A stretch of 62,656 bases of DNA, the filler included. It is 4 parts of 4 records of this genome, joined end to end, with 100 filler letters (N's around TTAATTAATTAA, not from the genome) between each part and the next. Parts side by side here need not be neighbours in the genome. Positions count along the whole stretch, not along the records: positions 27,366 to 57,098 come from SRR20825019_1662; 3 more parts are not named here. One strand, given 5' to 3'. A program made the position numbers and the translations under genes. Shown here one piece after another: positions 1 to 62,656 of the stretch. The notes under the pieces are model-generated. The model had not been told where the DNA came from. It ran no database searches and saw nothing but the letters and a program-made list of their open reading frames with translations. Position 1 is the stretch's first letter. Every line of letters starts with the position of its first letter.

Positions 1-593
1 GCTGGTTCAAACCAATAAATTCATTCATGCCGGCCGGCCGGGCGCGGCCACCGGGCCCCGTGAACAAGGAGAATGGATCCGAACCAGTTACGGCCGCACC
101 GTGAGGGAGGCGCCCGGGCCCGGGGTCCCAGAGAAGGCGACCGCCCTGGGCAAAAACGGAGTGCCAGCTCCGGCCACGCCGCCGACCCGGGACCGGGACC
201 TGACCCCATTCCGTTCCTGGCCGGGGCGGTTGGCTTGTTGAACACATCTTGTGTATAAGAGCTTGTGAACTGTGCACTGACTGCAGAGCACAAGGTCACG
301 AGAGGAAGAGGGCAGCTGTCGTCCAGCCAGTGATGCAGGTGAGAGAGCAGTGTTCTCACTTAAGAACTGTGAACTTTGAACTGTGGCTTAATGTCGGTTG
401 TGCTTGTCTCAGGCTAGCACCTCTAGCACGTATGCGCTTGCTCAACGCATCCTTGCGCAAGTGGTGACTGGGTGTACCGTCTACAACAACAGAAAGTCTC
501 CGGGTCTGAAGGACGAGCGTGGTACGATCATCCTTGTGTACAGTCAAATCTCACGCTGATTGTGATACTGCAGACACCAGGCCCTCCGATGCC

Positions 594-2043
594 ATGCCTC
601 CGCAGGTGCACCTCACCTCCCGGCAAGAGATGAGCGGGGAGTTGAGACTAAAGATGGCGGTATGTTTGAGGAGATGAGCGCAGCCGGTTATGTGCTAATT
701 TCCGCTGCTGTCAGGTGGTTGGAGGGCCTGGCGTTGGGAAGACAAGCCTTGTCCGCAAGTTCTGCAAGGGAACAAATACCGAGACATATGATCCTACCAT
801 TGGATATGACTGGATGAGTGCTCAGCTTGACACTGGAGACCACGTTGTTTCCAACAGGCCAGTGCGTATTGTGTTTTGGGACAGCTCGCACGCCGAGGTG
901 GATGGTAGCCACAACAAGTATGGATGTATTCGCGCAATGATGACGGCTCTGCTTACTTGACGCAGGACTCTATTTGAAGGGGCAGATGCTGTACTTATTG
1001 TCACCACAGCCACTTCAAGAAGCAGTTTACAATGGGTTGACAGGTGGAGACGAGAATACGAGACAAATACGTCGTGGTTGGAGGCCCGACCACTGCTGTT
1101 CCTGATGGTGCACAAAGCTGACTTGGCCGGTCATATCATAACGGAGCCTGGATTAGCATCCTACGCACGGGCAGGGGGCTATTGCGACTGGTGGTACACA
1201 ACCATATACGATGATCACTCCGTATACGGGTCTGTAGGTGATGCCGTGACTGGCATTGCGGGCCGTGTGCTGAAGCGCCTTGCCTTATCCGAAATGAGGA
1301 GTGCTTTGGGAATGGACTCGACGATGGCATCGACACCGCTTCTTGGTAGCACTCACGGAAGTCCCGAATCTAGTCCTCGGAATCGCGGATTCGTCGATGA
1401 CATCTGGTCGTCTGCGTTGCTGACCAGTCCCGGAAATGACAGTTTCGTGACTGCGCAGGCAGGCGACAGCTTCTTCACCGCTGACGACGTCAGAGATGAC
1501 ATCGAGTCTGATGACGGTGCCATAACTACCGAGCTGTACCCAGAATTAATGGACAACCCTCGATACGGCATGGAGGTGAATGCGGGTAGTGTTCAACATT
1601 GATAGGGATTACTAATGGTACGATAGGCGCCTTCCTTAGATGTGGGGGAGCGGTCTTCATCCCGCGGGGTGGTGAGTGACGAAGTCACTGGCTTTTTTGA
1701 TATACAGGTTTGGATAAGAGCTGTGCATACCCTTGTAGTTGTCTGAACAAACACGCAGAGTATGGTGTCCAGGTTCTACAGCCGCCTGGAAGAGGACTTG
1801 CTAAGGTTCGAGGACATGTCCTATGAGAGTGGATGGATTAATATCACAGCACTCTTGGAGCAGTGTCGTCAAGAAAAGGTCCGGCTGAGCGCAGAGATCT
1901 ACTCTTCCAACCTCGCCGGGAGCGAACCCAACCCTTCTGCCGTGCAGCAGAGTATGCTCAGAATGATTGGCGACATGAACAAGTGGAAACAGGCATTGTA
2001 CAAACTCAACATGGAACGTCGACGCATCCAGCGGTCCCGATAG
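594..2043 (+). CDS. Atypical Rab-like small GTPase with long C-terminal extension (spliced, 5 exons)
   Basis: ATG594, GT-AG introns (e.g. 660-714). P-loop GGPGVGKTS, YDPTIG, FWDSSH, VHKAD. Last exon ends TAG 2043. Confidence 0.75.
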
Positions 2044-2085
2044 CCCGCGGAGAAGGTTTAACTTGCAAGCATCAAGGGAATACTT

Positions 2086-3866
2086 CTAGATTGCGGATGG
2101 CTCCATGGTCTGTCCTGTGCAAGAGAGCACGCGCTGCCAGGTTCGTCCTTGAGACCGCACACGTCGCGGGACTTCGACTACCTTGGCAATAGGGATATAT
2201 ACTGTCCGGTTGTTGACGACACCTGCGCCTAGGTTAGCTTTCTAGAATCCTCTTCGAATCGATGTGGCGCAAACTTGCCTGTCGTGAAACCTGTGAAACC
2301 GGCCATCGCGCCGTGCACTGCCTGCTGAGCGAGGAGAAGGCACATCATGGAGTCACCAGAGTTGGCCTTTGTCGAGCGGATCATATAGCTTTGTCACGTC
2401 AGCTTCTGCGATGCGGGGGGAGGACAACACCACATACCTCGGATCAATATACTTGACTGTAGCCTCTGTGCTCTTTTTCTCAAAGTACTGGCTCACCTCG
2501 TTTTTCAGCCACAATCCAATCTCAGGAAGCTTCTTGTTTCCCGAGGGATCCGTGCCGGACGAAGGAAGGATGTCATGGCCCGCTCCCTCCGCAACCACCA
2601 CTACTGCATTGCCGTGGCGCTTGACGTGCGCCTCAAGATAGGGCAGAATGCCATCAGCACCTTCCAGCTGGAAGGGCACCTCTGGGACTAGGCAAAGGTT
2701 TACTTCCCTCGAGGCAAGAGTGGTATGTGCCGCCACAAAACCCGCCTCACGTCCCATTAGTTTGACTATACCAATTCCATTGGGTGCACACTTGGCCTCG
2801 ACGGCAGCGCATTGAACTGCCCGCACTGCCTCCTCAACCGCCGTGTTGAACCCGAACGAACGGTCGATAATGCCGATGTCATTGTCAATAGTCTTTGGGA
2901 TTCCACATACTGACACAGGGAGGGAGCGATCCCGAAAGTAGTCTGCAAGCTTGAGAGCACCGCGATGCGTGCCGTCTCCACCAATAACGTATACTTGGGT
3001 GATGCCGGCTTTTAGAATGGCCTCAGCAATCTTCTCGGTCTCCGCACCTCCGCGCTGTGTTCATGTCAGATACGGTCATAATGCAGGTTCAAATGCTTGA
3101 ACTCACACTGGATCCAAGGATGGTGCCCCCCTTACTTGTGATACCCTCAACAGACTGGCATATAGTTAGCGCATATCATCACTCTCGTAGGAGCAACCTA
3201 CCGTTGGGGTCAATTGCAGTGGAGGCAGGTACTGCGAGTCATAGAAACCGCGATATCCGCACTTGATTCCCAGAATGTTTCTTACACCGTAGTTATGCCA
3301 CAAAGTTAGCACAGTGTCGTGTATGATATTGTTGAGACCTATCGGTTCCGTTAGCGAATCCCAGGCAACTCAAAGCATTACACGCACCTGGGCACAGTCC
3401 TCCACACGTCACCACAGCAGCAACAGCCGTTTTGGGGTTGACAGGAAGAACCTCGCGTGGACCGGCGCGAACAAAACTGTGTAGCGTCCCTGACGAGGCT
3501 TGGCCCTGCACAATGTCTGCAAGAACGCACTCGTCCTCCTCGATGTACTCTACGTAAGGAACCTCCGTCTTGAAGTCTCCAAGCGCATTCTGCGCAAGGG
3601 GGAGTGGGTTTAGATACATCACATCACAACCCCATCACATCACAACCCCAGACCCATACCGAGTGAATAAAGTTCTTGTGCTCAAGTGCACTTCCGTGAA
3701 TCTTATCAAGACTGTGCACTACAACTGTATAGGCGTTCTTCGCCTTGAGAACTTTGGTGCGCTCTTGGTCCACACCACTCTCAAACCCGACCTTTACCCT
3801 AGGTAGCGACATACCATTAAGCTCACTGTCGAACGCATTACAGTCTGGTAGACCTGTCCACTGCAC
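2086..3866 (-). CDS. PFK: 6-phosphofructokinase, plant/protist type (spliced; 5' exon(s) beyond 3866 not resolved)
   Basis: [59 protein letters not shown]. Introns carry GCTAAC/CTGAC branch points. Confidence 0.92.
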
Positions 3867-4720
3867 CTATATACCAGTCCTAATATTCCCTCCGCGCAGA
3901 CCTTGCAAGAAGTTCACTGCGGAGCGGCACAGTTTGGAAAGGCGGCCGCCCGGGCGAAGCTTCAGGGTTTCGCGACCGCATTGCGAACAACAATGTCTGC
4001 TGTGGAGATGATGGCCTCCTCAAGTATTCCTTGTCGCACACCCAGCAGTCGCATCGCCGGCCATCTGACGGCTACAGCCTTAGGTGAAGGAGACTGCTAC
4101 GGGGGAGGGCGAGGGCTCGCGTGTGAGTCAACCAGTGCCTCTTCGAGGGGTCAGCCGGGGGCGAGGGTGCCGCGACTACAGAGCCGGGTGATCACACTCC
4201 CAAGTTGGGGTTCAGTTGGGGGCTGCGCGAGTTGCATCCACTCATGTGTGCACGCGTGACGCTACTAAAATTAACAGTGCGATGACTGTAGGATACCACC
4301 GCAATGTCAATCGAAGCGACACCGCATCATCACATAGATTGATAGCTCCCGCAGGATTTCGGATAGAATCCCAGCCGTTATGTTACTTCCGCGCGGCTGA
4401 GGACAAGTTGACGTTCCCAACACACGCAGTTCAGCACAGACTGCCAGGTGCACGCTCGGCCAGAGCACTGTCAGGCCCGGCCCGCCGCAGCCCGGCCGGC
4501 GCTGTTGGCCACTGACGACCGGCCGTACGTGACGTCTGCCGGGCCCGGGGTGAGTGCCCCAAGAATGATCCGTGGTGGGTTCAGTGCCGGCGACGTGAGA
4601 TAACTGGGGCATCATGATGTGCCCAATGTGACGGCGGCGGTCGGGTTCTCAATGCTCGCGACGGCACCTGAGACATATGTATGACTAGTGTGAACCTCAC
4701 TAGCAGTGTCTGCAGCGGTC

Positions 4721-7700
4721 ATGCCGGAGGGGATCCAGCATGCGTTGTGGATGGAGGACGCTACTGAGGGATGGCTTGCTGCCACCGCAGGGCGGCTGGA
4801 AGGCCACGACGTCGCGGTTTTGCCACGGAATCCAGAGGAGGATCCGCTGAAACTGGCGGACGATGATCTGTCGTCGATTTCTTTCCTGCATGAAGCGGCC
4901 ATCCTAAACTGCATCAGCACACGCTTCGAGAATGGCATGCCGTACACGAAATGTGGTAGCCATTTTGTTGCTGTCTGCCCTAATACGCCCAAGAGTGGCT
5001 CCGACACACACCTTCGTCACTCCTCGGTTGTGGAGGCTACGGCAGAGAGCCCCCCCGCTGTGGCGAAGGAAAGAAGCGCTTCCGTGGCATCATACGCTCG
5101 GTCAGTTCATGCGCGCCTCATTGGCACGCGGGAGCCACAGGTGGTTTTTATGGGAGGCGCTGCGGGGTCTGGCAAGACTGAGCTTGCACTGGACATGATC
5201 AAGCACTTGTGTCATTGCAGTGCTGTTGCGCCGTGGGGCGAGGATGGGTCAACGCCTACAGGCCTCAAGCTATATGATCAAATGGAAGCAGCGCATACCA
5301 TACTCCGTAGTCTGGGGTGTGTAGAGACAAGAAGGAACCGTCTAACGAGTAAGATAGGCCTAAGCACCACTCTAAAGTTTGCCGATGACGCTGGTGTTGT
5401 GGGGGCATCTATCCTTCCCGTTTTCCTTGAATCATCCTCAGTGTCGACTCCATCCCTTAATGGTGCCAGGAACTTTCATATATTCTATGAGCTCTTGGCA
5501 GGGCTCAACGACGGGGAGCGGGAAGCATGGAAACTTCCTGTTGCGGAGAATGCGCGTGATTTTTGGTATCTGTCGGCAGAGGGAAGCGCAGGCTGCCACA
5601 GCGAAGATGGAGCGAATTTCCAGGCTGTGCGGTGAGTGCTGATGGTAGTGACGTTTGTGTATCATAATAACTCTAATACTATGTGCCCAGAAATGCCCTC
5701 AAGGTGGTAAATTTCACAAAAGAAGATCAACGCTCTATCTTCCGGGCCCTAGCTGGCATTTTGTTTCTGGGGAATGTGACCCCCGAGGTAAACGCCAACG
5801 GGGACTGCACCCTAAGGGATTCGGAGGCGTTAAACCAGGCGTGTGGCCTTCTTAAGATAGACAAGGCCGTTCTCAAGCGTATGGTATGCACAGGGGAGGT
5901 GGGACCGAGCATGCTGGATCACGCACAGGATCTCCTCACTGTTACTCCCAAGCGGTTTCAGGATGCTATGGACCATGCCACCCCCTCCACCACAGCGTCC
6001 ATGCTAACGCCTCACACGGGGGCCTCGAAGGGTCAGTCCCGCTCACCATTAGCTGGAAACCCCAAAGATGAGGCCGTTGTGCGCCGTGATGTGCTGGCTA
6101 GGGCCTTATACTCACGAATCCTAGAATGGATATGCCGCCGTGTGAACATGCTACTCTATCGCCGGGCGAGCGTGGCGGAGCCACTGTCCCTCACCGTGGT
6201 TGATTTCCCCGGGCCACGGCTAACTGAGACGGCAGGAGGTGATCTGGAAGATCTGTGCGTGAATTACATGAACGAAAGGCTCTATAACAAGTACCTATCT
6301 GCCATAGTTGGGAGCCCTCAGGCTTTGTACCAAGAAGAAGAACTTCAGTGGAGCAAATTGGATGTGAGAACCAACCGTGACGTGCTGGACCTAATAGACG
6401 GAGTGGACGATGGGCTGTTCTTTCTTCTTGATGAGCAGTACGATGTCACATCTTCGCGCCCACCAAACGATGCGGATCTGCTGGAAGCGATTGTCGCCAA
6501 TCTGGGTTCGGAGATGGCCTTTGGCGGGCAGCGGTCCATGCCCTTTGCAGGTTTCACGGTGAGGCATACCTGGGCCCCGGTCACCTATCACATCAACGGC
6601 TTTGTCAAGTCTGGCGTCGCTCTTCAAACAGCCGACGCAATGGTAAGCAAGTGTGCTCTACCCTTTGTGACGAACCAGCGCCTTGGCGGAGTGGGGTCCG
6701 GGGGCCAGTCCGAAAGCCACCAGAGCATTGGGCTGATGTGCAAGGAGCGGGTTGCCATGTTGATGCAGAATCTTTCCGCAGCCAACGTAAATTTGGTCAT
6801 GTGCATATCTCCCAATGACTTTCGTGCCCCGCGGCAGGTTCAACGTGTCCATGTGTTGCAGCAGATTAGGGATCTCAGCATGGGTGCAGTTGCCAAGATG
6901 GCCCGCTGGGGCTACCCTCTGTCAATGGAATTTGAAGATTTCATCGGGAAATATGGGGTTATCAACAAGAAGGCCTCGAGTCTCACCCTCCGTTCTGCCC
7001 CGCGATTGTCCTGTCAGCTGCTGTTGGACTCTATATCGATGGAGCAGAGCTGCTTCCAGCTGGGCACGACGCGTGTCTTTGTATCCTCAGTTGGCGCGGC
7101 TGTGTTGAGCGAGATCGAAACGGGCTCAGCTACCTCATTTTATGATTGTGATTCCATTGCGTGGTACCGAAAGACACTAGGATCTACTTGCCAGGAAGCC
7201 GGGCCGCCGTCCCCCGCAATGAAACCCGCAGCTGCTACTGCAACGACTTCCACGTCCCCATTGGGAGCACTGCGTGCGCTCACTCGTAGTGCGGCGACCC
7301 TGATGTCAACTTGGACGTCACCTTCAAAGGAGAAGGGCGCAACAGCGGTGAACGAGGTAGAGTCAAACAATGAGGGCGCTGGTGCATCAACTGAAAGGTC
7401 GCACCGCGACGACCGGAGTGTGATGTCCGGCCCTGGGGGCACAAAGAGTGAAGGTGGTGGCAGCTTCGTGGATGAGTTAATGGCCGATACGTATCAGTAT
7501 GAGAATGATATAATCAAAGCTCCCAAGGCGAGCCCCCGCCATGTGATGAATCACCGCCGGCGTCAGTTTGAAGAACAATCAGCATCTCCATCACGATCCA
7601 CTATTAATGCTGGTAAGGATCAGGTGAGTCTTCTGAAGGCACATGCTGGTCATGCTATCAGCCCTGTTCGGGAGGAAGGAGCAAATGGAGGGCACGCCGA

Positions 7701-8109
7701 TAGTCCTGCACAAACCGTCCTTTTTGTGACCCCTGAGAAGGACAAGAAGAAATCTGCCAAAGTAGTGATGAAGAAATCTTCGAATCAGGACCTCATCCCC
7801 AGCGGTCGGCACAGGGTTGAGAAGGGGAAGGACAAGGAGAAGGGAAGGGACTCTGATGCCTTGCGAATGGCAAAGTCGATTCTCCAGGAGCGCAGAAACG
7901 GCACCAACAGCGCACCATCCTCACGTGCCCCGAGTGATAGCGAAGATGATAACCCGATTGTAGTCGATACTGCGCCGATGGACGACTCCATTGTAGTGCG
8001 ATATACGGCAACACTGCCAGACGGTCGGAAAGAGCGCATAATGAGAGGTGTTCATCAGAAGTACCGGGGCTGTGACGTTATTGAAGGTGACAAATGCACG
8101 ATTATGTGA
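4721..8109 (+). CDS. Divergent myosin motor-domain protein with disordered tail and C-terminal CaaX (CTIM); intron 5632-5690
   Basis: DDLSSISFLHEAAILNCI, GAAGSGKTE, RNFHIFYELLAG, RDVLARALY, LCVNYMNERL, GLFFLLDEQ, FTVRH, CISPND, FQLGTTRVF. Confidence 0.88.
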
Positions 8110-8116
8110 GGAATGT

Positions 8117-13826
<5,710 letters not shown>

Positions 13827-14574
13827 GTCTGGTTTTTTCTGCAGCTTGTTACACACTTAATTAAATCTGATCGTATTTGTGTGGTTTGGGCCCAACCCAA
13901 AAATCTACGCTCTTGCAGTCTCAGTCACGTGGACCAAGAGGTGACGTTCCGTGCTGTCTCTTCCTTTTTTGGGCTTTGCTTTGCTCGGCAACGACTCACC
14001 ATACTGCTTTCTGGAATTAGCCGCTGATGTAGTGGGCAGCTGGTGGTCGGGGAGTATCCGGGCTGCAGGAGCGTGCTGGCCGACCAGCTTGGTGGAGTGC
14101 TTGGCTGGGGTCACACAACTTGTTAATGGGGCTGATAGCTAGCTAGCTAGATAGCAAGCTCTAGTAGAGCTATCCTGGCTGGGGCCTTAGCGAAACTCCA
14201 GCCAGCCACATGCAGTGCGGTGCGCGGCATATTGATGATTCGATGGCCGCTCATGCCGCACGGCACTCATGATGCGGCCGCACGCCTGCAACGCTCCGAC
14301 CCGAGGACGCGCGCCATCCGCCAGCGTGCCAACCGTCCGTTCCCGTTCGCTCCACTCCCGATTGTTCTGTGTGCGGTGCGTCAGTGGCAAGTCATGGGAA
14401 GCATGGTTTATTGTGCCAGTTCCCCCATTTGGGATGCTTGCGGATTACTGTGGTTTAGGATGAAATTATGGACCGGATCATGTCGCATCCCTCGGCAAGG
14501 CACAGACGGGTATCCCGACGCGTCATGCATATCCTGCTAGGAGACTATACAGTGCTATCTGACCGCAGTGCCCT

Positions 14575-16324
14575 TCAGTACATGAATCCCTTCTCGCGAG
14601 CACGCTTGACAGTCGCCTCCAAACTTGTTTGTGGGTCCATTGTAGTGCCATCCGGTCGAACGACCTCGACAATCCTTCCATTGCAACGAGAATATTTCAC
14701 TCCTCCCCACACGATAGTATTGTCGGAGAACATGGTATACACTGCGCATATTGGTTCCATGATAAGATGGAATAACAGCCCCACCATTAACTTGGCCACT
14801 GATACACTCTGGTGATCGATGACATGGTCCGCCTGTGCATCTAAAGTTAGTGTGAACACATTAGACAACTCGCAGTCGCACCTCATCAAGACTCGTCTGA
14901 CCTAAATTCCACATCTTAGACATATTTGTCACAAGGTAATAGAGAGAAAAGGCCATCCAGCCCCATCCCAGAGCTGTCAATGACCACAAGGCACCAGAAG
15001 ATGGACATCCTGGCACAGAACCCAAAAACCATGTGTATCCGTGATTCACAGTTCTGCATTGCTCACTGAGACCAATATCAAAACGGAGAGACTTCTACTT
15101 ACAGCAGATACCCCTGAATGATCCACAAAGGCAGAACCATTAAAACCAGTAGAGGCTGCACTGCGCTTGTATACAAAATGCCGCTGTAGAACCACTTGCT
15201 GAAAGTTGAGTAGTAAGTATTAAGGGCATACATTTGGCGTCGCAAAAACCGCCAATATCTGAAAAAATTCCTTAAAAAAACAAATTAATGCGGCCAAATA
15301 TATAACTTACGTCATAAAATTGTCTTGAACATCTACATTGGTATAAACAATGGAGTCGTAGGGGTGAGCAATCCCTCGTTGCATCTCATGGCAGAGACTA
15401 GTAATAATGAGGTCGTCAGAATATCCTCCATCCCTCCACGCGTGAAGCAAGTTGTGAGGATTTGAGATCAGTTCTTCCCTTCTGAACATCATGCACCCTC
15501 CCCAAACAAATCCTGGGCGCTCGGTGGTGTACCCCGCCAAGTTCCTCCACCGGAATATACACATCATGTAAGCAGCCATGCCCGCCGAAGGATCAGGAAC
15601 GTCCAATGGATGACCAGTACCCACCAAAATATTGGGGTCTGCATCAAGGTGCTCACACAGCGACAAGATAGAAGACCCTTTCATATACATATCACTATCA
15701 ACAAACAGAACATACTGAGAGTTTGCGTCCGTCTCAGGTATGCCTTCCATGATATTATGAAGCTTTTGGCTAGAATGAAATGAATACCCCGCCTCCACTA
15801 CCCGCACGGTCATGAGACCGTCAAATTCTTTAGCCAGCTCCCTGCCGAGAGCGTTGGCTGGTTCCTTGTCATCTTCCACCATGATCAGGAGTTCCACGGA
15901 TCCTTCGGGAACTTGAGAGAGTAAGTGGCGCCAGTGCGAAACTGTCTTCTTGCACGCCCCCTTTACAGGAGCAACTATAGAGACAACGGGGGATGATCTT
16001 TTCCCTTTAGCAACTAGCTTTTGCCACCTGGTGGACTAGTCTCGTCTGTCAAAACTCAGACCGTAAACTTGACTACATGTACACTTACAATTCCCTTGTA
16101 GTCTTCTTCGCGTAATAGATGAGAGCGCGTCCGACTGACCATGATCCATCCAAACTACCATTCAAACATATCAGTCACACAAGACCGCACTGTGCCTTGC
16201 TGTTGCTTACCCCAAGGAGGAACAAGAATAGAGAGAGTTGAACGTTTGCCCAGACAAAAACCCCTCCACAAACGTCGCCATCAACCAATGCTTGCTGAAA
16301 CACTTGTGCCACACTGGAATACAT
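14575..16324 (-). CDS. Ceramide glucosyltransferase (GT21, plant-type; spliced)
   Basis: SQKLHN, YVLFVDSD, GHPLDVP, FVWGGCMMF, RDGGYSDDL, YWRFLRRQ, TIVWGGVKY. N-terminal TM exon starts at ATG16324 (start inferred). Confidence 0.82.
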
Positions 16325-16856
16325 TGTTGGCTTGTTCCTTGCTTCTCTACTATGAGTGAACTAATGGTTATTTCAGAACTAGCTGGTGAGTATGTGGTGC
16401 ATACCAATTTGCGTGGCTGACGGGCCCGCACCCCGATTTGCCACTCCGGACCCGCCGGCCGGCGGTCTCGGCGGACGCGGCCTGGCGGCGGGCTGGGGGC
16501 CCGGCCGGGGGCCCGCCGGGCTCGACGCAGTCAAACGCACGCCCGGCAGCCGGGGTCGGCCGGAGGCACGGCACGCCCGAAACCCGCCGCGAGAATGACC
16601 TTTACGGGATTCCATGGTGATGCGGAAAGCGAATCTATTTTGGTTCAATAAAGACTATATATTATGACTCCTAAACATTCATCTATCTGTCGTCCTATGC
16701 CACCAATCGGATTACCCAGAACGACGGGGATCAGGAACTTGGAAACTGTGTAGGCCGACCGGACACACGGTGAAGCGGGCAGCCTGGAGCTGGGGCGCAT
16801 TTGAGCGGTGGGATCGGTGACCCGGCGGGGGGGGGGGGGGCCGGCCGCAGCCGCAA

Positions 16857-16956
16857 NNNNNNNNNNNNNNNNNNNNNNNNNNNNNNNNNNNNNNNNNNNN
16901 TTAATTAATTAANNNNNNNNNNNNNNNNNNNNNNNNNNNNNNNNNNNNNNNNNNNN
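16857..16956. other. Artificial contig spacer N44-TTAATTAATTAA-N44
   Basis: 100 nt with a six-frame stop linker; three identical copies in the window. Confidence 0.98.
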
Positions 16957-16957
16957 G

Positions 16958-17776
16958 ATGCCGGAGCATTTGCTGAGCAATGATCTGGCATTGATGCAGT
17001 ATGATGATCCGCTGGCACTTGCGGTGATTGCAACCAAGGATCCGGAAAGCCCGATGGCATTGGCCGCAGCGATCCGTATGGGACCGCACGCCAAGTGCAA
17101 GGAACTTATTACCGGCGTTTTTGAAGTGGTGTCAGAAGCAACCAAGCATGAACTGGTGGCCGATTGCGCCAAGCTTCTGTCGCGGAATGCGTTCAGCCCG
17201 GAAGCGTTCCAGTTGGTTCGCAACCGCGCAAGCAACCATGTTGTCGAAATTCGCGAAGCCTATCGCCGGGCGATGGCGGGCAATTTGCGCGCGCTTCTGG
17301 ATGGCAAGATGGCCGCGCGCGAATTTGTCGAGGAATTCATCGAACTGGCATCGCATGGCAATCTGCGGATTGATATCTATCGTCGTCTGGTGATGAAGCT
17401 GATGCGTTCCGACGCCGTGCGTCCAAGTGTCAAATTCATGCTTCTGGAGCGGCTTGATAAATTTCCGCAGATGGTCAAGCTGCAGATTGTTAACGAGGTT
17501 AACTCTGCGCCGGATACGCCGGAATACCAGACCCTGAAACAGGAACTGCGCTGGATCTACGAAAGCAAGGCGCGGGAAAAGACCACGCCAGAAGCGTCGG
17601 AAACATCGAAAAACTGGTTTGGCGGTTCGTCACTTGATTACGGTGCCGCAGCAGGGCTTCAAAGCCGCAATGCGATCATCAAGCCCCAGCAGCCAACGCT
17701 GAAACGGCAAAGCGTTCCGTCGATGATGGCCAGTGGCGGGTTCAGTTCACGTGAAATTTCATCCTGGCTGAACTGA
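16958..17776 (+). CDS. Hypothetical helical protein (possibly 5'-truncated at the contig edge)
   Basis: 272-aa ORF with bacterial codon usage; no family recognised. Confidence 0.7.
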   Translation: MPEHLLSNDLALMQYDDPLALAVIATKDPESPMALAAAIRMGPHAKCKELITGVFEVVSEATKHELVADCAKLLSRNAFSPEAFQLVRNRASNHVVEIREAYRRAMAGNLRALLDGKMAAREFVEEFIELASHGNLRIDIYRRLVMKLMRSDAVRPSVKFMLLERLDKFPQMVKLQIVNEVNSAPDTPEYQTLKQELRWIYESKAREKTTPEASETSKNWFGGSSLDYGAAAGLQSRNAIIKPQQPTLKRQSVPSMMASGGFSSREISSWLN

Positions 17777-17777
17777 T

Positions 17778-18092
17778 TTAAGCCAGACGACTGGCGGGTT
17801 TTGTTGTTTCCGGGGGCTGCGTGGCCAAGCCTGCCTGATGTTCCAGATAAACTGTGCAGACGACGCGCAGAAGCGATGCGAAATTGGGAATATCGCCGCG
17901 CTGGCTGACAACTTCATCATGCAGTTTGCCAAGAAATTGCGGGGTGCTGAAGCCTTCGCCCGCGGCGATTTCATCAAGGATCTGCCAGAATCGCTGTTCA
18001 AGGCGGACACTGGTTACAACGCCATTGATGCGCAAAGATCGACTGACGGACTGATAAAGTTCGGGATTGGTGCCGGAATAGATCTGACACAT
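17778..18092 (-). CDS. Ribbon-helix-helix domain protein (RHH_4 type)
   Basis: MCQIY..SRSLRINGVVTSVRLEQRFWQILDEIA..FASLLRV; GGAGAGG RBS. Confidence 0.85.
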   Translation of the reverse strand: MCQIYSGTNPELYQSVSRSLRINGVVTSVRLEQRFWQILDEIAAGEGFSTPQFLGKLHDEVVSQRGDIPNFASLLRVVCTVYLEHQAGLATQPPETTKPASRLA

Positions 18093-18194
18093 GATGACGA
18101 CCTCTCCTGTTTTTGCCACCGACGATGGAACGTCGGTGGCTGGTTACAGGGTCATGGTCCGGCAAACCGTGCCGAAAGGCAATCGCCGATTGTT

Positions 18195-18776
18195 TTATAG
18201 GCTGATTTCAGTCCCAAGCAGGGTCAGGAAACCGGCCAGCCATTTTGGATGTGCCGGCCATGCCGGTGCGGTGACAAGATTGCCGTCAATGCAGGCATCA
18301 TCAATCGCGATTTCAGCATAAGTCCCACCGGCAAGGCGTACTTCGGGGGCGCAGGCCGGATAGGCAGATACACGGCGATCTTTGAGGATATCCGCCGCAG
18401 CAAGAATTTGCGCACCGTGGCAGACCGCGGCAATCGGTTTGTCGGCATCGTTGAAGTCGCGAACCAGACGGATGACATCCTCGTTTAAGCGCAGATATTC
18501 CGGCGCCCGCCCGCCGGGGATCAGAAGGGCATCATAGTCCTGCACCCGGGCTTTTTCGAAATCGGCATTCAGCGCAAAATTGTGCCCGCGCTTTTCGCTG
18601 TATGTCTGATCGCCTTCGAAATCGTGAATGGCGGTCGCAATCGAATCACCGGCTTTTTTGTTGGGGCAAACGGCGTCAACCGAATGGCCAACTGCAAGCA
18701 GCGTCTGGAACGGAACCATTGTTTCGTAATCTTCGGCATAATCGCCGACCAGCATCAGGATTTTTTTTGCTGACAT
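18195..18776 (-). CDS. DJ-1/PfpI family protein
   Basis: [37 protein letters not shown]. Confidence 0.93.
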
Positions 18777-18941
18777 TATTTTATCCTCCCGTTTGTTGTG
18801 ATCCTGAAACTATAGATCATGGCAGGGATAAGCGGGTAACAGCGGGCTACTACGCGTCAAAACGGGCGAAACGGATTGCGTGAAACGAAAAAAGACGGCC
18901 CGGATGGGGCCGCCTTTGGCAGATCAAATTTTTATGACAAA

Positions 18942-19919
18942 TCAGCTTTTGGTGGTTGTTGATTTGCTGGCAGTGGGGTTTTTGGCTGCTGTGGTTTTGG
19001 CTGCCGTCGCCTTGGTCGCCGGTTTTGCTGCCGTGCTGCGTGTTGCAGGCTTTTTCGCCGGGGCGGCCTTTGTCGGAAGGGCCGTTGATGCGGTTTCGAC
19101 ACCTTCTTTGATATGCAGGTCGCGCTGCGGGAAGGGAATCGCGTAACCGGCGGCTTCAAGTTCCGTTTTCGAACGACGGCTGAGATCCCAGAAAGTCGCC
19201 CAGTAATCGGGCGTGCTGGTCCAGCCGCGTGCTGTCAGATCGACAGAGCTTTCGCCAAGGTTGGCAACGAAGCTCATGGGTTCGGGGTCCTTTAGAACGC
19301 GCGGATCGCTTGCAACCAGATTTTTAAGGAAATCAAGTGCGGCATCGACATCATCGTCATAAGAAATACCAACCTTGATATCCAGACGACGGGTAGGATT
19401 GCGCGAATAGTTTTTGATCGCGCTGTTCCAGATTTGCGAGTTCGGAGCGGAAACATAGACCCCGTCTGCCGTTTTGAACAGCGTCGTGAACAGGGTGATT
19501 TCAACCACGGTGCCCGAAACAGAACCCGCTTCGATGAATTCGTCGACTTTGATTGGTCGCAGGATCAGGATCATTACGCCAGCGGCAATGTTGGACAATG
19601 TCCCTTGCAGGGCCAAGCCGATAGCAAGACCGGCGGCACCAAGTACGGCGATGATGCTTGCGGTCTGGACGCCGAAATTCGACAGAACGGCGATCAGGAC
19701 AAAGATCAGTATCAGGTAGCGCACAATGTTTGCGGCAAGGGGTTTGATCGTCGCGTCGACAAATTTTGCATTCTTCAGGGAATGGCGGACCAGGGCGGAG
19801 GCGCGACCAGCGACCCACCAGCCGACAATCAGAATCAGAACCGCACCCAGCAGATCCATCCCGAAGCCCAGCGCAAATGCCTTTAGCATTTCGGCAATCG
19901 TCGCCATATCTGTTTCCAT
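18942..19919 (-). CDS. mscS: Small-conductance mechanosensitive channel with Ala/Lys/Thr-rich tail
   Basis: LGAAGLAIGLALQGTLSNIAAG, IKNYSR, IPFPQRDLH. Confidence 0.92.
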   Translation of the reverse strand: METDMATIAEMLKAFALGFGMDLLGAVLILIVGWWVAGRASALVRHSLKNAKFVDATIKPLAANIVRYLILIFVLIAVLSNFGVQTASIIAVLGAAGLAIGLALQGTLSNIAAGVMILILRPIKVDEFIEAGSVSGTVVEITLFTTLFKTADGVYVSAPNSQIWNSAIKNYSRNPTRRLDIKVGISYDDDVDAALDFLKNLVASDPRVLKDPEPMSFVANLGESSVDLTARGWTSTPDYWATFWDLSRRSKTELEAAGYAIPFPQRDLHIKEGVETASTALPTKAAPAKKPATRSTAAKPATKATAAKTTAAKNPTASKSTTTKS

Positions 19920-20166
19920 CATTTAAACCTCACTTGCTCAGAGATTGTATGTGCTGCTAACATGGGTTGTAGTATAAAGCCCACATACTAGCTTATGATG
20001 CTTCAGCATCGCAGGTTTAGGCGATCTTGAAAAGTGACCTCAAAGTACCACCTGAACCTAGTGTTATGGAACTTTTCGTATTTTCGGTCGTTTAGAGACA
20101 TAATATGACCATCATTGGTGATATTGTTGGTTAGTGAATAACAACCTGAACTATAGGGGCAAAAAC

Positions 20167-21066
20167 ATGCAGCTTCGTCCGTCTTTTATCTGTGCTATCG
20201 GGGGCATCGCCCTTCTTAGCGCGTGTAGCAGTGTCGACAACTCGGGTACGGCAGTCCCGTATGGCGGTAACCCGTTTACTTACGGTAACTCCGTGAATGG
20301 TGCGATTACCGGCGCGGAACCTTCAACTGCGTTCGGCAAGGCGCTTAAAGCCGAATATATCGCATACGCACAGCGTGAAGCCGATGAATGGTACGATTTC
20401 TTCGACGCCGACTTCTTTGCGAAGAAAGCAGGCAAGGTCGCTGAAAACGAAACGATTCTTCCGGAAGATCCGGCCAACTGGCGTTTTGACGCCGAAGAAA
20501 TCGCACAGAAGCGCGCAGTTCGTGATGAACTGATCGCTCTTCTTGACGATGGCAAGCGTGAAGCAAAACCGGATACGGCCGCAATTGCGCAGGCTCGTTT
20601 CGATTGCTGGATCGAAGAAAGCGAAGAAGGCTGGCAGACTGATCTGATCAGCCAGTGCTGGAAAGATTTCGAAGCCGCAATGTCAGAATTGCGTGCGGAA
20701 GAGCCGAAAGAAATGGCACCGGAGCCGGTTGCAGCCGCACCGCGCCTGTTCACCATCTTCTTCGACTTTGACAGCACCGCGATCACCCCGGTTTCCGAGC
20801 GTGTTCTTGATGCCGCTGCCGAGCAGTGGGCATCGAGCATGAGCAACGTGACCGTCGTTGGCCACACCGATGCGTCGGGTTCGGCTTCTTATAACCAGGG
20901 TCTGTCGGAGCGTCGTGCTTCTTCGGCACTGTCAGAGCTGACCAAACGTGGTGTTAAAGGCGACATGGTTGACAGCGAAGCTGTTGGCGAGAGCGATCTG
21001 CTTATCCCGACTCCGGATGGTGTTCGTGAACCGCGTAACCGTCGTGTGACCATCTCGATCGACTAA
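20167..21066 (+). CDS. OmpA-family lipoprotein
   Basis: Lipobox LLSAC; IFFDFDS, GHTDASGSASYNQGLSERRA, REPRNRRV. Confidence 0.92.
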   Translation: MQLRPSFICAIGGIALLSACSSVDNSGTAVPYGGNPFTYGNSVNGAITGAEPSTAFGKALKAEYIAYAQREADEWYDFFDADFFAKKAGKVAENETILPEDPANWRFDAEEIAQKRAVRDELIALLDDGKREAKPDTAAIAQARFDCWIEESEEGWQTDLISQCWKDFEAAMSELRAEEPKEMAPEPVAAAPRLFTIFFDFDSTAITPVSERVLDAAAEQWASSMSNVTVVGHTDASGSASYNQGLSERRASSALSELTKRGVKGDMVDSEAVGESDLLIPTPDGVREPRNRRVTISID

Positions 21067-21092
21067 TCCGCGATCGTTTACCAAATCTTCGG

Positions 21093-21127
21093 CAACGGGG
21101 TGGCATGATGCCACCCCGTTGTTTTTT
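21093..21127 (+). terminator. Rho-independent terminator
   Basis: CAACGGGGTGGCAT-G-ATGCCACCCCGTTG followed by a T run. Confidence 0.8.
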
Positions 21128-21239
21128 ATGGATAGTCGATTAAATACAGATTTAATCCTGTGAATAACGGTTGAAATTGGACGCAATACACCTAATGTCT
21201 GCGGGGTATCCGAGCCGCGAAAGGGAGAGACGGGGGAAG

Positions 21240-21881
21240 ATGATCAGAAATTTGTGCCGTTCATTGCGCGGTGCCGGTATCTGCGCGATGGCCGTTGTTA
21301 TCATGGCCGGAAGTTTTGCCCGACCAGGGGCTGCTGCAGATAAAACGCCACCAGTACCATTTGAAAAGCTTTATGCCGCCGAGCGCGGTGACGGCAAGTA
21401 TCTTCGTTTCAATGCCTTTTCGGGCGAAATTCCGGGCAAGCGGATCAAGGCACTTTTGCGGTCCGGTCAGGTCATCGGTGATCGCATCCTTCTTGCCGAG
21501 GACGTCGCGGTTTATTTCCCGGATGGTTATATCGTCCAGTCACAGGTTCGTTTTGGCAAATATATCCCGCGTCCCGGTCTGATTGCCGGTGCTGTTGCCA
21601 AACGTGATCATCTGATCGAAAACCCGCGCTATGCGCTTGTCGGGCAGTTTGACCAGATTCTTGGCAAGGAATGCGCCCGTACCGAATATGCCAATGGTTT
21701 TGCTGCGCTCCGGATCAAGTCCGATGGCGTGATGTCGCTGGTGATGGAAACGTCGGGACTTTACGATCCGCTGGTTGACGAAGCGACGACGACCTACACG
21801 GTGACCAGTGCCGTGCAGCCGGATTTCATCGGCAATCAGGGGCTGGTTCCCGATTTGATGAAAATGTGTGGTCGCGGCTGA
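21240..21881 (+). CDS. Hypothetical exported protein
   Basis: Signal-peptide-like N-terminus ending PGAAA; purine-rich RBS. Confidence 0.65.
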   Translation: MIRNLCRSLRGAGICAMAVVIMAGSFARPGAAADKTPPVPFEKLYAAERGDGKYLRFNAFSGEIPGKRIKALLRSGQVIGDRILLAEDVAVYFPDGYIVQSQVRFGKYIPRPGLIAGAVAKRDHLIENPRYALVGQFDQILGKECARTEYANGFAALRIKSDGVMSLVMETSGLYDPLVDEATTTYTVTSAVQPDFIGNQGLVPDLMKMCGRG

Positions 21882-21965
21882 TTTCGGCCTGCTTGGTATG
21901 AAATGAAAGGCACCGCCATTCACGCGGTGCCTTTTGTGTTTTTGGCGTCGGTCCGGCGCGCCGTA

Positions 21966-22409
21966 TCAGGCGACTTTCCAGTCCGGGGCGAAAAGACGGG
22001 GGATTTCGATTGCCGGGCAACGGTTCATCACGACATCAAGCCCGGCATCCTGCGCGCGGGTGGCACCACTGATGTTGATGACGCCAAGCTGCATCCAAAC
22101 GGATTTGGCACCAATCGCAATGGCCTCGTCAATCACACCACCGGCATCCTCGCTATTGCGGAAGATATCGACCATATCGACCGGCTCAGGAATATCGCCA
22201 AGGGTTGCGAAGACCTTTTGACCGTGGATTTCACCGCCAGCCTGGCCGGGATTGACCGGAATGACGTGATAGCCGCGCGATAAAAGGAACTTCATCACAC
22301 CGTTTGACGGACGTTCGGCTTTCGGGCTGGCGCCGACCAGCGCAATTGTCTTGGTACGTTCAAGCAATGCCTGCGTGGCATTGTCGTCGGGATTTTTGAA
22401 ATCGCTCAT
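21966..22409 (-). CDS. CoA-binding protein (YccU-like)
   Basis: TIALVGAS, IPVNPG, VDMVDIFR, VWMQLGV, VVMNRCPAIE. Confidence 0.9.
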   Translation of the reverse strand: MSDFKNPDDNATQALLERTKTIALVGASPKAERPSNGVMKFLLSRGYHVIPVNPGQAGGEIHGQKVFATLGDIPEPVDMVDIFRNSEDAGGVIDEAIAIGAKSVWMQLGVINISGATRAQDAGLDVVMNRCPAIEIPRLFAPDWKVA

Positions 22410-22617
22410 GTCATCTGCCTTTGGTTTGCGATGCGGCATCGTTATGTCTGTATGATACATAAGGTTTTGATCTGCTGCTGCAATCTTCTGGCGTCGGGAT
22501 TATGTAATGCCGCGGCGCTCGCAGAAAGTTGATGGCAAATTTAACTGACGGATTGAACGAAACAGGGTTGAGTAGGGGATATATTGCCCATTACCCAAAA
22601 CACCAAAGGTATCCCGC

Positions 22618-23499
22618 ATGTTTCCATGGCTTGATCCGTCCGGCAGATTTTCGGTTTTTAAGCTGACCGTGTTTGTGCTGCTGCTTGTGCCGGGCTGTTT
22701 CATTCTCTGGCCGGTGATTGCCGAAGGCGGGGCGACCATTCCGGTCAAGGAGGCGATCCTTGAAAGCGGCGATTGGGCGATCCGGATGTTGCTGATCTCG
22801 CTTCTGATCACGCCGCTTCGCCGGATTACACGTGCCAGCAAGCTTGTCCAAATTCGCCGTCAGGTTGGTTTGGCGGCGTTGGGATATGCCTTAATCCATC
22901 TGTTGTTATATATGCTGAGCCAGTCATGGGATGTGCTGCGCGTGGCTAATGAAATTCTGGTACGGATTTACCTGACCATTGGCTTTGTCGCGCTGACGGG
23001 GCTTGTCATTCTTGGGATGACATCGACCAAATCAGCCATGCGCAAGCTTGGCAGGAATTGGACCCGGTTGCACAAGATCAGTTATGGCATTGGCGTGTTG
23101 GCGGCCCTGCATTTCTTTATGCAGTCAAAGATCGATGTCAGCGAAGCGACCCTGATGTCGGGATTTTTTGTTGCACTTATGCTGTATCGCGCAGCCCATG
23201 CGCGTGACTGGTCGTTGAGATCACCGTTGGTTCTGGTATCGATTGCGGTTCTGGCTGGGCTGGCAACGGCAGGGATTGAATATGCGTGGTACGGGCTTGC
23301 GACCGGTGTGCCGCCGTCGGCCGTTCTGGTCGCCAATCTGGAATTCATGTGGCCGTTGCGGCCGGCATGGAATGTGTTGCTGTGCGGATTGGTTGTCGTG
23401 GTGATCAGCCTGTTCGGGCGTGATGCGATCGGTCGTGAATGGCTGGGCCAGATCGCATCATCCCTGTCGGTCAGACCGCAGCGTTCGCGCGGCGGGTAA
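22618..23499 (+). CDS. msrQ: MsrQ/YedZ-like heme-binding ferric-reductase-type membrane protein
   Basis: LLITPLR, RRQVGL, LIHL, WTRLHKISY, ALHFF. Confidence 0.82.
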   Translation: MFPWLDPSGRFSVFKLTVFVLLLVPGCFILWPVIAEGGATIPVKEAILESGDWAIRMLLISLLITPLRRITRASKLVQIRRQVGLAALGYALIHLLLYMLSQSWDVLRVANEILVRIYLTIGFVALTGLVILGMTSTKSAMRKLGRNWTRLHKISYGIGVLAALHFFMQSKIDVSEATLMSGFFVALMLYRAAHARDWSLRSPLVLVSIAVLAGLATAGIEYAWYGLATGVPPSAVLVANLEFMWPLRPAWNVLLCGLVVVVISLFGRDAIGREWLGQIASSLSVRPQRSRGG

Positions 23500-24109
23500 G
23501 GGCGGTCAGAAGGCCCGCACCGATCATTACGGCACCGCCTGCACGGGTCAGGCGCAACATGGCGGTCGGTTTGCGGAATTTTTCCCGCAGGGCACCGGCC
23601 ATGATTGCCCAGATCGCAACATTGACCGCCGCCAGCGAGACAAAGGTTGCGGTCATAATCACGAATTGCGGCAATATGGGCATCGAGGCATTGACGAATT
23701 GCGGCACAAAGGCAATGAAGAACACGATGCCTTTGGGGTTTAAGGCCGTCACGATATAGGCCTGCAGGAACATGCGTGACGGTCGGTTGCGTTTGGCATC
23801 CGGGTTATCTTCCAGTGCGCCCGGTTTTTCGCGCCACATCTTGATGCCAAGATAAATCAGATATCCCGCGCCGCATAATTTCAGCACCGTAAACGCATTT
23901 GCCGATGCCGCCAGCAACGCACCGGCACCGGCCAGCGAAACCGTCATCGCGGTCAGGTCGCCCAGCGCAACACCCGGAACCGTCGCCCATGCGGTCTGGC
24001 GGCCCTTGCCAAGGGCATAGCTGACCACCAGCATGATGGTCGGACCGGGAATGGCCAGCACGATTGAGCAGGCCAGAACGAAGGTAAGCCAGATTTCCAA
24101 ATTCATCAT
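23471..24109 (-). CDS. LysE/RhtB family translocator
   Basis: IPGPT, GAGYLIYLG, TALNPKG. Confidence 0.92.
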   Translation of the reverse strand: MMNLEIWLTFVLACSIVLAIPGPTIMLVVSYALGKGRQTAWATVPGVALGDLTAMTVSLAGAGALLAASANAFTVLKLCGAGYLIYLGIKMWREKPGALEDNPDAKRNRPSRMFLQAYIVTALNPKGIVFFIAFVPQFVNASMPILPQFVIMTATFVSLAAVNVAIWAIMAGALREKFRKPTAMLRLTRAGGAVMIGAGLLTALTRRANAAV

Positions 24110-24193
24110 TCCCCTCCTTCGGGTGATTTTCAGCAATTATCAAGCCAGAGCCGACGGGGGAAGTCGAGGGCAAAGTAACGGGCGATATCGCGC

Positions 24194-25003
24194 CTATTCA
24201 TGCCGCCATTCCGGATGGCGTTTTTCAACGAATGCGCCGATCCCCTCGCGCGCATCGTGTTTTTGCATGTTGTCGGTCATCACCCCGGATGCATAGGCAT
24301 AAGCGTCGGACAATGGCATTTCGAGCTGGCGGTAGAATGCTTCCTTGCCCAGTTTTACCGTCATGCCCGAACGTGATGCGATGCGTTTGGCAAGGTCGTC
24401 AGTTGCGGTGATCAGGTCGTCATCTTCGACGACATCGGAAATCAGCCCCATCTGCCACGCGGTTTGGGCATCAATCGGGTCACCGGTCAACAGCATGCGC
24501 ATGGCATGTTTGCGCGATACATTGCGGCTGAGTGCGACCATCGGGGTCGAACAGAACAGCCCGATATTGACGCCGGGTGTGGCAAATTTTGCAAATGTTC
24601 CGGCAACGGCAAGATCGCAGCTTGCCACCAGTTGGCAACCGGCCGCTGTCGCCACGGCATGAACGCGTGCGATCACCGGCTGGGGCAGGGTGACAATCCG
24701 CATCATCAGCGCGCTGCATTGGGAAAACAGGGCCGCATGGCCGTCGCAGGTGGAAATGCCGTTCATTTCCTTAAGGTCATGACCAGCACAAAAAGCCGGA
24801 CCGTTTGCTGCAAGGATCACACAGCGAATGGCAGGATCGCCTGCGATCTGATCCAATGCCGTGTGCAGAGCCGCCATCATCGCCCCGGAAAGGGCATTGC
24901 GGCTTTTGGCGGCATTCAGGGTCAGGGTTGCGACCGGGCCCTCGTCTTTGCGCAGGACAAGGCTGGTTTCATCTGTGTGGCTGTTGGGCGAGTTTCTGGT
25001 CAT
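24194..25003 (-). CDS. Enoyl-CoA hydratase (ECHDC3-like crotonase)
   Basis: AFCAGHDLKE, ATAAGCQLVASCDL, FATPGVNIGLFCSTP. Confidence 0.93.
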   Translation of the reverse strand: MTRNSPNSHTDETSLVLRKDEGPVATLTLNAAKSRNALSGAMMAALHTALDQIAGDPAIRCVILAANGPAFCAGHDLKEMNGISTCDGHAALFSQCSALMMRIVTLPQPVIARVHAVATAAGCQLVASCDLAVAGTFAKFATPGVNIGLFCSTPMVALSRNVSRKHAMRMLLTGDPIDAQTAWQMGLISDVVEDDDLITATDDLAKRIASRSGMTVKLGKEAFYRQLEMPLSDAYAYASGVMTDNMQKHDAREGIGAFVEKRHPEWRHE

Positions 25004-25038
25004 TTATGCCTCCCTGTGATGGCGCGCACTGTATGTTT

Positions 25039-25054
25039 TTTACTTTTACGTCAA
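25039..25054 (-). promoter_or_regulatory. Putative LiuR-type operator
   Basis: TTGACGTAAAAGTAAA on the minus strand upstream of the enoyl-CoA hydratase; resembles TTTACGTwwACGTAAA. Confidence 0.6.
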
Positions 25055-25158
25055 TATACTGTCGTTGTAGAATTTCACGTCCCGGTTTTGTTGGAAACTA
25101 AAAATACCACAATAATGATCCTGACCTGTGGGGCGGTCCCGTTTATGGGCAGTGGGAA

Positions 25159-26061
25159 ATGACCGACGACGAAAAACGTAAACCACAGCGGGCTCCTGGT
25201 CGTTTTGTCACGACCAAGGAAATCGTTAAAAAGCGCCAGCCGGTTTCGCCGGTCGCCAAGACGAAAATGAAACGCTATGACCGTAAGGAGGCCATAGACT
25301 GGGACATGGAACGTCAGCGCGCCGAGGCACGCGCCCGGTTGTTAAGCCGCGGGTTTGACGTTCCCGAAATCCTTCAGCCCCGCCGACCGGAAAAGGATCC
25401 GGATAACCCGGATGTCAGCGCCCTTGATCCCGATATGGCGCGTGATATTTCCGGGACGGCAATGGCGGGACCGAAACCCGCCGCGTCGAAAAAGATAAAG
25501 CCGGTTACCGCAAATGATCTGCGCAGTACCGGTAAACCGGGCGACAGGCCGAAACCCAATCGTCACGTCCTTGCCGGAAATGCAGCCCTGTATCAGGCCC
25601 AACCCAATGGGGCGCAGACAAATGCCGCGCAGGAAGACCTGCGGGGCGGGGATGACGGGACAGGAAGTGCGTATAGGGAATATCTGGAAAGTCTGGGCGA
25701 TGGGGCGCAAACCGGCCTGGATATGCATAACGATATTGCCGGTCGTGTAGATGATCTGAAATCCACATCGCGCAATGGATCTGGCAATATCGATCTGCCT
25801 GATAACAGTGCAAACTGGCTTAGTCAGGAAGAAGCCCGACGACTTAATTCCGGTATTGTATCGCCGGCACATTCGGCACGCGCGGACGGCCGGAAAGCCA
25901 CCAAGCAGCGCCGGGCCAACAAAAAAGCAACGGAACGCAGAAATGCTTTGGCGCTTGATAAAGTCCTGCCCAAGCTGGGTGCATATATGGTTGCAGCCAT
26001 TGCTGTCGGCTATGTTCTGGTGCTGGTTTATACCGAGCTTGGCAAATTGATCAGCGGATAG
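25159..26061 (+). CDS. Orphan disordered protein with C-terminal TM anchor (triad member 1)
   Basis: 300 aa; ends KVLP-KLGAYMVAAIAVGYVLVLVYT-EL-GKLISG. Confidence 0.75.
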   Translation: MTDDEKRKPQRAPGRFVTTKEIVKKRQPVSPVAKTKMKRYDRKEAIDWDMERQRAEARARLLSRGFDVPEILQPRRPEKDPDNPDVSALDPDMARDISGTAMAGPKPAASKKIKPVTANDLRSTGKPGDRPKPNRHVLAGNAALYQAQPNGAQTNAAQEDLRGGDDGTGSAYREYLESLGDGAQTGLDMHNDIAGRVDDLKSTSRNGSGNIDLPDNSANWLSQEEARRLNSGIVSPAHSARADGRKATKQRRANKKATERRNALALDKVLPKLGAYMVAAIAVGYVLVLVYTELGKLISG

Positions 26062-26265
26062 CGTAAAAGCAATCCAGAATAGAATATCAATTCCTGAACT
26101 TTGCCTCAAACCTGCCTAAATGTGGGGACTATTATACCGTGTTGCACGCTTAAGCGTGTGACAGGGGATTTTATGATTCGTAATTATGCGTAATGGGGAG
26201 AGTGCAAGACGAGGGGGACCCTGTATTGGCTGGCAAGGTATGCCGGGTAAGGCAGGGGCTGGAAT

Positions 26266-26604
26266 GTGACATTAACCCTTGTTGCAGGAGACGGCGGAGG
26301 TAGCGCCGTAGTCGCCATGGAAAGTGACGTAAAAGGTCAGGAAGACCGCCACCCGGTTTACCTTCCGGAAAACCGGTATCACTGGGCGTCCAACGATGAA
26401 GTGGACAAGCCCACAGTTATCCTGCGTGGTCCGGTCAGGCCAAGATTTAAACGTCCCACATCCGATATCAGTTCCAATTTCGATCTGAATGACTGGTTGC
26501 GGAAAAAATTACCGCGCGCCAGTGCATCCCTGATTGTCAGTATCGTAATTGCGAGTGTGATCCTCGCGACCTATTCAGAACTTGCTGTTCTGTTATCACG
26601 ATGA
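26266..26604 (+). CDS. Orphan protein with C-terminal TM anchor (triad member 2; start uncertain)
   Basis: ends KKLP-RASASLIVSIVIASVILATYS-EL-AVLLSR. Confidence 0.7.
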   Translation: MTLTLVAGDGGGSAVVAMESDVKGQEDRHPVYLPENRYHWASNDEVDKPTVILRGPVRPRFKRPTSDISSNFDLNDWLRKKLPRASASLIVSIVIASVILATYSELAVLLSR

Positions 26605-27167
26605 TGGCACGTATATCAGGGGTGGATCGCGCGGCACCAGCGCGTCTGGTGTCGGCCGGTGTCCGCCGTCGGGCGCACATGCAGGGCATGGATAATAACC
26701 AGCCAGATGGTAATATATCGGGGGTGCAGGACCCGATTGATCCTAACCCGGATCAGGATGCCCGCGACAGTGATCCGCGCGAAAGCGGCGAGCAACCCAA
26801 AAAAACAAATCCCAGTACCGCAGCGACCGAAACGATATCCGAAGACGTTAAACCGTTTGCTGATTTCATTTCGATCCTGACGCCCTTTGGACACCGCTCC
26901 GTTACCCAAGATGGTGACGACACGATGCATTCCAAGCTCCCACAAACCCGGCCCGGTGTGTTTTCCGAAGCCTTGCCGGGGCATCCACCAGAAATTCCTG
27001 TTCATGCAAATGCGCTCAGGCCGACTGCATTGTCTGGGGCTGCCGTGAAGCGGCGTGGAGTGGAAAAGTGGTTGCCCAATATCGGATCCTTCCTGATTAC
27101 GGTCATTGTGATTCTGGCCGTGATCTGGATAACGGTGATCGAGCTTTCGTCAATTCTTGGCGGGTAG
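26601..27167 (+). CDS. Orphan disordered protein with C-terminal TM anchor (triad member 3; start uncertain)
   Basis: ends KWLP-NIGSFLITVIVILAVIWITVI-EL-SSILGG. Confidence 0.7.
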   Translation: MMARISGVDRAAPARLVSAGVRRRAHMQGMDNNQPDGNISGVQDPIDPNPDQDARDSDPRESGEQPKKTNPSTAATETISEDVKPFADFISILTPFGHRSVTQDGDDTMHSKLPQTRPGVFSEALPGHPPEIPVHANALRPTALSGAAVKRRGVEKWLPNIGSFLITVIVILAVIWITVIELSSILGG

Positions 27168-27237
27168 GAGAGGGGATTTTCAGGGGCGTTTCTATGCGGC
27201 ACCGGTTGTGATCATCAAGGGGGCTGGTTTGAAAATA

Positions 27238-27253
27238 TTGACGTTAACGTAAA
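27238..27253 (+). promoter_or_regulatory. Putative LiuR-type operator for a gene beyond the contig end
   Basis: Near-palindrome TTGACGTTAACGTAAA. Confidence 0.65.
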
Positions 27254-27265
27254 CGTTATGTCAGG

Positions 27266-27365
27266 NNNNNNNNNNNNNNNNNNNNNNNNNNNNNNNNNNN
27301 NNNNNNNNNTTAATTAATTAANNNNNNNNNNNNNNNNNNNNNNNNNNNNNNNNNNNNNNNNNNNN
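27266..27365. other. Artificial contig spacer
   Basis: N44-TTAATTAATTAA-N44. Confidence 0.98.
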
Positions 27366-28250
27366 CGAGATTGCCGTACCCAAACGCTCCACAATTTGCG
27401 GGCGGATCGAGATCATGAATTCCTTCATCTTGGTAATCAACGGCGTCAAAACAGGCATTAAAGCGCCCATCAAGCCGTTACGCACGCCGGTAATCGATTT
27501 ACCGAAGCTGTCCATTGCATCGTTATAGGCTTCGGTATCCTTTGCCGCCTGATCACTGATCATGCCCAGATCGGACATTTCATCGAACAACCGCCCCATT
27601 TCCTCTTGCGGCTGCTGTAAAAGCAGCGACATTTTAGACCCACTCTCGCCAAACAGCTTCATTGCGGTTGACGTGCGGAGCGCCGGGTTCTCAATCTTGC
27701 GGAACGCAGACTGAAGCTCGGGCAACAGATCGTTCAGATCACGGACATTGCCCTGATTGTCGCGCAGCGGGATACCCAACGCCTCAAAGATTGGCTTCGC
27801 GCGCCCGATTCCGTTGGCGGCGTCACCCACGTTCTTAGCCAGGTCACGGAAGCTTTTGCGCAATTCCTCGTTCGACATGCCCGCGGCTTGGTTTGCCGCG
27901 TGCTGCCATTGCTGCAATCGTTCGGTCGAAATACCGACAGTGCGGCCAAACTTGGCAAGCACATCGGCCTCGCCCGCCCCACTATGCAACCACGCCAAAA
28001 CCCCGCCGCCAAACCCTATCCCGGCCAACCCCAGAAGCCCGACACCCACGCCCGAGATATGACGCCCCAGACCAGCGAACGAACTACCAAGGCGTCGGAA
28101 ACCATCGGTGATCTTGTGGAAGCCAAGGCTTCGCGTCACCGCAGAAGCACGGGCACGAATGCCGGTCAGCATGGATTGAACCCGGCGCATCGGTCCTGAG
28201 ACCGTTTCGCGCGCATTCAGGATCATGCTAACGACGAAATTCTTAGCCAT
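27366..28250 (-). CDS. Tail tape measure protein (3'-truncated by the gap)
   Basis: Follows the chaperone genes; GISTERLQQWQHAA, FEALGI, AMKLFGESG. Confidence 0.88.
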
Positions 28251-28425
28251 CAGTCACACCGTTTAACGCGTCAAGCTGTCGCTGCGCGTCCTCGTTATAG
28301 GCATCGATACAAAGGAGAATGTCATCAAGCGGCATGTCGCGAATTTCGGCTGGCTTCCAGCCGAAACGCGCGACAAACAGCTTGATCACTGATCGGAAGT
28401 CGTCCGGGAAGGCTTTAGGAAAAAA
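28243..28425 (-). CDS. GpE'-like C-terminal extension of the tail chaperone, reached by -1 frameshift
   Basis: FGWKPAEIRDMPLDDIL; slippery T TTT TTC at 28419-28425. Confidence 0.75.
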   Translation of the reverse strand, partial: FFPKAFPDDFRSVIKLFVARFGWKPAEIRDMPLDDILLCIDAYNEDAQRQLDALNGVTDG

Positions 28426-28766
28426 CCGAAACATACCGCCATCGAACGGAAATAGTCATCGGCATCCATTTGCTCGAAGGCTTTTTCAGTGACCCGTTCA
28501 TCACCAAAAACCAATCCGGCAATGAATTTGCGAGAACCAGCCATCACGGATTTACCACCATCAAGCTTTTCAAGAAGATCAAGGTCACGCCCCACGGGAC
28601 GACGGAACTCGATATGCTCGATGGCTTCCTCGCGCTTTCCGCTACTATCCTCGACGTTAACAACGACCGGGTACTCAAGACGCAGGATTTTGCGACCGAA
28701 TTTCCCGTCTTCGACATAACCATCAAGGCCGATATCTTCTGGTTTGAAATCGCCATCAAACATCAC
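28386..28766 (-). CDS. Tail assembly chaperone (FluMu gp41/P2 gpE-like)
   Basis: LEYPV..IEFRRPVGRDL..QMDADDY; lies between tube and tape measure. Confidence 0.82.
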   Translation of the reverse strand: MMFDGDFKPEDIGLDGYVEDGKFGRKILRLEYPVVVNVEDSSGKREEAIEHIEFRRPVGRDLDLLEKLDGGKSVMAGSRKFIAGLVFGDERVTEKAFEQMDADDYFRSMAVCFGFFLKPSRTTSDQ

Positions 28767-29122
28767 GAAACCACCCTTGCGCTTGGCCCGACAAAGCGGA
28801 CGGTCAAACTGTTATCCGACGCATCATTGTCGCCGGACCCCATTTCGGTTCCGAACTTCATAACAACAGTTCGATCGGTGCAATTCAGCTTGATTTCACT
28901 TTTCTTGACCGATGTAAGGTCCTTGTCAGATTGCCCTTCACCAAGGAAGACCTTCACCTCAATAAAGGCGGCACGTCCCTTTTCGGTCCAGCCGACCGAG
29001 CCGGAGCCGCCGCCTTCGATATTTTCGCGCTGCTTGCCGCCCAGATTATAGGTGGCAGTATCGGCAGTGTTATATGACACACCGCCAACATCAAGGGACT
29101 GGACCCCTGCAACTGTCGTCAT
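28763..29122 (-). CDS. Tail tube protein (Mu gpM-like)
   Basis: 119 aa after sheath; YNLGG..RE..G, AFIE, VRFVG. Confidence 0.8.
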   Translation of the reverse strand: MTTVAGVQSLDVGGVSYNTADTATYNLGGKQRENIEGGGSGSVGWTEKGRAAFIEVKVFLGEGQSDKDLTSVKKSEIKLNCTDRTVVMKFGTEMGSGDNDASDNSLTVRFVGPSARVVS

Positions 29123-29137
29123 TGATCAATCCCCCGA

Positions 29138-30646
29138 TCAGAAATCGCGAAAATCGAGTTCGAACTCGATCTTGGCAGCCAAAAGGTAAAGCGGGTTCGA
29201 AAGGTCCGGGCGATAGATCATGTTGAGCCGATAGGAGTTGGTCGGCGATTTGGACACTTCCAACCGCTCGGCAAATCCATCAACATCCTCGACTAGCCCC
29301 AGACCAACCATATAATCGTAATGGGCAATCAGAGAGGCCCGAACGGAGCGCGGCGTCACATAAGGAATGCCGTCATCGACTGGCGTACCGTCATCGACAA
29401 GAATCGGGCGCAGCATCCGAATACCTTCAAGAACGCTAGCAAGCTCATCCCGAATCCGCCCGAGCTGGGCAACCGTGTTGACCAGCAAATACGCTTCGGA
29501 AAGGTCACCAAACTCATTGGTCTGATACATCGTGATCGGCATATTCAGGCGTACCTTGCCATCGCGACCTTCATCAGTGACCGTGATCCCTGCAAACATC
29601 AGGGTGTTTTTGTCGGTGTATTCCAACCGGCTTTTTTCCGGTGGTGCCATTTCACCGACCAGTTCGATACCGGCAAGCGGTCGAGCCGGATGGTTGAAAA
29701 GCTTGCCCGACATCTGCCCGGCATATCGGGCGGCACGCATCCATGCAGGCCCCGGAGCATCATAGGTGCCAATGGTGGAGACAAAGCGGTCATTGCGCGA
29801 CGTTCCAAAAGTCAACAGCTCACTAACCGTGCCGCGACGCGCCGTGAAGCCTTTGACATCATTTTCGACGCCTGCTTTTTGCTGCCCCTCAAGCCACTCT
29901 GAAATGGCATCTAGCGTGCCGCCATCGGTCCAAGGGAAGCCAACATAGTTGACTTTCTGAGAACCGATCGCCGCGAGTGCGCCAGCAATATCCGGATTTC
30001 CCGAACCGTTTTGCAAAAACCCGGAGTTTGGCACCGCAATGGAAATACCTGCAGGAACCTTTTCACCGGACATGACGCCGCGCAATGCAACCTGAATGCG
30101 AATATCGTTTCCTATTTCACCCGCATTTTTTGCTTCGAAAGTTACAACACCAGCCTCCGCCGTCGCCGCAACCGGCAGATTCGGCAAAGCAGTAATCGCA
30201 GCAGCCACGGACGCTGCTACATCAGCGGGCGTATCATCGATAACCACCGGCACAAACACCCGCACACCCGCAACATAGACAGCCAAAGCACGGCTTTCGG
30301 TTGCGGCGCCGGTGAATGTCATCGCAACAGACGCTTTCACACCCGCAACCAGATCAGGAAGTGCAATGGCATAAAGCGTCATGGTCGTATTGTTCTGGCG
30401 ATACGCCTCGACCATCAATGCCAGGTTCGACCCCTTGCCGAACATCTCTCCAGCAGCGGCGCCAGTGCCCGGCACAAGCAATAGTTCGGCGTCATTTGCG
30501 GAACCAGACGCCAAACTTTGACCGATCAGCAAGGCAACATGGTTTGAAACCAGCCCATTCACGCGCGAACCGCTGGTTTCGATGTATTTACCGGCGACAC
30601 GCGCGTTGATGGCGATTTCGTTAAAGCTCTCATTTGGAATAGCCAT
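29138..30646 (-). CDS. Tail sheath protein (Mu gpL-like)
   Basis: FGKGSNLALMV, AKNAGEIGNDI, PARPL, ITMYQTNEFG. Confidence 0.9.
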   Translation of the reverse strand: MAIPNESFNEIAINARVAGKYIETSGSRVNGLVSNHVALLIGQSLASGSANDAELLLVPGTGAAAGEMFGKGSNLALMVEAYRQNNTTMTLYAIALPDLVAGVKASVAMTFTGAATESRALAVYVAGVRVFVPVVIDDTPADVAASVAAAITALPNLPVAATAEAGVVTFEAKNAGEIGNDIRIQVALRGVMSGEKVPAGISIAVPNSGFLQNGSGNPDIAGALAAIGSQKVNYVGFPWTDGGTLDAISEWLEGQQKAGVENDVKGFTARRGTVSELLTFGTSRNDRFVSTIGTYDAPGPAWMRAARYAGQMSGKLFNHPARPLAGIELVGEMAPPEKSRLEYTDKNTLMFAGITVTDEGRDGKVRLNMPITMYQTNEFGDLSEAYLLVNTVAQLGRIRDELASVLEGIRMLRPILVDDGTPVDDGIPYVTPRSVRASLIAHYDYMVGLGLVEDVDGFAERLEVSKSPTNSYRLNMIYRPDLSNPLYLLAAKIEFELDFRDF

Positions 30647-30649
30647 GAC

Positions 30650-30877
30650 TTACCCTTTTTTCTCGGCCTTGGCGGCAACAGGGACCAGATCACCGAAAAG
30701 ACCGCCCGGAACGCCACCCGCCGAAACAGGCGGCAGCAAACGGAGGATTTCCGGCTTGCGAAGTTGCCGCTCGGTCAAATCGAACGGACCATCAGGGAAA
30801 TACTTCCCGGTTTCCGGGTTCATCACCCGCAACGGCTGGCCATTGACCTTGCTGGCCGGATTAACCTGCACTTTCAT
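30650..30877 (-). CDS. Small pre-sheath protein (DUF2635-like)
   Basis: MKVQVNP..LRVMNPETGKYFP; GGAG RBS; position before sheath. Confidence 0.6.
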   Translation of the reverse strand: MKVQVNPASKVNGQPLRVMNPETGKYFPDGPFDLTERQLRKPEILRLLPPVSAGGVPGGLFGDLVPVAAKAEKKG

Positions 30878-31352
30878 TATCGATCGCTCCTTGCTCGATA
30901 TCGATGCCCTGCAATTCACCAGCATCGATTGAAATCACACGCGGGCGCAGTAATTCGCCCGACATGGTGATAATTTCGCCGACCAGCGGCCCGCCTTTTT
31001 CACTCATGAATTGTTTGATGGATATTGACGGCGGCTTCTTCCAAAGTTTGCGGAACGAACCGTCGGCAAACAGGGTGGTAATGATGGATTGGGTCTCTTG
31101 TTCGGCTGCAGCACACCAGCCCTCGGCAACCTGACAATGCACTTCAATGTTCAGATTGACCGATGCATCAAACTCCCAGAACGACCCCTTCGGTTCCATG
31201 TTATCGACCGGCGCATAGATCGAAATTGCGGGCAAACTTTCGGCTGAAATTTCGCTGATCCGGCCAATAACGATCTCAGGCCGATCCGGCTTAACTTCCA
31301 GCCGATCCTTGACGGCCTGCATGAGCGAGGATCGGGCAAAATATTCAGACAT
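30861..31352 (-). CDS. Putative tail terminator/completion protein
   Basis: Position; ESLPAISIY motif. Confidence 0.6.
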   Translation of the reverse strand: MSEYFARSSLMQAVKDRLEVKPDRPEIVIGRISEISAESLPAISIYAPVDNMEPKGSFWEFDASVNLNIEVHCQVAEGWCAAAEQETQSIITTLFADGSFRKLWKKPPSISIKQFMSEKGGPLVGEIITMSGELLRPRVISIDAGELQGIDIEQGAIDNESAG

Positions 31353-31668
31353 TGCGTACCTCGCCCGCCATCAAGCCAACCGTGATCCACCCCGTATCAT
31401 CGGGATCAATCGCCGCAATCGTGTAAGTTGCCCCGGCCACGTCGACAAAATCGCCCTGCTTGGCGTGCGGCGCCTCTTCTTTGCGAAACCCACCGGTAAA
31501 CTCGAAAGCCTGATACTCCGCCTCGCCGCCCCCATCTTCGGGCGCCGCGCCCTGCCGGAAATCAAACTTTTCGACTGTAGAGATTGACCCGGCTTTATGC
31601 CGGATAATTACCTTCTGACCGAAAGCGCCAGCCACTGGCGCATTCAGAAGCGCATCAAAATCAATCAT
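31345..31668 (-). CDS. Head-tail joining protein
   Basis: MIDFD.., QGDFV, YTI..IDPDDTGW. Confidence 0.7.
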   Translation of the reverse strand: MIDFDALLNAPVAGAFGQKVIIRHKAGSISTVEKFDFRQGAAPEDGGGEAEYQAFEFTGGFRKEEAPHAKQGDFVDVAGATYTIAAIDPDDTGWITVGLMAGEVRNV

Positions 31669-31680
31669 GAGAAATCACCA

Positions 31681-31715
31681 AAAGAAAAAACGCCCGCCCA
31701 AAGAGGGCGAGCGTT
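31681..31715 (-). terminator. Terminator after the major capsid gene
   Basis: ACGCTCGCCC-TCTTT-GGGCGGGCGT followed by TTTTT. Confidence 0.75.
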
Positions 31716-31740
31716 CAATAGTCCGATTGCCGGAAGGAAA

Positions 31741-32790
31741 TTAACCGGCAGGCTTGATCCGACCGCGGCGGAGCGCTTCTGGCCGTTTGCAGATGTAAAG
31801 CGGATAGGAATAAATTTCCAAATCCACATACATATTACGGTCCTTGTCCGGGACTACGAGCGGATACTGGCGCTTACCAGGCATATTCACAGTGTCGAGG
31901 AATTCGCCCGGTGACAGACCCTCCTCGAAGATGCCCGGAGCAACCGGGAATGCACGGAATTCATCTGCAGGCACACCAACGGCACCATCTTCGGTACCGC
32001 GATAGTTGACCCAACGAATGTCGCCGTAGTCAAAAGTCTCATAGGCCAGATTTTCGTCCTGCAGCTTGCTTGCCGCCGGGCGCCCCATGTAAGTTGCACG
32101 CGTTTCCGGGTTGTCGACAAGTTTGTCAAAGAACAAATCGCCGCACAGCACAACGACGCGCATATTCGGAAGAACAACGCCACCAAGGCTTTCAAGAATT
32201 TCGCGCTTGAGGGCACGGCATTGCTGCCGAATAACACCTTCGCCGTCAGCCGAAGCCGCCGCAAAGTCGAACTCGATCACATCGGGACGGGTCAAACCCA
32301 ATGTCTGATACCAATCGATAATGGTTTCACCATCAGCATCTTTAATCAGACCATCAATCGCACCGATACGATGGAATTCGCGGGTCAGCTCAAGTCGAGA
32401 CAGCATGCCACCGGGACCAGCATAACGACGGGTCACTTCATCCTGCACCTGCATCAGTTCGGTTGTCGAACCATAGGCACGAATGCCGGAAACTTCATCG
32501 GCGTAGATACGATCGCTATCCGCAAGGCGAACAGTTCGCACATCGATCACTTCACGCTTCTGATTGTTGTTGCCACGTGGTGCCGCCGTGCCCCGTTCCG
32601 AAGTTTGAATGATGCTGATTTTGTTTCCGACCACTTCAATCGGAATGGCTACCGTGCGAACCGGACGAGGTGTCCACAAACCCGGAATACTGCCCAAGTA
32701 AGACGGGACATACGGCGCTTTTTCAACAAGGGACATCATGCCCATCATCGAAAACGCCGGATTGTTACTGAAAATATCAAGAGCTGGCAT
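31741..32790 (-). CDS. Major capsid protein (lambda gpE family)
   Basis: 349 aa; IRAYGSTTEL, TREFHRIGAIDG, SYPLYICKRPEAL. Confidence 0.88.
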   Translation of the reverse strand: MPALDIFSNNPAFSMMGMMSLVEKAPYVPSYLGSIPGLWTPRPVRTVAIPIEVVGNKISIIQTSERGTAAPRGNNNQKREVIDVRTVRLADSDRIYADEVSGIRAYGSTTELMQVQDEVTRRYAGPGGMLSRLELTREFHRIGAIDGLIKDADGETIIDWYQTLGLTRPDVIEFDFAAASADGEGVIRQQCRALKREILESLGGVVLPNMRVVVLCGDLFFDKLVDNPETRATYMGRPAASKLQDENLAYETFDYGDIRWVNYRGTEDGAVGVPADEFRAFPVAPGIFEEGLSPGEFLDTVNMPGKRQYPLVVPDKDRNMYVDLEIYSYPLYICKRPEALRRGRIKPAG

Positions 32791-32803
32791 TGTGATGGGT
32801 TCC

Positions 32804-33442
32804 TTACTTCACCAGAAGATGATTAGAAGCCAGATCAGCAATCGCCGCGGCCTTTTGACCATCGGTGATACCTTCCGGCCAGATCAGGCGGGATTGGCTG
32901 ACCGTCGCAAGGCGCGTGATTAGGACGCCTTTCTTCGCGGCAGACTTGGCATCGACATCGTTGAACAGGATGGCAGACGCGACTTGCGATCCGTCGTCGG
33001 CATCCGGATCAAGCGACGTGAATTCGCCGTTTCCCTGCGATACGGTCACAGTGAAACTGTCACCTTCGACAAAAGCAGTGCCACCAGCGGCGATCGTAAA
33101 CCCGCCGATATGAGACGAATTGTAAGCGGTGCCCACAGCCGCATCTTTCAACGCATCACCGCTGGGTGTAACGACTGCGAACTTGGTCGCCGTCTTTGCG
33201 GTAAGAACATAACCGCCAATCTCGACATCCTTGCCGGCCACTACTGTCGCACCGTCAAGCGTGCCATCGCCGGTATTGGCACCGGCAACCGCAGAAATCG
33301 TGTCCGATACACCCTGACGGCCAAGAACAGTGCCCGGGAGATAGACCTTACCTGCCTGCAGCATTCCCGTTTCACGAAACTGCTGGCTGACCTCGAAATT
33401 AATAAAGGCCGCTACGCGCGGCCCTGCAACATGCAACGTCAT
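32804..33442 (-). CDS. Head decoration protein (gpD-like) with internal insertion
   Basis: YLPGTVLG..DGSQVASAIL..LIWPEG. Confidence 0.78.
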   Translation of the reverse strand: MTLHVAGPRVAAFINFEVSQQFRETGMLQAGKVYLPGTVLGRQGVSDTISAVAGANTGDGTLDGATVVAGKDVEIGGYVLTAKTATKFAVVTPSGDALKDAAVGTAYNSSHIGGFTIAAGGTAFVEGDSFTVTVSQGNGEFTSLDPDADDGSQVASAILFNDVDAKSAAKKGVLITRLATVSQSRLIWPEGITDGQKAAAIADLASNHLLVK

Positions 33443-33460
33443 TGGTTTTCACCCTTTGAT

Positions 33461-34849
33461 TTAAGAGCCGGTAACGCGCTGCAGGGACGAACCCCACGCA
33501 CTTGCGACCTTGGTTTCGTCTGTTTCGACACCACCATCTGCACCGATATCGGGGTTGCCCGCCCCGGACATCAAGCCGGACAAACCACCGGAAGTTTTCG
33601 GAGCTGCAGCAAGCGCCGCACGGGCGTCCGCAACCTTCATTGAGGTGTTGAAGGCAAGATGCTGCGCAAGCTGCTCCCGGCCCTTGGCTTCGTCGTCACC
33701 AATGATCGCGGCAATACGTTTGCGCTCACTCTCCGCCGACTTCGACGACTTTTCCTCACCATCGTCGGCAGATTCTTCTTCATCAGAGCCGGCATCTTTT
33801 GCGCCCGCACCCTTTTTGGATGAGGTTTCAACTTCCTCATCGTCTTCTTCTTCGGCCTCGTTATCTTCTTCGGCCTGATTTTTTGCCAGCGAGGCCTGAC
33901 TGCCCCGCGTACCTGTAATGCGCTGGTTCATGGTTCCTCCATTGTGCGCAGTGATGCCTGCGGCGGGGCCGCTGGCGGAATTAAGATGGTCAACAAACTT
34001 CGCAAAAGCCTGCGAGGGCGAAAGTAGTTCGTCCGCAAAGCCTATTTTGACCGCCTCTTTGGCGGAAATGGTTCGCGCTTCCGTCGCAAGAACATCGCTG
34101 ACATTAAGGCCGCGACCAGATGCAACCGCTGTAGCGAAATCGGTGCGCAAAGCCTCTAGCTCCGCTTTGATTTCCTTTGCAGCCTCTTCCGGAAGTGCCT
34201 CGTATGGGTTCATTTCCATTTTGCGGCTACCGGCACGCAGCACGGTGACTTTGATACCCATATCCTCATAGGCCTTGGTCAGGTCCGCATGCAGAACAAC
34301 CGCGCCAACGCTGCCAACTCCGCCGCAGGAAGGCAGACAGATGTGATCACATTGGCTCGCCAGCCAATATGCAGCCGAATAGGCATGATCAGAGCAAATC
34401 GCCCAAACCGGTTTATCAGCCGCGGTGATCAAGTCCGCCAATTCGAACAGTTCCGAGTGGACTTCTCCCCCGGGACTTTCAATATCTAGCGCTATCCCTT
34501 TGACGTCATCATCGGACAAGGCTTCGGACAGCTTGATAATCAGACCGTCATACCCCGTCATGCCCGAATAAGGGTTGAGTACCCCCAACTTGCTGACCAA
34601 CGTACCGGTAACCGGCAACACAGCTACACCATTGTCGACATGGTATATCTTGCGATCTGGACGCTGACCGTCCCATTCGGACGCCAGTGCCTCAAGATTG
34701 ACCGGTTCGGCTGCAGACACGTCTGCATCAAACAGCCAACCGTTCAAACCCGCCCGCGGCGCCAAAGCACCAAGCAACAAACGCGCTCGTTCGGGCGTCA
34801 CCAGATGCGGCTTATTAAGCAGCCGCGTCAGAAGCCGTTGGTAATCCAT
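33461..34849 (-). CDS. S49 capsid maturation protease with C-terminal scaffold (gpC/Nu3-like)
   Basis: LDIESPGG, AYSAAYWLASQ, GVGSVG; ERKRIAAII..AKGREQLA. Confidence 0.9.
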   Translation of the reverse strand: MDYQRLLTRLLNKPHLVTPERARLLLGALAPRAGLNGWLFDADVSAAEPVNLEALASEWDGQRPDRKIYHVDNGVAVLPVTGTLVSKLGVLNPYSGMTGYDGLIIKLSEALSDDDVKGIALDIESPGGEVHSELFELADLITAADKPVWAICSDHAYSAAYWLASQCDHICLPSCGGVGSVGAVVLHADLTKAYEDMGIKVTVLRAGSRKMEMNPYEALPEEAAKEIKAELEALRTDFATAVASGRGLNVSDVLATEARTISAKEAVKIGFADELLSPSQAFAKFVDHLNSASGPAAGITAHNGGTMNQRITGTRGSQASLAKNQAEEDNEAEEEDDEEVETSSKKGAGAKDAGSDEEESADDGEEKSSKSAESERKRIAAIIGDDEAKGREQLAQHLAFNTSMKVADARAALAAAPKTSGGLSGLMSGAGNPDIGADGGVETDETKVASAWGSSLQRVTGS

Positions 34850-36494
34850 TCGCCCTAGCCTTTGCTTGGAGTTTAGCCATTTGCCGCTCGTACCGATCGA
34901 CACTTGATGTCACTGTCGTTGTCGTGACCTGCCCATCTTCCCCGGCTTCAGTGGTCGATACCGACCATTCAGGAGGCGGAACACCGTTCTCTGCCATGGT
35001 CTGGCGCTCGTAACGACGTTGTTCGATTATCTCTTCCCAATCTTTGCCCTGTTCGGCAGCTTCATCCTCAAGGGTTGAAAGTGCAGACTGCATACGCATG
35101 TCGGCTGCTGTCGCCTCTTTGACGGGATCGATATATCCGCGTGGAGGCCCGATCCAGCGCGCCCGGGTCCAAGCCGCAACGGCCTGACGAAAGCCAGGCG
35201 CGCCTTTCGGGACATCGATTTCGCCACGGTCGATCATTTCTTCGACCAGCAGAACATAGACCTGCTGCACGAAGTCCCGCACGAACTCGGCACGGCAAAT
35301 AGAGAAGTGCCGCCAGACTTCGAGTAATGCCGCACGAGCCGAGCTATAATTGACCTTCGACCAGTCCATAGATATCTGTTCATATGAGATACCCAGCGAT
35401 GCTGCGAAATATCTCAGGCAGGTCTCCTGAAACGCCGAAAATCCACTATTCGGGCGTTCGGATCGCAGCAACTGCAATTCTTCACCCGGGAACAGCTTCG
35501 GAATACGTGCCCCGTCCAAGGACAAGTCTTTGCTATCGTGATAAGCGGATCGGGCATCCTGATACGACGAAAGCGATTCTCCACTCGCACTCGGATCAAG
35601 CATGGCGTTTGCCATTTGCTGATCGAACGGTGATTTCACAAACGCAGCAAAGACCGCGTGAATAAGGGCAGATTGCAGCTCGGTCTTTGACCAACGACGC
35701 TCCATTTGCATGCGCTCAAGGATCGGCGTGAAAAGACCGCGACCACGTGTTGCACCTGCCTTGTCTCGCATGAAAGCATGAATTACCCCACGCCGACGCG
35801 TGCCCCCGACAAAGGCGGGAACCCGCGTCCACTTGAACGCATCATTAAAGTTCGCTGTTGAAAGATCGGACGGATGGCTGTTTCGGAAGTGATATGCTAC
35901 CGGGGCGCCATCATTATTCTTTTCAACTCCACCCCGAAGGTTTGGCGTATCGGGCTGGGCATCCGGGTTGCAAAGCCGATCAGGATCGACAACCCGCAAT
36001 GCCAACGCGTATCGTCCACCACGTTCTGGCATCCAATACGGGACCGCTATTGCTTCGCCATCAATCGCATAGTGATTAAAGGCTATGGCGCACATCCCGT
36101 TGAAATCCGTTTTCATCTCTACATCACAGAGAAAATCCGGATCACCCGCCCAATTAATCCAGCCCTGTTCCAGAAGGCGCGCCGTTTCGCGTCCCCATTC
36201 AAACGACTGGTTCAGTGCCCGATAGTTGGGCTTTGCCGACAAACGCAGGCCCGCACCGATCACGCCCTCACGGAGTTTCTGAACGCCGGAAACCGCCCAA
36301 CCTGAATTGCGATACTGATCCCACGCCCGCCCCTGAATTAGGTCACGCTCGGGCAATAGGGCAGCGTCAGCAGATTTCAGCGACGGGTAGTAGCCAGACA
36401 TTTCAACCGAACGCTGGGAAGCTGCGTCATGTGAAGATGTTGCACTGGCGCGCAACGGGGTAATCCCATCACTTTGAACAAGAGCTTTATTCAT
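34815..36494 (-). CDS. Portal protein (lambda gpB family)
   Basis: GVEKNNDGAPVAYH, RGRGLFTP, DWSKVNYSSARA, YIDPVKE. Confidence 0.93.
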   Translation of the reverse strand: MNKALVQSDGITPLRASATSSHDAASQRSVEMSGYYPSLKSADAALLPERDLIQGRAWDQYRNSGWAVSGVQKLREGVIGAGLRLSAKPNYRALNQSFEWGRETARLLEQGWINWAGDPDFLCDVEMKTDFNGMCAIAFNHYAIDGEAIAVPYWMPERGGRYALALRVVDPDRLCNPDAQPDTPNLRGGVEKNNDGAPVAYHFRNSHPSDLSTANFNDAFKWTRVPAFVGGTRRRGVIHAFMRDKAGATRGRGLFTPILERMQMERRWSKTELQSALIHAVFAAFVKSPFDQQMANAMLDPSASGESLSSYQDARSAYHDSKDLSLDGARIPKLFPGEELQLLRSERPNSGFSAFQETCLRYFAASLGISYEQISMDWSKVNYSSARAALLEVWRHFSICRAEFVRDFVQQVYVLLVEEMIDRGEIDVPKGAPGFRQAVAAWTRARWIGPPRGYIDPVKEATAADMRMQSALSTLEDEAAEQGKDWEEIIEQRRYERQTMAENGVPPPEWSVSTTEAGEDGQVTTTTVTSSVDRYERQMAKLQAKARANGLPTASDAAA

Positions 36495-36712
36495 CAATGA
36501 GCCCTCACACCAATTGCATGACGCCCGCCAAGACCGAGCAGATTGTCGATTTCGGCAATTCGGGCATTTATCGACGCCAGATCGGCACCTCGATAGCCAA
36601 CACTGCGACCGTTCGACGACAAGGACTGGACGCTTTCACCCGTAAGCAAACGAGTACGCGCATCAATCAACTTTTGTTTTTCGGCATTGAGGGCAACTGT
36701 ATCGATAGACAT
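36494..36712 (-). CDS. gpW-like head completion protein
   Basis: 72 aa; LLTGE..NGRSVGY..ADL. Confidence 0.8.
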   Translation of the reverse strand: MSIDTVALNAEKQKLIDARTRLLTGESVQSLSSNGRSVGYRGADLASINARIAEIDNLLGLGGRHAIGVRAH

Positions 36713-36721
36713 TCAAAGCCC

Positions 36722-38869
36722 CTATGCGAGGCGCGACACCATTGCCGAAATCTTTTTCGACTTGTCGTTTGATGTCGCGGTTCCACTGGAAATATCCACC
36801 GGCCCAGCTTCTGCGCTGGTGGCATTTACGGTTATGATTAACGGGTTGCCATCCACGCGAAGCCAGTTCGGCAATCGTTCGGGATGGTCCCACGGCATTT
36901 CATCTGCCCGCAGACGCAATGCCGCGGCGGTGCAATAGCCCGATAAGTCAAAGGCTTCGTTGCGCTTTACTTCACGCACCCATCCTTTGTCCCCACGAAC
37001 TTCAGCCAGGTATTCAGCCAAAGGCGACCGGGAAAGTTGATCCCGATCCGGTTCGACAACATTTTCGGATAATCCGACCAGCGCCATACCCTTCGGAATA
37101 TGGATATATTGCGGTCCCGGCTGTTCACGCCGCAAGCCGCCCATCACGAAGTCCTTGACCTGATCAACACCTACCTGCAGAACCGGAATTTCACCGCGAG
37201 CCCCGGCATACCGATCTTTGCGCTCGCTGTCCGGATAGGTCAGGGCAACGCGCGGAACCTTGAAGCCACCAACGCCTCGCAACGGCAAGGCACGGTCATG
37301 GTTACGCCGCCGCTTTAGATCACGGTAGAAATCATAAGCCTGCCCGGTCACACCGTCACGACCATGGATGTCATAGACAAACAGCTTCAACATCATCGCC
37401 TTGGTCGGGTTTCCAGCCATCGGCCAAGCTTTTTCAAGCACCTTTGTCCGCAAGAGTTGCCAATCCTCAGCATATGCAGCCGGGTTTAAGGCACGCTCCT
37501 GTTGACCCGGCTTCAAATCCGGAAGTGCAATATCAAACCGGTCAACAATCCAACGCTCTAGATGATCGCCAAATCCTTCGATCTGAATGACAAACCGGTT
37601 GCCTTGCACGTCCCCGGACCCGATCAGGAAGCGAACACCATCCGGCACGACACCCAACGGATAATCCTCGCAACGCGCAAACAGGCTTTCGAGTGTTAGA
37701 ACACCCTGCTCGGCCCGTTCAGCGATCGCGCGAGGCATATAAGGTTCGGCCTGATCGGTGTTGACGGTTGTTCGCAGACCGGTTTCGGTTCCTGACCGGC
37801 TATATTCATCAAGCGCCGTCAGGTATCTATTGACCAAACCAGACCACGATTGAAATACCGCAGCCGGTCCTTTTAGCCAGTACGATGCGATATCTGATTG
37901 ACGCGCAATTCCGTGGATGTCCCCATCACGGATTGAAAGCCCATCGGCCAGCCACTGACCATTGGCGTTAAATTCCCTCCGATGACGCTCTTCTATGAGC
38001 TCACCACAATGCGGGCAGCGCATCGAAACATTAGCCGATGCCTCTTGAATATTGTCGGTTTCGCGCCATTCAAGAAGATCGAAAGACGGCTCAAACCCAC
38101 AACTGCACCCACGACACGACCAGTACCAGCGACGACGATCTCCACGATTATAAAGGCCAAGGATGCCGCCAACGGGCGGAGCTTCGTGCCCTTCCGTCTT
38201 GTATCGAATATCGGTCAAGTCACGGCCCGGAGACGATTCACAGACCGTCATCCCACGCGAACCGAATGTCTTGGTACGCTGGCGCCCCAAGTCGAATGGT
38301 TCGCCTTCCCCGTCTATGTCATCCGACATACGGTCCCGATCCGTCATCAGGATTAGCGGGATCGGTTCGGACGACAAATGCGTGATCGTCGGCCAAGCAA
38401 TTGTGATAACCGCACCCGACGCCAGACGCTTATCGGTGATGTTGTCAGAGTGTGCAGCTTTTGAAAGGCGCTCTTTGAAGTCCGGACTTTCCTGATCAAT
38501 CAATTTGCGCAAGCGCTTGATAGAAAACCGCCGGGCCGTTGCCTGATCCATCTGCAAAACCATCGTATCGACGGGATCGCAGGTCGCCATATGCACCAAT
38601 CGATTGATAATTAGACTATCGGTTTTCAACGATTGAGCGGGACCACAAAAAATGACGCCCTCATATTCGCGCGAGTTCGTCATATTCATCGGCTCGACCA
38701 TGTAAGGCGCAACCGAATTGTCCCATGGACCGTTGTAAACCGGGCTGATAACGCGGCGATACCGAGCTGCAGCTTCTGAAACCGAAATGCGTTTGGGCGG
38801 AAGGAAACTGGCAGCGGCTTGTGCCAGAATTTCCCACGGGTCGACAAAATCAGGAAGGGGCTGTTCCAT
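36722..38869 (-). CDS. Terminase large subunit (lambda gpA family)
   Basis: GPAQSLKT, RTKTF, ESSPG, GDRRRWY, CPHCG, GDVQ, RNEAFDL. Confidence 0.94.
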   Translation of the reverse strand: MEQPLPDFVDPWEILAQAAASFLPPKRISVSEAAARYRRVISPVYNGPWDNSVAPYMVEPMNMTNSREYEGVIFCGPAQSLKTDSLIINRLVHMATCDPVDTMVLQMDQATARRFSIKRLRKLIDQESPDFKERLSKAAHSDNITDKRLASGAVITIAWPTITHLSSEPIPLILMTDRDRMSDDIDGEGEPFDLGRQRTKTFGSRGMTVCESSPGRDLTDIRYKTEGHEAPPVGGILGLYNRGDRRRWYWSCRGCSCGFEPSFDLLEWRETDNIQEASANVSMRCPHCGELIEERHRREFNANGQWLADGLSIRDGDIHGIARQSDIASYWLKGPAAVFQSWSGLVNRYLTALDEYSRSGTETGLRTTVNTDQAEPYMPRAIAERAEQGVLTLESLFARCEDYPLGVVPDGVRFLIGSGDVQGNRFVIQIEGFGDHLERWIVDRFDIALPDLKPGQQERALNPAAYAEDWQLLRTKVLEKAWPMAGNPTKAMMLKLFVYDIHGRDGVTGQAYDFYRDLKRRRNHDRALPLRGVGGFKVPRVALTYPDSERKDRYAGARGEIPVLQVGVDQVKDFVMGGLRREQPGPQYIHIPKGMALVGLSENVVEPDRDQLSRSPLAEYLAEVRGDKGWVREVKRNEAFDLSGYCTAAALRLRADEMPWDHPERLPNWLRVDGNPLIITVNATSAEAGPVDISSGTATSNDKSKKISAMVSRLA

Positions 38870-39440
38870 CGTTTTTCATTAGTCGGCGAGCCAACTCCTC
38901 TTGATACTTGTCGATTTTTTCCTGCAGGGCACCAATGACCCCAAGGTCCAATTCAAGCTCACGACCAACGGCCTCGGGCAACGACTGCAAAAACTTCCCG
39001 AGGTCCCCGAGGAGCTTTTCGTCACGCGCCAGCAGCTCTCGCGCATCAACCAGCTCGCCGCGTTCCCGGCGAACCTTCATTTCGACAAGCTCTGTTTCGT
39101 AAAGTCGCTTGCGTTGATCGGCGGTCAGTCCGGCGCGATCGTCTTTTGCATTCCCACCAAGCAAGGCCATTTCGGCTTGCGCCTGATCGGCCTCGCGCTG
39201 TTTGCGTTCAGCTTCTTCCTTGGCTTCTGCCCCGGTCACCCACGCAAAAACCTCGGGAAAATAATACCCGTAAGAACGACCGTTCTTGCCTTCGCGACGG
39301 CACGGAAGGCCGGCATGTCGGCTACGATCAAATTTGGGAAGCGACCAGTTCAGAACTCGGGCGGTTTCTTCGCGGCTCCAAAGTTTGCCGTCGTCGCCAT
39401 CCCATTCATCCGGCCAATCTTCGGGCCACGGATTTGCCAT
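38850..39440 (-). CDS. Terminase small subunit (Nu1-like)
   Basis: N-terminal wHTH (GLPC), RGELV; first gene after cos. Confidence 0.82.
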   Translation of the reverse strand: MANPWPEDWPDEWDGDDGKLWSREETARVLNWSLPKFDRSRHAGLPCRREGKNGRSYGYYFPEVFAWVTGAEAKEEAERKQREADQAQAEMALLGGNAKDDRAGLTADQRKRLYETELVEMKVRRERGELVDARELLARDEKLLGDLGKFLQSLPEAVGRELELDLGVIGALQEKIDKYQEELARRLMKNDGTAPS

Positions 39441-39510
39441 CGCACCCACCGGAAAACATAATCAGAAACAACAACCTAACGGGTTGAAAACTATGAAAAA
39501 CACTAAAACA

Positions 39511-39557
39511 CCGCGGTTCGCTTTACCCGCTCGTGGGGAAAGTCTCAGGAAGGACCC
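39511..39557 (-). other. cos packaging site (cosQ + cosN); predicted 12-nt end GGTAAAGCGAAC
   Basis: GGGTCCT-23 nt ending CG-GGTAAAGCGAAC-CGCGG; same geometry as lambda cos. Confidence 0.8.
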
Positions 39558-39575
39558 GTGGAATATTCCCGGTGC

Positions 39576-39770
39576 CTAGTCGTAAACGCGACGTATCCAA
39601 TGCGCCCCGCAACACCCGCAATACATCCGATATCGGCGCGGCCCGACTTCATCGCCGAGACGGATGGCCGAAAGGGTGGCGAGGCTGGTGTTGCCGCATG
39701 ACATACAACCAGCCTCGCCAGGTTCATCGCATTGCTCTTGCGGTTCGCTCTTCGGGTATTCTGCGCGCAT
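39576..39770 (-). CDS. Small zinc-ribbon protein (64 aa)
   Basis: GAAAGG RBS; CMSCG..YCGCCG. Confidence 0.6.
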   Translation of the reverse strand: MRAEYPKSEPQEQCDEPGEAGCMSCGNTSLATLSAIRLGDEVGPRRYRMYCGCCGAHWIRRVYD

Positions 39771-39790
39771 CGGCCAACCTTTCGATTTCG

Positions 39791-39877
39791 ATGCTGACGA
39801 GGACGGCGGTTCGCCGGTTGCCCCAGACACCGGCCACGCCCAACCGGTAGTCGGCGCCCCGCCGCCCACGTCAACAC
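39791..39877 (-). ncRNA. Candidate structured RNA hairpin in the late leader
   Basis: 19-bp outer stem with G-U pairs on the minus strand; inner CCGGTTG/CAACCGG stem. Confidence 0.4.
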
Positions 39878-40068
39878 CCAAAAAGAACGACCCGCACAGG
39901 CATTGCCCGGCGGGTCATAAGTTCTGGAAACAAGGGAGGAAAAAGATCGAGTTACATGACAACACCTATCGGTATCGATGACAGTCAAGCAATCACCCCG
40001 CCCGATTCTGAAATGCAAACGCCCCGCCTATTTCTAGGCAGGGCGCGCACAACAGCAATCGAGGCAAG

Positions 40069-40108
40069 AAAAAACGCCTGCCGGAAAGTTCCGCACAGGC
40101 GCTTTTTT
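40069..40108 (-). terminator. tR'-like terminator after the putative late promoter (symmetric)
   Basis: AAAAAA-GCGCCTG..CAGGCG-TTTTTT. Confidence 0.75.
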
Positions 40109-40143
40109 GTTCGGGGGTAGATTGTCAAATACATGCGCGTAAG

Positions 40144-40770
40144 TCAAGCCACTTTATCGCATGATAAACCATTCCCCAGACCAACGATCAACCACGGCTC
40201 TTTCGGCGGTAATTCGCGGGTCAAGCGCCACTGGACTAACCCGCCCTGATTTTCCGCCGCCTCGCGCACCAAATCCTGCAGGTAATGAAGCGCCGCCCAC
40301 CAAACCCGGTATTCCGACCGCGCAACCCGGACGATATCGGGCAACTTTCCCACCCGCTTGACCCGGCAGCTTTCCCGCACGAGGTTTCGATTGGCATCAC
40401 GGGCGGGCTTCACCAAGCCGGTTACGGGGTCAAAGTCGGCCTCAAAGCGTAATTCACCATCCGCAATCCAATCCGGGCGCAGCGCGCTTTCGCCATAGGA
40501 CCGGATCAGGCTTGCCCCATCGGCACTGACTTCCATCACCAAGCGCCACGCCTCGTAAACGACGGATGCATCGGGATGAATGTCATAACCGGTCGCCCCG
40601 CCCCCGCCGCTGATCCGTTCGCCATAGCCCACAGTCGTCCGCTGCAATTGCGCCAGTATGGGGAATATGCCCCGGTCCTGACCGACCATCATGGCGACCT
40701 TTTCCCGCTCAAAGGCCCAGTTTACCAGCCTTTCAATGCCAATCGGCTTAATCAGATTTTCTCGTTCCAT
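40144..40770 (-). CDS. Putative late-gene regulator (occupies the Q position)
   Basis: Last gene of the early-right operon; HPDA, ARSEYRVWWAAL, PPKEPW. Confidence 0.6.
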   Translation of the reverse strand: MERENLIKPIGIERLVNWAFEREKVAMMVGQDRGIFPILAQLQRTTVGYGERISGGGGATGYDIHPDASVVYEAWRLVMEVSADGASLIRSYGESALRPDWIADGELRFEADFDPVTGLVKPARDANRNLVRESCRVKRVGKLPDIVRVARSEYRVWWAALHYLQDLVREAAENQGGLVQWRLTRELPPKEPWLIVGLGNGLSCDKVA

Positions 40771-40799
40771 TGTCTGCCTGCCTTTGCTGTCGCCTAGCC

Positions 40800-41056
40800 T
40801 GTCCTATGTTGTCCCCCGTGAAAACCTGCTACGGGGGACAGAGTTCGGTAGTATTTTTTTGTTTAAAATCAGTAGTTTACGTTTTTTGTCCCTAGTGTCC
40901 CTAGTGTCCTATGCTAATTATCGTGCGCCATATACGCGCCCACATGCGCACACGGGGGATTTACGGGGGACACGGGGGACACTAGGGACAGCCCAAGGAA
41001 ACCGGCGCGTCGCGCTGTCCCCCGTTGCCAAAATCCACGGGGGACAACCCGGGACA
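40800..41056. repeat. Iteron-like TGTCCC/GGGACA direct and inverted repeats; putative replication origin
   Basis: tgtccctagtgtccctagtgtcc and gggggacacgggggacactagggaca; AT-rich tract at ~40850-40886. Confidence 0.7.
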
Positions 41057-41112
41057 AAATCCCGAACGGACCACTGGTGCGGTCATGATCTGGGCGCAAA
41101 ATACGGGATTGA

Positions 41113-42579
41113 TCACAGGTCATCCGGGCCGACCTCATCATCAAATTCGGTTTCCGACCAATCAATCGGGGTGCGGATCATGTCGCAGAATGCCTGTCTG
41201 CAGGCATCGATACCGGGCATGTGATAGACATACCGGCGCTTGCCCTCGATCCGCTTTCGGCCCTTTTCAAGCCCCGGCACAAGCTTGTTGATCGCCCGGC
41301 CAAACATTTCCTCGGTCAGAGGGAAACGCCGCCCCCGCGCGGTCGACCATGCAAGGTAATTCGCATACGAATCTTCAACCGACACAAACGGTTGCCAGAC
41401 CGGCGATCCGCCATCGGTGTTATATTGAACAAACCCGCGCCGCAGACAATTGAGCCACCACGCCTCTTCGGATGACAGGCTGGCAAGCTTCTGGTCGGCC
41501 AATGCCGCCGTTTTCGGGATATCATTCAGATTGATGCTATCAAGGTCGAAACTCAGCAGATAGCCAAGCAATGCCTCATACCCACCTGCCTCAAGCTGCT
41601 CAAACATCGCGGCAAAATAGGCGCGGTTCTGCTGGGCATGGTTCGCCACATCAAACACCGCAAACCGGCGTTCATCGTGACCTGCCGGAATGACCCAATC
41701 ATTGTTTGACGTCACCAGCAAATGAACGAAATTGCGGACGCGAAACGGGTCGACCCCCTTGCGTTCGATCATGTGATATTCGGACGTTACAAGCCCCTTT
41801 AACCGCCCCTCGGCGTGCTTGTCCCCCGCCCAGAAACCTTCATCGGCCTGCAACAGCAGGGTTGATGCCAGGTGCGCGTTAAAGTTCCCGACCACATAGC
41901 GCGGATCATCGACCAACGCATAGTGATCCTCGATCAGCTTGCCGATGACTTTGCCGAAAACGGTCTTTCCGCTTCCCTGCCCGCCTCGCAGCACGATCGA
42001 TATGCCGATCCGATCAGTCGGCTTTTGCAACATATGCGCGGCCCAGCCGATCATGAACCTGAAATTCGTTTCGTCCCCGCCCGCGATATTCGTGCGCACA
42101 TGATCAAGGAAAATGTCGCATTTCTTTTCGCAATCCTCGTAATCGGCAGGAAGGCTGAAACCGCGCCAGAGATTGTAATACCCGCTCGGCGGCATGCCAC
42201 CCGGGGCAAAGGAAACCCCGCGATACTGGCGGCGCTCCTGATCCTTGAACCATATCTTTGACCAAGAAACCCATTTGTCCTTCGAAAGCTTTTGTTCCTG
42301 ATTGGCAAACCACGCATGGAAGGCATCCACCGGCATGAAATTAAGCCGTTCCTCGACCGGGCAATCGCCCCGTTTGAAGTTTTCCTCCAATATCAGCGGA
42401 CGCCCGCCCATCATGACCAGCGCATAAAACTCGTTCATCGCATGGACGTCATAGCAAACTTCATCCGGGTCCAACCGGACGCCATCAAGCCCGACAATCT
42501 CGGCACCCTCGATAAGCTGACGCGCTGCGAGAAACCCCTCGTCCGCATTTTGCGGTTCGTTATTTTCTTGGTCTGCCAT
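41113..42579 (-). CDS. Primase-associated SF3 helicase (DUF5906/D5-like)
   Basis: GGQGSGKT, NFNAHL, QADE, IERKG, TSNN, ERRF. Confidence 0.88.
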   Translation of the reverse strand: MADQENNEPQNADEGFLAARQLIEGAEIVGLDGVRLDPDEVCYDVHAMNEFYALVMMGGRPLILEENFKRGDCPVEERLNFMPVDAFHAWFANQEQKLSKDKWVSWSKIWFKDQERRQYRGVSFAPGGMPPSGYYNLWRGFSLPADYEDCEKKCDIFLDHVRTNIAGGDETNFRFMIGWAAHMLQKPTDRIGISIVLRGGQGSGKTVFGKVIGKLIEDHYALVDDPRYVVGNFNAHLASTLLLQADEGFWAGDKHAEGRLKGLVTSEYHMIERKGVDPFRVRNFVHLLVTSNNDWVIPAGHDERRFAVFDVANHAQQNRAYFAAMFEQLEAGGYEALLGYLLSFDLDSINLNDIPKTAALADQKLASLSSEEAWWLNCLRRGFVQYNTDGGSPVWQPFVSVEDSYANYLAWSTARGRRFPLTEEMFGRAINKLVPGLEKGRKRIEGKRRYVYHMPGIDACRQAFCDMIRTPIDWSETEFDDEVGPDDL

Positions 42580-42581
42580 TG

Positions 42582-42806
42582 CTAAAACAGCTTCCCTTGT
42601 TTTGGTTTACGCTGATCGGCGGGCAATTCGCCAATCGGTTCGAATTCTTTTTCAAGTCCCGCAGCGATGCGCTTGTGGCGGTAAAATTCGGGCGGGATAT
42701 GCTTGGCGCACCAACGCCCATGATTGACCATGATGTGCGATCCGGCGCGCTTGCATCCCGCGACGTCACAAAGCTTGACCACTGGCTTTTCTTTTCCCGC
42801 ACCCAT
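42582..42806 (-). CDS. Small Cys/His phage protein
   Basis: CDVAGC..WCAKH; ends QGKLF; coupled in the operon. Confidence 0.6.
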   Translation of the reverse strand: MGAGKEKPVVKLCDVAGCKRAGSHIMVNHGRWCAKHIPPEFYRHKRIAAGLEKEFEPIGELPADQRKPKQGKLF

Positions 42807-42946
42807 TAAACTAAACCACCCGCTCCACCGAACAGATCAACAGGATGGCACAGATATCCGTAACTAAAATTCCAAGTTCGGGCGTTTTTCTGCCTGTAGC
42901 GGGAGATCGCTGCAAAAACCCCCGCGACGCTATCGATAGAGGACAT
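42806..42946 (-). CDS. 46-aa ORF coupled on both sides (below the ORF-track cutoff)
   Basis: TGATG and TAATG overlaps with its neighbours. Confidence 0.45.
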   Translation of the reverse strand: MSSIDSVAGVFAAISRYRQKNARTWNFSYGYLCHPVDLFGGAGGLV

Positions 42947-43611
42947 CAAAGCAACACCCCCTGCTGAACAAAGCTCGACTGTGCTGTTGGCGTCACTTGG
43001 GCTGGCAAAAACAGGTCAAGGTTGTCCATCTTTGGCTTTGGCAGCGTATCCCAAAGGGTCGGGCCGGAATAATCGCGCACGAACCCGAACCAAGCACAAT
43101 CAAGCGCGCCATTGCCAAGGCCAAGGCTATCGATCCGCCATGACAGTTCCAGCTTGTATTTGGGCCGGATGCGGGCCTTGAAACCCTGCCTGTTGGCCGC
43201 TTGGTAATAGTTGGTTTTAAGCAGCATCCAAACCTCTTCCATATGCAGGCGCATGGCATGCTCGATAAAAGCCTGCGCCAGCGTGAAGGGCGGATTTGTG
43301 ATGATTTTCGAGGCGCGCGGGCGCGTGGTGGCAAGGAAATCCACCTTGCCCTCGCCATATCCACGATCAATCAGATCCGTGCTAATGACCTTGCAGCCAT
43401 GAAATTCAAGCACCTTCGCCAACCGGCCATCGCCGCACGCGCATTCCCAAAATTTGCCACCGGCCAGATGCGGCATGGCACGAATAAGCGCCTCGGTCGC
43501 CTCGGGCGGTGTGGGATAGAATTGGTTTTCGTCCGGGCGCTCCCAATCGACCTTGCCCGACTGACCGCCCTGCATCATGGCGCCTTTGTTCACTTTGCGT
43601 TTGGCGACCAT
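42946..43611 (-). CDS. Phage DNA amino-methyltransferase (adenine-type)
   Basis: FYPTP, WECACGDG, IITNPPF. Confidence 0.85.
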   Translation of the reverse strand: MVAKRKVNKGAMMQGGQSGKVDWERPDENQFYPTPPEATEALIRAMPHLAGGKFWECACGDGRLAKVLEFHGCKVISTDLIDRGYGEGKVDFLATTRPRASKIITNPPFTLAQAFIEHAMRLHMEEVWMLLKTNYYQAANRQGFKARIRPKYKLELSWRIDSLGLGNGALDCAWFGFVRDYSGPTLWDTLPKPKMDNLDLFLPAQVTPTAQSSFVQQGVLL

Positions 43612-43694
43612 CACGCTACCCCCTTGAGATAGCTTGACCTTGGCAGGCGATGCACCAAAAATGCCCGGATCAGGGCAGCATCAGGGATTAGGCA

Positions 43695-44276
43695 ATGCGC
43701 AAGCTCGAAGACTGGTTGAACGGCGCCCCTTTTGCCGGAATGGTTGGGGTTGCCTTTCTCACAGGGGCGATCTATGGCCGCGAATTCGACATCAATTGGG
43801 AAACACTTGCCGCCGGCTTCCTTGGCCTTATCGGCGGTTTTTTGGCATTCTTGGCCGCCACTAGGGAGCAACAAGCAAACCGCGAGAGGAATACTTTTGC
43901 TCTCAAAAGCCAAGCTCTGACACCAACAAAGGACGCCATTCAACATATTAACGCGGCAGTAGAAGCGGGAAACGCGAACGCCTTCTACATAGACTTCACC
44001 AGAGCGTTGAAATCCATCAAAGAGTTGGAGGAAATCCTGATCGAAATAGGACCGCTCGACCGAAGCGCCGCTGACATCGTTGCCCATCTTGGAAACGAAA
44101 TTAACTGGATTAAATCGGTTGCAAGACAGGCAAAAACAACCGTCAAAGTTACAGATGCAGGACACACATATGTAGCTAAGGTCGCAATGGAGCCACTTTT
44201 GCGAAGCAGCCTCAAAGACATCAATAGAAGGCTTTCCAAACTCGAGGAGCTCTGCGATCCAGCTTGGTTTCTCTGA
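43695..44276 (+). CDS. Antisense cargo gene A: 2-TM N-terminus plus helical domain
   Basis: Opposite to the operon; two hydrophobic segments. Confidence 0.72.
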   Translation: MRKLEDWLNGAPFAGMVGVAFLTGAIYGREFDINWETLAAGFLGLIGGFLAFLAATREQQANRERNTFALKSQALTPTKDAIQHINAAVEAGNANAFYIDFTRALKSIKELEEILIEIGPLDRSAADIVAHLGNEINWIKSVARQAKTTVKVTDAGHTYVAKVAMEPLLRSSLKDINRRLSKLEELCDPAWFL

Positions 44277-44278
44277 CA

Positions 44279-45433
44279 TCACGCTGCCCCCAAGATCATC
44301 GAGTTGAAATCGGTACCTGGCCTTGACATCGCCACCCGCCCCTTGCAGCCCTCTTGGGCCGCACGGCGGCAACCGCGCTCAAGCTTCGCGCGCAGCATCG
44401 GCATGTCTTTGGTATCGCCATCACCAAGGAAAATCCGCTCGCGGCATTCCCGCGGCCAGATCATGCCCGGGCGGGCCATATCGGGCACAACGGCGGGCAA
44501 ACGACGCCGCCCGTCATAGGGATGACGATCCCCCTTGGCATCCATCAGGCAAGCCCCGACAAGGTTATCCAGCGAATAGGAACACCAGCCGGAATGCCCG
44601 GAAACCATCATGCCGGAATAGGTCGTTTCCAACCCTTCCCCGCCCACCATCACAAAGGCAGGCTTGCCGAGCCGCATAGCCGCCGTTGACGGATCACCCA
44701 TGACGCGCTTGGTATTCAGATCACGATCCTCATCCGGCGCGGGTAGCTTCAACCGCCCCTTTGGCTGATCCAGATCGATGCAGGTGATATGACAGGCGGC
44801 AAACCGGTCATCGCGATATTGCATCACGGTCAGCAAGGCCGGGCCGGTCCAGATCGCCTCGGGCTTTTTGGCATCCCGGGCGCGATACCAGAATTCATAA
44901 TCAGGCACAAACCGATGCACCGGGTTATGCAGGAACAAATCCCGATCTATCCCGCGATGTTGCGCCAGATATACCTCGGCAGCGGTCCCTTCGATCCGAA
45001 CGCCGCGCTGCCACATCCTTTGCCCGCGGCGGCGGCGCTTTTCGGTTTCGGTTTCGCGTTCCGTTTCATCAGCACGGCTGGCGATTTTCGGCTTGGGCGC
45101 GACCTTGGGCTTTTCGGCCCGTCCGACATAATCGGTCAGATCAACACCCGCCTGCCACGCAAGCCCCTTGACCGCCTCGATAAAGGACTGACCATAAACG
45201 CGCATCTGATAACCGATCGCCGTTTCATGGGCGCCACAGCCGAAACAGTGTGCGAACCCCAGGTCGGGCCGCACCGTGAAGGACGGCGTGCGCTCCGAAT
45301 GGAACGGACAAAGGCCTTGATATTCACGCCCCGACTTGATCAGCTTGACGCCCGAGGCTGCGACCAGATCAACCAGATCGGTGCGGGCGATGATGTCGTC
45401 AATTACAGATTGTGGAATGGGAGCATGTGCCAT
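44279..45433 (-). CDS. DNA primase (CHC2 zinc finger + Toprim-like)
   Basis: LCPFHSERTPSF..HCFGCG, GEGLETT, LGDGD, DFN. Confidence 0.9.
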   Translation of the reverse strand: MAHAPIPQSVIDDIIARTDLVDLVAASGVKLIKSGREYQGLCPFHSERTPSFTVRPDLGFAHCFGCGAHETAIGYQMRVYGQSFIEAVKGLAWQAGVDLTDYVGRAEKPKVAPKPKIASRADETERETETEKRRRRGQRMWQRGVRIEGTAAEVYLAQHRGIDRDLFLHNPVHRFVPDYEFWYRARDAKKPEAIWTGPALLTVMQYRDDRFAACHITCIDLDQPKGRLKLPAPDEDRDLNTKRVMGDPSTAAMRLGKPAFVMVGGEGLETTYSGMMVSGHSGWCSYSLDNLVGACLMDAKGDRHPYDGRRRLPAVVPDMARPGMIWPRECRERIFLGDGDTKDMPMLRAKLERGCRRAAQEGCKGRVAMSRPGTDFNSMILGAA

Positions 45434-45468
45434 TAGTATTCCCCCACGCTAATATTGGGGAATATGAC

Positions 45469-46014
45469 ATGAGCGAACTCGCAGGACGGTTGACATATTT
45501 GGGGTTTGGCGTACTGACGGGAAGTGCTGCAATTGCTGGCTATTTTGGGTATTTCCGAAGCAACTTTGACGTCACCAACACGCTTCAAATCTTGATAGCA
45601 ACTTTCACCGCGATTGCAGGCGGCATGAGCGCCTATGCCGCGCACCAAGCCGCTACGGTCACCAAGAAAACACACGATAACGCAGAGAAACTCCACGAAA
45701 TTCGGATAGCATGCGCGAAGAGTGTCATCACGGAAACACTGTCCATAATGCAAGACGGACAGTACGAGCTGCACAAACCGCTTGTCATCGCCAATATAGA
45801 AGGCTTTATCATGTCCTGTCAGGTGATTGAGTTTGCCCTGATTGAACCGATGGACGCCACCCAGCACCAGGCCCTTTGGCAAGCCCGTGCCACAATTCAA
45901 CAAATGTGCGCAACACATAAGGAATTGGGGCACCTCCCGCCAGATAGGCGGGAATGGGTGGAAGGCCAACTGGTTAGTGTGCTTGAGGCATTTAACCAAG
46001 ATCCGATGGATTAG
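45469..46014 (+). CDS. Antisense cargo gene B: 2-TM N-terminus plus helical domain
   Basis: GGGGAA RBS; two hydrophobic segments. Confidence 0.72.
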   Translation: MSELAGRLTYLGFGVLTGSAAIAGYFGYFRSNFDVTNTLQILIATFTAIAGGMSAYAAHQAATVTKKTHDNAEKLHEIRIACAKSVITETLSIMQDGQYELHKPLVIANIEGFIMSCQVIEFALIEPMDATQHQALWQARATIQQMCATHKELGHLPPDRREWVEGQLVSVLEAFNQDPMD

Positions 46015-46016
46015 CA

Positions 46017-46505
46017 TCATGCCGCCGCCTTTCGGGCAGCGCGCCCTTGGTAATAGCCGCGCAGTTCAAGCCTTGATGCCAGCTTGCGGGCATTCTTTTC
46101 ACCAGATTTATAGGCGCCTTCAACCAGATCATCATGCTTTTCGATCTGGGCGATCAGGCAGGTGGCGGCAAGGTCAAAATCCGATCCCTCGATAAGCACC
46201 AGCGTCCCGTCGGCCAGCATGTCGCGAAGCCAGATGACAACCATCAGAAACACCGTGATCACCGGGCGATCTTCATAGTCAAGCAACAACTCCGCCTGCA
46301 GGGTCATCACCCGGCGACGAAGCTTGCGCGCCCGATCCTGCGGCAGATCAGCAAAAGGTTCGTTGCAGGCACGCTCAAGAAACTCAAGGCACTCGGCATG
46401 GCCTTCCTTGGTTGCCGGTTCAAGAATGATCCGGGCCACCCGCTGCATCAAAACAGCCGGAAGGGCATATTCGCACCGATGACGATCAGAAATATATCCC
46501 GTCAT
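46017..46505 (-). CDS. Hypothetical phage protein
   Basis: YISDRHRCEYALP..GYY; coupled. Confidence 0.7.
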   Translation of the reverse strand: MTGYISDRHRCEYALPAVLMQRVARIILEPATKEGHAECLEFLERACNEPFADLPQDRARKLRRRVMTLQAELLLDYEDRPVITVFLMVVIWLRDMLADGTLVLIEGSDFDLAATCLIAQIEKHDDLVEGAYKSGEKNARKLASRLELRGYYQGRAARKAAA

Positions 46506-46717
46506 CACCGACCACCCCATGCCGCCAGATAATGACGACCATCATCATTGATCGTAAAATCCATGAAACCGATAGCGTCATAGGAAACGTCGCCCAGACC
46601 ATCATCGCGCAGGGCATAAGCCACCCGGGCATGACGGGTAATCATGCATTCGCCGCCCTGATTGACAGCCTTTTGCAAAATGGCCCTTTTCTCGGCCCCT
46701 GTTACCCGCCCCATCAT
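46505..46717 (-). CDS. Hypothetical small phage protein
   Basis: Coupled on both sides. Confidence 0.6.
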   Translation of the reverse strand: MMGRVTGAEKRAILQKAVNQGGECMITRHARVAYALRDDGLGDVSYDAIGFMDFTINDDGRHYLAAWGGR

Positions 46718-47097
46718 GCCGCCACCCCGTAAAGTCTGGGCTGCGGCTCAAGGGCGGCACTCATGCGATCTGCGGCCTCGCGCAAAAGGACGGCGATGGA
46801 CCGGATCAGGGCGCGCAAACCGGCACGTTCCGCATCAAACCCGCCCAGAACCCCGGCCCGATGAAGCTGGGCCGCGTAACTTTCAAAATGCGGGCACCCT
46901 GCCCCGGCCCGGGCCGATGCAATATCAGCATCAACCGCGGCCTGCATATTGATCACATCGCCGCGCATCGGATTGGCGCATTGACGCAGCCGGGAATAGG
47001 AAACTCCGCAAACTCCGGCCAAGGCCTCGCCACCGACAGCATGCATTGCCTTGGTGGTCGCATCGGCGAAACTGTTTTCGGATCGAATGTATGGCAT
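46714..47097 (-). CDS. CII-like regulator
   Basis: Downstream of cro; VGGEALAGVCGVSYSRLRQCANP; GGAAGG RBS. Confidence 0.6.
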   Translation of the reverse strand: MPYIRSENSFADATTKAMHAVGGEALAGVCGVSYSRLRQCANPMRGDVINMQAAVDADIASARAGAGCPHFESYAAQLHRAGVLGGFDAERAGLRALIRSIAVLLREAADRMSAALEPQPRLYGVAA

Positions 47098-47179
47098 GGC
47101 TATCAAACCTTCCCATTTTGGGAGTTGCTGCCCGATCAGGCGAAGCCCATAAGAAAGGGACAGCAACGGAGCAACGAAC

Positions 47180-47374
47180 ATGACCACGAAGTCAGAAAGA
47201 ATTGACGCCCTGAAACGCGCCACCGAAGATTTCCGCGAAGCCCTTGAAACCCTGCAACAAAGCAGCGATCCATCTGACCGAAAACACGCGGAAGCCATTC
47301 TGCGACGTGCCGGATGGGAAAAAGACGACAATGGCGTGTTCAAGCCGCCTCAGAGTGATCATCGTTCAAATTGA
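47180..47374 (+). CDS. Antisense cargo gene C: small charged helical protein
   Basis: GGAG RBS; 64 aa. Confidence 0.55.
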   Translation: MTTKSERIDALKRATEDFREALETLQQSSDPSDRKHAEAILRRAGWEKDDNGVFKPPQSDHRSN

Positions 47375-47555
47375 AGAAATCGTTAGGGGTGACATCACCC
47401 CCTGTTACCTCGACAATTTTGTGCATAACTTTCGGGGCCGGGACGCGATCGCCATCCTCATAACGGTAAATTGCCTGCGGCGATGAGCCGATCATCTTCG
47501 CAAACTCTTTCCGACTTCCGCCGCAGTGCTGCTGTATCCAGAGCGTTAATTTCAT
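47340..47555 (-). CDS. Cro-like HTH repressor
   Basis: EFAKMIGSSPQAIYRYEDGDRVP..TGGDVTPNDF; divergent from cI. Confidence 0.88.
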   Translation of the reverse strand: MKLTLWIQQHCGGSRKEFAKMIGSSPQAIYRYEDGDRVPAPKVMHKIVEVTGGDVTPNDFFNLNDDHSEAA

Positions 47556-47651
47556 GACAACCGAACGCTATCTCCATTTTGGTGTATCGTCAACACCAAA
47601 AATCACCAACATGGCGATAGACATCTCCACCAGAATAGAGACAATTAGACC
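47556..47651. promoter_or_regulatory. OR region: PR (TTGACG-17-TAGCGT, minus), PRM (TAGACA-16-GACAAT, plus) and CACCAwwwTGGTG-type operators
   Basis: Operators at 47572-47584, 47604-47616, 47628-47640. Confidence 0.72.
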
Positions 47652-48386
47652 ATGAAAAACGCAAATCGCATTAAAGAGGCAAGAGAAGCGGCAGGAATGT
47701 CGCAATCTGAACTCGCAAATAAACTGGGAACCACCAACCAGCAAATTAGCCGGTTGGAGTTGGGCCAGCGCAAACTCACCATCGATTGGGTGATGAAAAT
47801 CGCAGAGGCATTGAAAATTCCAACCAATGCACTTTACGACCGTCCTGCGATGGAACCGATTTCGCGAGAAAGGCTACTTCAACCGCTAGGCCCAGACCCG
47901 GACCGTGAAAAATACGCCGATGCTTTGACCGATGAGAACAAGATACCCGAAATTGACATCCGGGCTGGAATGGGTGGAGGCGCGGAACCTCTTGTTGCGT
48001 TCAAACCCAACGGTAACGGGCACCACATCACGACAGACGCAATCAAAGCGGAATGGCTGATACCAAAAGAATACCTGATTACCGAGTTACGGGTGGCCCC
48101 GAGAAATGCCAGAGTTATTGAGGTTCAAGGCGACAGCATGGAACCCACCCTCAGAAGTGGCGACCGCGTCATCGTCAACACTGCCGACAAACAACCAAGC
48201 CCACCCGGCGTATTCGCCTTATGGGACGGCTTTGGCGTCGTCGTGAAGCGGATTGAGGTTATACCCAACTCAGAGCCGCCAACCGTGCGGGTCGTTTCAG
48301 ACAACGCCCACCACTCCACATACGAGCGGACCGTCGATGAAATCAACATCATCGGTCGAATAGTCTGGTACGCCAGAAAGCTTTAA
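47652..48386 (+). CDS. CI-like repressor (XRE HTH + S24 peptidase)
   Basis: MSQSELANKLG..ISRLELG; VQGDSMEP, VVKR. Confidence 0.93.
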   Translation: MKNANRIKEAREAAGMSQSELANKLGTTNQQISRLELGQRKLTIDWVMKIAEALKIPTNALYDRPAMEPISRERLLQPLGPDPDREKYADALTDENKIPEIDIRAGMGGGAEPLVAFKPNGNGHHITTDAIKAEWLIPKEYLITELRVAPRNARVIEVQGDSMEPTLRSGDRVIVNTADKQPSPPGVFALWDGFGVVVKRIEVIPNSEPPTVRVVSDNAHHSTYERTVDEINIIGRIVWYARKL

Positions 48387-48460
48387 CACCAAAACAGATA
48401 CACCAATTTAACTGTTTTGGTGATTTTTTGCATTGACATCCACCATTTTGGTGATAGCGT
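48387..48460 (+). promoter_or_regulatory. OL region: PL (TTGACA-16-TAGCGT) with operators
   Basis: CACCATTTTGGTG at 48441-48453; variants at 48387 and 48410. Confidence 0.72.
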
Positions 48461-48488
48461 GAGTTGAATTTCCGAAAAGGAGAAACTC

Positions 48489-48809
48489 ATGCAGCTAAAA
48501 AGTTGGCTCAAGGCAAATAATATCAAACAGCGCGATTTTGCTGTTTTGATCGGCGCGACCGATTCACAAATATCACGCATTTGCTGCGGACAAATGGTCG
48601 GTTCGCCAAAGATCATTCACCTGATCAGCAAGGCAACAAACGGTCAGGTATCAGCCTGCGACATTCACGCAGGCTATATCGAGGCTCGCAAACCCACTTG
48701 GGCACGACGGACCAACCCCGCAACGCCGATAGAGAACCGCCCGGAAGGCAAACTCCCCTCCCCAGAAATTCTAGAACTCGCGCAAGCTTTAGCGCGCGTG
48801 TTGGCTTGA
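48489..48809 (+). CDS. Second Cro-like HTH protein
   Basis: MQLKSWL..QRDFAVLIG..SQISRI..TNGQVSACD. Confidence 0.8.
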   Translation: MQLKSWLKANNIKQRDFAVLIGATDSQISRICCGQMVGSPKIIHLISKATNGQVSACDIHAGYIEARKPTWARRTNPATPIENRPEGKLPSPEILELAQALARVLA

Positions 48810-48825
48810 GAGGGAGAACGCGCCC

Positions 48826-49053
48826 ATGTCTCTTTCAAACACCGCTATTAATGCCCTTGCTTTCGATCAGGGCTCCGGCGATCTGATCGCCGATTTCGGC
48901 CACCCGCATTTCCCGGGCTGGATGCTGATCATGACGCTGCTGGTTCTGACCATCGCAGCGCAAAGCATGATGTCGCCCAACACCGCGATCATCCGCCCGC
49001 GCCCGTCACGCCCTTCTGTCACCCGCCTCGTGCGCCGGGACGGGAGCGAATGA
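48826..49053 (+). CDS. Small membrane protein
   Basis: GGGAG RBS; one TM. Confidence 0.5.
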   Translation: MSLSNTAINALAFDQGSGDLIADFGHPHFPGWMLIMTLLVLTIAAQSMMSPNTAIIRPRPSRPSVTRLVRRDGSE

Positions 49054-49391
49054 CATGTCGACCTTCCACACCATCCTTGAAAACTGGAAAGCCCATATCG
49101 ATGCGTTCCTGCGCGCGCTATGGGATGACCAGCCTGCAGGGCAAAAACCGGGAAAGGGTCGTTGATATGTCCTTGATGATCATGACCCAGCATGACGCAA
49201 AGCCGGTCATCACCGAGGCCATCAGCCACGGCGCCAACGGCTTTAGCGGCATCATCACCCTTCGCTTTGGCGATCTGTCGATCCAGATCGACGATCACAC
49301 CGCCGAGCAGATCGAAACCGGTCTGCAGGCCAGCCGACAAAAACTCAAGGACGCCATCACAGCAAATAATAACCGGAGGACGGCAGCATGA
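49050..49391 (+). CDS. Hypothetical phage protein (start uncertain)
   Basis: ATGA-coupled to the next gene. Confidence 0.5.
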   Translation: MTCRPSTPSLKTGKPISMRSCARYGMTSLQGKNRERVVDMSLMIMTQHDAKPVITEAISHGANGFSGIITLRFGDLSIQIDDHTAEQIETGLQASRQKLKDAITANNNRRTAA

Positions 49392-49780
49392 CCGCATCCG
49401 TGACCCAATTCCCGAAATCTCCGACCGTGATCCCAATCCGCCAGCAGATCGCCAATCTGGCCGTTATGCCCGCACCGGGATCGACCCTGATCTTTATCCG
49501 CGACGGCAAGATGGGCGCGGGCGAGGTCATCGTCGCCCTGCCGTCCGGGCAAATGATGATCAAGGTCGAGGAAAAATCAAACCACCCGCAGGCCGGCAAC
49601 AAAATCTGGATTTCGCGTCGCCAGGTCCGCACCCACGCAATTTTCCAGCCCATTTCCGAAGAAAAACCATGCGCTGCCCGCGACGTCCCTGCTGGCCAAT
49701 CATGGGCTTTTCTCGACCATCGCCGCCTTTCCGAACTGGACCCTCAAAACCCGGACGACTTCCCACCGGCAGCGGCTTAA
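49388..49780 (+). CDS. Hypothetical phage protein
   Basis: GGAGG RBS; ATGA overlap. Confidence 0.6.
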   Translation: MTASVTQFPKSPTVIPIRQQIANLAVMPAPGSTLIFIRDGKMGAGEVIVALPSGQMMIKVEEKSNHPQAGNKIWISRRQVRTHAIFQPISEEKPCAARDVPAGQSWAFLDHRRLSELDPQNPDDFPPAAA

Positions 49781-49808
49781 TCAACCCCAGACCATAGGAG
49801 ACGGTTCA

Positions 49809-50165
49809 ATGTCGAACCACAACGGCGAACTCAAAAGCTTTGGCACCCTCATTCAATCGCTTGAGGAAGGCCAGCTTCACAGCGACCTGACCGATCAGAT
49901 CACCGAGATCACCAAGGCCCTGCAGAACCACGTCATCAATCACGGCGGATCACCCAAAGCCGCCCTTAGTCTGAAACTGAAATTCGGACTTAAGGGCGGC
50001 GTGATCGAAGTCAGCGCCACCACCGACACGACCCTGCCGGTATCACCGCGCAGCCAGTCGATCCTTTGGCCGGATGAAAACGGCAACCTTTGCCGCCAGA
50101 ACCCGCGCCAGCGCGACATGTTCAAGGACGTAAACGCGCCGGAATCCGAAACCCGCGCCGTTTAA
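49809..50165 (+). CDS. YfdP-like hypothetical protein
   Basis: NLCRQNPRQRDMF; precedes the DUF2303 gene. Confidence 0.7.
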   Translation: MSNHNGELKSFGTLIQSLEEGQLHSDLTDQITEITKALQNHVINHGGSPKAALSLKLKFGLKGGVIEVSATTDTTLPVSPRSQSILWPDENGNLCRQNPRQRDMFKDVNAPESETRAV

Positions 50166-50202
50166 GGCGCAAACACCCAACCCGAAGCAACGGAACATCA
50201 CG

Positions 50203-51153
50203 ATGACCACCGAAGCAAAAACATCTTTCCAGACTGAAACCGAGGCCGCGCACAAGCTCACCGCCAAATTCGGCGATCACAAGCTTGTTGAACTCAGCCA
50301 TGACGGGATCAAGGTCCCGGTTATGATCCTGCCGGAAGGCCGCAAAGCAGCAAGCGTTCAGGAATTCCTTGATGAAGTTCGCGACCATCCAAAACAGCGC
50401 GGAGGCACTAGCCTTATGCAGAACCTTGACAGCTTTGTCGCCATGACCAACCGGTTTAAAGGCGACCACAGTGCCGTTTTCGGCACCTGCGATACGGCAA
50501 CCGCCAACCTTTCACTAACCACCGTGTTTGACTACCACGACCCCTCCGAAGTCAAGGACGGCATCCCGCGCTTCATGGAGCATAAATGCGTTTATCGCTT
50601 CCCGGTTTCCGACGAGTGGAAAGCATGGATGGCGATGGATGACAAATGGATCAGCCAGAACGATTTTGCCGAGTTTCTGGAAGAACACATTATCGACGTT
50701 GCCGCCCCACCCGCCTTTGACAGCAAGCCCGACCTGACCGAATTCGAAAAGCACCTGCTGAACCTTATTTCGACGCTCGGCAGCAAATTCACCGGGCCAA
50801 GCGGGATTCTGGAACTGTCGCGCGGCTTGAGCATGCGGACGGAAGAAACCCTGCAGCAGCGCCAAAACCTCGCCACGGGCGAAACGGCCCTGACATTCAG
50901 CAACGAACACAAGAACACCGAAGGCGGCAAGCTGGTGGTGCCCGACCTGTTCCTGATCAACATCCCGGTTTTCAAGAACGACGCGAACTATCTGATCCCG
51001 GTTCGCCTGCGGTTCCGTAAGGACGGAACGCAGGTGGTCTGGAAGTTCCTGCTTCATCGCACCGAACTGATCGTGAACCACGCCTTTGACGAAGGCTGCG
51101 CAAAGGTGAAGGCGGAAACCAAACTGCCGCTTTTCATCGGCCAGTCCGAATAG
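50203..51153 (+). CDS. DUF2303/YfdQ family protein
   Basis: VFDYH, SDEWKAW, QNDFAEFLEE, IPVF..VRLRFR. Confidence 0.85.
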   Translation: MTTEAKTSFQTETEAAHKLTAKFGDHKLVELSHDGIKVPVMILPEGRKAASVQEFLDEVRDHPKQRGGTSLMQNLDSFVAMTNRFKGDHSAVFGTCDTATANLSLTTVFDYHDPSEVKDGIPRFMEHKCVYRFPVSDEWKAWMAMDDKWISQNDFAEFLEEHIIDVAAPPAFDSKPDLTEFEKHLLNLISTLGSKFTGPSGILELSRGLSMRTEETLQQRQNLATGETALTFSNEHKNTEGGKLVVPDLFLINIPVFKNDANYLIPVRLRFRKDGTQVVWKFLLHRTELIVNHAFDEGCAKVKAETKLPLFIGQSE

Positions 51154-51211
51154 GCCAGGTACGCATTTCCCGGCGGCAATTGCGCCGCCGGAAACCCCGA
51201 AAGGCACCCAA

Positions 51212-51820
51212 ATGACCACGATTGTATTAACCATGTCGGGCCGCAAAATCGACCTTCTGGCCCCCAAAACATCGGACATCTATTGGCCGGATGTCTGCTA
51301 CGCCCTCTCAAACATCAATCGCTATACCGGCCATACCAGAATCCCGGTCGCGCAGCATTCCGTGATTGTTGCCGATCTGGTCAGCGCAGAGGCCGAGCCC
51401 TATGCCCTGATCCACGACGCCAAAGAATACATCACGGGCGACACCAGCACCCCGGAAAAAGACGCCGAGTACGAAGCGCTCTTTGCGCAATTCCCGATCC
51501 ATGTCCGCAACGAGCTGCAGAACTTCCACAATGTCCGCATGGGCCGCGAGATCATCGAGGAAATGGTTGACGAGGCGATCCATACCGCCGCCGGATTGCA
51601 ATGGCCGGTTCCAGATCATATCGCCCGGGAAATCAAGCGCGCCGATCAGATCGCCTTGGCAACCGAAAGCCGCGACAACCTGCCCGAACAGGTCGGCGAC
51701 CCGAATATTCGTCCGCTGACCACCAAGGTCCAGCCGATGACCGCCGACGAGGCCCAGCACCTGTTTGCGAACCGCATTCAGGTGACCTTGCCGGTTTTCA
51801 TTCAGGACATGGCGGCATGA
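51212..51820 (+). CDS. HD-domain phosphohydrolase (YfdR-like)
   Basis: LSNINRYTGH, VAQHS, LIHDAKE, IKRAD. Confidence 0.85.
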   Translation: MTTIVLTMSGRKIDLLAPKTSDIYWPDVCYALSNINRYTGHTRIPVAQHSVIVADLVSAEAEPYALIHDAKEYITGDTSTPEKDAEYEALFAQFPIHVRNELQNFHNVRMGREIIEEMVDEAIHTAAGLQWPVPDHIAREIKRADQIALATESRDNLPEQVGDPNIRPLTTKVQPMTADEAQHLFANRIQVTLPVFIQDMAA

Positions 51821-52008
51821 ACAACCACCCCCACATGCGCGGCGATGAAATCCTGCTTATTGCCGAAATTGAAGCCGCAACCGCGCTGCGCAAGGCGTTT
51901 GAAAGCCTCGACACCTATCTCGAACGCTTTCCCGGTGCGCCTCTCAGCCGTGATGAATTTATCCGACGCGTGGGCCTTCGGGCCACCAATCAGGACGACG
52001 CGGCCTAG
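51817..52008 (+). CDS. Small hypothetical protein
   Basis: ATGA-coupled; ends DDAA. Confidence 0.55.
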   Translation: MNNHPHMRGDEILLIAEIEAATALRKAFESLDTYLERFPGAPLSRDEFIRRVGLRATNQDDAA

Positions 52009-52120
52009 CCGCCTCGTTCCGCAGAACGGCGGGCAAGCCGGTTTCCCCACCGGCACCCAACCCCAACCGCACCCCGCCCGCCGTTCTCCGCGACGAGAAA
52101 CCCGGAACAAGGACAGAACC

Positions 52121-52816
52121 ATGCCCGATATTTTTGAACAGAATGCAGTTGCCTATCAGGAAGCCCGCAGCCTTTGGGAAGAACTCTCAAAGGCAAATGT
52201 CAGCCTTGATAAGCAGCTTGAAGCGCGAACCAAAATGATCCGCATCGATCCTTTGGCGGCACTGATCGACCAGCTCGACCGCATCGCCGCCCAGATCAGC
52301 ATTGATCTGGATGATGAGGATGCCGTTGGCGATCTGGTTCACGAACTTAATGATATGGCCGCGACGGCTTCGCCCTACGCCGGCAACGTTTCCGATCTCG
52401 GCACCCGCACGGCGTTCGGGATCATGGCCAGCGCAAAGGCATGGGCGAAAATACTGGACGAACAAAGCCAGCCATTCGCTCAGGTTAGGTCCGACATATT
52501 GATGACCGCGATATGGGTCGCGAACCGACTGCTGATCGATCGCGTTCACGAAGCAAGCCGCCTGCAGGATGCAGCGGTGCCTGACCGCATCGCCTTCCTG
52601 CCCCATCAACCCGCGCCAGACGCCCCCTATGAAATCCACTTCGTGCGCGAAGGCTCAAAAGCCCGATACCACCACAGCCCCACCTTCACCAAAGGCATCA
52701 CGACCGCCTGCCACGCGTCACGGGTCTGCAACGCCATGAACCGCGCCATCGGCATCAACCACACAACAGCGCAATCCATCATTGCGGCGCTGCAAATCGA
52801 TGAGGTGGCGGCATGA
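52121..52816 (+). CDS. Hypothetical phage protein
   Basis: AAGGA RBS; 231 aa. Confidence 0.7.
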   Translation: MPDIFEQNAVAYQEARSLWEELSKANVSLDKQLEARTKMIRIDPLAALIDQLDRIAAQISIDLDDEDAVGDLVHELNDMAATASPYAGNVSDLGTRTAFGIMASAKAWAKILDEQSQPFAQVRSDILMTAIWVANRLLIDRVHEASRLQDAAVPDRIAFLPHQPAPDAPYEIHFVREGSKARYHHSPTFTKGITTACHASRVCNAMNRAIGINHTTAQSIIAALQIDEVAA

Positions 52817-53079
52817 AACGCACCGTCATCGTAACCCTCGAAGTCGAATTTGAGGACCTTTCCGACGACGCCCGCAAAGCCATCGCGAAGGAAACAGAAG
52901 AACATCCGGACGAACTGCCGGGCCTTGTCGACTACGAAGCAAGCGAACTGGCGGAACCCTTCGGCTATCTGGAAACCGCGATCGACACCGAAGAATTTCT
53001 TGCGGGCAGCGACATCATGGCAAGCATCACTGCAAGCCAGGTCGTTGAATGCAAATTCAAGGAGGCGGACGAACAATGA
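52813..53079 (+). CDS. Small acidic protein
   Basis: 88 aa, D/E-rich, coupled. Confidence 0.7.
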   Translation: MKRTVIVTLEVEFEDLSDDARKAIAKETEEHPDELPGLVDYEASELAEPFGYLETAIDTEEFLAGSDIMASITASQVVECKFKEADEQ

Positions 53080-53462
53080 CCCCCGCAACCAAAGCACTTT
53101 CGATCCGCCAACCTTGGGTTCATCACATTTTCCATGACGGCAAGGATGTCGAAAACCGAAAATGGGAAACCCATTATCGCGGCGACGTCCTGATCCATTC
53201 CAGCAAGTCCTTTGACGGCCCTGCAGCCGACAAACGCAGATTCCTGATCGATCACCCGCACGAAACGTTCGGCGCCATTGTTGGCATCGTCGAGATTGTC
53301 GACTGCGTATCCGACATGGACAGCGATTGGTTCCACGGCCCCTATGGCTTTGTCCTGCGCAACCCGCGCCTGATCAATCCCCTGCCCTGCAAGGGCATGC
53401 TCGGCTTTTTCACTCCTGACATTGATTTTAGCCAGATACGCCCGCTGGAGGATGCAGCATGA
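53076..53462 (+). CDS. ASCH domain protein
   Basis: KALSIRQPW, GKDVENR, RGDVLIH, KGMLGFF. Confidence 0.9.
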   Translation: MTPATKALSIRQPWVHHIFHDGKDVENRKWETHYRGDVLIHSSKSFDGPAADKRRFLIDHPHETFGAIVGIVEIVDCVSDMDSDWFHGPYGFVLRNPRLINPLPCKGMLGFFTPDIDFSQIRPLEDAA

Positions 53463-54607
53463 CCAAGATTGAATGGACCCATCGCCCGGGCACCAAGGGC
53501 GAAAGATGGAACCCCGTCAAGGCACGGAACAAGAAAACCGGCGGCATCGGCCATTTCTGCACCAAGGTTTCGAAGGGGTGCAATAATTGCTATGCCGCCA
53601 ACTTCCAGCCTCGATTTAAAAATCCGATCCGCTATGCCAAGCAGGACGCCGATCAGGTTGAACTTTTCCTTGATAAAGGAAGGTTGCGTGAGCCGCTGCA
53701 TTGGAAAAAACCGCGCACGGCATTTGTCTGCAGCATGACTGACCTGTTTTTAGAACTGCATCCCGACGACTGGCTGGATCAGATATTTGCACACATGGCC
53801 CTTTGCGTCGGGCAAACCTTTATGGTCCTGACCAAACGCCCTGCCCGCGCGCAGGAATACCTCCGAAGCGAGGAAACGGGCCGCCGCATCGGGAAAATCA
53901 TGCGATCCATCGAGCCGTTGGCGACCTGCTATATGTGCCCGGATCAGGACGGCATCTGGCCCCTTCCCAATGTCTGGCTCGGCGTCAGCGTCGAAGATCA
54001 GGCAACCGCCGACGAACGCATCCCTATCTTGTTGAACACACCGGCAGAGTTGCGGTTTATCAGCGCGGAACCGTTGCTTGGGCCGCTTCAAATCGAACGA
54101 TGGCTTAACATCGCATGGCAATGTTCTGGATGTCGCGGGTATTTTTCAGGGACATGGCAGAGAACTTGCCCGGATTGCGGTAAAACTAACTACTGGTCTG
54201 GCAGTCATAAGTTCAATGGTCGCAAACGCCCTAAAAACCCCATTCGTCCCCCTCAATCAGGCCAAGGCATTGACTGGGTAATCGCGGGGGGAGAAAGCGG
54301 CCACAAAGCCAATCCCATGCACCCGGACTGGGCTCGATCCCTGCGCGATCAGTGTGCCGCCGAAAACGTCCCCTTTTTCTTTAAGCAATGGGGCGCTTGG
54401 GCCTGCACCTATGACCGCGACATTGACGATCCGGACTGGCGCAAATGCCCCAAACCATCCAGCAACAGGGAACGCTATCTCAACCTCGAAGGTGGTCACG
54501 GCTTCCACGGCGAACGTGTTGTTTTCATGAGAAAAGTTAGCAAAAAGGAAGCTGGCCGCGAACTCGATGGACGGCAGCATAACGAATGGCCGAGGGCAGC
54601 ATCATGA
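53459..54607 (+). CDS. Gp37/Gp68 (DUF5131) family protein
   Basis: TKIEWT, CTKVSKGCNNCYA, FVCSMTDLF, SAEPLLG, WVIAGGESG, FFFKQWG. Confidence 0.92.
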   Translation: MTKIEWTHRPGTKGERWNPVKARNKKTGGIGHFCTKVSKGCNNCYAANFQPRFKNPIRYAKQDADQVELFLDKGRLREPLHWKKPRTAFVCSMTDLFLELHPDDWLDQIFAHMALCVGQTFMVLTKRPARAQEYLRSEETGRRIGKIMRSIEPLATCYMCPDQDGIWPLPNVWLGVSVEDQATADERIPILLNTPAELRFISAEPLLGPLQIERWLNIAWQCSGCRGYFSGTWQRTCPDCGKTNYWSGSHKFNGRKRPKNPIRPPQSGQGIDWVIAGGESGHKANPMHPDWARSLRDQCAAENVPFFFKQWGAWACTYDRDIDDPDWRKCPKPSSNRERYLNLEGGHGFHGERVVFMRKVSKKEAGRELDGRQHNEWPRAAS

Positions 54608-56670
54608 GCTTTATGCAACCGCACCAATGGAGCCTCGACACCGAGATCATCGTCGATAATTTTGCCGGTGGCGGCGGCGCCAGCACCGGTATTGAAATGG
54701 CGCTGGGATGCCCCGTCACGATCGCGATCAACCATGACGCCAATGCGGTTACAATGCACAAGGCCAATCACCCGCACACCGAGCATCTTTGCGAGGATGT
54801 CTTTGCGGTTGACCCGAAAGCCGTATGCAAAGGGCGCCGCGTCAAACTTGCTTGGTTCTCGCCGGATTGCACCCATCACAGCAAGGCCAAGGGCGGCAAG
54901 CCCCGGTCGAAGAAAATCCGGGGGCTGGCATGGGTTGTGATCGATTGGGCCAGAGAGGTTAAGCCGCGCATCATCATGCTCGAAAATGTCGAGGAATGGA
55001 TCGATTGGGGACCGCTGACCGATGAAGGCCAACCCTGCAAACAGCGCAAAGGCGAGATATTCGAAAAATGGAAGGCCGAGCTTGAGAGCCTTGGATACAC
55101 CGTCGAATATCGCGTTTTACGTGCCTGCGACTATGGCACCCCGACAATCCGCAAACGCGTGTTTGTGATAGCCAGGTGCGACGGCGAACCGATCGTCTGG
55201 CCGGAACCAACCCACGGCAAGCCGGGATCACCGGAAGTAAAATCCAAGAAACTCAAACCTTGGCCGGTTGCCGCCGATATTATCGACTGGTCATTGCCCT
55301 GCCCATCGATATTCATGGACCCGATTGAGGCAAGGAAACTGCGACTCAAACGCCCGCTCAAAGACAACACCATGAAGCGTATCTATCGCGGATTGCATAA
55401 ATTCGTCTTTGACGCCAAGGAACCCTTTGTTGTCACGGTAAATCATGGCGGCGACCGATTCCGCGGGCAAGGCGTAAACGACCCGTTCATGACGGTCACC
55501 GCCGCACGGGACGGACACGGGCTGGTCGAAACAAAGATTGAACGTTATCGCGATTTCAAATGCGAAAACTGCGGCGAGGAAAATGGCGAAACTTGGTGGC
55601 CCACCTGTGAATGGTGCGGACATGAACACAGCGGCGCGATTGATAGCCACCTCACCACTGACATCGCCGCGCCTTTCATCCAAACTTACTATGGTCAAAA
55701 GCGCGAAGGCGAAACCCGTGGCGTCGATATGGGAGACGCTCTACCAACGCAAACCACCGAGAATCGATTTGGGCTTGTTCAACCGTTCATCCAGCACATC
55801 CAGCATGCCAGCAAGATCGACGGAACGATGCCTGCAGACGAGCCACTTAGAACGATAACCGCCACACCAAAAGGCGGCGGAATGGCGGTTGCTTGCGCAT
55901 ATATGGCGCAACACAACAACACGAGTGCTGACAGCCGGTCGGCAGGCGATCCGGTTTCATCCATCACGACCACAGGATCACAACAGGGCGTGGTCGCTGC
56001 GCATATCACCAAGTTCCGCAATGGCGCCACCGGATGCGATATGACCGAACCATTGCCAACGATCACCAGCGGCGGGAAAATGGCCCGCCCCGGCGGCGCC
56101 AATCCGCTGGGCGTCGTTGTCGGACACCTTGAACGCCAGTTTGGCAAATCAACCGGCAACAGCGCTACCGAACCCGTTGGCGCCGTCACTGCAGGCGGAG
56201 GGGGCAAAACCGCCCTTTGCGCGTCCCACTTGGTAAAACTGCGCGGGACCTGCAAGGACGGCCAACCGGTGACCGAGCCCACCCCAACGATCACAGCAGG
56301 CGGAAATCACGTTGGCGAGGTTCGCGCCTTCCTCTTGAAATACTACGGAACCGCCGTCGGGCAGGACTGCAAGGAACCGCTTGATACCGTGACGGCAAAT
56401 GACCGCTTCGGGCTGGTCATGATCAAGGGTGAGCTTTTCCAGATCATTGACATCGGGATGCGGATGCTATCGCCTCGGGAACTCTACGCCGCCCAAGGCT
56501 TCCCACCTGATTACAAGATCGGCGACCGCGAAAGCGACGGGTTCAAATTCAGCAAGAGCCAGCAGGTCGCGAAATGCGGCAACTCGGTCTGCCCGCCCCT
56601 CGCCGCCGCACTGGTTCGCGCCAACGTCGAAAAAAGCACCATGTTCGCGCCAATGGAGAGATCAGCATGA
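54604..56670 (+). CDS. DNA (cytosine-5) methyltransferase, long prophage type
   Basis: DNFAGGGGAS, SPDCTH, LENV, RKR, GNSVCP. Confidence 0.93.
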   Translation: MSFMQPHQWSLDTEIIVDNFAGGGGASTGIEMALGCPVTIAINHDANAVTMHKANHPHTEHLCEDVFAVDPKAVCKGRRVKLAWFSPDCTHHSKAKGGKPRSKKIRGLAWVVIDWAREVKPRIIMLENVEEWIDWGPLTDEGQPCKQRKGEIFEKWKAELESLGYTVEYRVLRACDYGTPTIRKRVFVIARCDGEPIVWPEPTHGKPGSPEVKSKKLKPWPVAADIIDWSLPCPSIFMDPIEARKLRLKRPLKDNTMKRIYRGLHKFVFDAKEPFVVTVNHGGDRFRGQGVNDPFMTVTAARDGHGLVETKIERYRDFKCENCGEENGETWWPTCEWCGHEHSGAIDSHLTTDIAAPFIQTYYGQKREGETRGVDMGDALPTQTTENRFGLVQPFIQHIQHASKIDGTMPADEPLRTITATPKGGGMAVACAYMAQHNNTSADSRSAGDPVSSITTTGSQQGVVAAHITKFRNGATGCDMTEPLPTITSGGKMARPGGANPLGVVVGHLERQFGKSTGNSATEPVGAVTAGGGGKTALCASHLVKLRGTCKDGQPVTEPTPTITAGGNHVGEVRAFLLKYYGTAVGQDCKEPLDTVTANDRFGLVMIKGELFQIIDIGMRMLSPRELYAAQGFPPDYKIGDRESDGFKFSKSQQVAKCGNSVCPPLAAALVRANVEKSTMFAPMERSA

Positions 56671-56990
56671 GCAACCTTCTATTCCTTTCCGCCAAACAGG
56701 TCGCCGACCGCTGGGCCGCTGTTGGCATCACCGGATCAGGCGACAAGCCGATATCAGTCAAAACCTTCGCATGCTGGCGGTCGAATGGCGAAGGCCCGCA
56801 ACAGGCGGTTGTCCGAGTCATGGGAAAAGTTCGGTACAGCATTGAAGCGCTGCGGAAATACGAGAAGGAACAGTTCGGTCAAACTTGCGACGGCCCTGTT
56901 GACGCACGCATGTCCGAAATGTCGACCGAGGAACTTCTGACAGCACGAAACCAGAAAACGGCGCAAAATCTGGAAAACAAGGCCGCATAA
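56667..56990 (+). CDS. Excisionase-like wHTH protein
   Basis: FLSAKQVA..TFACWRSNGEGP..GKVRY. Confidence 0.72.
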   Translation: MSNLLFLSAKQVADRWAAVGITGSGDKPISVKTFACWRSNGEGPQQAVVRVMGKVRYSIEALRKYEKEQFGQTCDGPVDARMSEMSTEELLTARNQKTAQNLENKAA

Positions 56991-57001
56991 CCAACCTAAA
57001 T

Positions 57002-57022
57002 TTTGCTACCTATTTGCTACCT
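57002..57022. repeat. Tandem TTTGCTACCT repeats; putative integrase arm-type sites
   Basis: Two exact 10-mers ~50 bp from the att core. Confidence 0.6.
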
Positions 57023-57023
57023 G

Positions 57024-57061
57024 AACCAAAAAGGGCTTAGAGGATAAACCTCTAAGCCCTT
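57024..57061 (-). terminator. Terminator downstream of the tRNA 3' end
   Basis: 13-bp stem AAGGGCTTAGAGG/CCTCTAAGCCCTT. Confidence 0.8.
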
Positions 57062-57068
57062 GAATTTT

Positions 57069-57098
57069 TGGGGCGAGTGATGGGACTTGAACCCACGG
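57069..57098 (-). tRNA. 3' part of a tRNA (probably His), forming the prophage att core; truncated by the gap
   Basis: CCGTGGGTTCAAGTCCCATCACTCGCCCCA: T-arm, acceptor strand, C discriminator, CCA. Confidence 0.8.
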
Positions 57099-57198
57099 NN
57101 NNNNNNNNNNNNNNNNNNNNNNNNNNNNNNNNNNNNNNNNNNTTAATTAATTAANNNNNNNNNNNNNNNNNNNNNNNNNNNNNNNNNNNNNNNNNNNN
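57099..57198. other. Artificial contig spacer
   Basis: N44-TTAATTAATTAA-N44. Confidence 0.98.
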
Positions 57199-57591
57199 CC
57201 CCCCCCCCCCCCCGCCACGGACGGGCCGCCGGCGCGGGGCTGGCCGCCAGCCTCGCCCGGCTGGGACTCAGCCTAGGGCCCGGGCCACTGGCGCTGGCCG
57301 CCGCAGTCTGTCACCACACCGCAGAGTTAGTGGGGAAGACAATGCAAGGCCGCCTGACCGGCCGGCCGGAGGCTTAGTTCTCACTATACCTCCTTTAACG
57401 TCGCCGTCGCGGGTGGCTTGGCCACATGCGGAGGACCTCTTAGCCATTCTGAGTGTTGTTGCCCACGCCCTAGCTCCCTTCATGAATATATCATCCTGGC
57501 AGAAAATGAAGCGAAACCAGCACCATTCAGTGACAGTAGCAGGTTGGTTCCGTTCCTCACGTGACTGCTCCAGAGCTGACGCGGCTAGCAG

Positions 57592-60338
57592 ATGGAGAGG
57601 TTCCGGCAGGCATACCTGCGGTCATGCGAGCAGTTCTCCATGGAGCCGTCACCGTCTCTTATGGAGATGAGTGACTCGAACAACGCCATCAACTTGTCTA
57701 AGCTCTCCTTTGGTGTGAAGGTGCGTTCGCTGCCCATCCTTCTAGCAACAGAAGTATTTACTCAGGACTAGGCGTGCGAGGTCCTTTCTGAGGCTCTGAA
57801 GGGGGACGAGTTCTTCATTTCCATTGACATTGGGGATAGTTTCATAGGCGATGAAGGTACGGTCCCTCTACCGGTTGGTTTGGTGACTGACATAGGGGCA
57901 GGCTGCGCGGCGCTGTCCGCGGCGCTTAAGCAGAACGTGACTGTGGAGCGTCTTGACCTCCGGGGCTCCCACATTCGCACCGAGGGTGCGGTTGCGCTGG
58001 CCCACCTCCTCAAGAACAATCACTTCCTTAAGAGCTTGAACATGGAGTGGAACCTTGTGGGAATCGTCGACAGCGGTGTCCACGCCATTGCCGACGCCCT
58101 GAGGACCAATCAGGGCCTTACGCATCTCGACATTCGCAACAACCGGATCGGGCCCGATGCAGCGGTGGTGCTGGCTCAGTCACTGGCTAAGAACCCTGTC
58201 CTCCGGATGCTGGGTACGTGAAAGGGTTAGATGGGTGGGGGGTCCTGACAGGTGCTCTAGACCTGCGCTGGAACAGCATCGGTCTCGCTGGTGGACAGGC
58301 TCTTGCGGAAATGCTTGAAGGCAACACCACGCTGACGGAGATCTTGTTGACTGGAAACAAGGTGCCCGAGGACCTGGTGCGGAGGATCGATGAGCTCTTG
58401 CTCCGCAACCAACAGCTCTTTGAGCGGCGATCTGTTGAGGCGCAGGTGTCCCACAAACTGGCCCACGAGGTGCGCAGCCGTGGTTGGGGCCCACGAATGG
58501 ATATCTAACGCATATCGATACAGCTCAACACAGTGAAATCCAAATACGAGTCTGAGATCAACCAGAAGGAGCTGGAACTACACAAGTCCAAGCAGGAATA
58601 CGAGAACCTAGACCGACTAATGGCCAACAAGGTGAGATGATTGATCATATTCGTTCGTGATGGTGTGTTGATGTTTTGGTAGTTTGAGGGGATTTCCGAG
58701 GATATGGTGAGCCTCAAGACGGGTCACGCCGAAATGGAGCAGAAGTGGAGGACGGAGGTGCGGCGACACAACGAAACGGAAAAGCTATACCAGGAGACCC
58801 TCGAGGCCATGTCCAAGGTGGGGCACTGTAGGGGTAGTGTCTGTTGCACTCTCGCTTATGGGCTTCCAGGCACAACGGGATGCAGAGATCTACGTAACTA
58901 ATGCCAGGGTGGAGCTGGAGAGGGAGAAGGAGGTGTGATGGCCATTCGCTGCAGTTTGGCGATATCTGATGTGTTTGCGTAGCTCCGCAGTAAGGTAGAG
59001 GACCAGCTGAGTGAAGCCCGGGTCAGGTTGGATGAAATCCAGAAGGATCACGGCAGTGAGCGGCACGGACTCCAGATGGATAATCAGGGGCACAAGCAGA
59101 AGATATCTGAGCTGCAGGATGACAACCTGCGCCTGCAGGATGAGATGGTGCGGCTGAGGGCCCAGCTGGAGGAGCGGACCAAGGATTTGGAAGGTAAGCG
59201 CCCGTGATTAGCGCTTACCTTGCACTAGTTGATGGGCGCGCTCAGACCGCCTTCGATCGGAGGATGTGAGGAGGCAGAAGGCCGAGGAACGGGCGCGCGA
59301 TGCCCAGCTGGAGCAGGCACGGCTGCACTCGGGTGAGATGGCGCGTGTTAGGACTGAGAGTGAATCAACCATCAATGGGCTGCACGACACCCTCAAGGAT
59401 GTATCCTCCAAGAAGACCCACGCTGAAGACAAGCTCCACGAGGCCGAGGTGGCCCTGTCCAAGGAGCGGACAGCTCGGCAAAGCGACACGACCATTATGA
59501 AGGACATGGTGGGTAGAAGCGGTGGGCAGCCCAGGGACGTCCCCTCATTCCATCCACAGGAGGAGCGGATTCGCAATCTGGAGCGCCAGGTGGACAAGGC
59601 CTCCAGTGACAGGGATCAGTCCCAGAGCACCGTCCAAGCGCTCATAGCTGAAAAGGAGAAGCTCAAGGCGGCATCTGCCGCAAACGACAAGGCGCATGAA
59701 GCAACTCTGGCAGAGGTATTTTTCACATCGCACCATTGGTGGTGAAACTGACGCTATTGGAAGGAGCGTAAGTGCAGGGAGACGCTGATCAAGGATGCCC
59801 AGAATCTCCAGGCCGAAATCGAGGCTCTCAAGCAGGAGAAGGCCAAGTTCGTCTACCTCAGTGAGAAATCGTCATGTATGTAGCAGTTTCGAGTTGTCGG
59901 TACCGCGGCCTTGAGAGGCTGACCCCGTCCCAGACAATGAGACCCAGCTCACTGAACAGATCGCAAACGAGCGCAGCGCCCACGAGAGTGCGACTAAAGA
60001 GGTGCGCATGCCGAGTGGATGTGAATGCGTGTGCGAGCACTGACGGGGCGCTGCAGATTATGGAGAGCCACTTGGGCGACGTCAAGTCATGGGAGCAGAG
60101 GGTGCGCGACAAGGACTCGGAGATCGGTGAGGTGATATGGCCGTGCTCGGTGGTGGATGCTGACCAAGGCCCAGCGAATCTGCGGGCCAAACTCGAGGCG
60201 AAGACCAATGAGGTGCGCAATGTCAGGCAGGAGAATGATCGCACCCTGGCATCACTGGAGGGGCTTATGTGTGAGTTCATTAAGTCCACTGTGCGTGAGC
60301 AGCGTGTATCCCTCAAGCAGCAGGCTGGCAACAACTGA
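57592..60338 (+). CDS. LRRC45: LRRC45-like LRR + coiled-coil centriolar protein (many short introns)
   Basis: MERFRQAYLRSCEQFSMEP N-terminus; SLNMEWNLVG, LDIRNNRIG, LDLRWNSIGLAGG; long coiled coil. Confidence 0.78.
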
Positions 60339-61085
60339 ACCTGAACTGAGCTATGAATGACCTAAAGGATTCGTTTACTCTCACTGGTGCCTCTTGTCTA
60401 AGATGCCCTGTGTCAATGTCTTATTCTTCAGTGGAGCTCCCGTGGCCAAGGCCAGTAGACTCATCCACCAAAGCGGCCACCGGTAGCCGGGCTCGTCCGG
60501 GCGGCCGCCTCCGGATCTATCACCATCTCCGTTCGCACGCGGCGTGGCGCAGCACGCGGCGGCGGCGGCGTCACGTGAGGGCTGACAGGTGATGGTTGAT
60601 TTTGGCCCGGGTCCAGCCGCGCAGACGGATGCGCCCGAAGTCACTGCGCGCCCGGCCCCGGGGCCGGCCCTGCCGTGGTCAGGCAGGCTGGGCCCCGGCC
60701 CGCAAGCGGCCTTGGCGGCGGCTGCGCCCGGCGGCTCCCCGGGCCCCCGGGCCCCGCGGCCCGGCGGCCCGGCGCCGCCGGGGCCGCGTTTGACGTGCCC
60801 CGGCAGGGCCCGACCAGTTTGGTCGGGGCGAGGGCGTCCGCTCCGGCATCGCGGCGGCACGGCAGCGGCCGCCGGGCGGGGAGCGCGGTTGGCGTGGCAC
60901 CGGTCCGCGGCCTGCTGGAGGGAGGATAAGGTGGCGGGTGAGCGGCTCTCCGTGTTCACTGGCTCCCCAGTGTAGCACCAAGGCTTCTTGTTGCAGTCAC
61001 AGTTTGCAGCTGTTGCTTCCGTGATACTATATATATAGAAGTGAGTCTTGTCGTCATCGTTGCAGCGATCGTCTCAGCTCTCGTT

Positions 61086-62555
61086 ATGCGGCCCTATTTG
61101 TCTTGGCTAACACTTATTTTGATATGGCTTGTGGCAAAGGGGGCAAGCGGGGAGGGAGAGTCAGGCGCTGGAGGCGTTGAAGCAGATGCCGCTGCAAGCG
61201 CCGTTGATCTTGTGGTCCGGGCCAAGCAGTGCCTCATGTGAGTGCCTGATAACAAGTGGCTTGGTCGTCATTCTGACACCCTACCGTGACAGGACTGGTG
61301 ATGACGACTGCGTTCTCGCCTCTCTGAACAGAGCACTGGAACTGGACACAACCCTCGGCATTGCATACCATAACAGGGGCGCCGCCCATTTCCGAGCGGG
61401 AAGGGCGGAACTAGCATTAGCGGACTTCACCAAGGCGAAGGAGCACCTTGGAGAGGTGGACTACGTGCTGCGCCACCGGGGGTCAGCTCTGCTCGAGCTG
61501 GGCAAAACGGATGAGGTGCACCAGTAGCTTGAGTTTGACTGAGGGATGCAACCTCACCGGCGTGTGACTGCAGGGGCTGGCAGAGCTGCGCAAGGGGGCG
61601 TCGCAAGAGAACTCGACGGAGGCATATAATGAACTCGGCAAGGTATTCAGTCGGTTGCTGTCGGGCAGGTGTCGGCCTGACCGAGGGACAGGCTTTCCAG
61701 GAGGCAGGCAGGTACAAGGACGCGATCGAGGCATACCAGCAGTCTCTCGGGCTGGAGGCAGGGCTGGAGGCCGCCCTGGGGGTTGCCGGTATGTACTGTG
61801 GCCAAGTGGGGCAGCAGGCCATGACTAATGCGGTGTATAGAGGGCTGGGTTTCACTAGGGGACATTGGCCAGGGTATATCTGTGTACACCATGGTGAGGT
61901 CACCCAGTGGTGCCCCGCCAATAGCTAACCTTGATCAGATACTCCGGGACGTCGGGGATTCTTGCGCGGAATGCACCGTGAGGGTGCTGGCCGGGAGGAT
62001 GGAGGCATTCGTGGCCGCGAGGATGTATGAGCGGGCGCTACTAGACATCGAGTGAGTGGCGCGGTATCCACGCCGCCCCGGCGACCTGACCGCCTGTGCA
62101 GGCGGCTTGTTTCCACGGATACAGAGGGGGGCTCCCAGTGGCACTGCCGTGAGGCCAAGATCCTCCGCCTGCTGGGTGATTACTCGGCGGCACTCGGAGC
62201 CTTAAACAAGTGAGTCACTCCGCCGCTCTCCCGGGGGCTCCTGTACCGACCGCCTCCTCCCACTGTGCAGGTGTGCGCCGCGTCCAGAGGACCTGAAGGC
62301 TGTGCAAGCGGCGGTGTGGGCGGCCGAGGACGCCGTTCTTGGCGTTGTCGACCGCGCGGCCACGGGGACGTCCTTGGAGCCTGTTTTCCTGGAGGTTGCG
62401 TGAGTGTTACGCTGAAGTGTTCATTAGCCCGGTGCTGACAGGCGCATAGACGCCGGGGCCTCCTCCCACTCCTGCTGGACGGGGTTCTGTGCCTAGCCGT
62501 GATCACTCTGGGCGCTGTCTTGCGTCTCCGGCGAGGCGCCTTCGCAATGATGTAA
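61086..62555 (+). CDS. TPR protein with signal peptide and C-terminal TM (spliced)
   Basis: AYHNRGAAHF..ALADFTKA, GRYKDAIEAYQQSL; hydrophobic N- and C-termini. Confidence 0.65.
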
Positions 62556-62656
62556 GCATGCATGTGTGAACAGAAGGCTTGCCTTTAACACACGCCTCCC
62601 CTACTAGATCCCCCGTACTCGCATGCGTAATGTACTGCACGTGGATGTAATGTACT

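Follow-up and report, generated by a model that had tools for sequence, protein, structure and literature searches.

Reversed cargo genes crossed by stop-free operon-sense reading frames in the early operon of a Thalassospira-type prophage

How can an operon be read through genes that lie backwards within it? The question is raised by a marine, Thalassospira-type prophage in the window, as we call the whole stretch of DNA analysed (62,656 nucleotides, filler between its joined parts included). Its early operon, on the - strand, is an unbroken chain of ORFs overlapping by their start and stop codons. The chain starts with a cro-like HTH gene (47340-47555, - strand; Pfam HTH_3, 36.4 bits), the first of the early lytic operon genes examined. 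The other operon genes on this strand include a 70-aa gene (46505-46717), ATGA-coupled to the preceding ORF, a 167-aa gene (46017-46520), a DNA primase with a CHC2 zinc finger and DUF7146 (44279-45433; Pfam 94.5 and 54 bits; PHROG 510) and, following it in the operon, a DNA methyltransferase (42946-43611; PHROG 799, E = 3.7e-48). Two + strand cargo genes, A and B, are located at operon gene junctions, and each is crossed by a - strand ORF, here called a bridge, which is stop-free and in register with the cargo. The coordinates of cases A, B and, described below, C were confirmed by direct reading of the sequence. The GC content of cargo is lower (46-52% versus 58-65%), and no terminator is evident at the cargo genes, whose stops adjoin the neighbouring gene.

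Cargo A (43695-44276, + strand) encodes a 193-aa protein of a small 2TM family with the motif W-E-T-x-x-A-G...G-G and a hypervariable C-terminal half. Its homologues (57-79% identity) include two named Thalassospira, and at E<=1e-3 the family yields 106 of 1.84 billion cluster representatives. The gene is devoid of TTA, CTA and TCA, and its most variable codon position is the third. A consensus scan gave a promoter-like site for it (TTGACC-17-AAAAAT, 43634-43662, + strand), promoter function being inferred only; the TTGAC element at the cassette end is kept in phages L001, L003, L008 and L009. Bridge A (43611-44279, - strand, 222 codons) is in exact codon register with cargo A. Its ATG (44279-44277) overlaps the primase TGA (44281-44279) and is directly adjoined by the cargo stop (TGA, 44274-44276), while its own TGA (43613-43611) overlaps the methyltransferase ATG (43611-43609) as TGATG. 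No Pfam or PHROG family matches bridge A, and its codon log-odds is -0.04 per codon.

Comparison with cargo-free relatives showed that the upstream ATG of bridge A is the ancestral methyltransferase start, left over from a junction duplication. In L002, L004, L005 and L006, primase and methyltransferase meet at TGATG without any insert; since this same TGATG starts the methyltransferase there, the 'coupled ATG' of the bridge is inherited. The duplicated junction, CATCACGCT[A/G]CCCC, has just two exact copies in 62.6 kb, 668 nt apart on either side of cassette A. The proximal copy (44277-44290) carries, on the - strand, a Shine-Dalgarno sequence (SD) and GTGATG, and the distal copy (43609-43622) gives the methyltransferase its SD and start. 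The junction duplication is of ~35 nt in L010.

Cargo B (45469-46014, + strand) encodes 181 aa, with 2TM predicted by sequence reading, and has no TTA, CTA or TCA in its 181 codons. No family could be assigned, since Pfam, PHROG, PADLOC and NCBIfam gave no match; one metagenome homologue (65%) was called in the same frame. Bridge B (45433-46020, - strand, 195 codons), stop-free and in exact register antisense to cargo B, starts at an ATGATG (46020-46015) that overlaps the stop of the 167-aa gene and is adjoined by the cargo stop (TAG, 46012-46014); it ends with a TAA (45435-45433) overlapping the primase ATG. It matches nothing in Pfam or PHROG, and its codon log-odds is negative (-0.07 per codon), so that the opposite strand looks coding. 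The conserved 3′ end of the 167-aa gene (...GGCGGCATGA) gives a start codon to any slot B occupant, and its GCATGA lends the ATG to any following ORF, true sense genes included. In the junction alignment, this end is followed by sense genes in L002, L004 and L005, and by bridges in the window, L003, L008 and L009.

About 21 antisense cassettes were found in 14 distinct related phages, carrying the 2TM family, DUF4145/HEPN, ParE, HigB-like and HicB toxin-antitoxin modules. A single operon-sense ORF of 195-952 codons crosses 20 of the 21 from end to end. The remaining one (L009 3868-4767) is crossed over three quarters of its length; its stop-forming codons, 8 in all, lie within cargo codons 240-269, and the operon-sense gaps that result measure 108 and 31 nt. 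The operon-sense ORF chain is continuous in 14/14 phages, with joins that are mostly -4 or -1 nt overlaps, and its largest gap is <=15 nt in 13 of them. The primase/methyltransferase slot holds 9 A-family cassettes in 8 phages, all spanned. Bridges over several genes measure 488, 752, 789 and 952 codons: that of 488 codons, in L014, runs over an A-family gene as well as genes for an HTH antitoxin (38.8 bits) and ParE (41.2 bits), and that of 952 codons, in L013, crosses HicB-like (67 bits), HI1420-type antidote (97 bits) and Gp49/HigB-like (24.9 bits) genes, and more.

Such frames might be chance shadow ORFs, a frame opening wherever the rare TTA, CTA and TCA are absent and tight packing mimicking coupling. 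For a single gene, the values calculated from the window's own synonymous codon usage are indeed unremarkable (P about 0.05 for A, 0.08 for B). In-register stretches of >=150 codons open on both strands are moreover common across locus kinds (1,047 in 1,610 kb), and the junction itself supplies the upstream ATG. Against this explanation, the 21 non-redundant cargo genes (3,865 codons; 378 Leu, 189 Ser) contain none of the three codons (TTA/CTA/TCA = 0/0/0), where 57.6 are expected (ln P = -61). The background has 29/45/96 in 10,664 codons, and only 4 of its 120 ORFs of >=150 codons lack all three, versus 21/21 cargo genes; five early-operon sense genes have 15 in 1,469 codons, a rate at which about 39 would be expected in cargo. 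Ten A-family genes share just 41-67% nucleotide identity and therefore count almost independently. Bridges extend up to 952 codons over several genes, and their 1,050 codons outside listed cargo ORFs contain 0 stops in the bridge frame, where the two remaining sense frames have 81 and 50. Within multi-gene cassettes, 5/5 spacers are multiples of three. With the relatives taken into account (20/21 cassettes spanned, 0 codons seen for 57.6 expected), chance falls far short of explaining bridges A and B; for these two as a class it is refuted, and taken overall it has almost no room left.

For case C alone, chance remains tenable. Cargo C (47180-47374, + strand) encodes a conserved small protein of 64 aa and runs towards cro, whose 3′ end it overlaps. 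By tblastn it is present in 9 of 13 related phages (L002, L004, L005, L008, L009, L010, L013, L096 and L097; 47-100% identity), and Pfam gave just a below-threshold ATP-synt_DE match, which leaves it without a family. Bridge C is fused to the downstream gene, which carries only an earlier, unverified label of CII-like, in an operon-sense ORF of 209 codons (46714-47343, - strand; conserved core about 46714-47100) whose TTG start (47343-47341) overlaps the cro TGA (47342-47340) as TTGA. This fused form is limited to the near-identical L004, L005 and L010; separate short ORFs cover the spacer in other relatives. With a short cargo, a frame out of register with it and an arrangement that varies between relatives, bridge C cannot be told from chance statistically.

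An earlier note on the window, made from sequence alone, had described coupled open frames in A, B and C and proposed that selection keeps the bridges open. Its coordinates held, as did the codon register of A and B, and its interpretation is supported with three corrections. Its two predictions that could be tested by computation also held: variable cargo with a conserved open coupled frame in related prophages (20/21 antisense cassettes), and depletion of the three codons in cargo (0/3,865 versus about 58 expected). Homologous inserts often carrying antisense stops would have refuted it; no such pattern appeared, 1/21 cassettes being only partly open. What failed is the claim that double-ended coupling is the real signal, the upstream ATG being inherited from the junction. 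The main signals are instead codon depletion across highly diverged cargo, stop-free spacers and phase-locking. Case C did not hold statistically as a third instance.

Cargo might also shun UUA, CUA and UCA for its own translation, the tRNAs being scarce or attacked, with the open antisense frame as a by-product. The depletion does hit exactly three sense codons in cargo. However, other A-ending codons are plentiful there (ATA 59, AGA 44, GTA 41, AAA 152 versus AAG 66), the rare ATA, AGA and GTA being enriched; neighbouring genes use TTA, CTA and TCA normally; and promoters and non-coding spacers, too, lack stops in that frame, with genes phase-locked. In addition, a cargo homologue that is not antisense-bridged, the DUF4145/HEPN gene lying antisense in a late operon with an annotated Q antiterminator in Klebsiella phage 2b, has 7 such codons. 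We consider this explanation as good as ruled out.

It could further be objected that the roles are the reverse, the operon-sense ORFs being the genuine genes and the 'cargo' ORFs their shadows, since bridges are longer than cargo ORFs and stand in a perfect coupled chain. As substitution patterns, Pfam matches and codon usage show, it is the cargo strand that codes for protein, three occupants excepted. Variability in cargo is highest at codon position 3 (0.59-0.77), then position 1 (0.41-0.65), then position 2 (0.29-0.54), and amino-acid identity in 11 pairs is 18-51% in the cargo frame versus 11-31% in the bridge frame. Pfam matches above gathering threshold on the cargo strand comprise HicB_lk, dnstrm_HI1420, Gp49, ParE, HTH_31 and DUF4145. 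Codon log-odds are +0.06 to +0.19 for homology-anchored operon genes (>=100 codons) and -0.11 to 0.00 for bridges, and gene callers in other assemblies picked the cargo frame. For two of the exceptions, L003_B and L096 9508-11766, the antisense coding call is weak and rests mainly on codon log-odds, the latter also having one SWIM match; the third, L008_B (log-odds -0.00), is unresolved. The objection is refuted for Pfam-identified and family-conserved cargo, stays open for L008 5069-6004, and is otherwise next to impossible to maintain.

True dual coding would have the bridges encode functional proteins, which might, for instance, antagonise the cargo in the lytic phase. With a native SD and start codon, bridges would be translated at any time of operon expression; the antisense product Ith of staphylococcal phage 80alpha inhibits the overlapping defence system (PMC11087260); and at least one existing annotation labels a bridge as a CDS. 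Against it, bridge-frame identity is below cargo-frame identity in 11/11 pairs and the bridge's most variable position is codon position 1, so that no protein-level constraint was observed in these bridge-frame comparisons. Pfam gave no match in the 10 long operon-sense ORFs scanned, in bridges A and B or in the phi644-2 bridge described below, and PHROG none in bridges A and B, the sole bridges scanned there. Bridge sequence is also wholly different with each cargo, and single ORFs cross several unrelated genes and promoters. Dual coding is thus highly improbable.

The reading we favour, and consider likely, is a noncontiguous operon whose bridges are translated without coding for protein and are kept open against polarity. 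Its anatomy, its conservation, the codon depletion, the phase-locking and the coding of the cargo strand are shown. Co-transcription is inferred; avoidance of Rho polarity, bridge translation and lytic silencing of cargo, already proposed in the earlier note, remain inferences in the absence of RNA data. In this model, accessory cassettes, each probably with its own promoter, would enter in reverse orientation exactly at start/stop-overlap junctions of the early lytic operon. Insertion would duplicate the junction (SD + TGATG); the ancestral start of the downstream gene would now open an ORF reading the cargo backwards in codon register, and the second junction copy would end this ORF on the downstream gene's start. 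Selection would hold the frame stop-free, with cargo lacking TTA, CTA and TCA, promoters and spacers likewise stop-free, and genes of multi-gene cassettes spaced in multiples of three. During lytic growth, ribosomes translating the bridge may keep the long polycistronic early mRNA covered, which would avoid Rho-dependent polarity and decay, and may be handed to the next start. Cargo would be active in the lysogen until induction, when early transcription running head-on into it would silence it. Because every gene downstream of a bridge has its own good SD, there is no obvious need for translational coupling.

The open frame could be selected for reasons other than Rho: ribosomes would shield the early mRNA from pairing with cargo mRNA or from RNase III/RNase E cleavage, or unmask the downstream SD. 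Work on noncontiguous operons gives weight to dsRNA processing and polymerase collision, and each cargo SD complement sits just upstream of the next operon SD, with which it can pair. In the operon-sense RNA, a hairpin (45437-45464, - strand) pairs the primase SD, GGGGGAA, with the complement of the cargo B SD (MFE -18.2 kcal/mol, z = -1.91). However, 9/200 shuffles fold as well, leaving a hint only, and the statistics of SD-masking hairpins are weak (z = -1.9 and -1.35). No evidence here separates RNA protection from anti-polarity, and the two are not exclusive; we hold selection without Rho to be unlikely.

Noncontiguous operons were first described in Staphylococcus aureus and are also known from phage 80alpha, whose cI operon is interrupted by antisense ith (PMC11034616, PMC11087260). 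As here, co-directional genes are interrupted by one or more opposite-strand genes with their own promoter, and in a prophage a defence gene is tied to the lysogeny/lysis switch, avoiding autoimmunity. The noncontiguous-operon atlas poses the puzzle of how transcription gets through antisense regions that are not translated, and answers it for Gram-positives by ribosome-independent 'runaway transcription' (PMC11034616). By contrast, the named relatives of the phages studied here are from proteobacteria, and recoded cargo turns the antisense region into a start/stop-coupled stop-free ORF, co-transcription being inferred: defence-type genes inserted backwards were apparently stripped of three codons so that ribosomes could, on the inferred bridge translation, read across them. 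In the excludon, of which a Listeria example is known, and in long overlapping antisense transcripts (PMC7154746), one transcript is likewise both a downstream mRNA and an antisense RNA to a diverging gene; this is a transcription-only concept, and no open-frame requirement was found in the literature searched. Phage morons such as lambda bor and lom are additional genes set between conserved ones, each with a promoter of its own. Cargo resembles them in its variable presence among close relatives, lower GC, probable own promoter and lysogen-useful content, but classical morons have their own terminator, and no recoding to suit the other strand is known for them. The topAI uORF is a leader ORF whose translation, not product, blocks Rho (PMC12121999); bridges would similarly matter through ribosome occupancy of RNA, although leader uORFs are short, 5′ and regulatory, whereas bridges have 195-952 codons and lie inside the operon over functional opposite-strand genes. 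Antisense overlapping genes and shadow ORFs (PMC8850804, PMC3454372, PMC7457138) share long in-register antisense ORFs and stop-codon depletion, but that literature asks about functional antisense protein, and a term search of PMC7457138 found neither 'Rho' nor 'polarity'.

In an automated survey that took in 147 more distant loci, 5/80 putative embedded antisense genes were spanned; its caller recovered no known cassette as bridged, which makes the count unreliable either way. Outside the family we retain one unbridged example, that of Klebsiella phage 2b, and one bridged, in Burkholderia phage phi644-2, whose locus is apparently shared by phiBt-TXDOH (same ORF length and arrangement, without alignment of the two; not counted as a second case). 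There, a DUF4145 gene (54 bits) lies antisense in the early operon and is crossed by a 301-codon in-register ORF, ATGA-coupled at both ends.

The early lytic operon of this prophage, for which the name Thalassospira comes from two genome records carrying cargo A homologues or related loci, lies on the - strand. It comprises a cro-like HTH gene (47340-47555, -; Pfam HTH_3), an ORF called CII-like in the earlier note (a label that remains unverified), genes for proteins of 70 and 167 aa, a primase with CHC2 and DUF7146 domains (44279-45433, -), a DNA methyltransferase (42946-43611, -; PHROG 799) and a 488-aa protein with a weak match to the P4-primase C-terminal part, followed by more long - strand ORFs. 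A repressor-like gene diverges from it at 47652 (+). Two + strand ‘cargo’ genes interrupt the series: cargo A (43695-44276) between primase and methyltransferase (slot A) and cargo B (45469-46014) between the 167-aa gene and the primase (slot B). This is the layout of a noncontiguous operon, in which opposite-strand genes sit inside one operon, and such genes between co-directional operon genes were also found in relatives. Cargo resembles phage morons in that its presence varies between syntenic relatives and its composition is atypical (GC dips to 46-52% in the cargo A and B regions, against 58-65% in the flanks). A terminator of its own, as expected of a moron, was not found: no + strand terminator-like site occurs in 43400-47700. 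Only 2 nt separate the stop of cargo A from that of the primase, and likewise the stop of cargo B from that of the 167-aa gene.

The earlier note claimed that the - strand stays open and translationally coupled across three + strand genes, cargo A, cargo B and a smaller cargo C (47180-47374), through stop/start overlaps, and that this keeps ribosomes crossing each insert. All three overlaps held at the positions it gave. The operon-sense ORFs concerned are called bridges here. Read codon by codon, bridges A (43611-44279, -) and B (45433-46020, -) are exactly their own cargo in reverse complement, and an open bridge therefore amounts to a cargo without TTA, CTA and TCA, the codons that read as stops on the other strand, plus a stop-free short non-coding remainder. 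The third case, bridge C (46714-47343, -), is off-register and remains undecided. As a separate observation, cargo C (64 aa) is found at 47-100% identity in 9 of 13 related phages, where it always converges on a cro-type gene and overlaps its 3′ end.

A primase query of genome, viral and metagenome collections gave 13 further distinct phages (loci L001-L006, L008-L010, L013, L014, L096 and L097), after duplicates were dropped (L007, L011, L012, L090-L095). Locus searches by cargo A alone (genome and viral collections) or cargo B alone (viral collection) returned nothing. L002, L004, L005 and L006 have no insert in slot A: the primase stop (TGA) and the methyltransferase start (ATG) merge there into TGATG. 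In L097 the slot is occupied by a sense gene (PAPS_reduct). Eight phages, the window and seven relatives, carry nine antisense cassettes related to cargo A (the A-family) in this slot, and in L013 the junction opens a far larger antisense block, a toxin-antitoxin bridge of 952 codons. In slot B, L002 and L005 have a sense gene with DUF1653, and L004 has one for a D12 methyltransferase. The occupants are antisense in the window, in L001, L014, L009 and L096 (DUF4145) and in L003. The strand of the L008 occupant (L008_B) could not be resolved (codon log-odds -0.00).

In 14 of 14 phages, the ORFs on the operon-sense strand follow one another in a chain that begins at cro or at the gene after it. 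Joins are almost always overlaps of 4 or 1 nt (-4, -1), bridge ends included, and the largest gap does not exceed 15 nt in 13 of the 14. The overlapping stops and starts expected of a translationally coupled operon (ATGA, TGATG, TAATG) are thus present, and since the chain is continuous, nearly every antisense occupant is covered by an operon-sense ORF. By our own count, 20 of 21 antisense cassettes are fully spanned. Bridges over single genes measure 195-311 codons, those over multi-gene blocks 423, 488, 752, 789 and 952 codons. The exception (L009 3868-4767) carries eight stop-forming codons, all within cargo codons 240-269, leaving gaps of 108 and 31 nt. Hairpins predicted to mask the Shine-Dalgarno (SD) sequence at the distal junctions are weak (z = -1.91 and -1.35), and no such masking is claimed. 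Separately, further chain ORFs downstream of the methyltransferase (L002 7814-8248, L004 7817-8254, L001 7563-8297 and 10852-11706) score below zero in codon log-odds and face long antisense ORFs in register. They are likely to be more bridged cassettes, and were left out of all counts.

Absence of stops within a ‘bridge’ is true by definition; the finding lies in an open frame being available for essentially every antisense occupant. A background of 172 ORFs (42,759 codons) contains 668 TTA, CTA or TCA codons (1.56%), and only 4 of its 120 ORFs of at least 150 codons lack all three. The cargo set consisted of 21 non-redundant genes (3,865 codons, of which 378 Leu and 189 Ser). It left out five near-duplicates with 93-99% identity to their counterparts (the L096 DUF4145 gene and four genes of L097), L008_B (start uncertain), L009_X (eight such codons) and the off-register cargo C. 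In this set TTA, CTA and TCA were found 0, 0 and 0 times, for 57.6 expected from the synonymous usage of the window (ln P = -61). Other A-ending codons are plentiful (ATA 59, AGA 44, ACA 78, AAA 152 versus AAG 66), and when the expectation was instead taken from each gene's own third-position A content, it was still 5-11 per gene. The ten A-family genes share only 41-67% nucleotide identity, and so approach independent trials.

The same holds outside the cargo. Sixteen bridges include 1,050 codons beyond the listed cargo ORFs, with 0 stops in the bridge frame versus 81 and 50 in the other two sense frames, and the spacers between consecutive antisense genes (27, 9, 129, 3 and 42 nt) are multiples of three in five of five cases. 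Two broader scans were set aside. A general search for stretches in which both strands are open in register was dropped, such stretches being common everywhere and not discriminating. An automated survey of embedded antisense genes in 147 distant loci found 5 of 80 spanned, and was used neither for nor against the finding: its crude gene caller prefers the longer bridge ORF, and it recovered none of the known cassettes as bridged.

The origin of the overlaps can be read from the junctions. In all phages the primase 3′ end reads ...GGGGGC[A/G]GCGTGATG, and the ATG in this motif starts the methyltransferase in cargo-free phages and the bridge in cassette-bearing ones. The motif recurs beyond the cargo, at the distal cassette end, and this copy again provides the methyltransferase with SD and TGATG. 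The far-end sequence is GTCAAGCTATCTCAAGGGGGTAGCGTGATG, and its complement includes TTGAC, a -35-like element for the cargo. At slot B, any occupant receives an ATG from GCATGA, the conserved end of the 167-aa gene, and a stop from the ATGA of the primase (TAATG in the window). Because the junction itself provides the ATG, the upstream overlap is inherited and did not evolve for each cargo. That leaves the frame, the register and the openness to be explained. Directly established are the anatomy of the cassettes, the duplicated junction, the recoded cargo, the phase-locking and the conservation of these features across diverged cargo. In L010 (8155-9581), two A-family cassettes lie in tandem, each with its own bridge, in an array-like layout, and about 35 nt of the primase 3′ end are repeated between them. 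From sequence alone, this layout is suggestive of more than one round of insertion, or of recombination, at the junction motif.

An alternative is that the two strands form a dual-coding antisense gene pair, in which bridges would be kept for their product. Protein-family evidence falls on the cargo strand, with Pfam matches above the gathering score of two kinds. Type II toxin-antitoxin cargo, recognized as adjacent small toxin and antitoxin genes, is present in L013, L014 and L097 (ParE_toxin 41.2 bits with HTH_31 38.8; Gp49 24.9 with dnstrm_HI1420 97.4; HicB_lk 67.1). DUF4145/HEPN-type cargo is present in L001, L014, L009, L096 and Burkholderia phage phi644-2 (49-54 bits; 49.3 in L001 and 54.3 in phi644-2). 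No Pfam match was obtained in ten long operon-sense ORFs scanned, nor in bridges A and B, which also gave no PHROG match. In 11 homologous pairs, the third cargo codon position is the most variable and the second the least, and identity is higher in the cargo frame (18-51%) than in the bridge frame (11-31%) in 11 of 11; in bridges the first position varies most. There is thus no purifying-selection or protein-family signal in the bridge frame, and the pair does not fit the definition of dual coding. A codon log-odds score, with 26 genes of the window as its training set, was +0.06 to +0.19 per codon for homology-anchored operon genes of at least 100 codons, -0.02 to +0.17 for shorter operon genes and sense genes without a window homologue, and -0.11 to 0.00 for bridges. 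The antisense assignment of the L003 slot B gene (L003_B) and of L096 9508-11766 rests mainly on this score, the latter also on one SWIM match.

What cargo A and B encode is less clear. Neither has a match in Pfam, PHROGs, PADLOC or NCBIfam. Pfam profiles run on 100 members of the cargo A family revealed no shared family, any one being matched by two members at most. The two proteins share a layout of two transmembrane segments (2TM), read from sequence only, and no significant similarity (BLASTP E = 2.4). Assignment of cargo A as a SLATT 2TM effector was rejected for lack of any NCBIfam, Pfam or PADLOC match. The DUF4145/HEPN-type cargo has a PADLOC match to PD-T7-4, which is weak (E = 4.4e-5). 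Apart from these, antisense cargo of 219-235 aa (L013 9223-9930, L009 8009-8668, L097 10407-11114) has sub-threshold matches to SLATT_1 (23.9 bits, cut-off 41) and SLATT_4 (17.6 bits). It might be a 2TM conflict-system effector; the 235-aa L013 protein is unrelated to cargo A.

Diverging starts are only 35 nt (B) and 83 nt (A) apart, so that an internal operon-sense promoter would have little space. That the flanking gene groups are carried on one RNA across the cargo has only this kind of indirect, sequence-based support, in the absence of RNA data. A promoter-like site for cargo A lies at 43634-43662, with the TTGAC conserved at the cassette end; promoter function has not been shown, and no promoter-like site was found for cargo B. 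Terminator-like sites in the region are at chance level (5 found, 5.4 expected). One candidate, a hairpin with a T-run in bridge A just upstream of the methyltransferase start (43662-43677, -), was rejected as weak and not conserved in relatives.

In the proposed mechanism, once the prophage is induced, ribosomes would load at the SD and ATG inherited with the junction, read through the bridge and terminate on the next start. The early mRNA, so covered, would resist Rho-dependent polarity or decay. In the lysogen, cargo (2TM, HEPN-type or toxin-antitoxin) would be expressed from a promoter of its own, and head-on early transcription would silence it, an inference that agrees with the noncontiguous operons of phage 80alpha (PMC11087260). 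The interpretation of the earlier note is thus supported in its testable, comparative part, and its physiological reason is only inferred.

A related arrangement exists outside the family. tblastn with DUF4145 cargo retrieved phi644-2, where a homologue lies antisense in the early operon. An in-register ORF of 301 codons, joined to gp53 and gp56 by ATGA overlaps, runs across this homologue, which contains none of the three codons, for 1.0% per codon in its neighbours. Public annotation of phi644-2 (L171 3852-4257) shows the fragments gp54 and gp55 and misses the opposite-strand DUF4145 gene. In Klebsiella phage 2b, whose genome has a Q antiterminator annotated, an antisense DUF4145/HEPN gene lies between lysis genes and terminase. 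This homologue (HEPN match 25 bits) has seven such codons and no spanning ORF. The contrast between the two phages would fit bridges mattering where transcription is otherwise unprotected, a possibility that single examples cannot establish. A distant phage (L018; primase 31% identical, GC 0.50) has, between methyltransferase and primase, a slot at 6351-6977 that is open on both strands (204/207 codons). Its + ORF is ATGA-coupled upstream; neither frame has a Pfam match, and the coding strand is unresolved.

According to an atlas of noncontiguous operons (PMC11034616), these must be transcribed across untranslated antisense regions, which it reconciles by ‘runaway transcription’, for Gram-positives only. 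For bacteria with ribosome-coupled transcription, the phages studied here suggest another answer: the antisense stretch is made translatable. No translated bridge formed by recoding of the antisense gene appears in the relevant passages of PMC11034616 or PMC11087260, and neither ‘Rho’ nor ‘polarity’ occurs in a review of antisense proteins (PMC7457138). We found no description of such bridges in the open-access literature searched, most subscription journals and supplements being outside its scope.

If this is right, synonymous codons of one gene are under strong selection that benefits the opposite strand, and ORFs of hundreds of codons stay open without encoding protein. Annotation is affected too, as in Burkholderia phage phiBt-TXDOH, a relative of phi644-2, where the bridge (L172 2411-3316) is annotated as a CDS for hypothetical protein BtTXDOH_27 and the defence-type DUF4145 gene is missed. 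The codon signature (no TTA, CTA or TCA, with phase-locking) is easy to search for, and since a bridge stop can be made by a single synonymous substitution in the cargo, the experimental handle is cheap. A bolder reading, held to be somewhat less likely than not, is that wherever transcription needs a trailing ribosome, any gene antisense in an essential phage operon, and perhaps in chromosomal operons too, must become a ‘ribosome bridge’. It would do so by losing TTA, CTA and TCA, by in-register placement and by spacers in multiples of three, and the bridge ORFs (up to at least 952 codons) would be maintained purely for being translated and not for a product. Bridges would then be a general computable signature marking noncontiguous operons, would reveal phage operons without processive antitermination, and would flag defence or toxin-antitoxin cargo hidden behind ‘hypothetical proteins’.

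Two minor observations concern the window and one relative. ARAGORN placed a tmRNA gene (asterisk-marked) at 62023-62587, at the right end of the window; the prophage ends are unmapped, and this could be the attachment region. In L006 (4900-7011, also L092), the primase ORF has 703 codons instead of 385, with LAGLIDADG_3 (31 bits) splitting the Pfam match to the CHC2 zinc finger in two; its sequence is suggestive of a possible intein or homing-endonuclease insertion.
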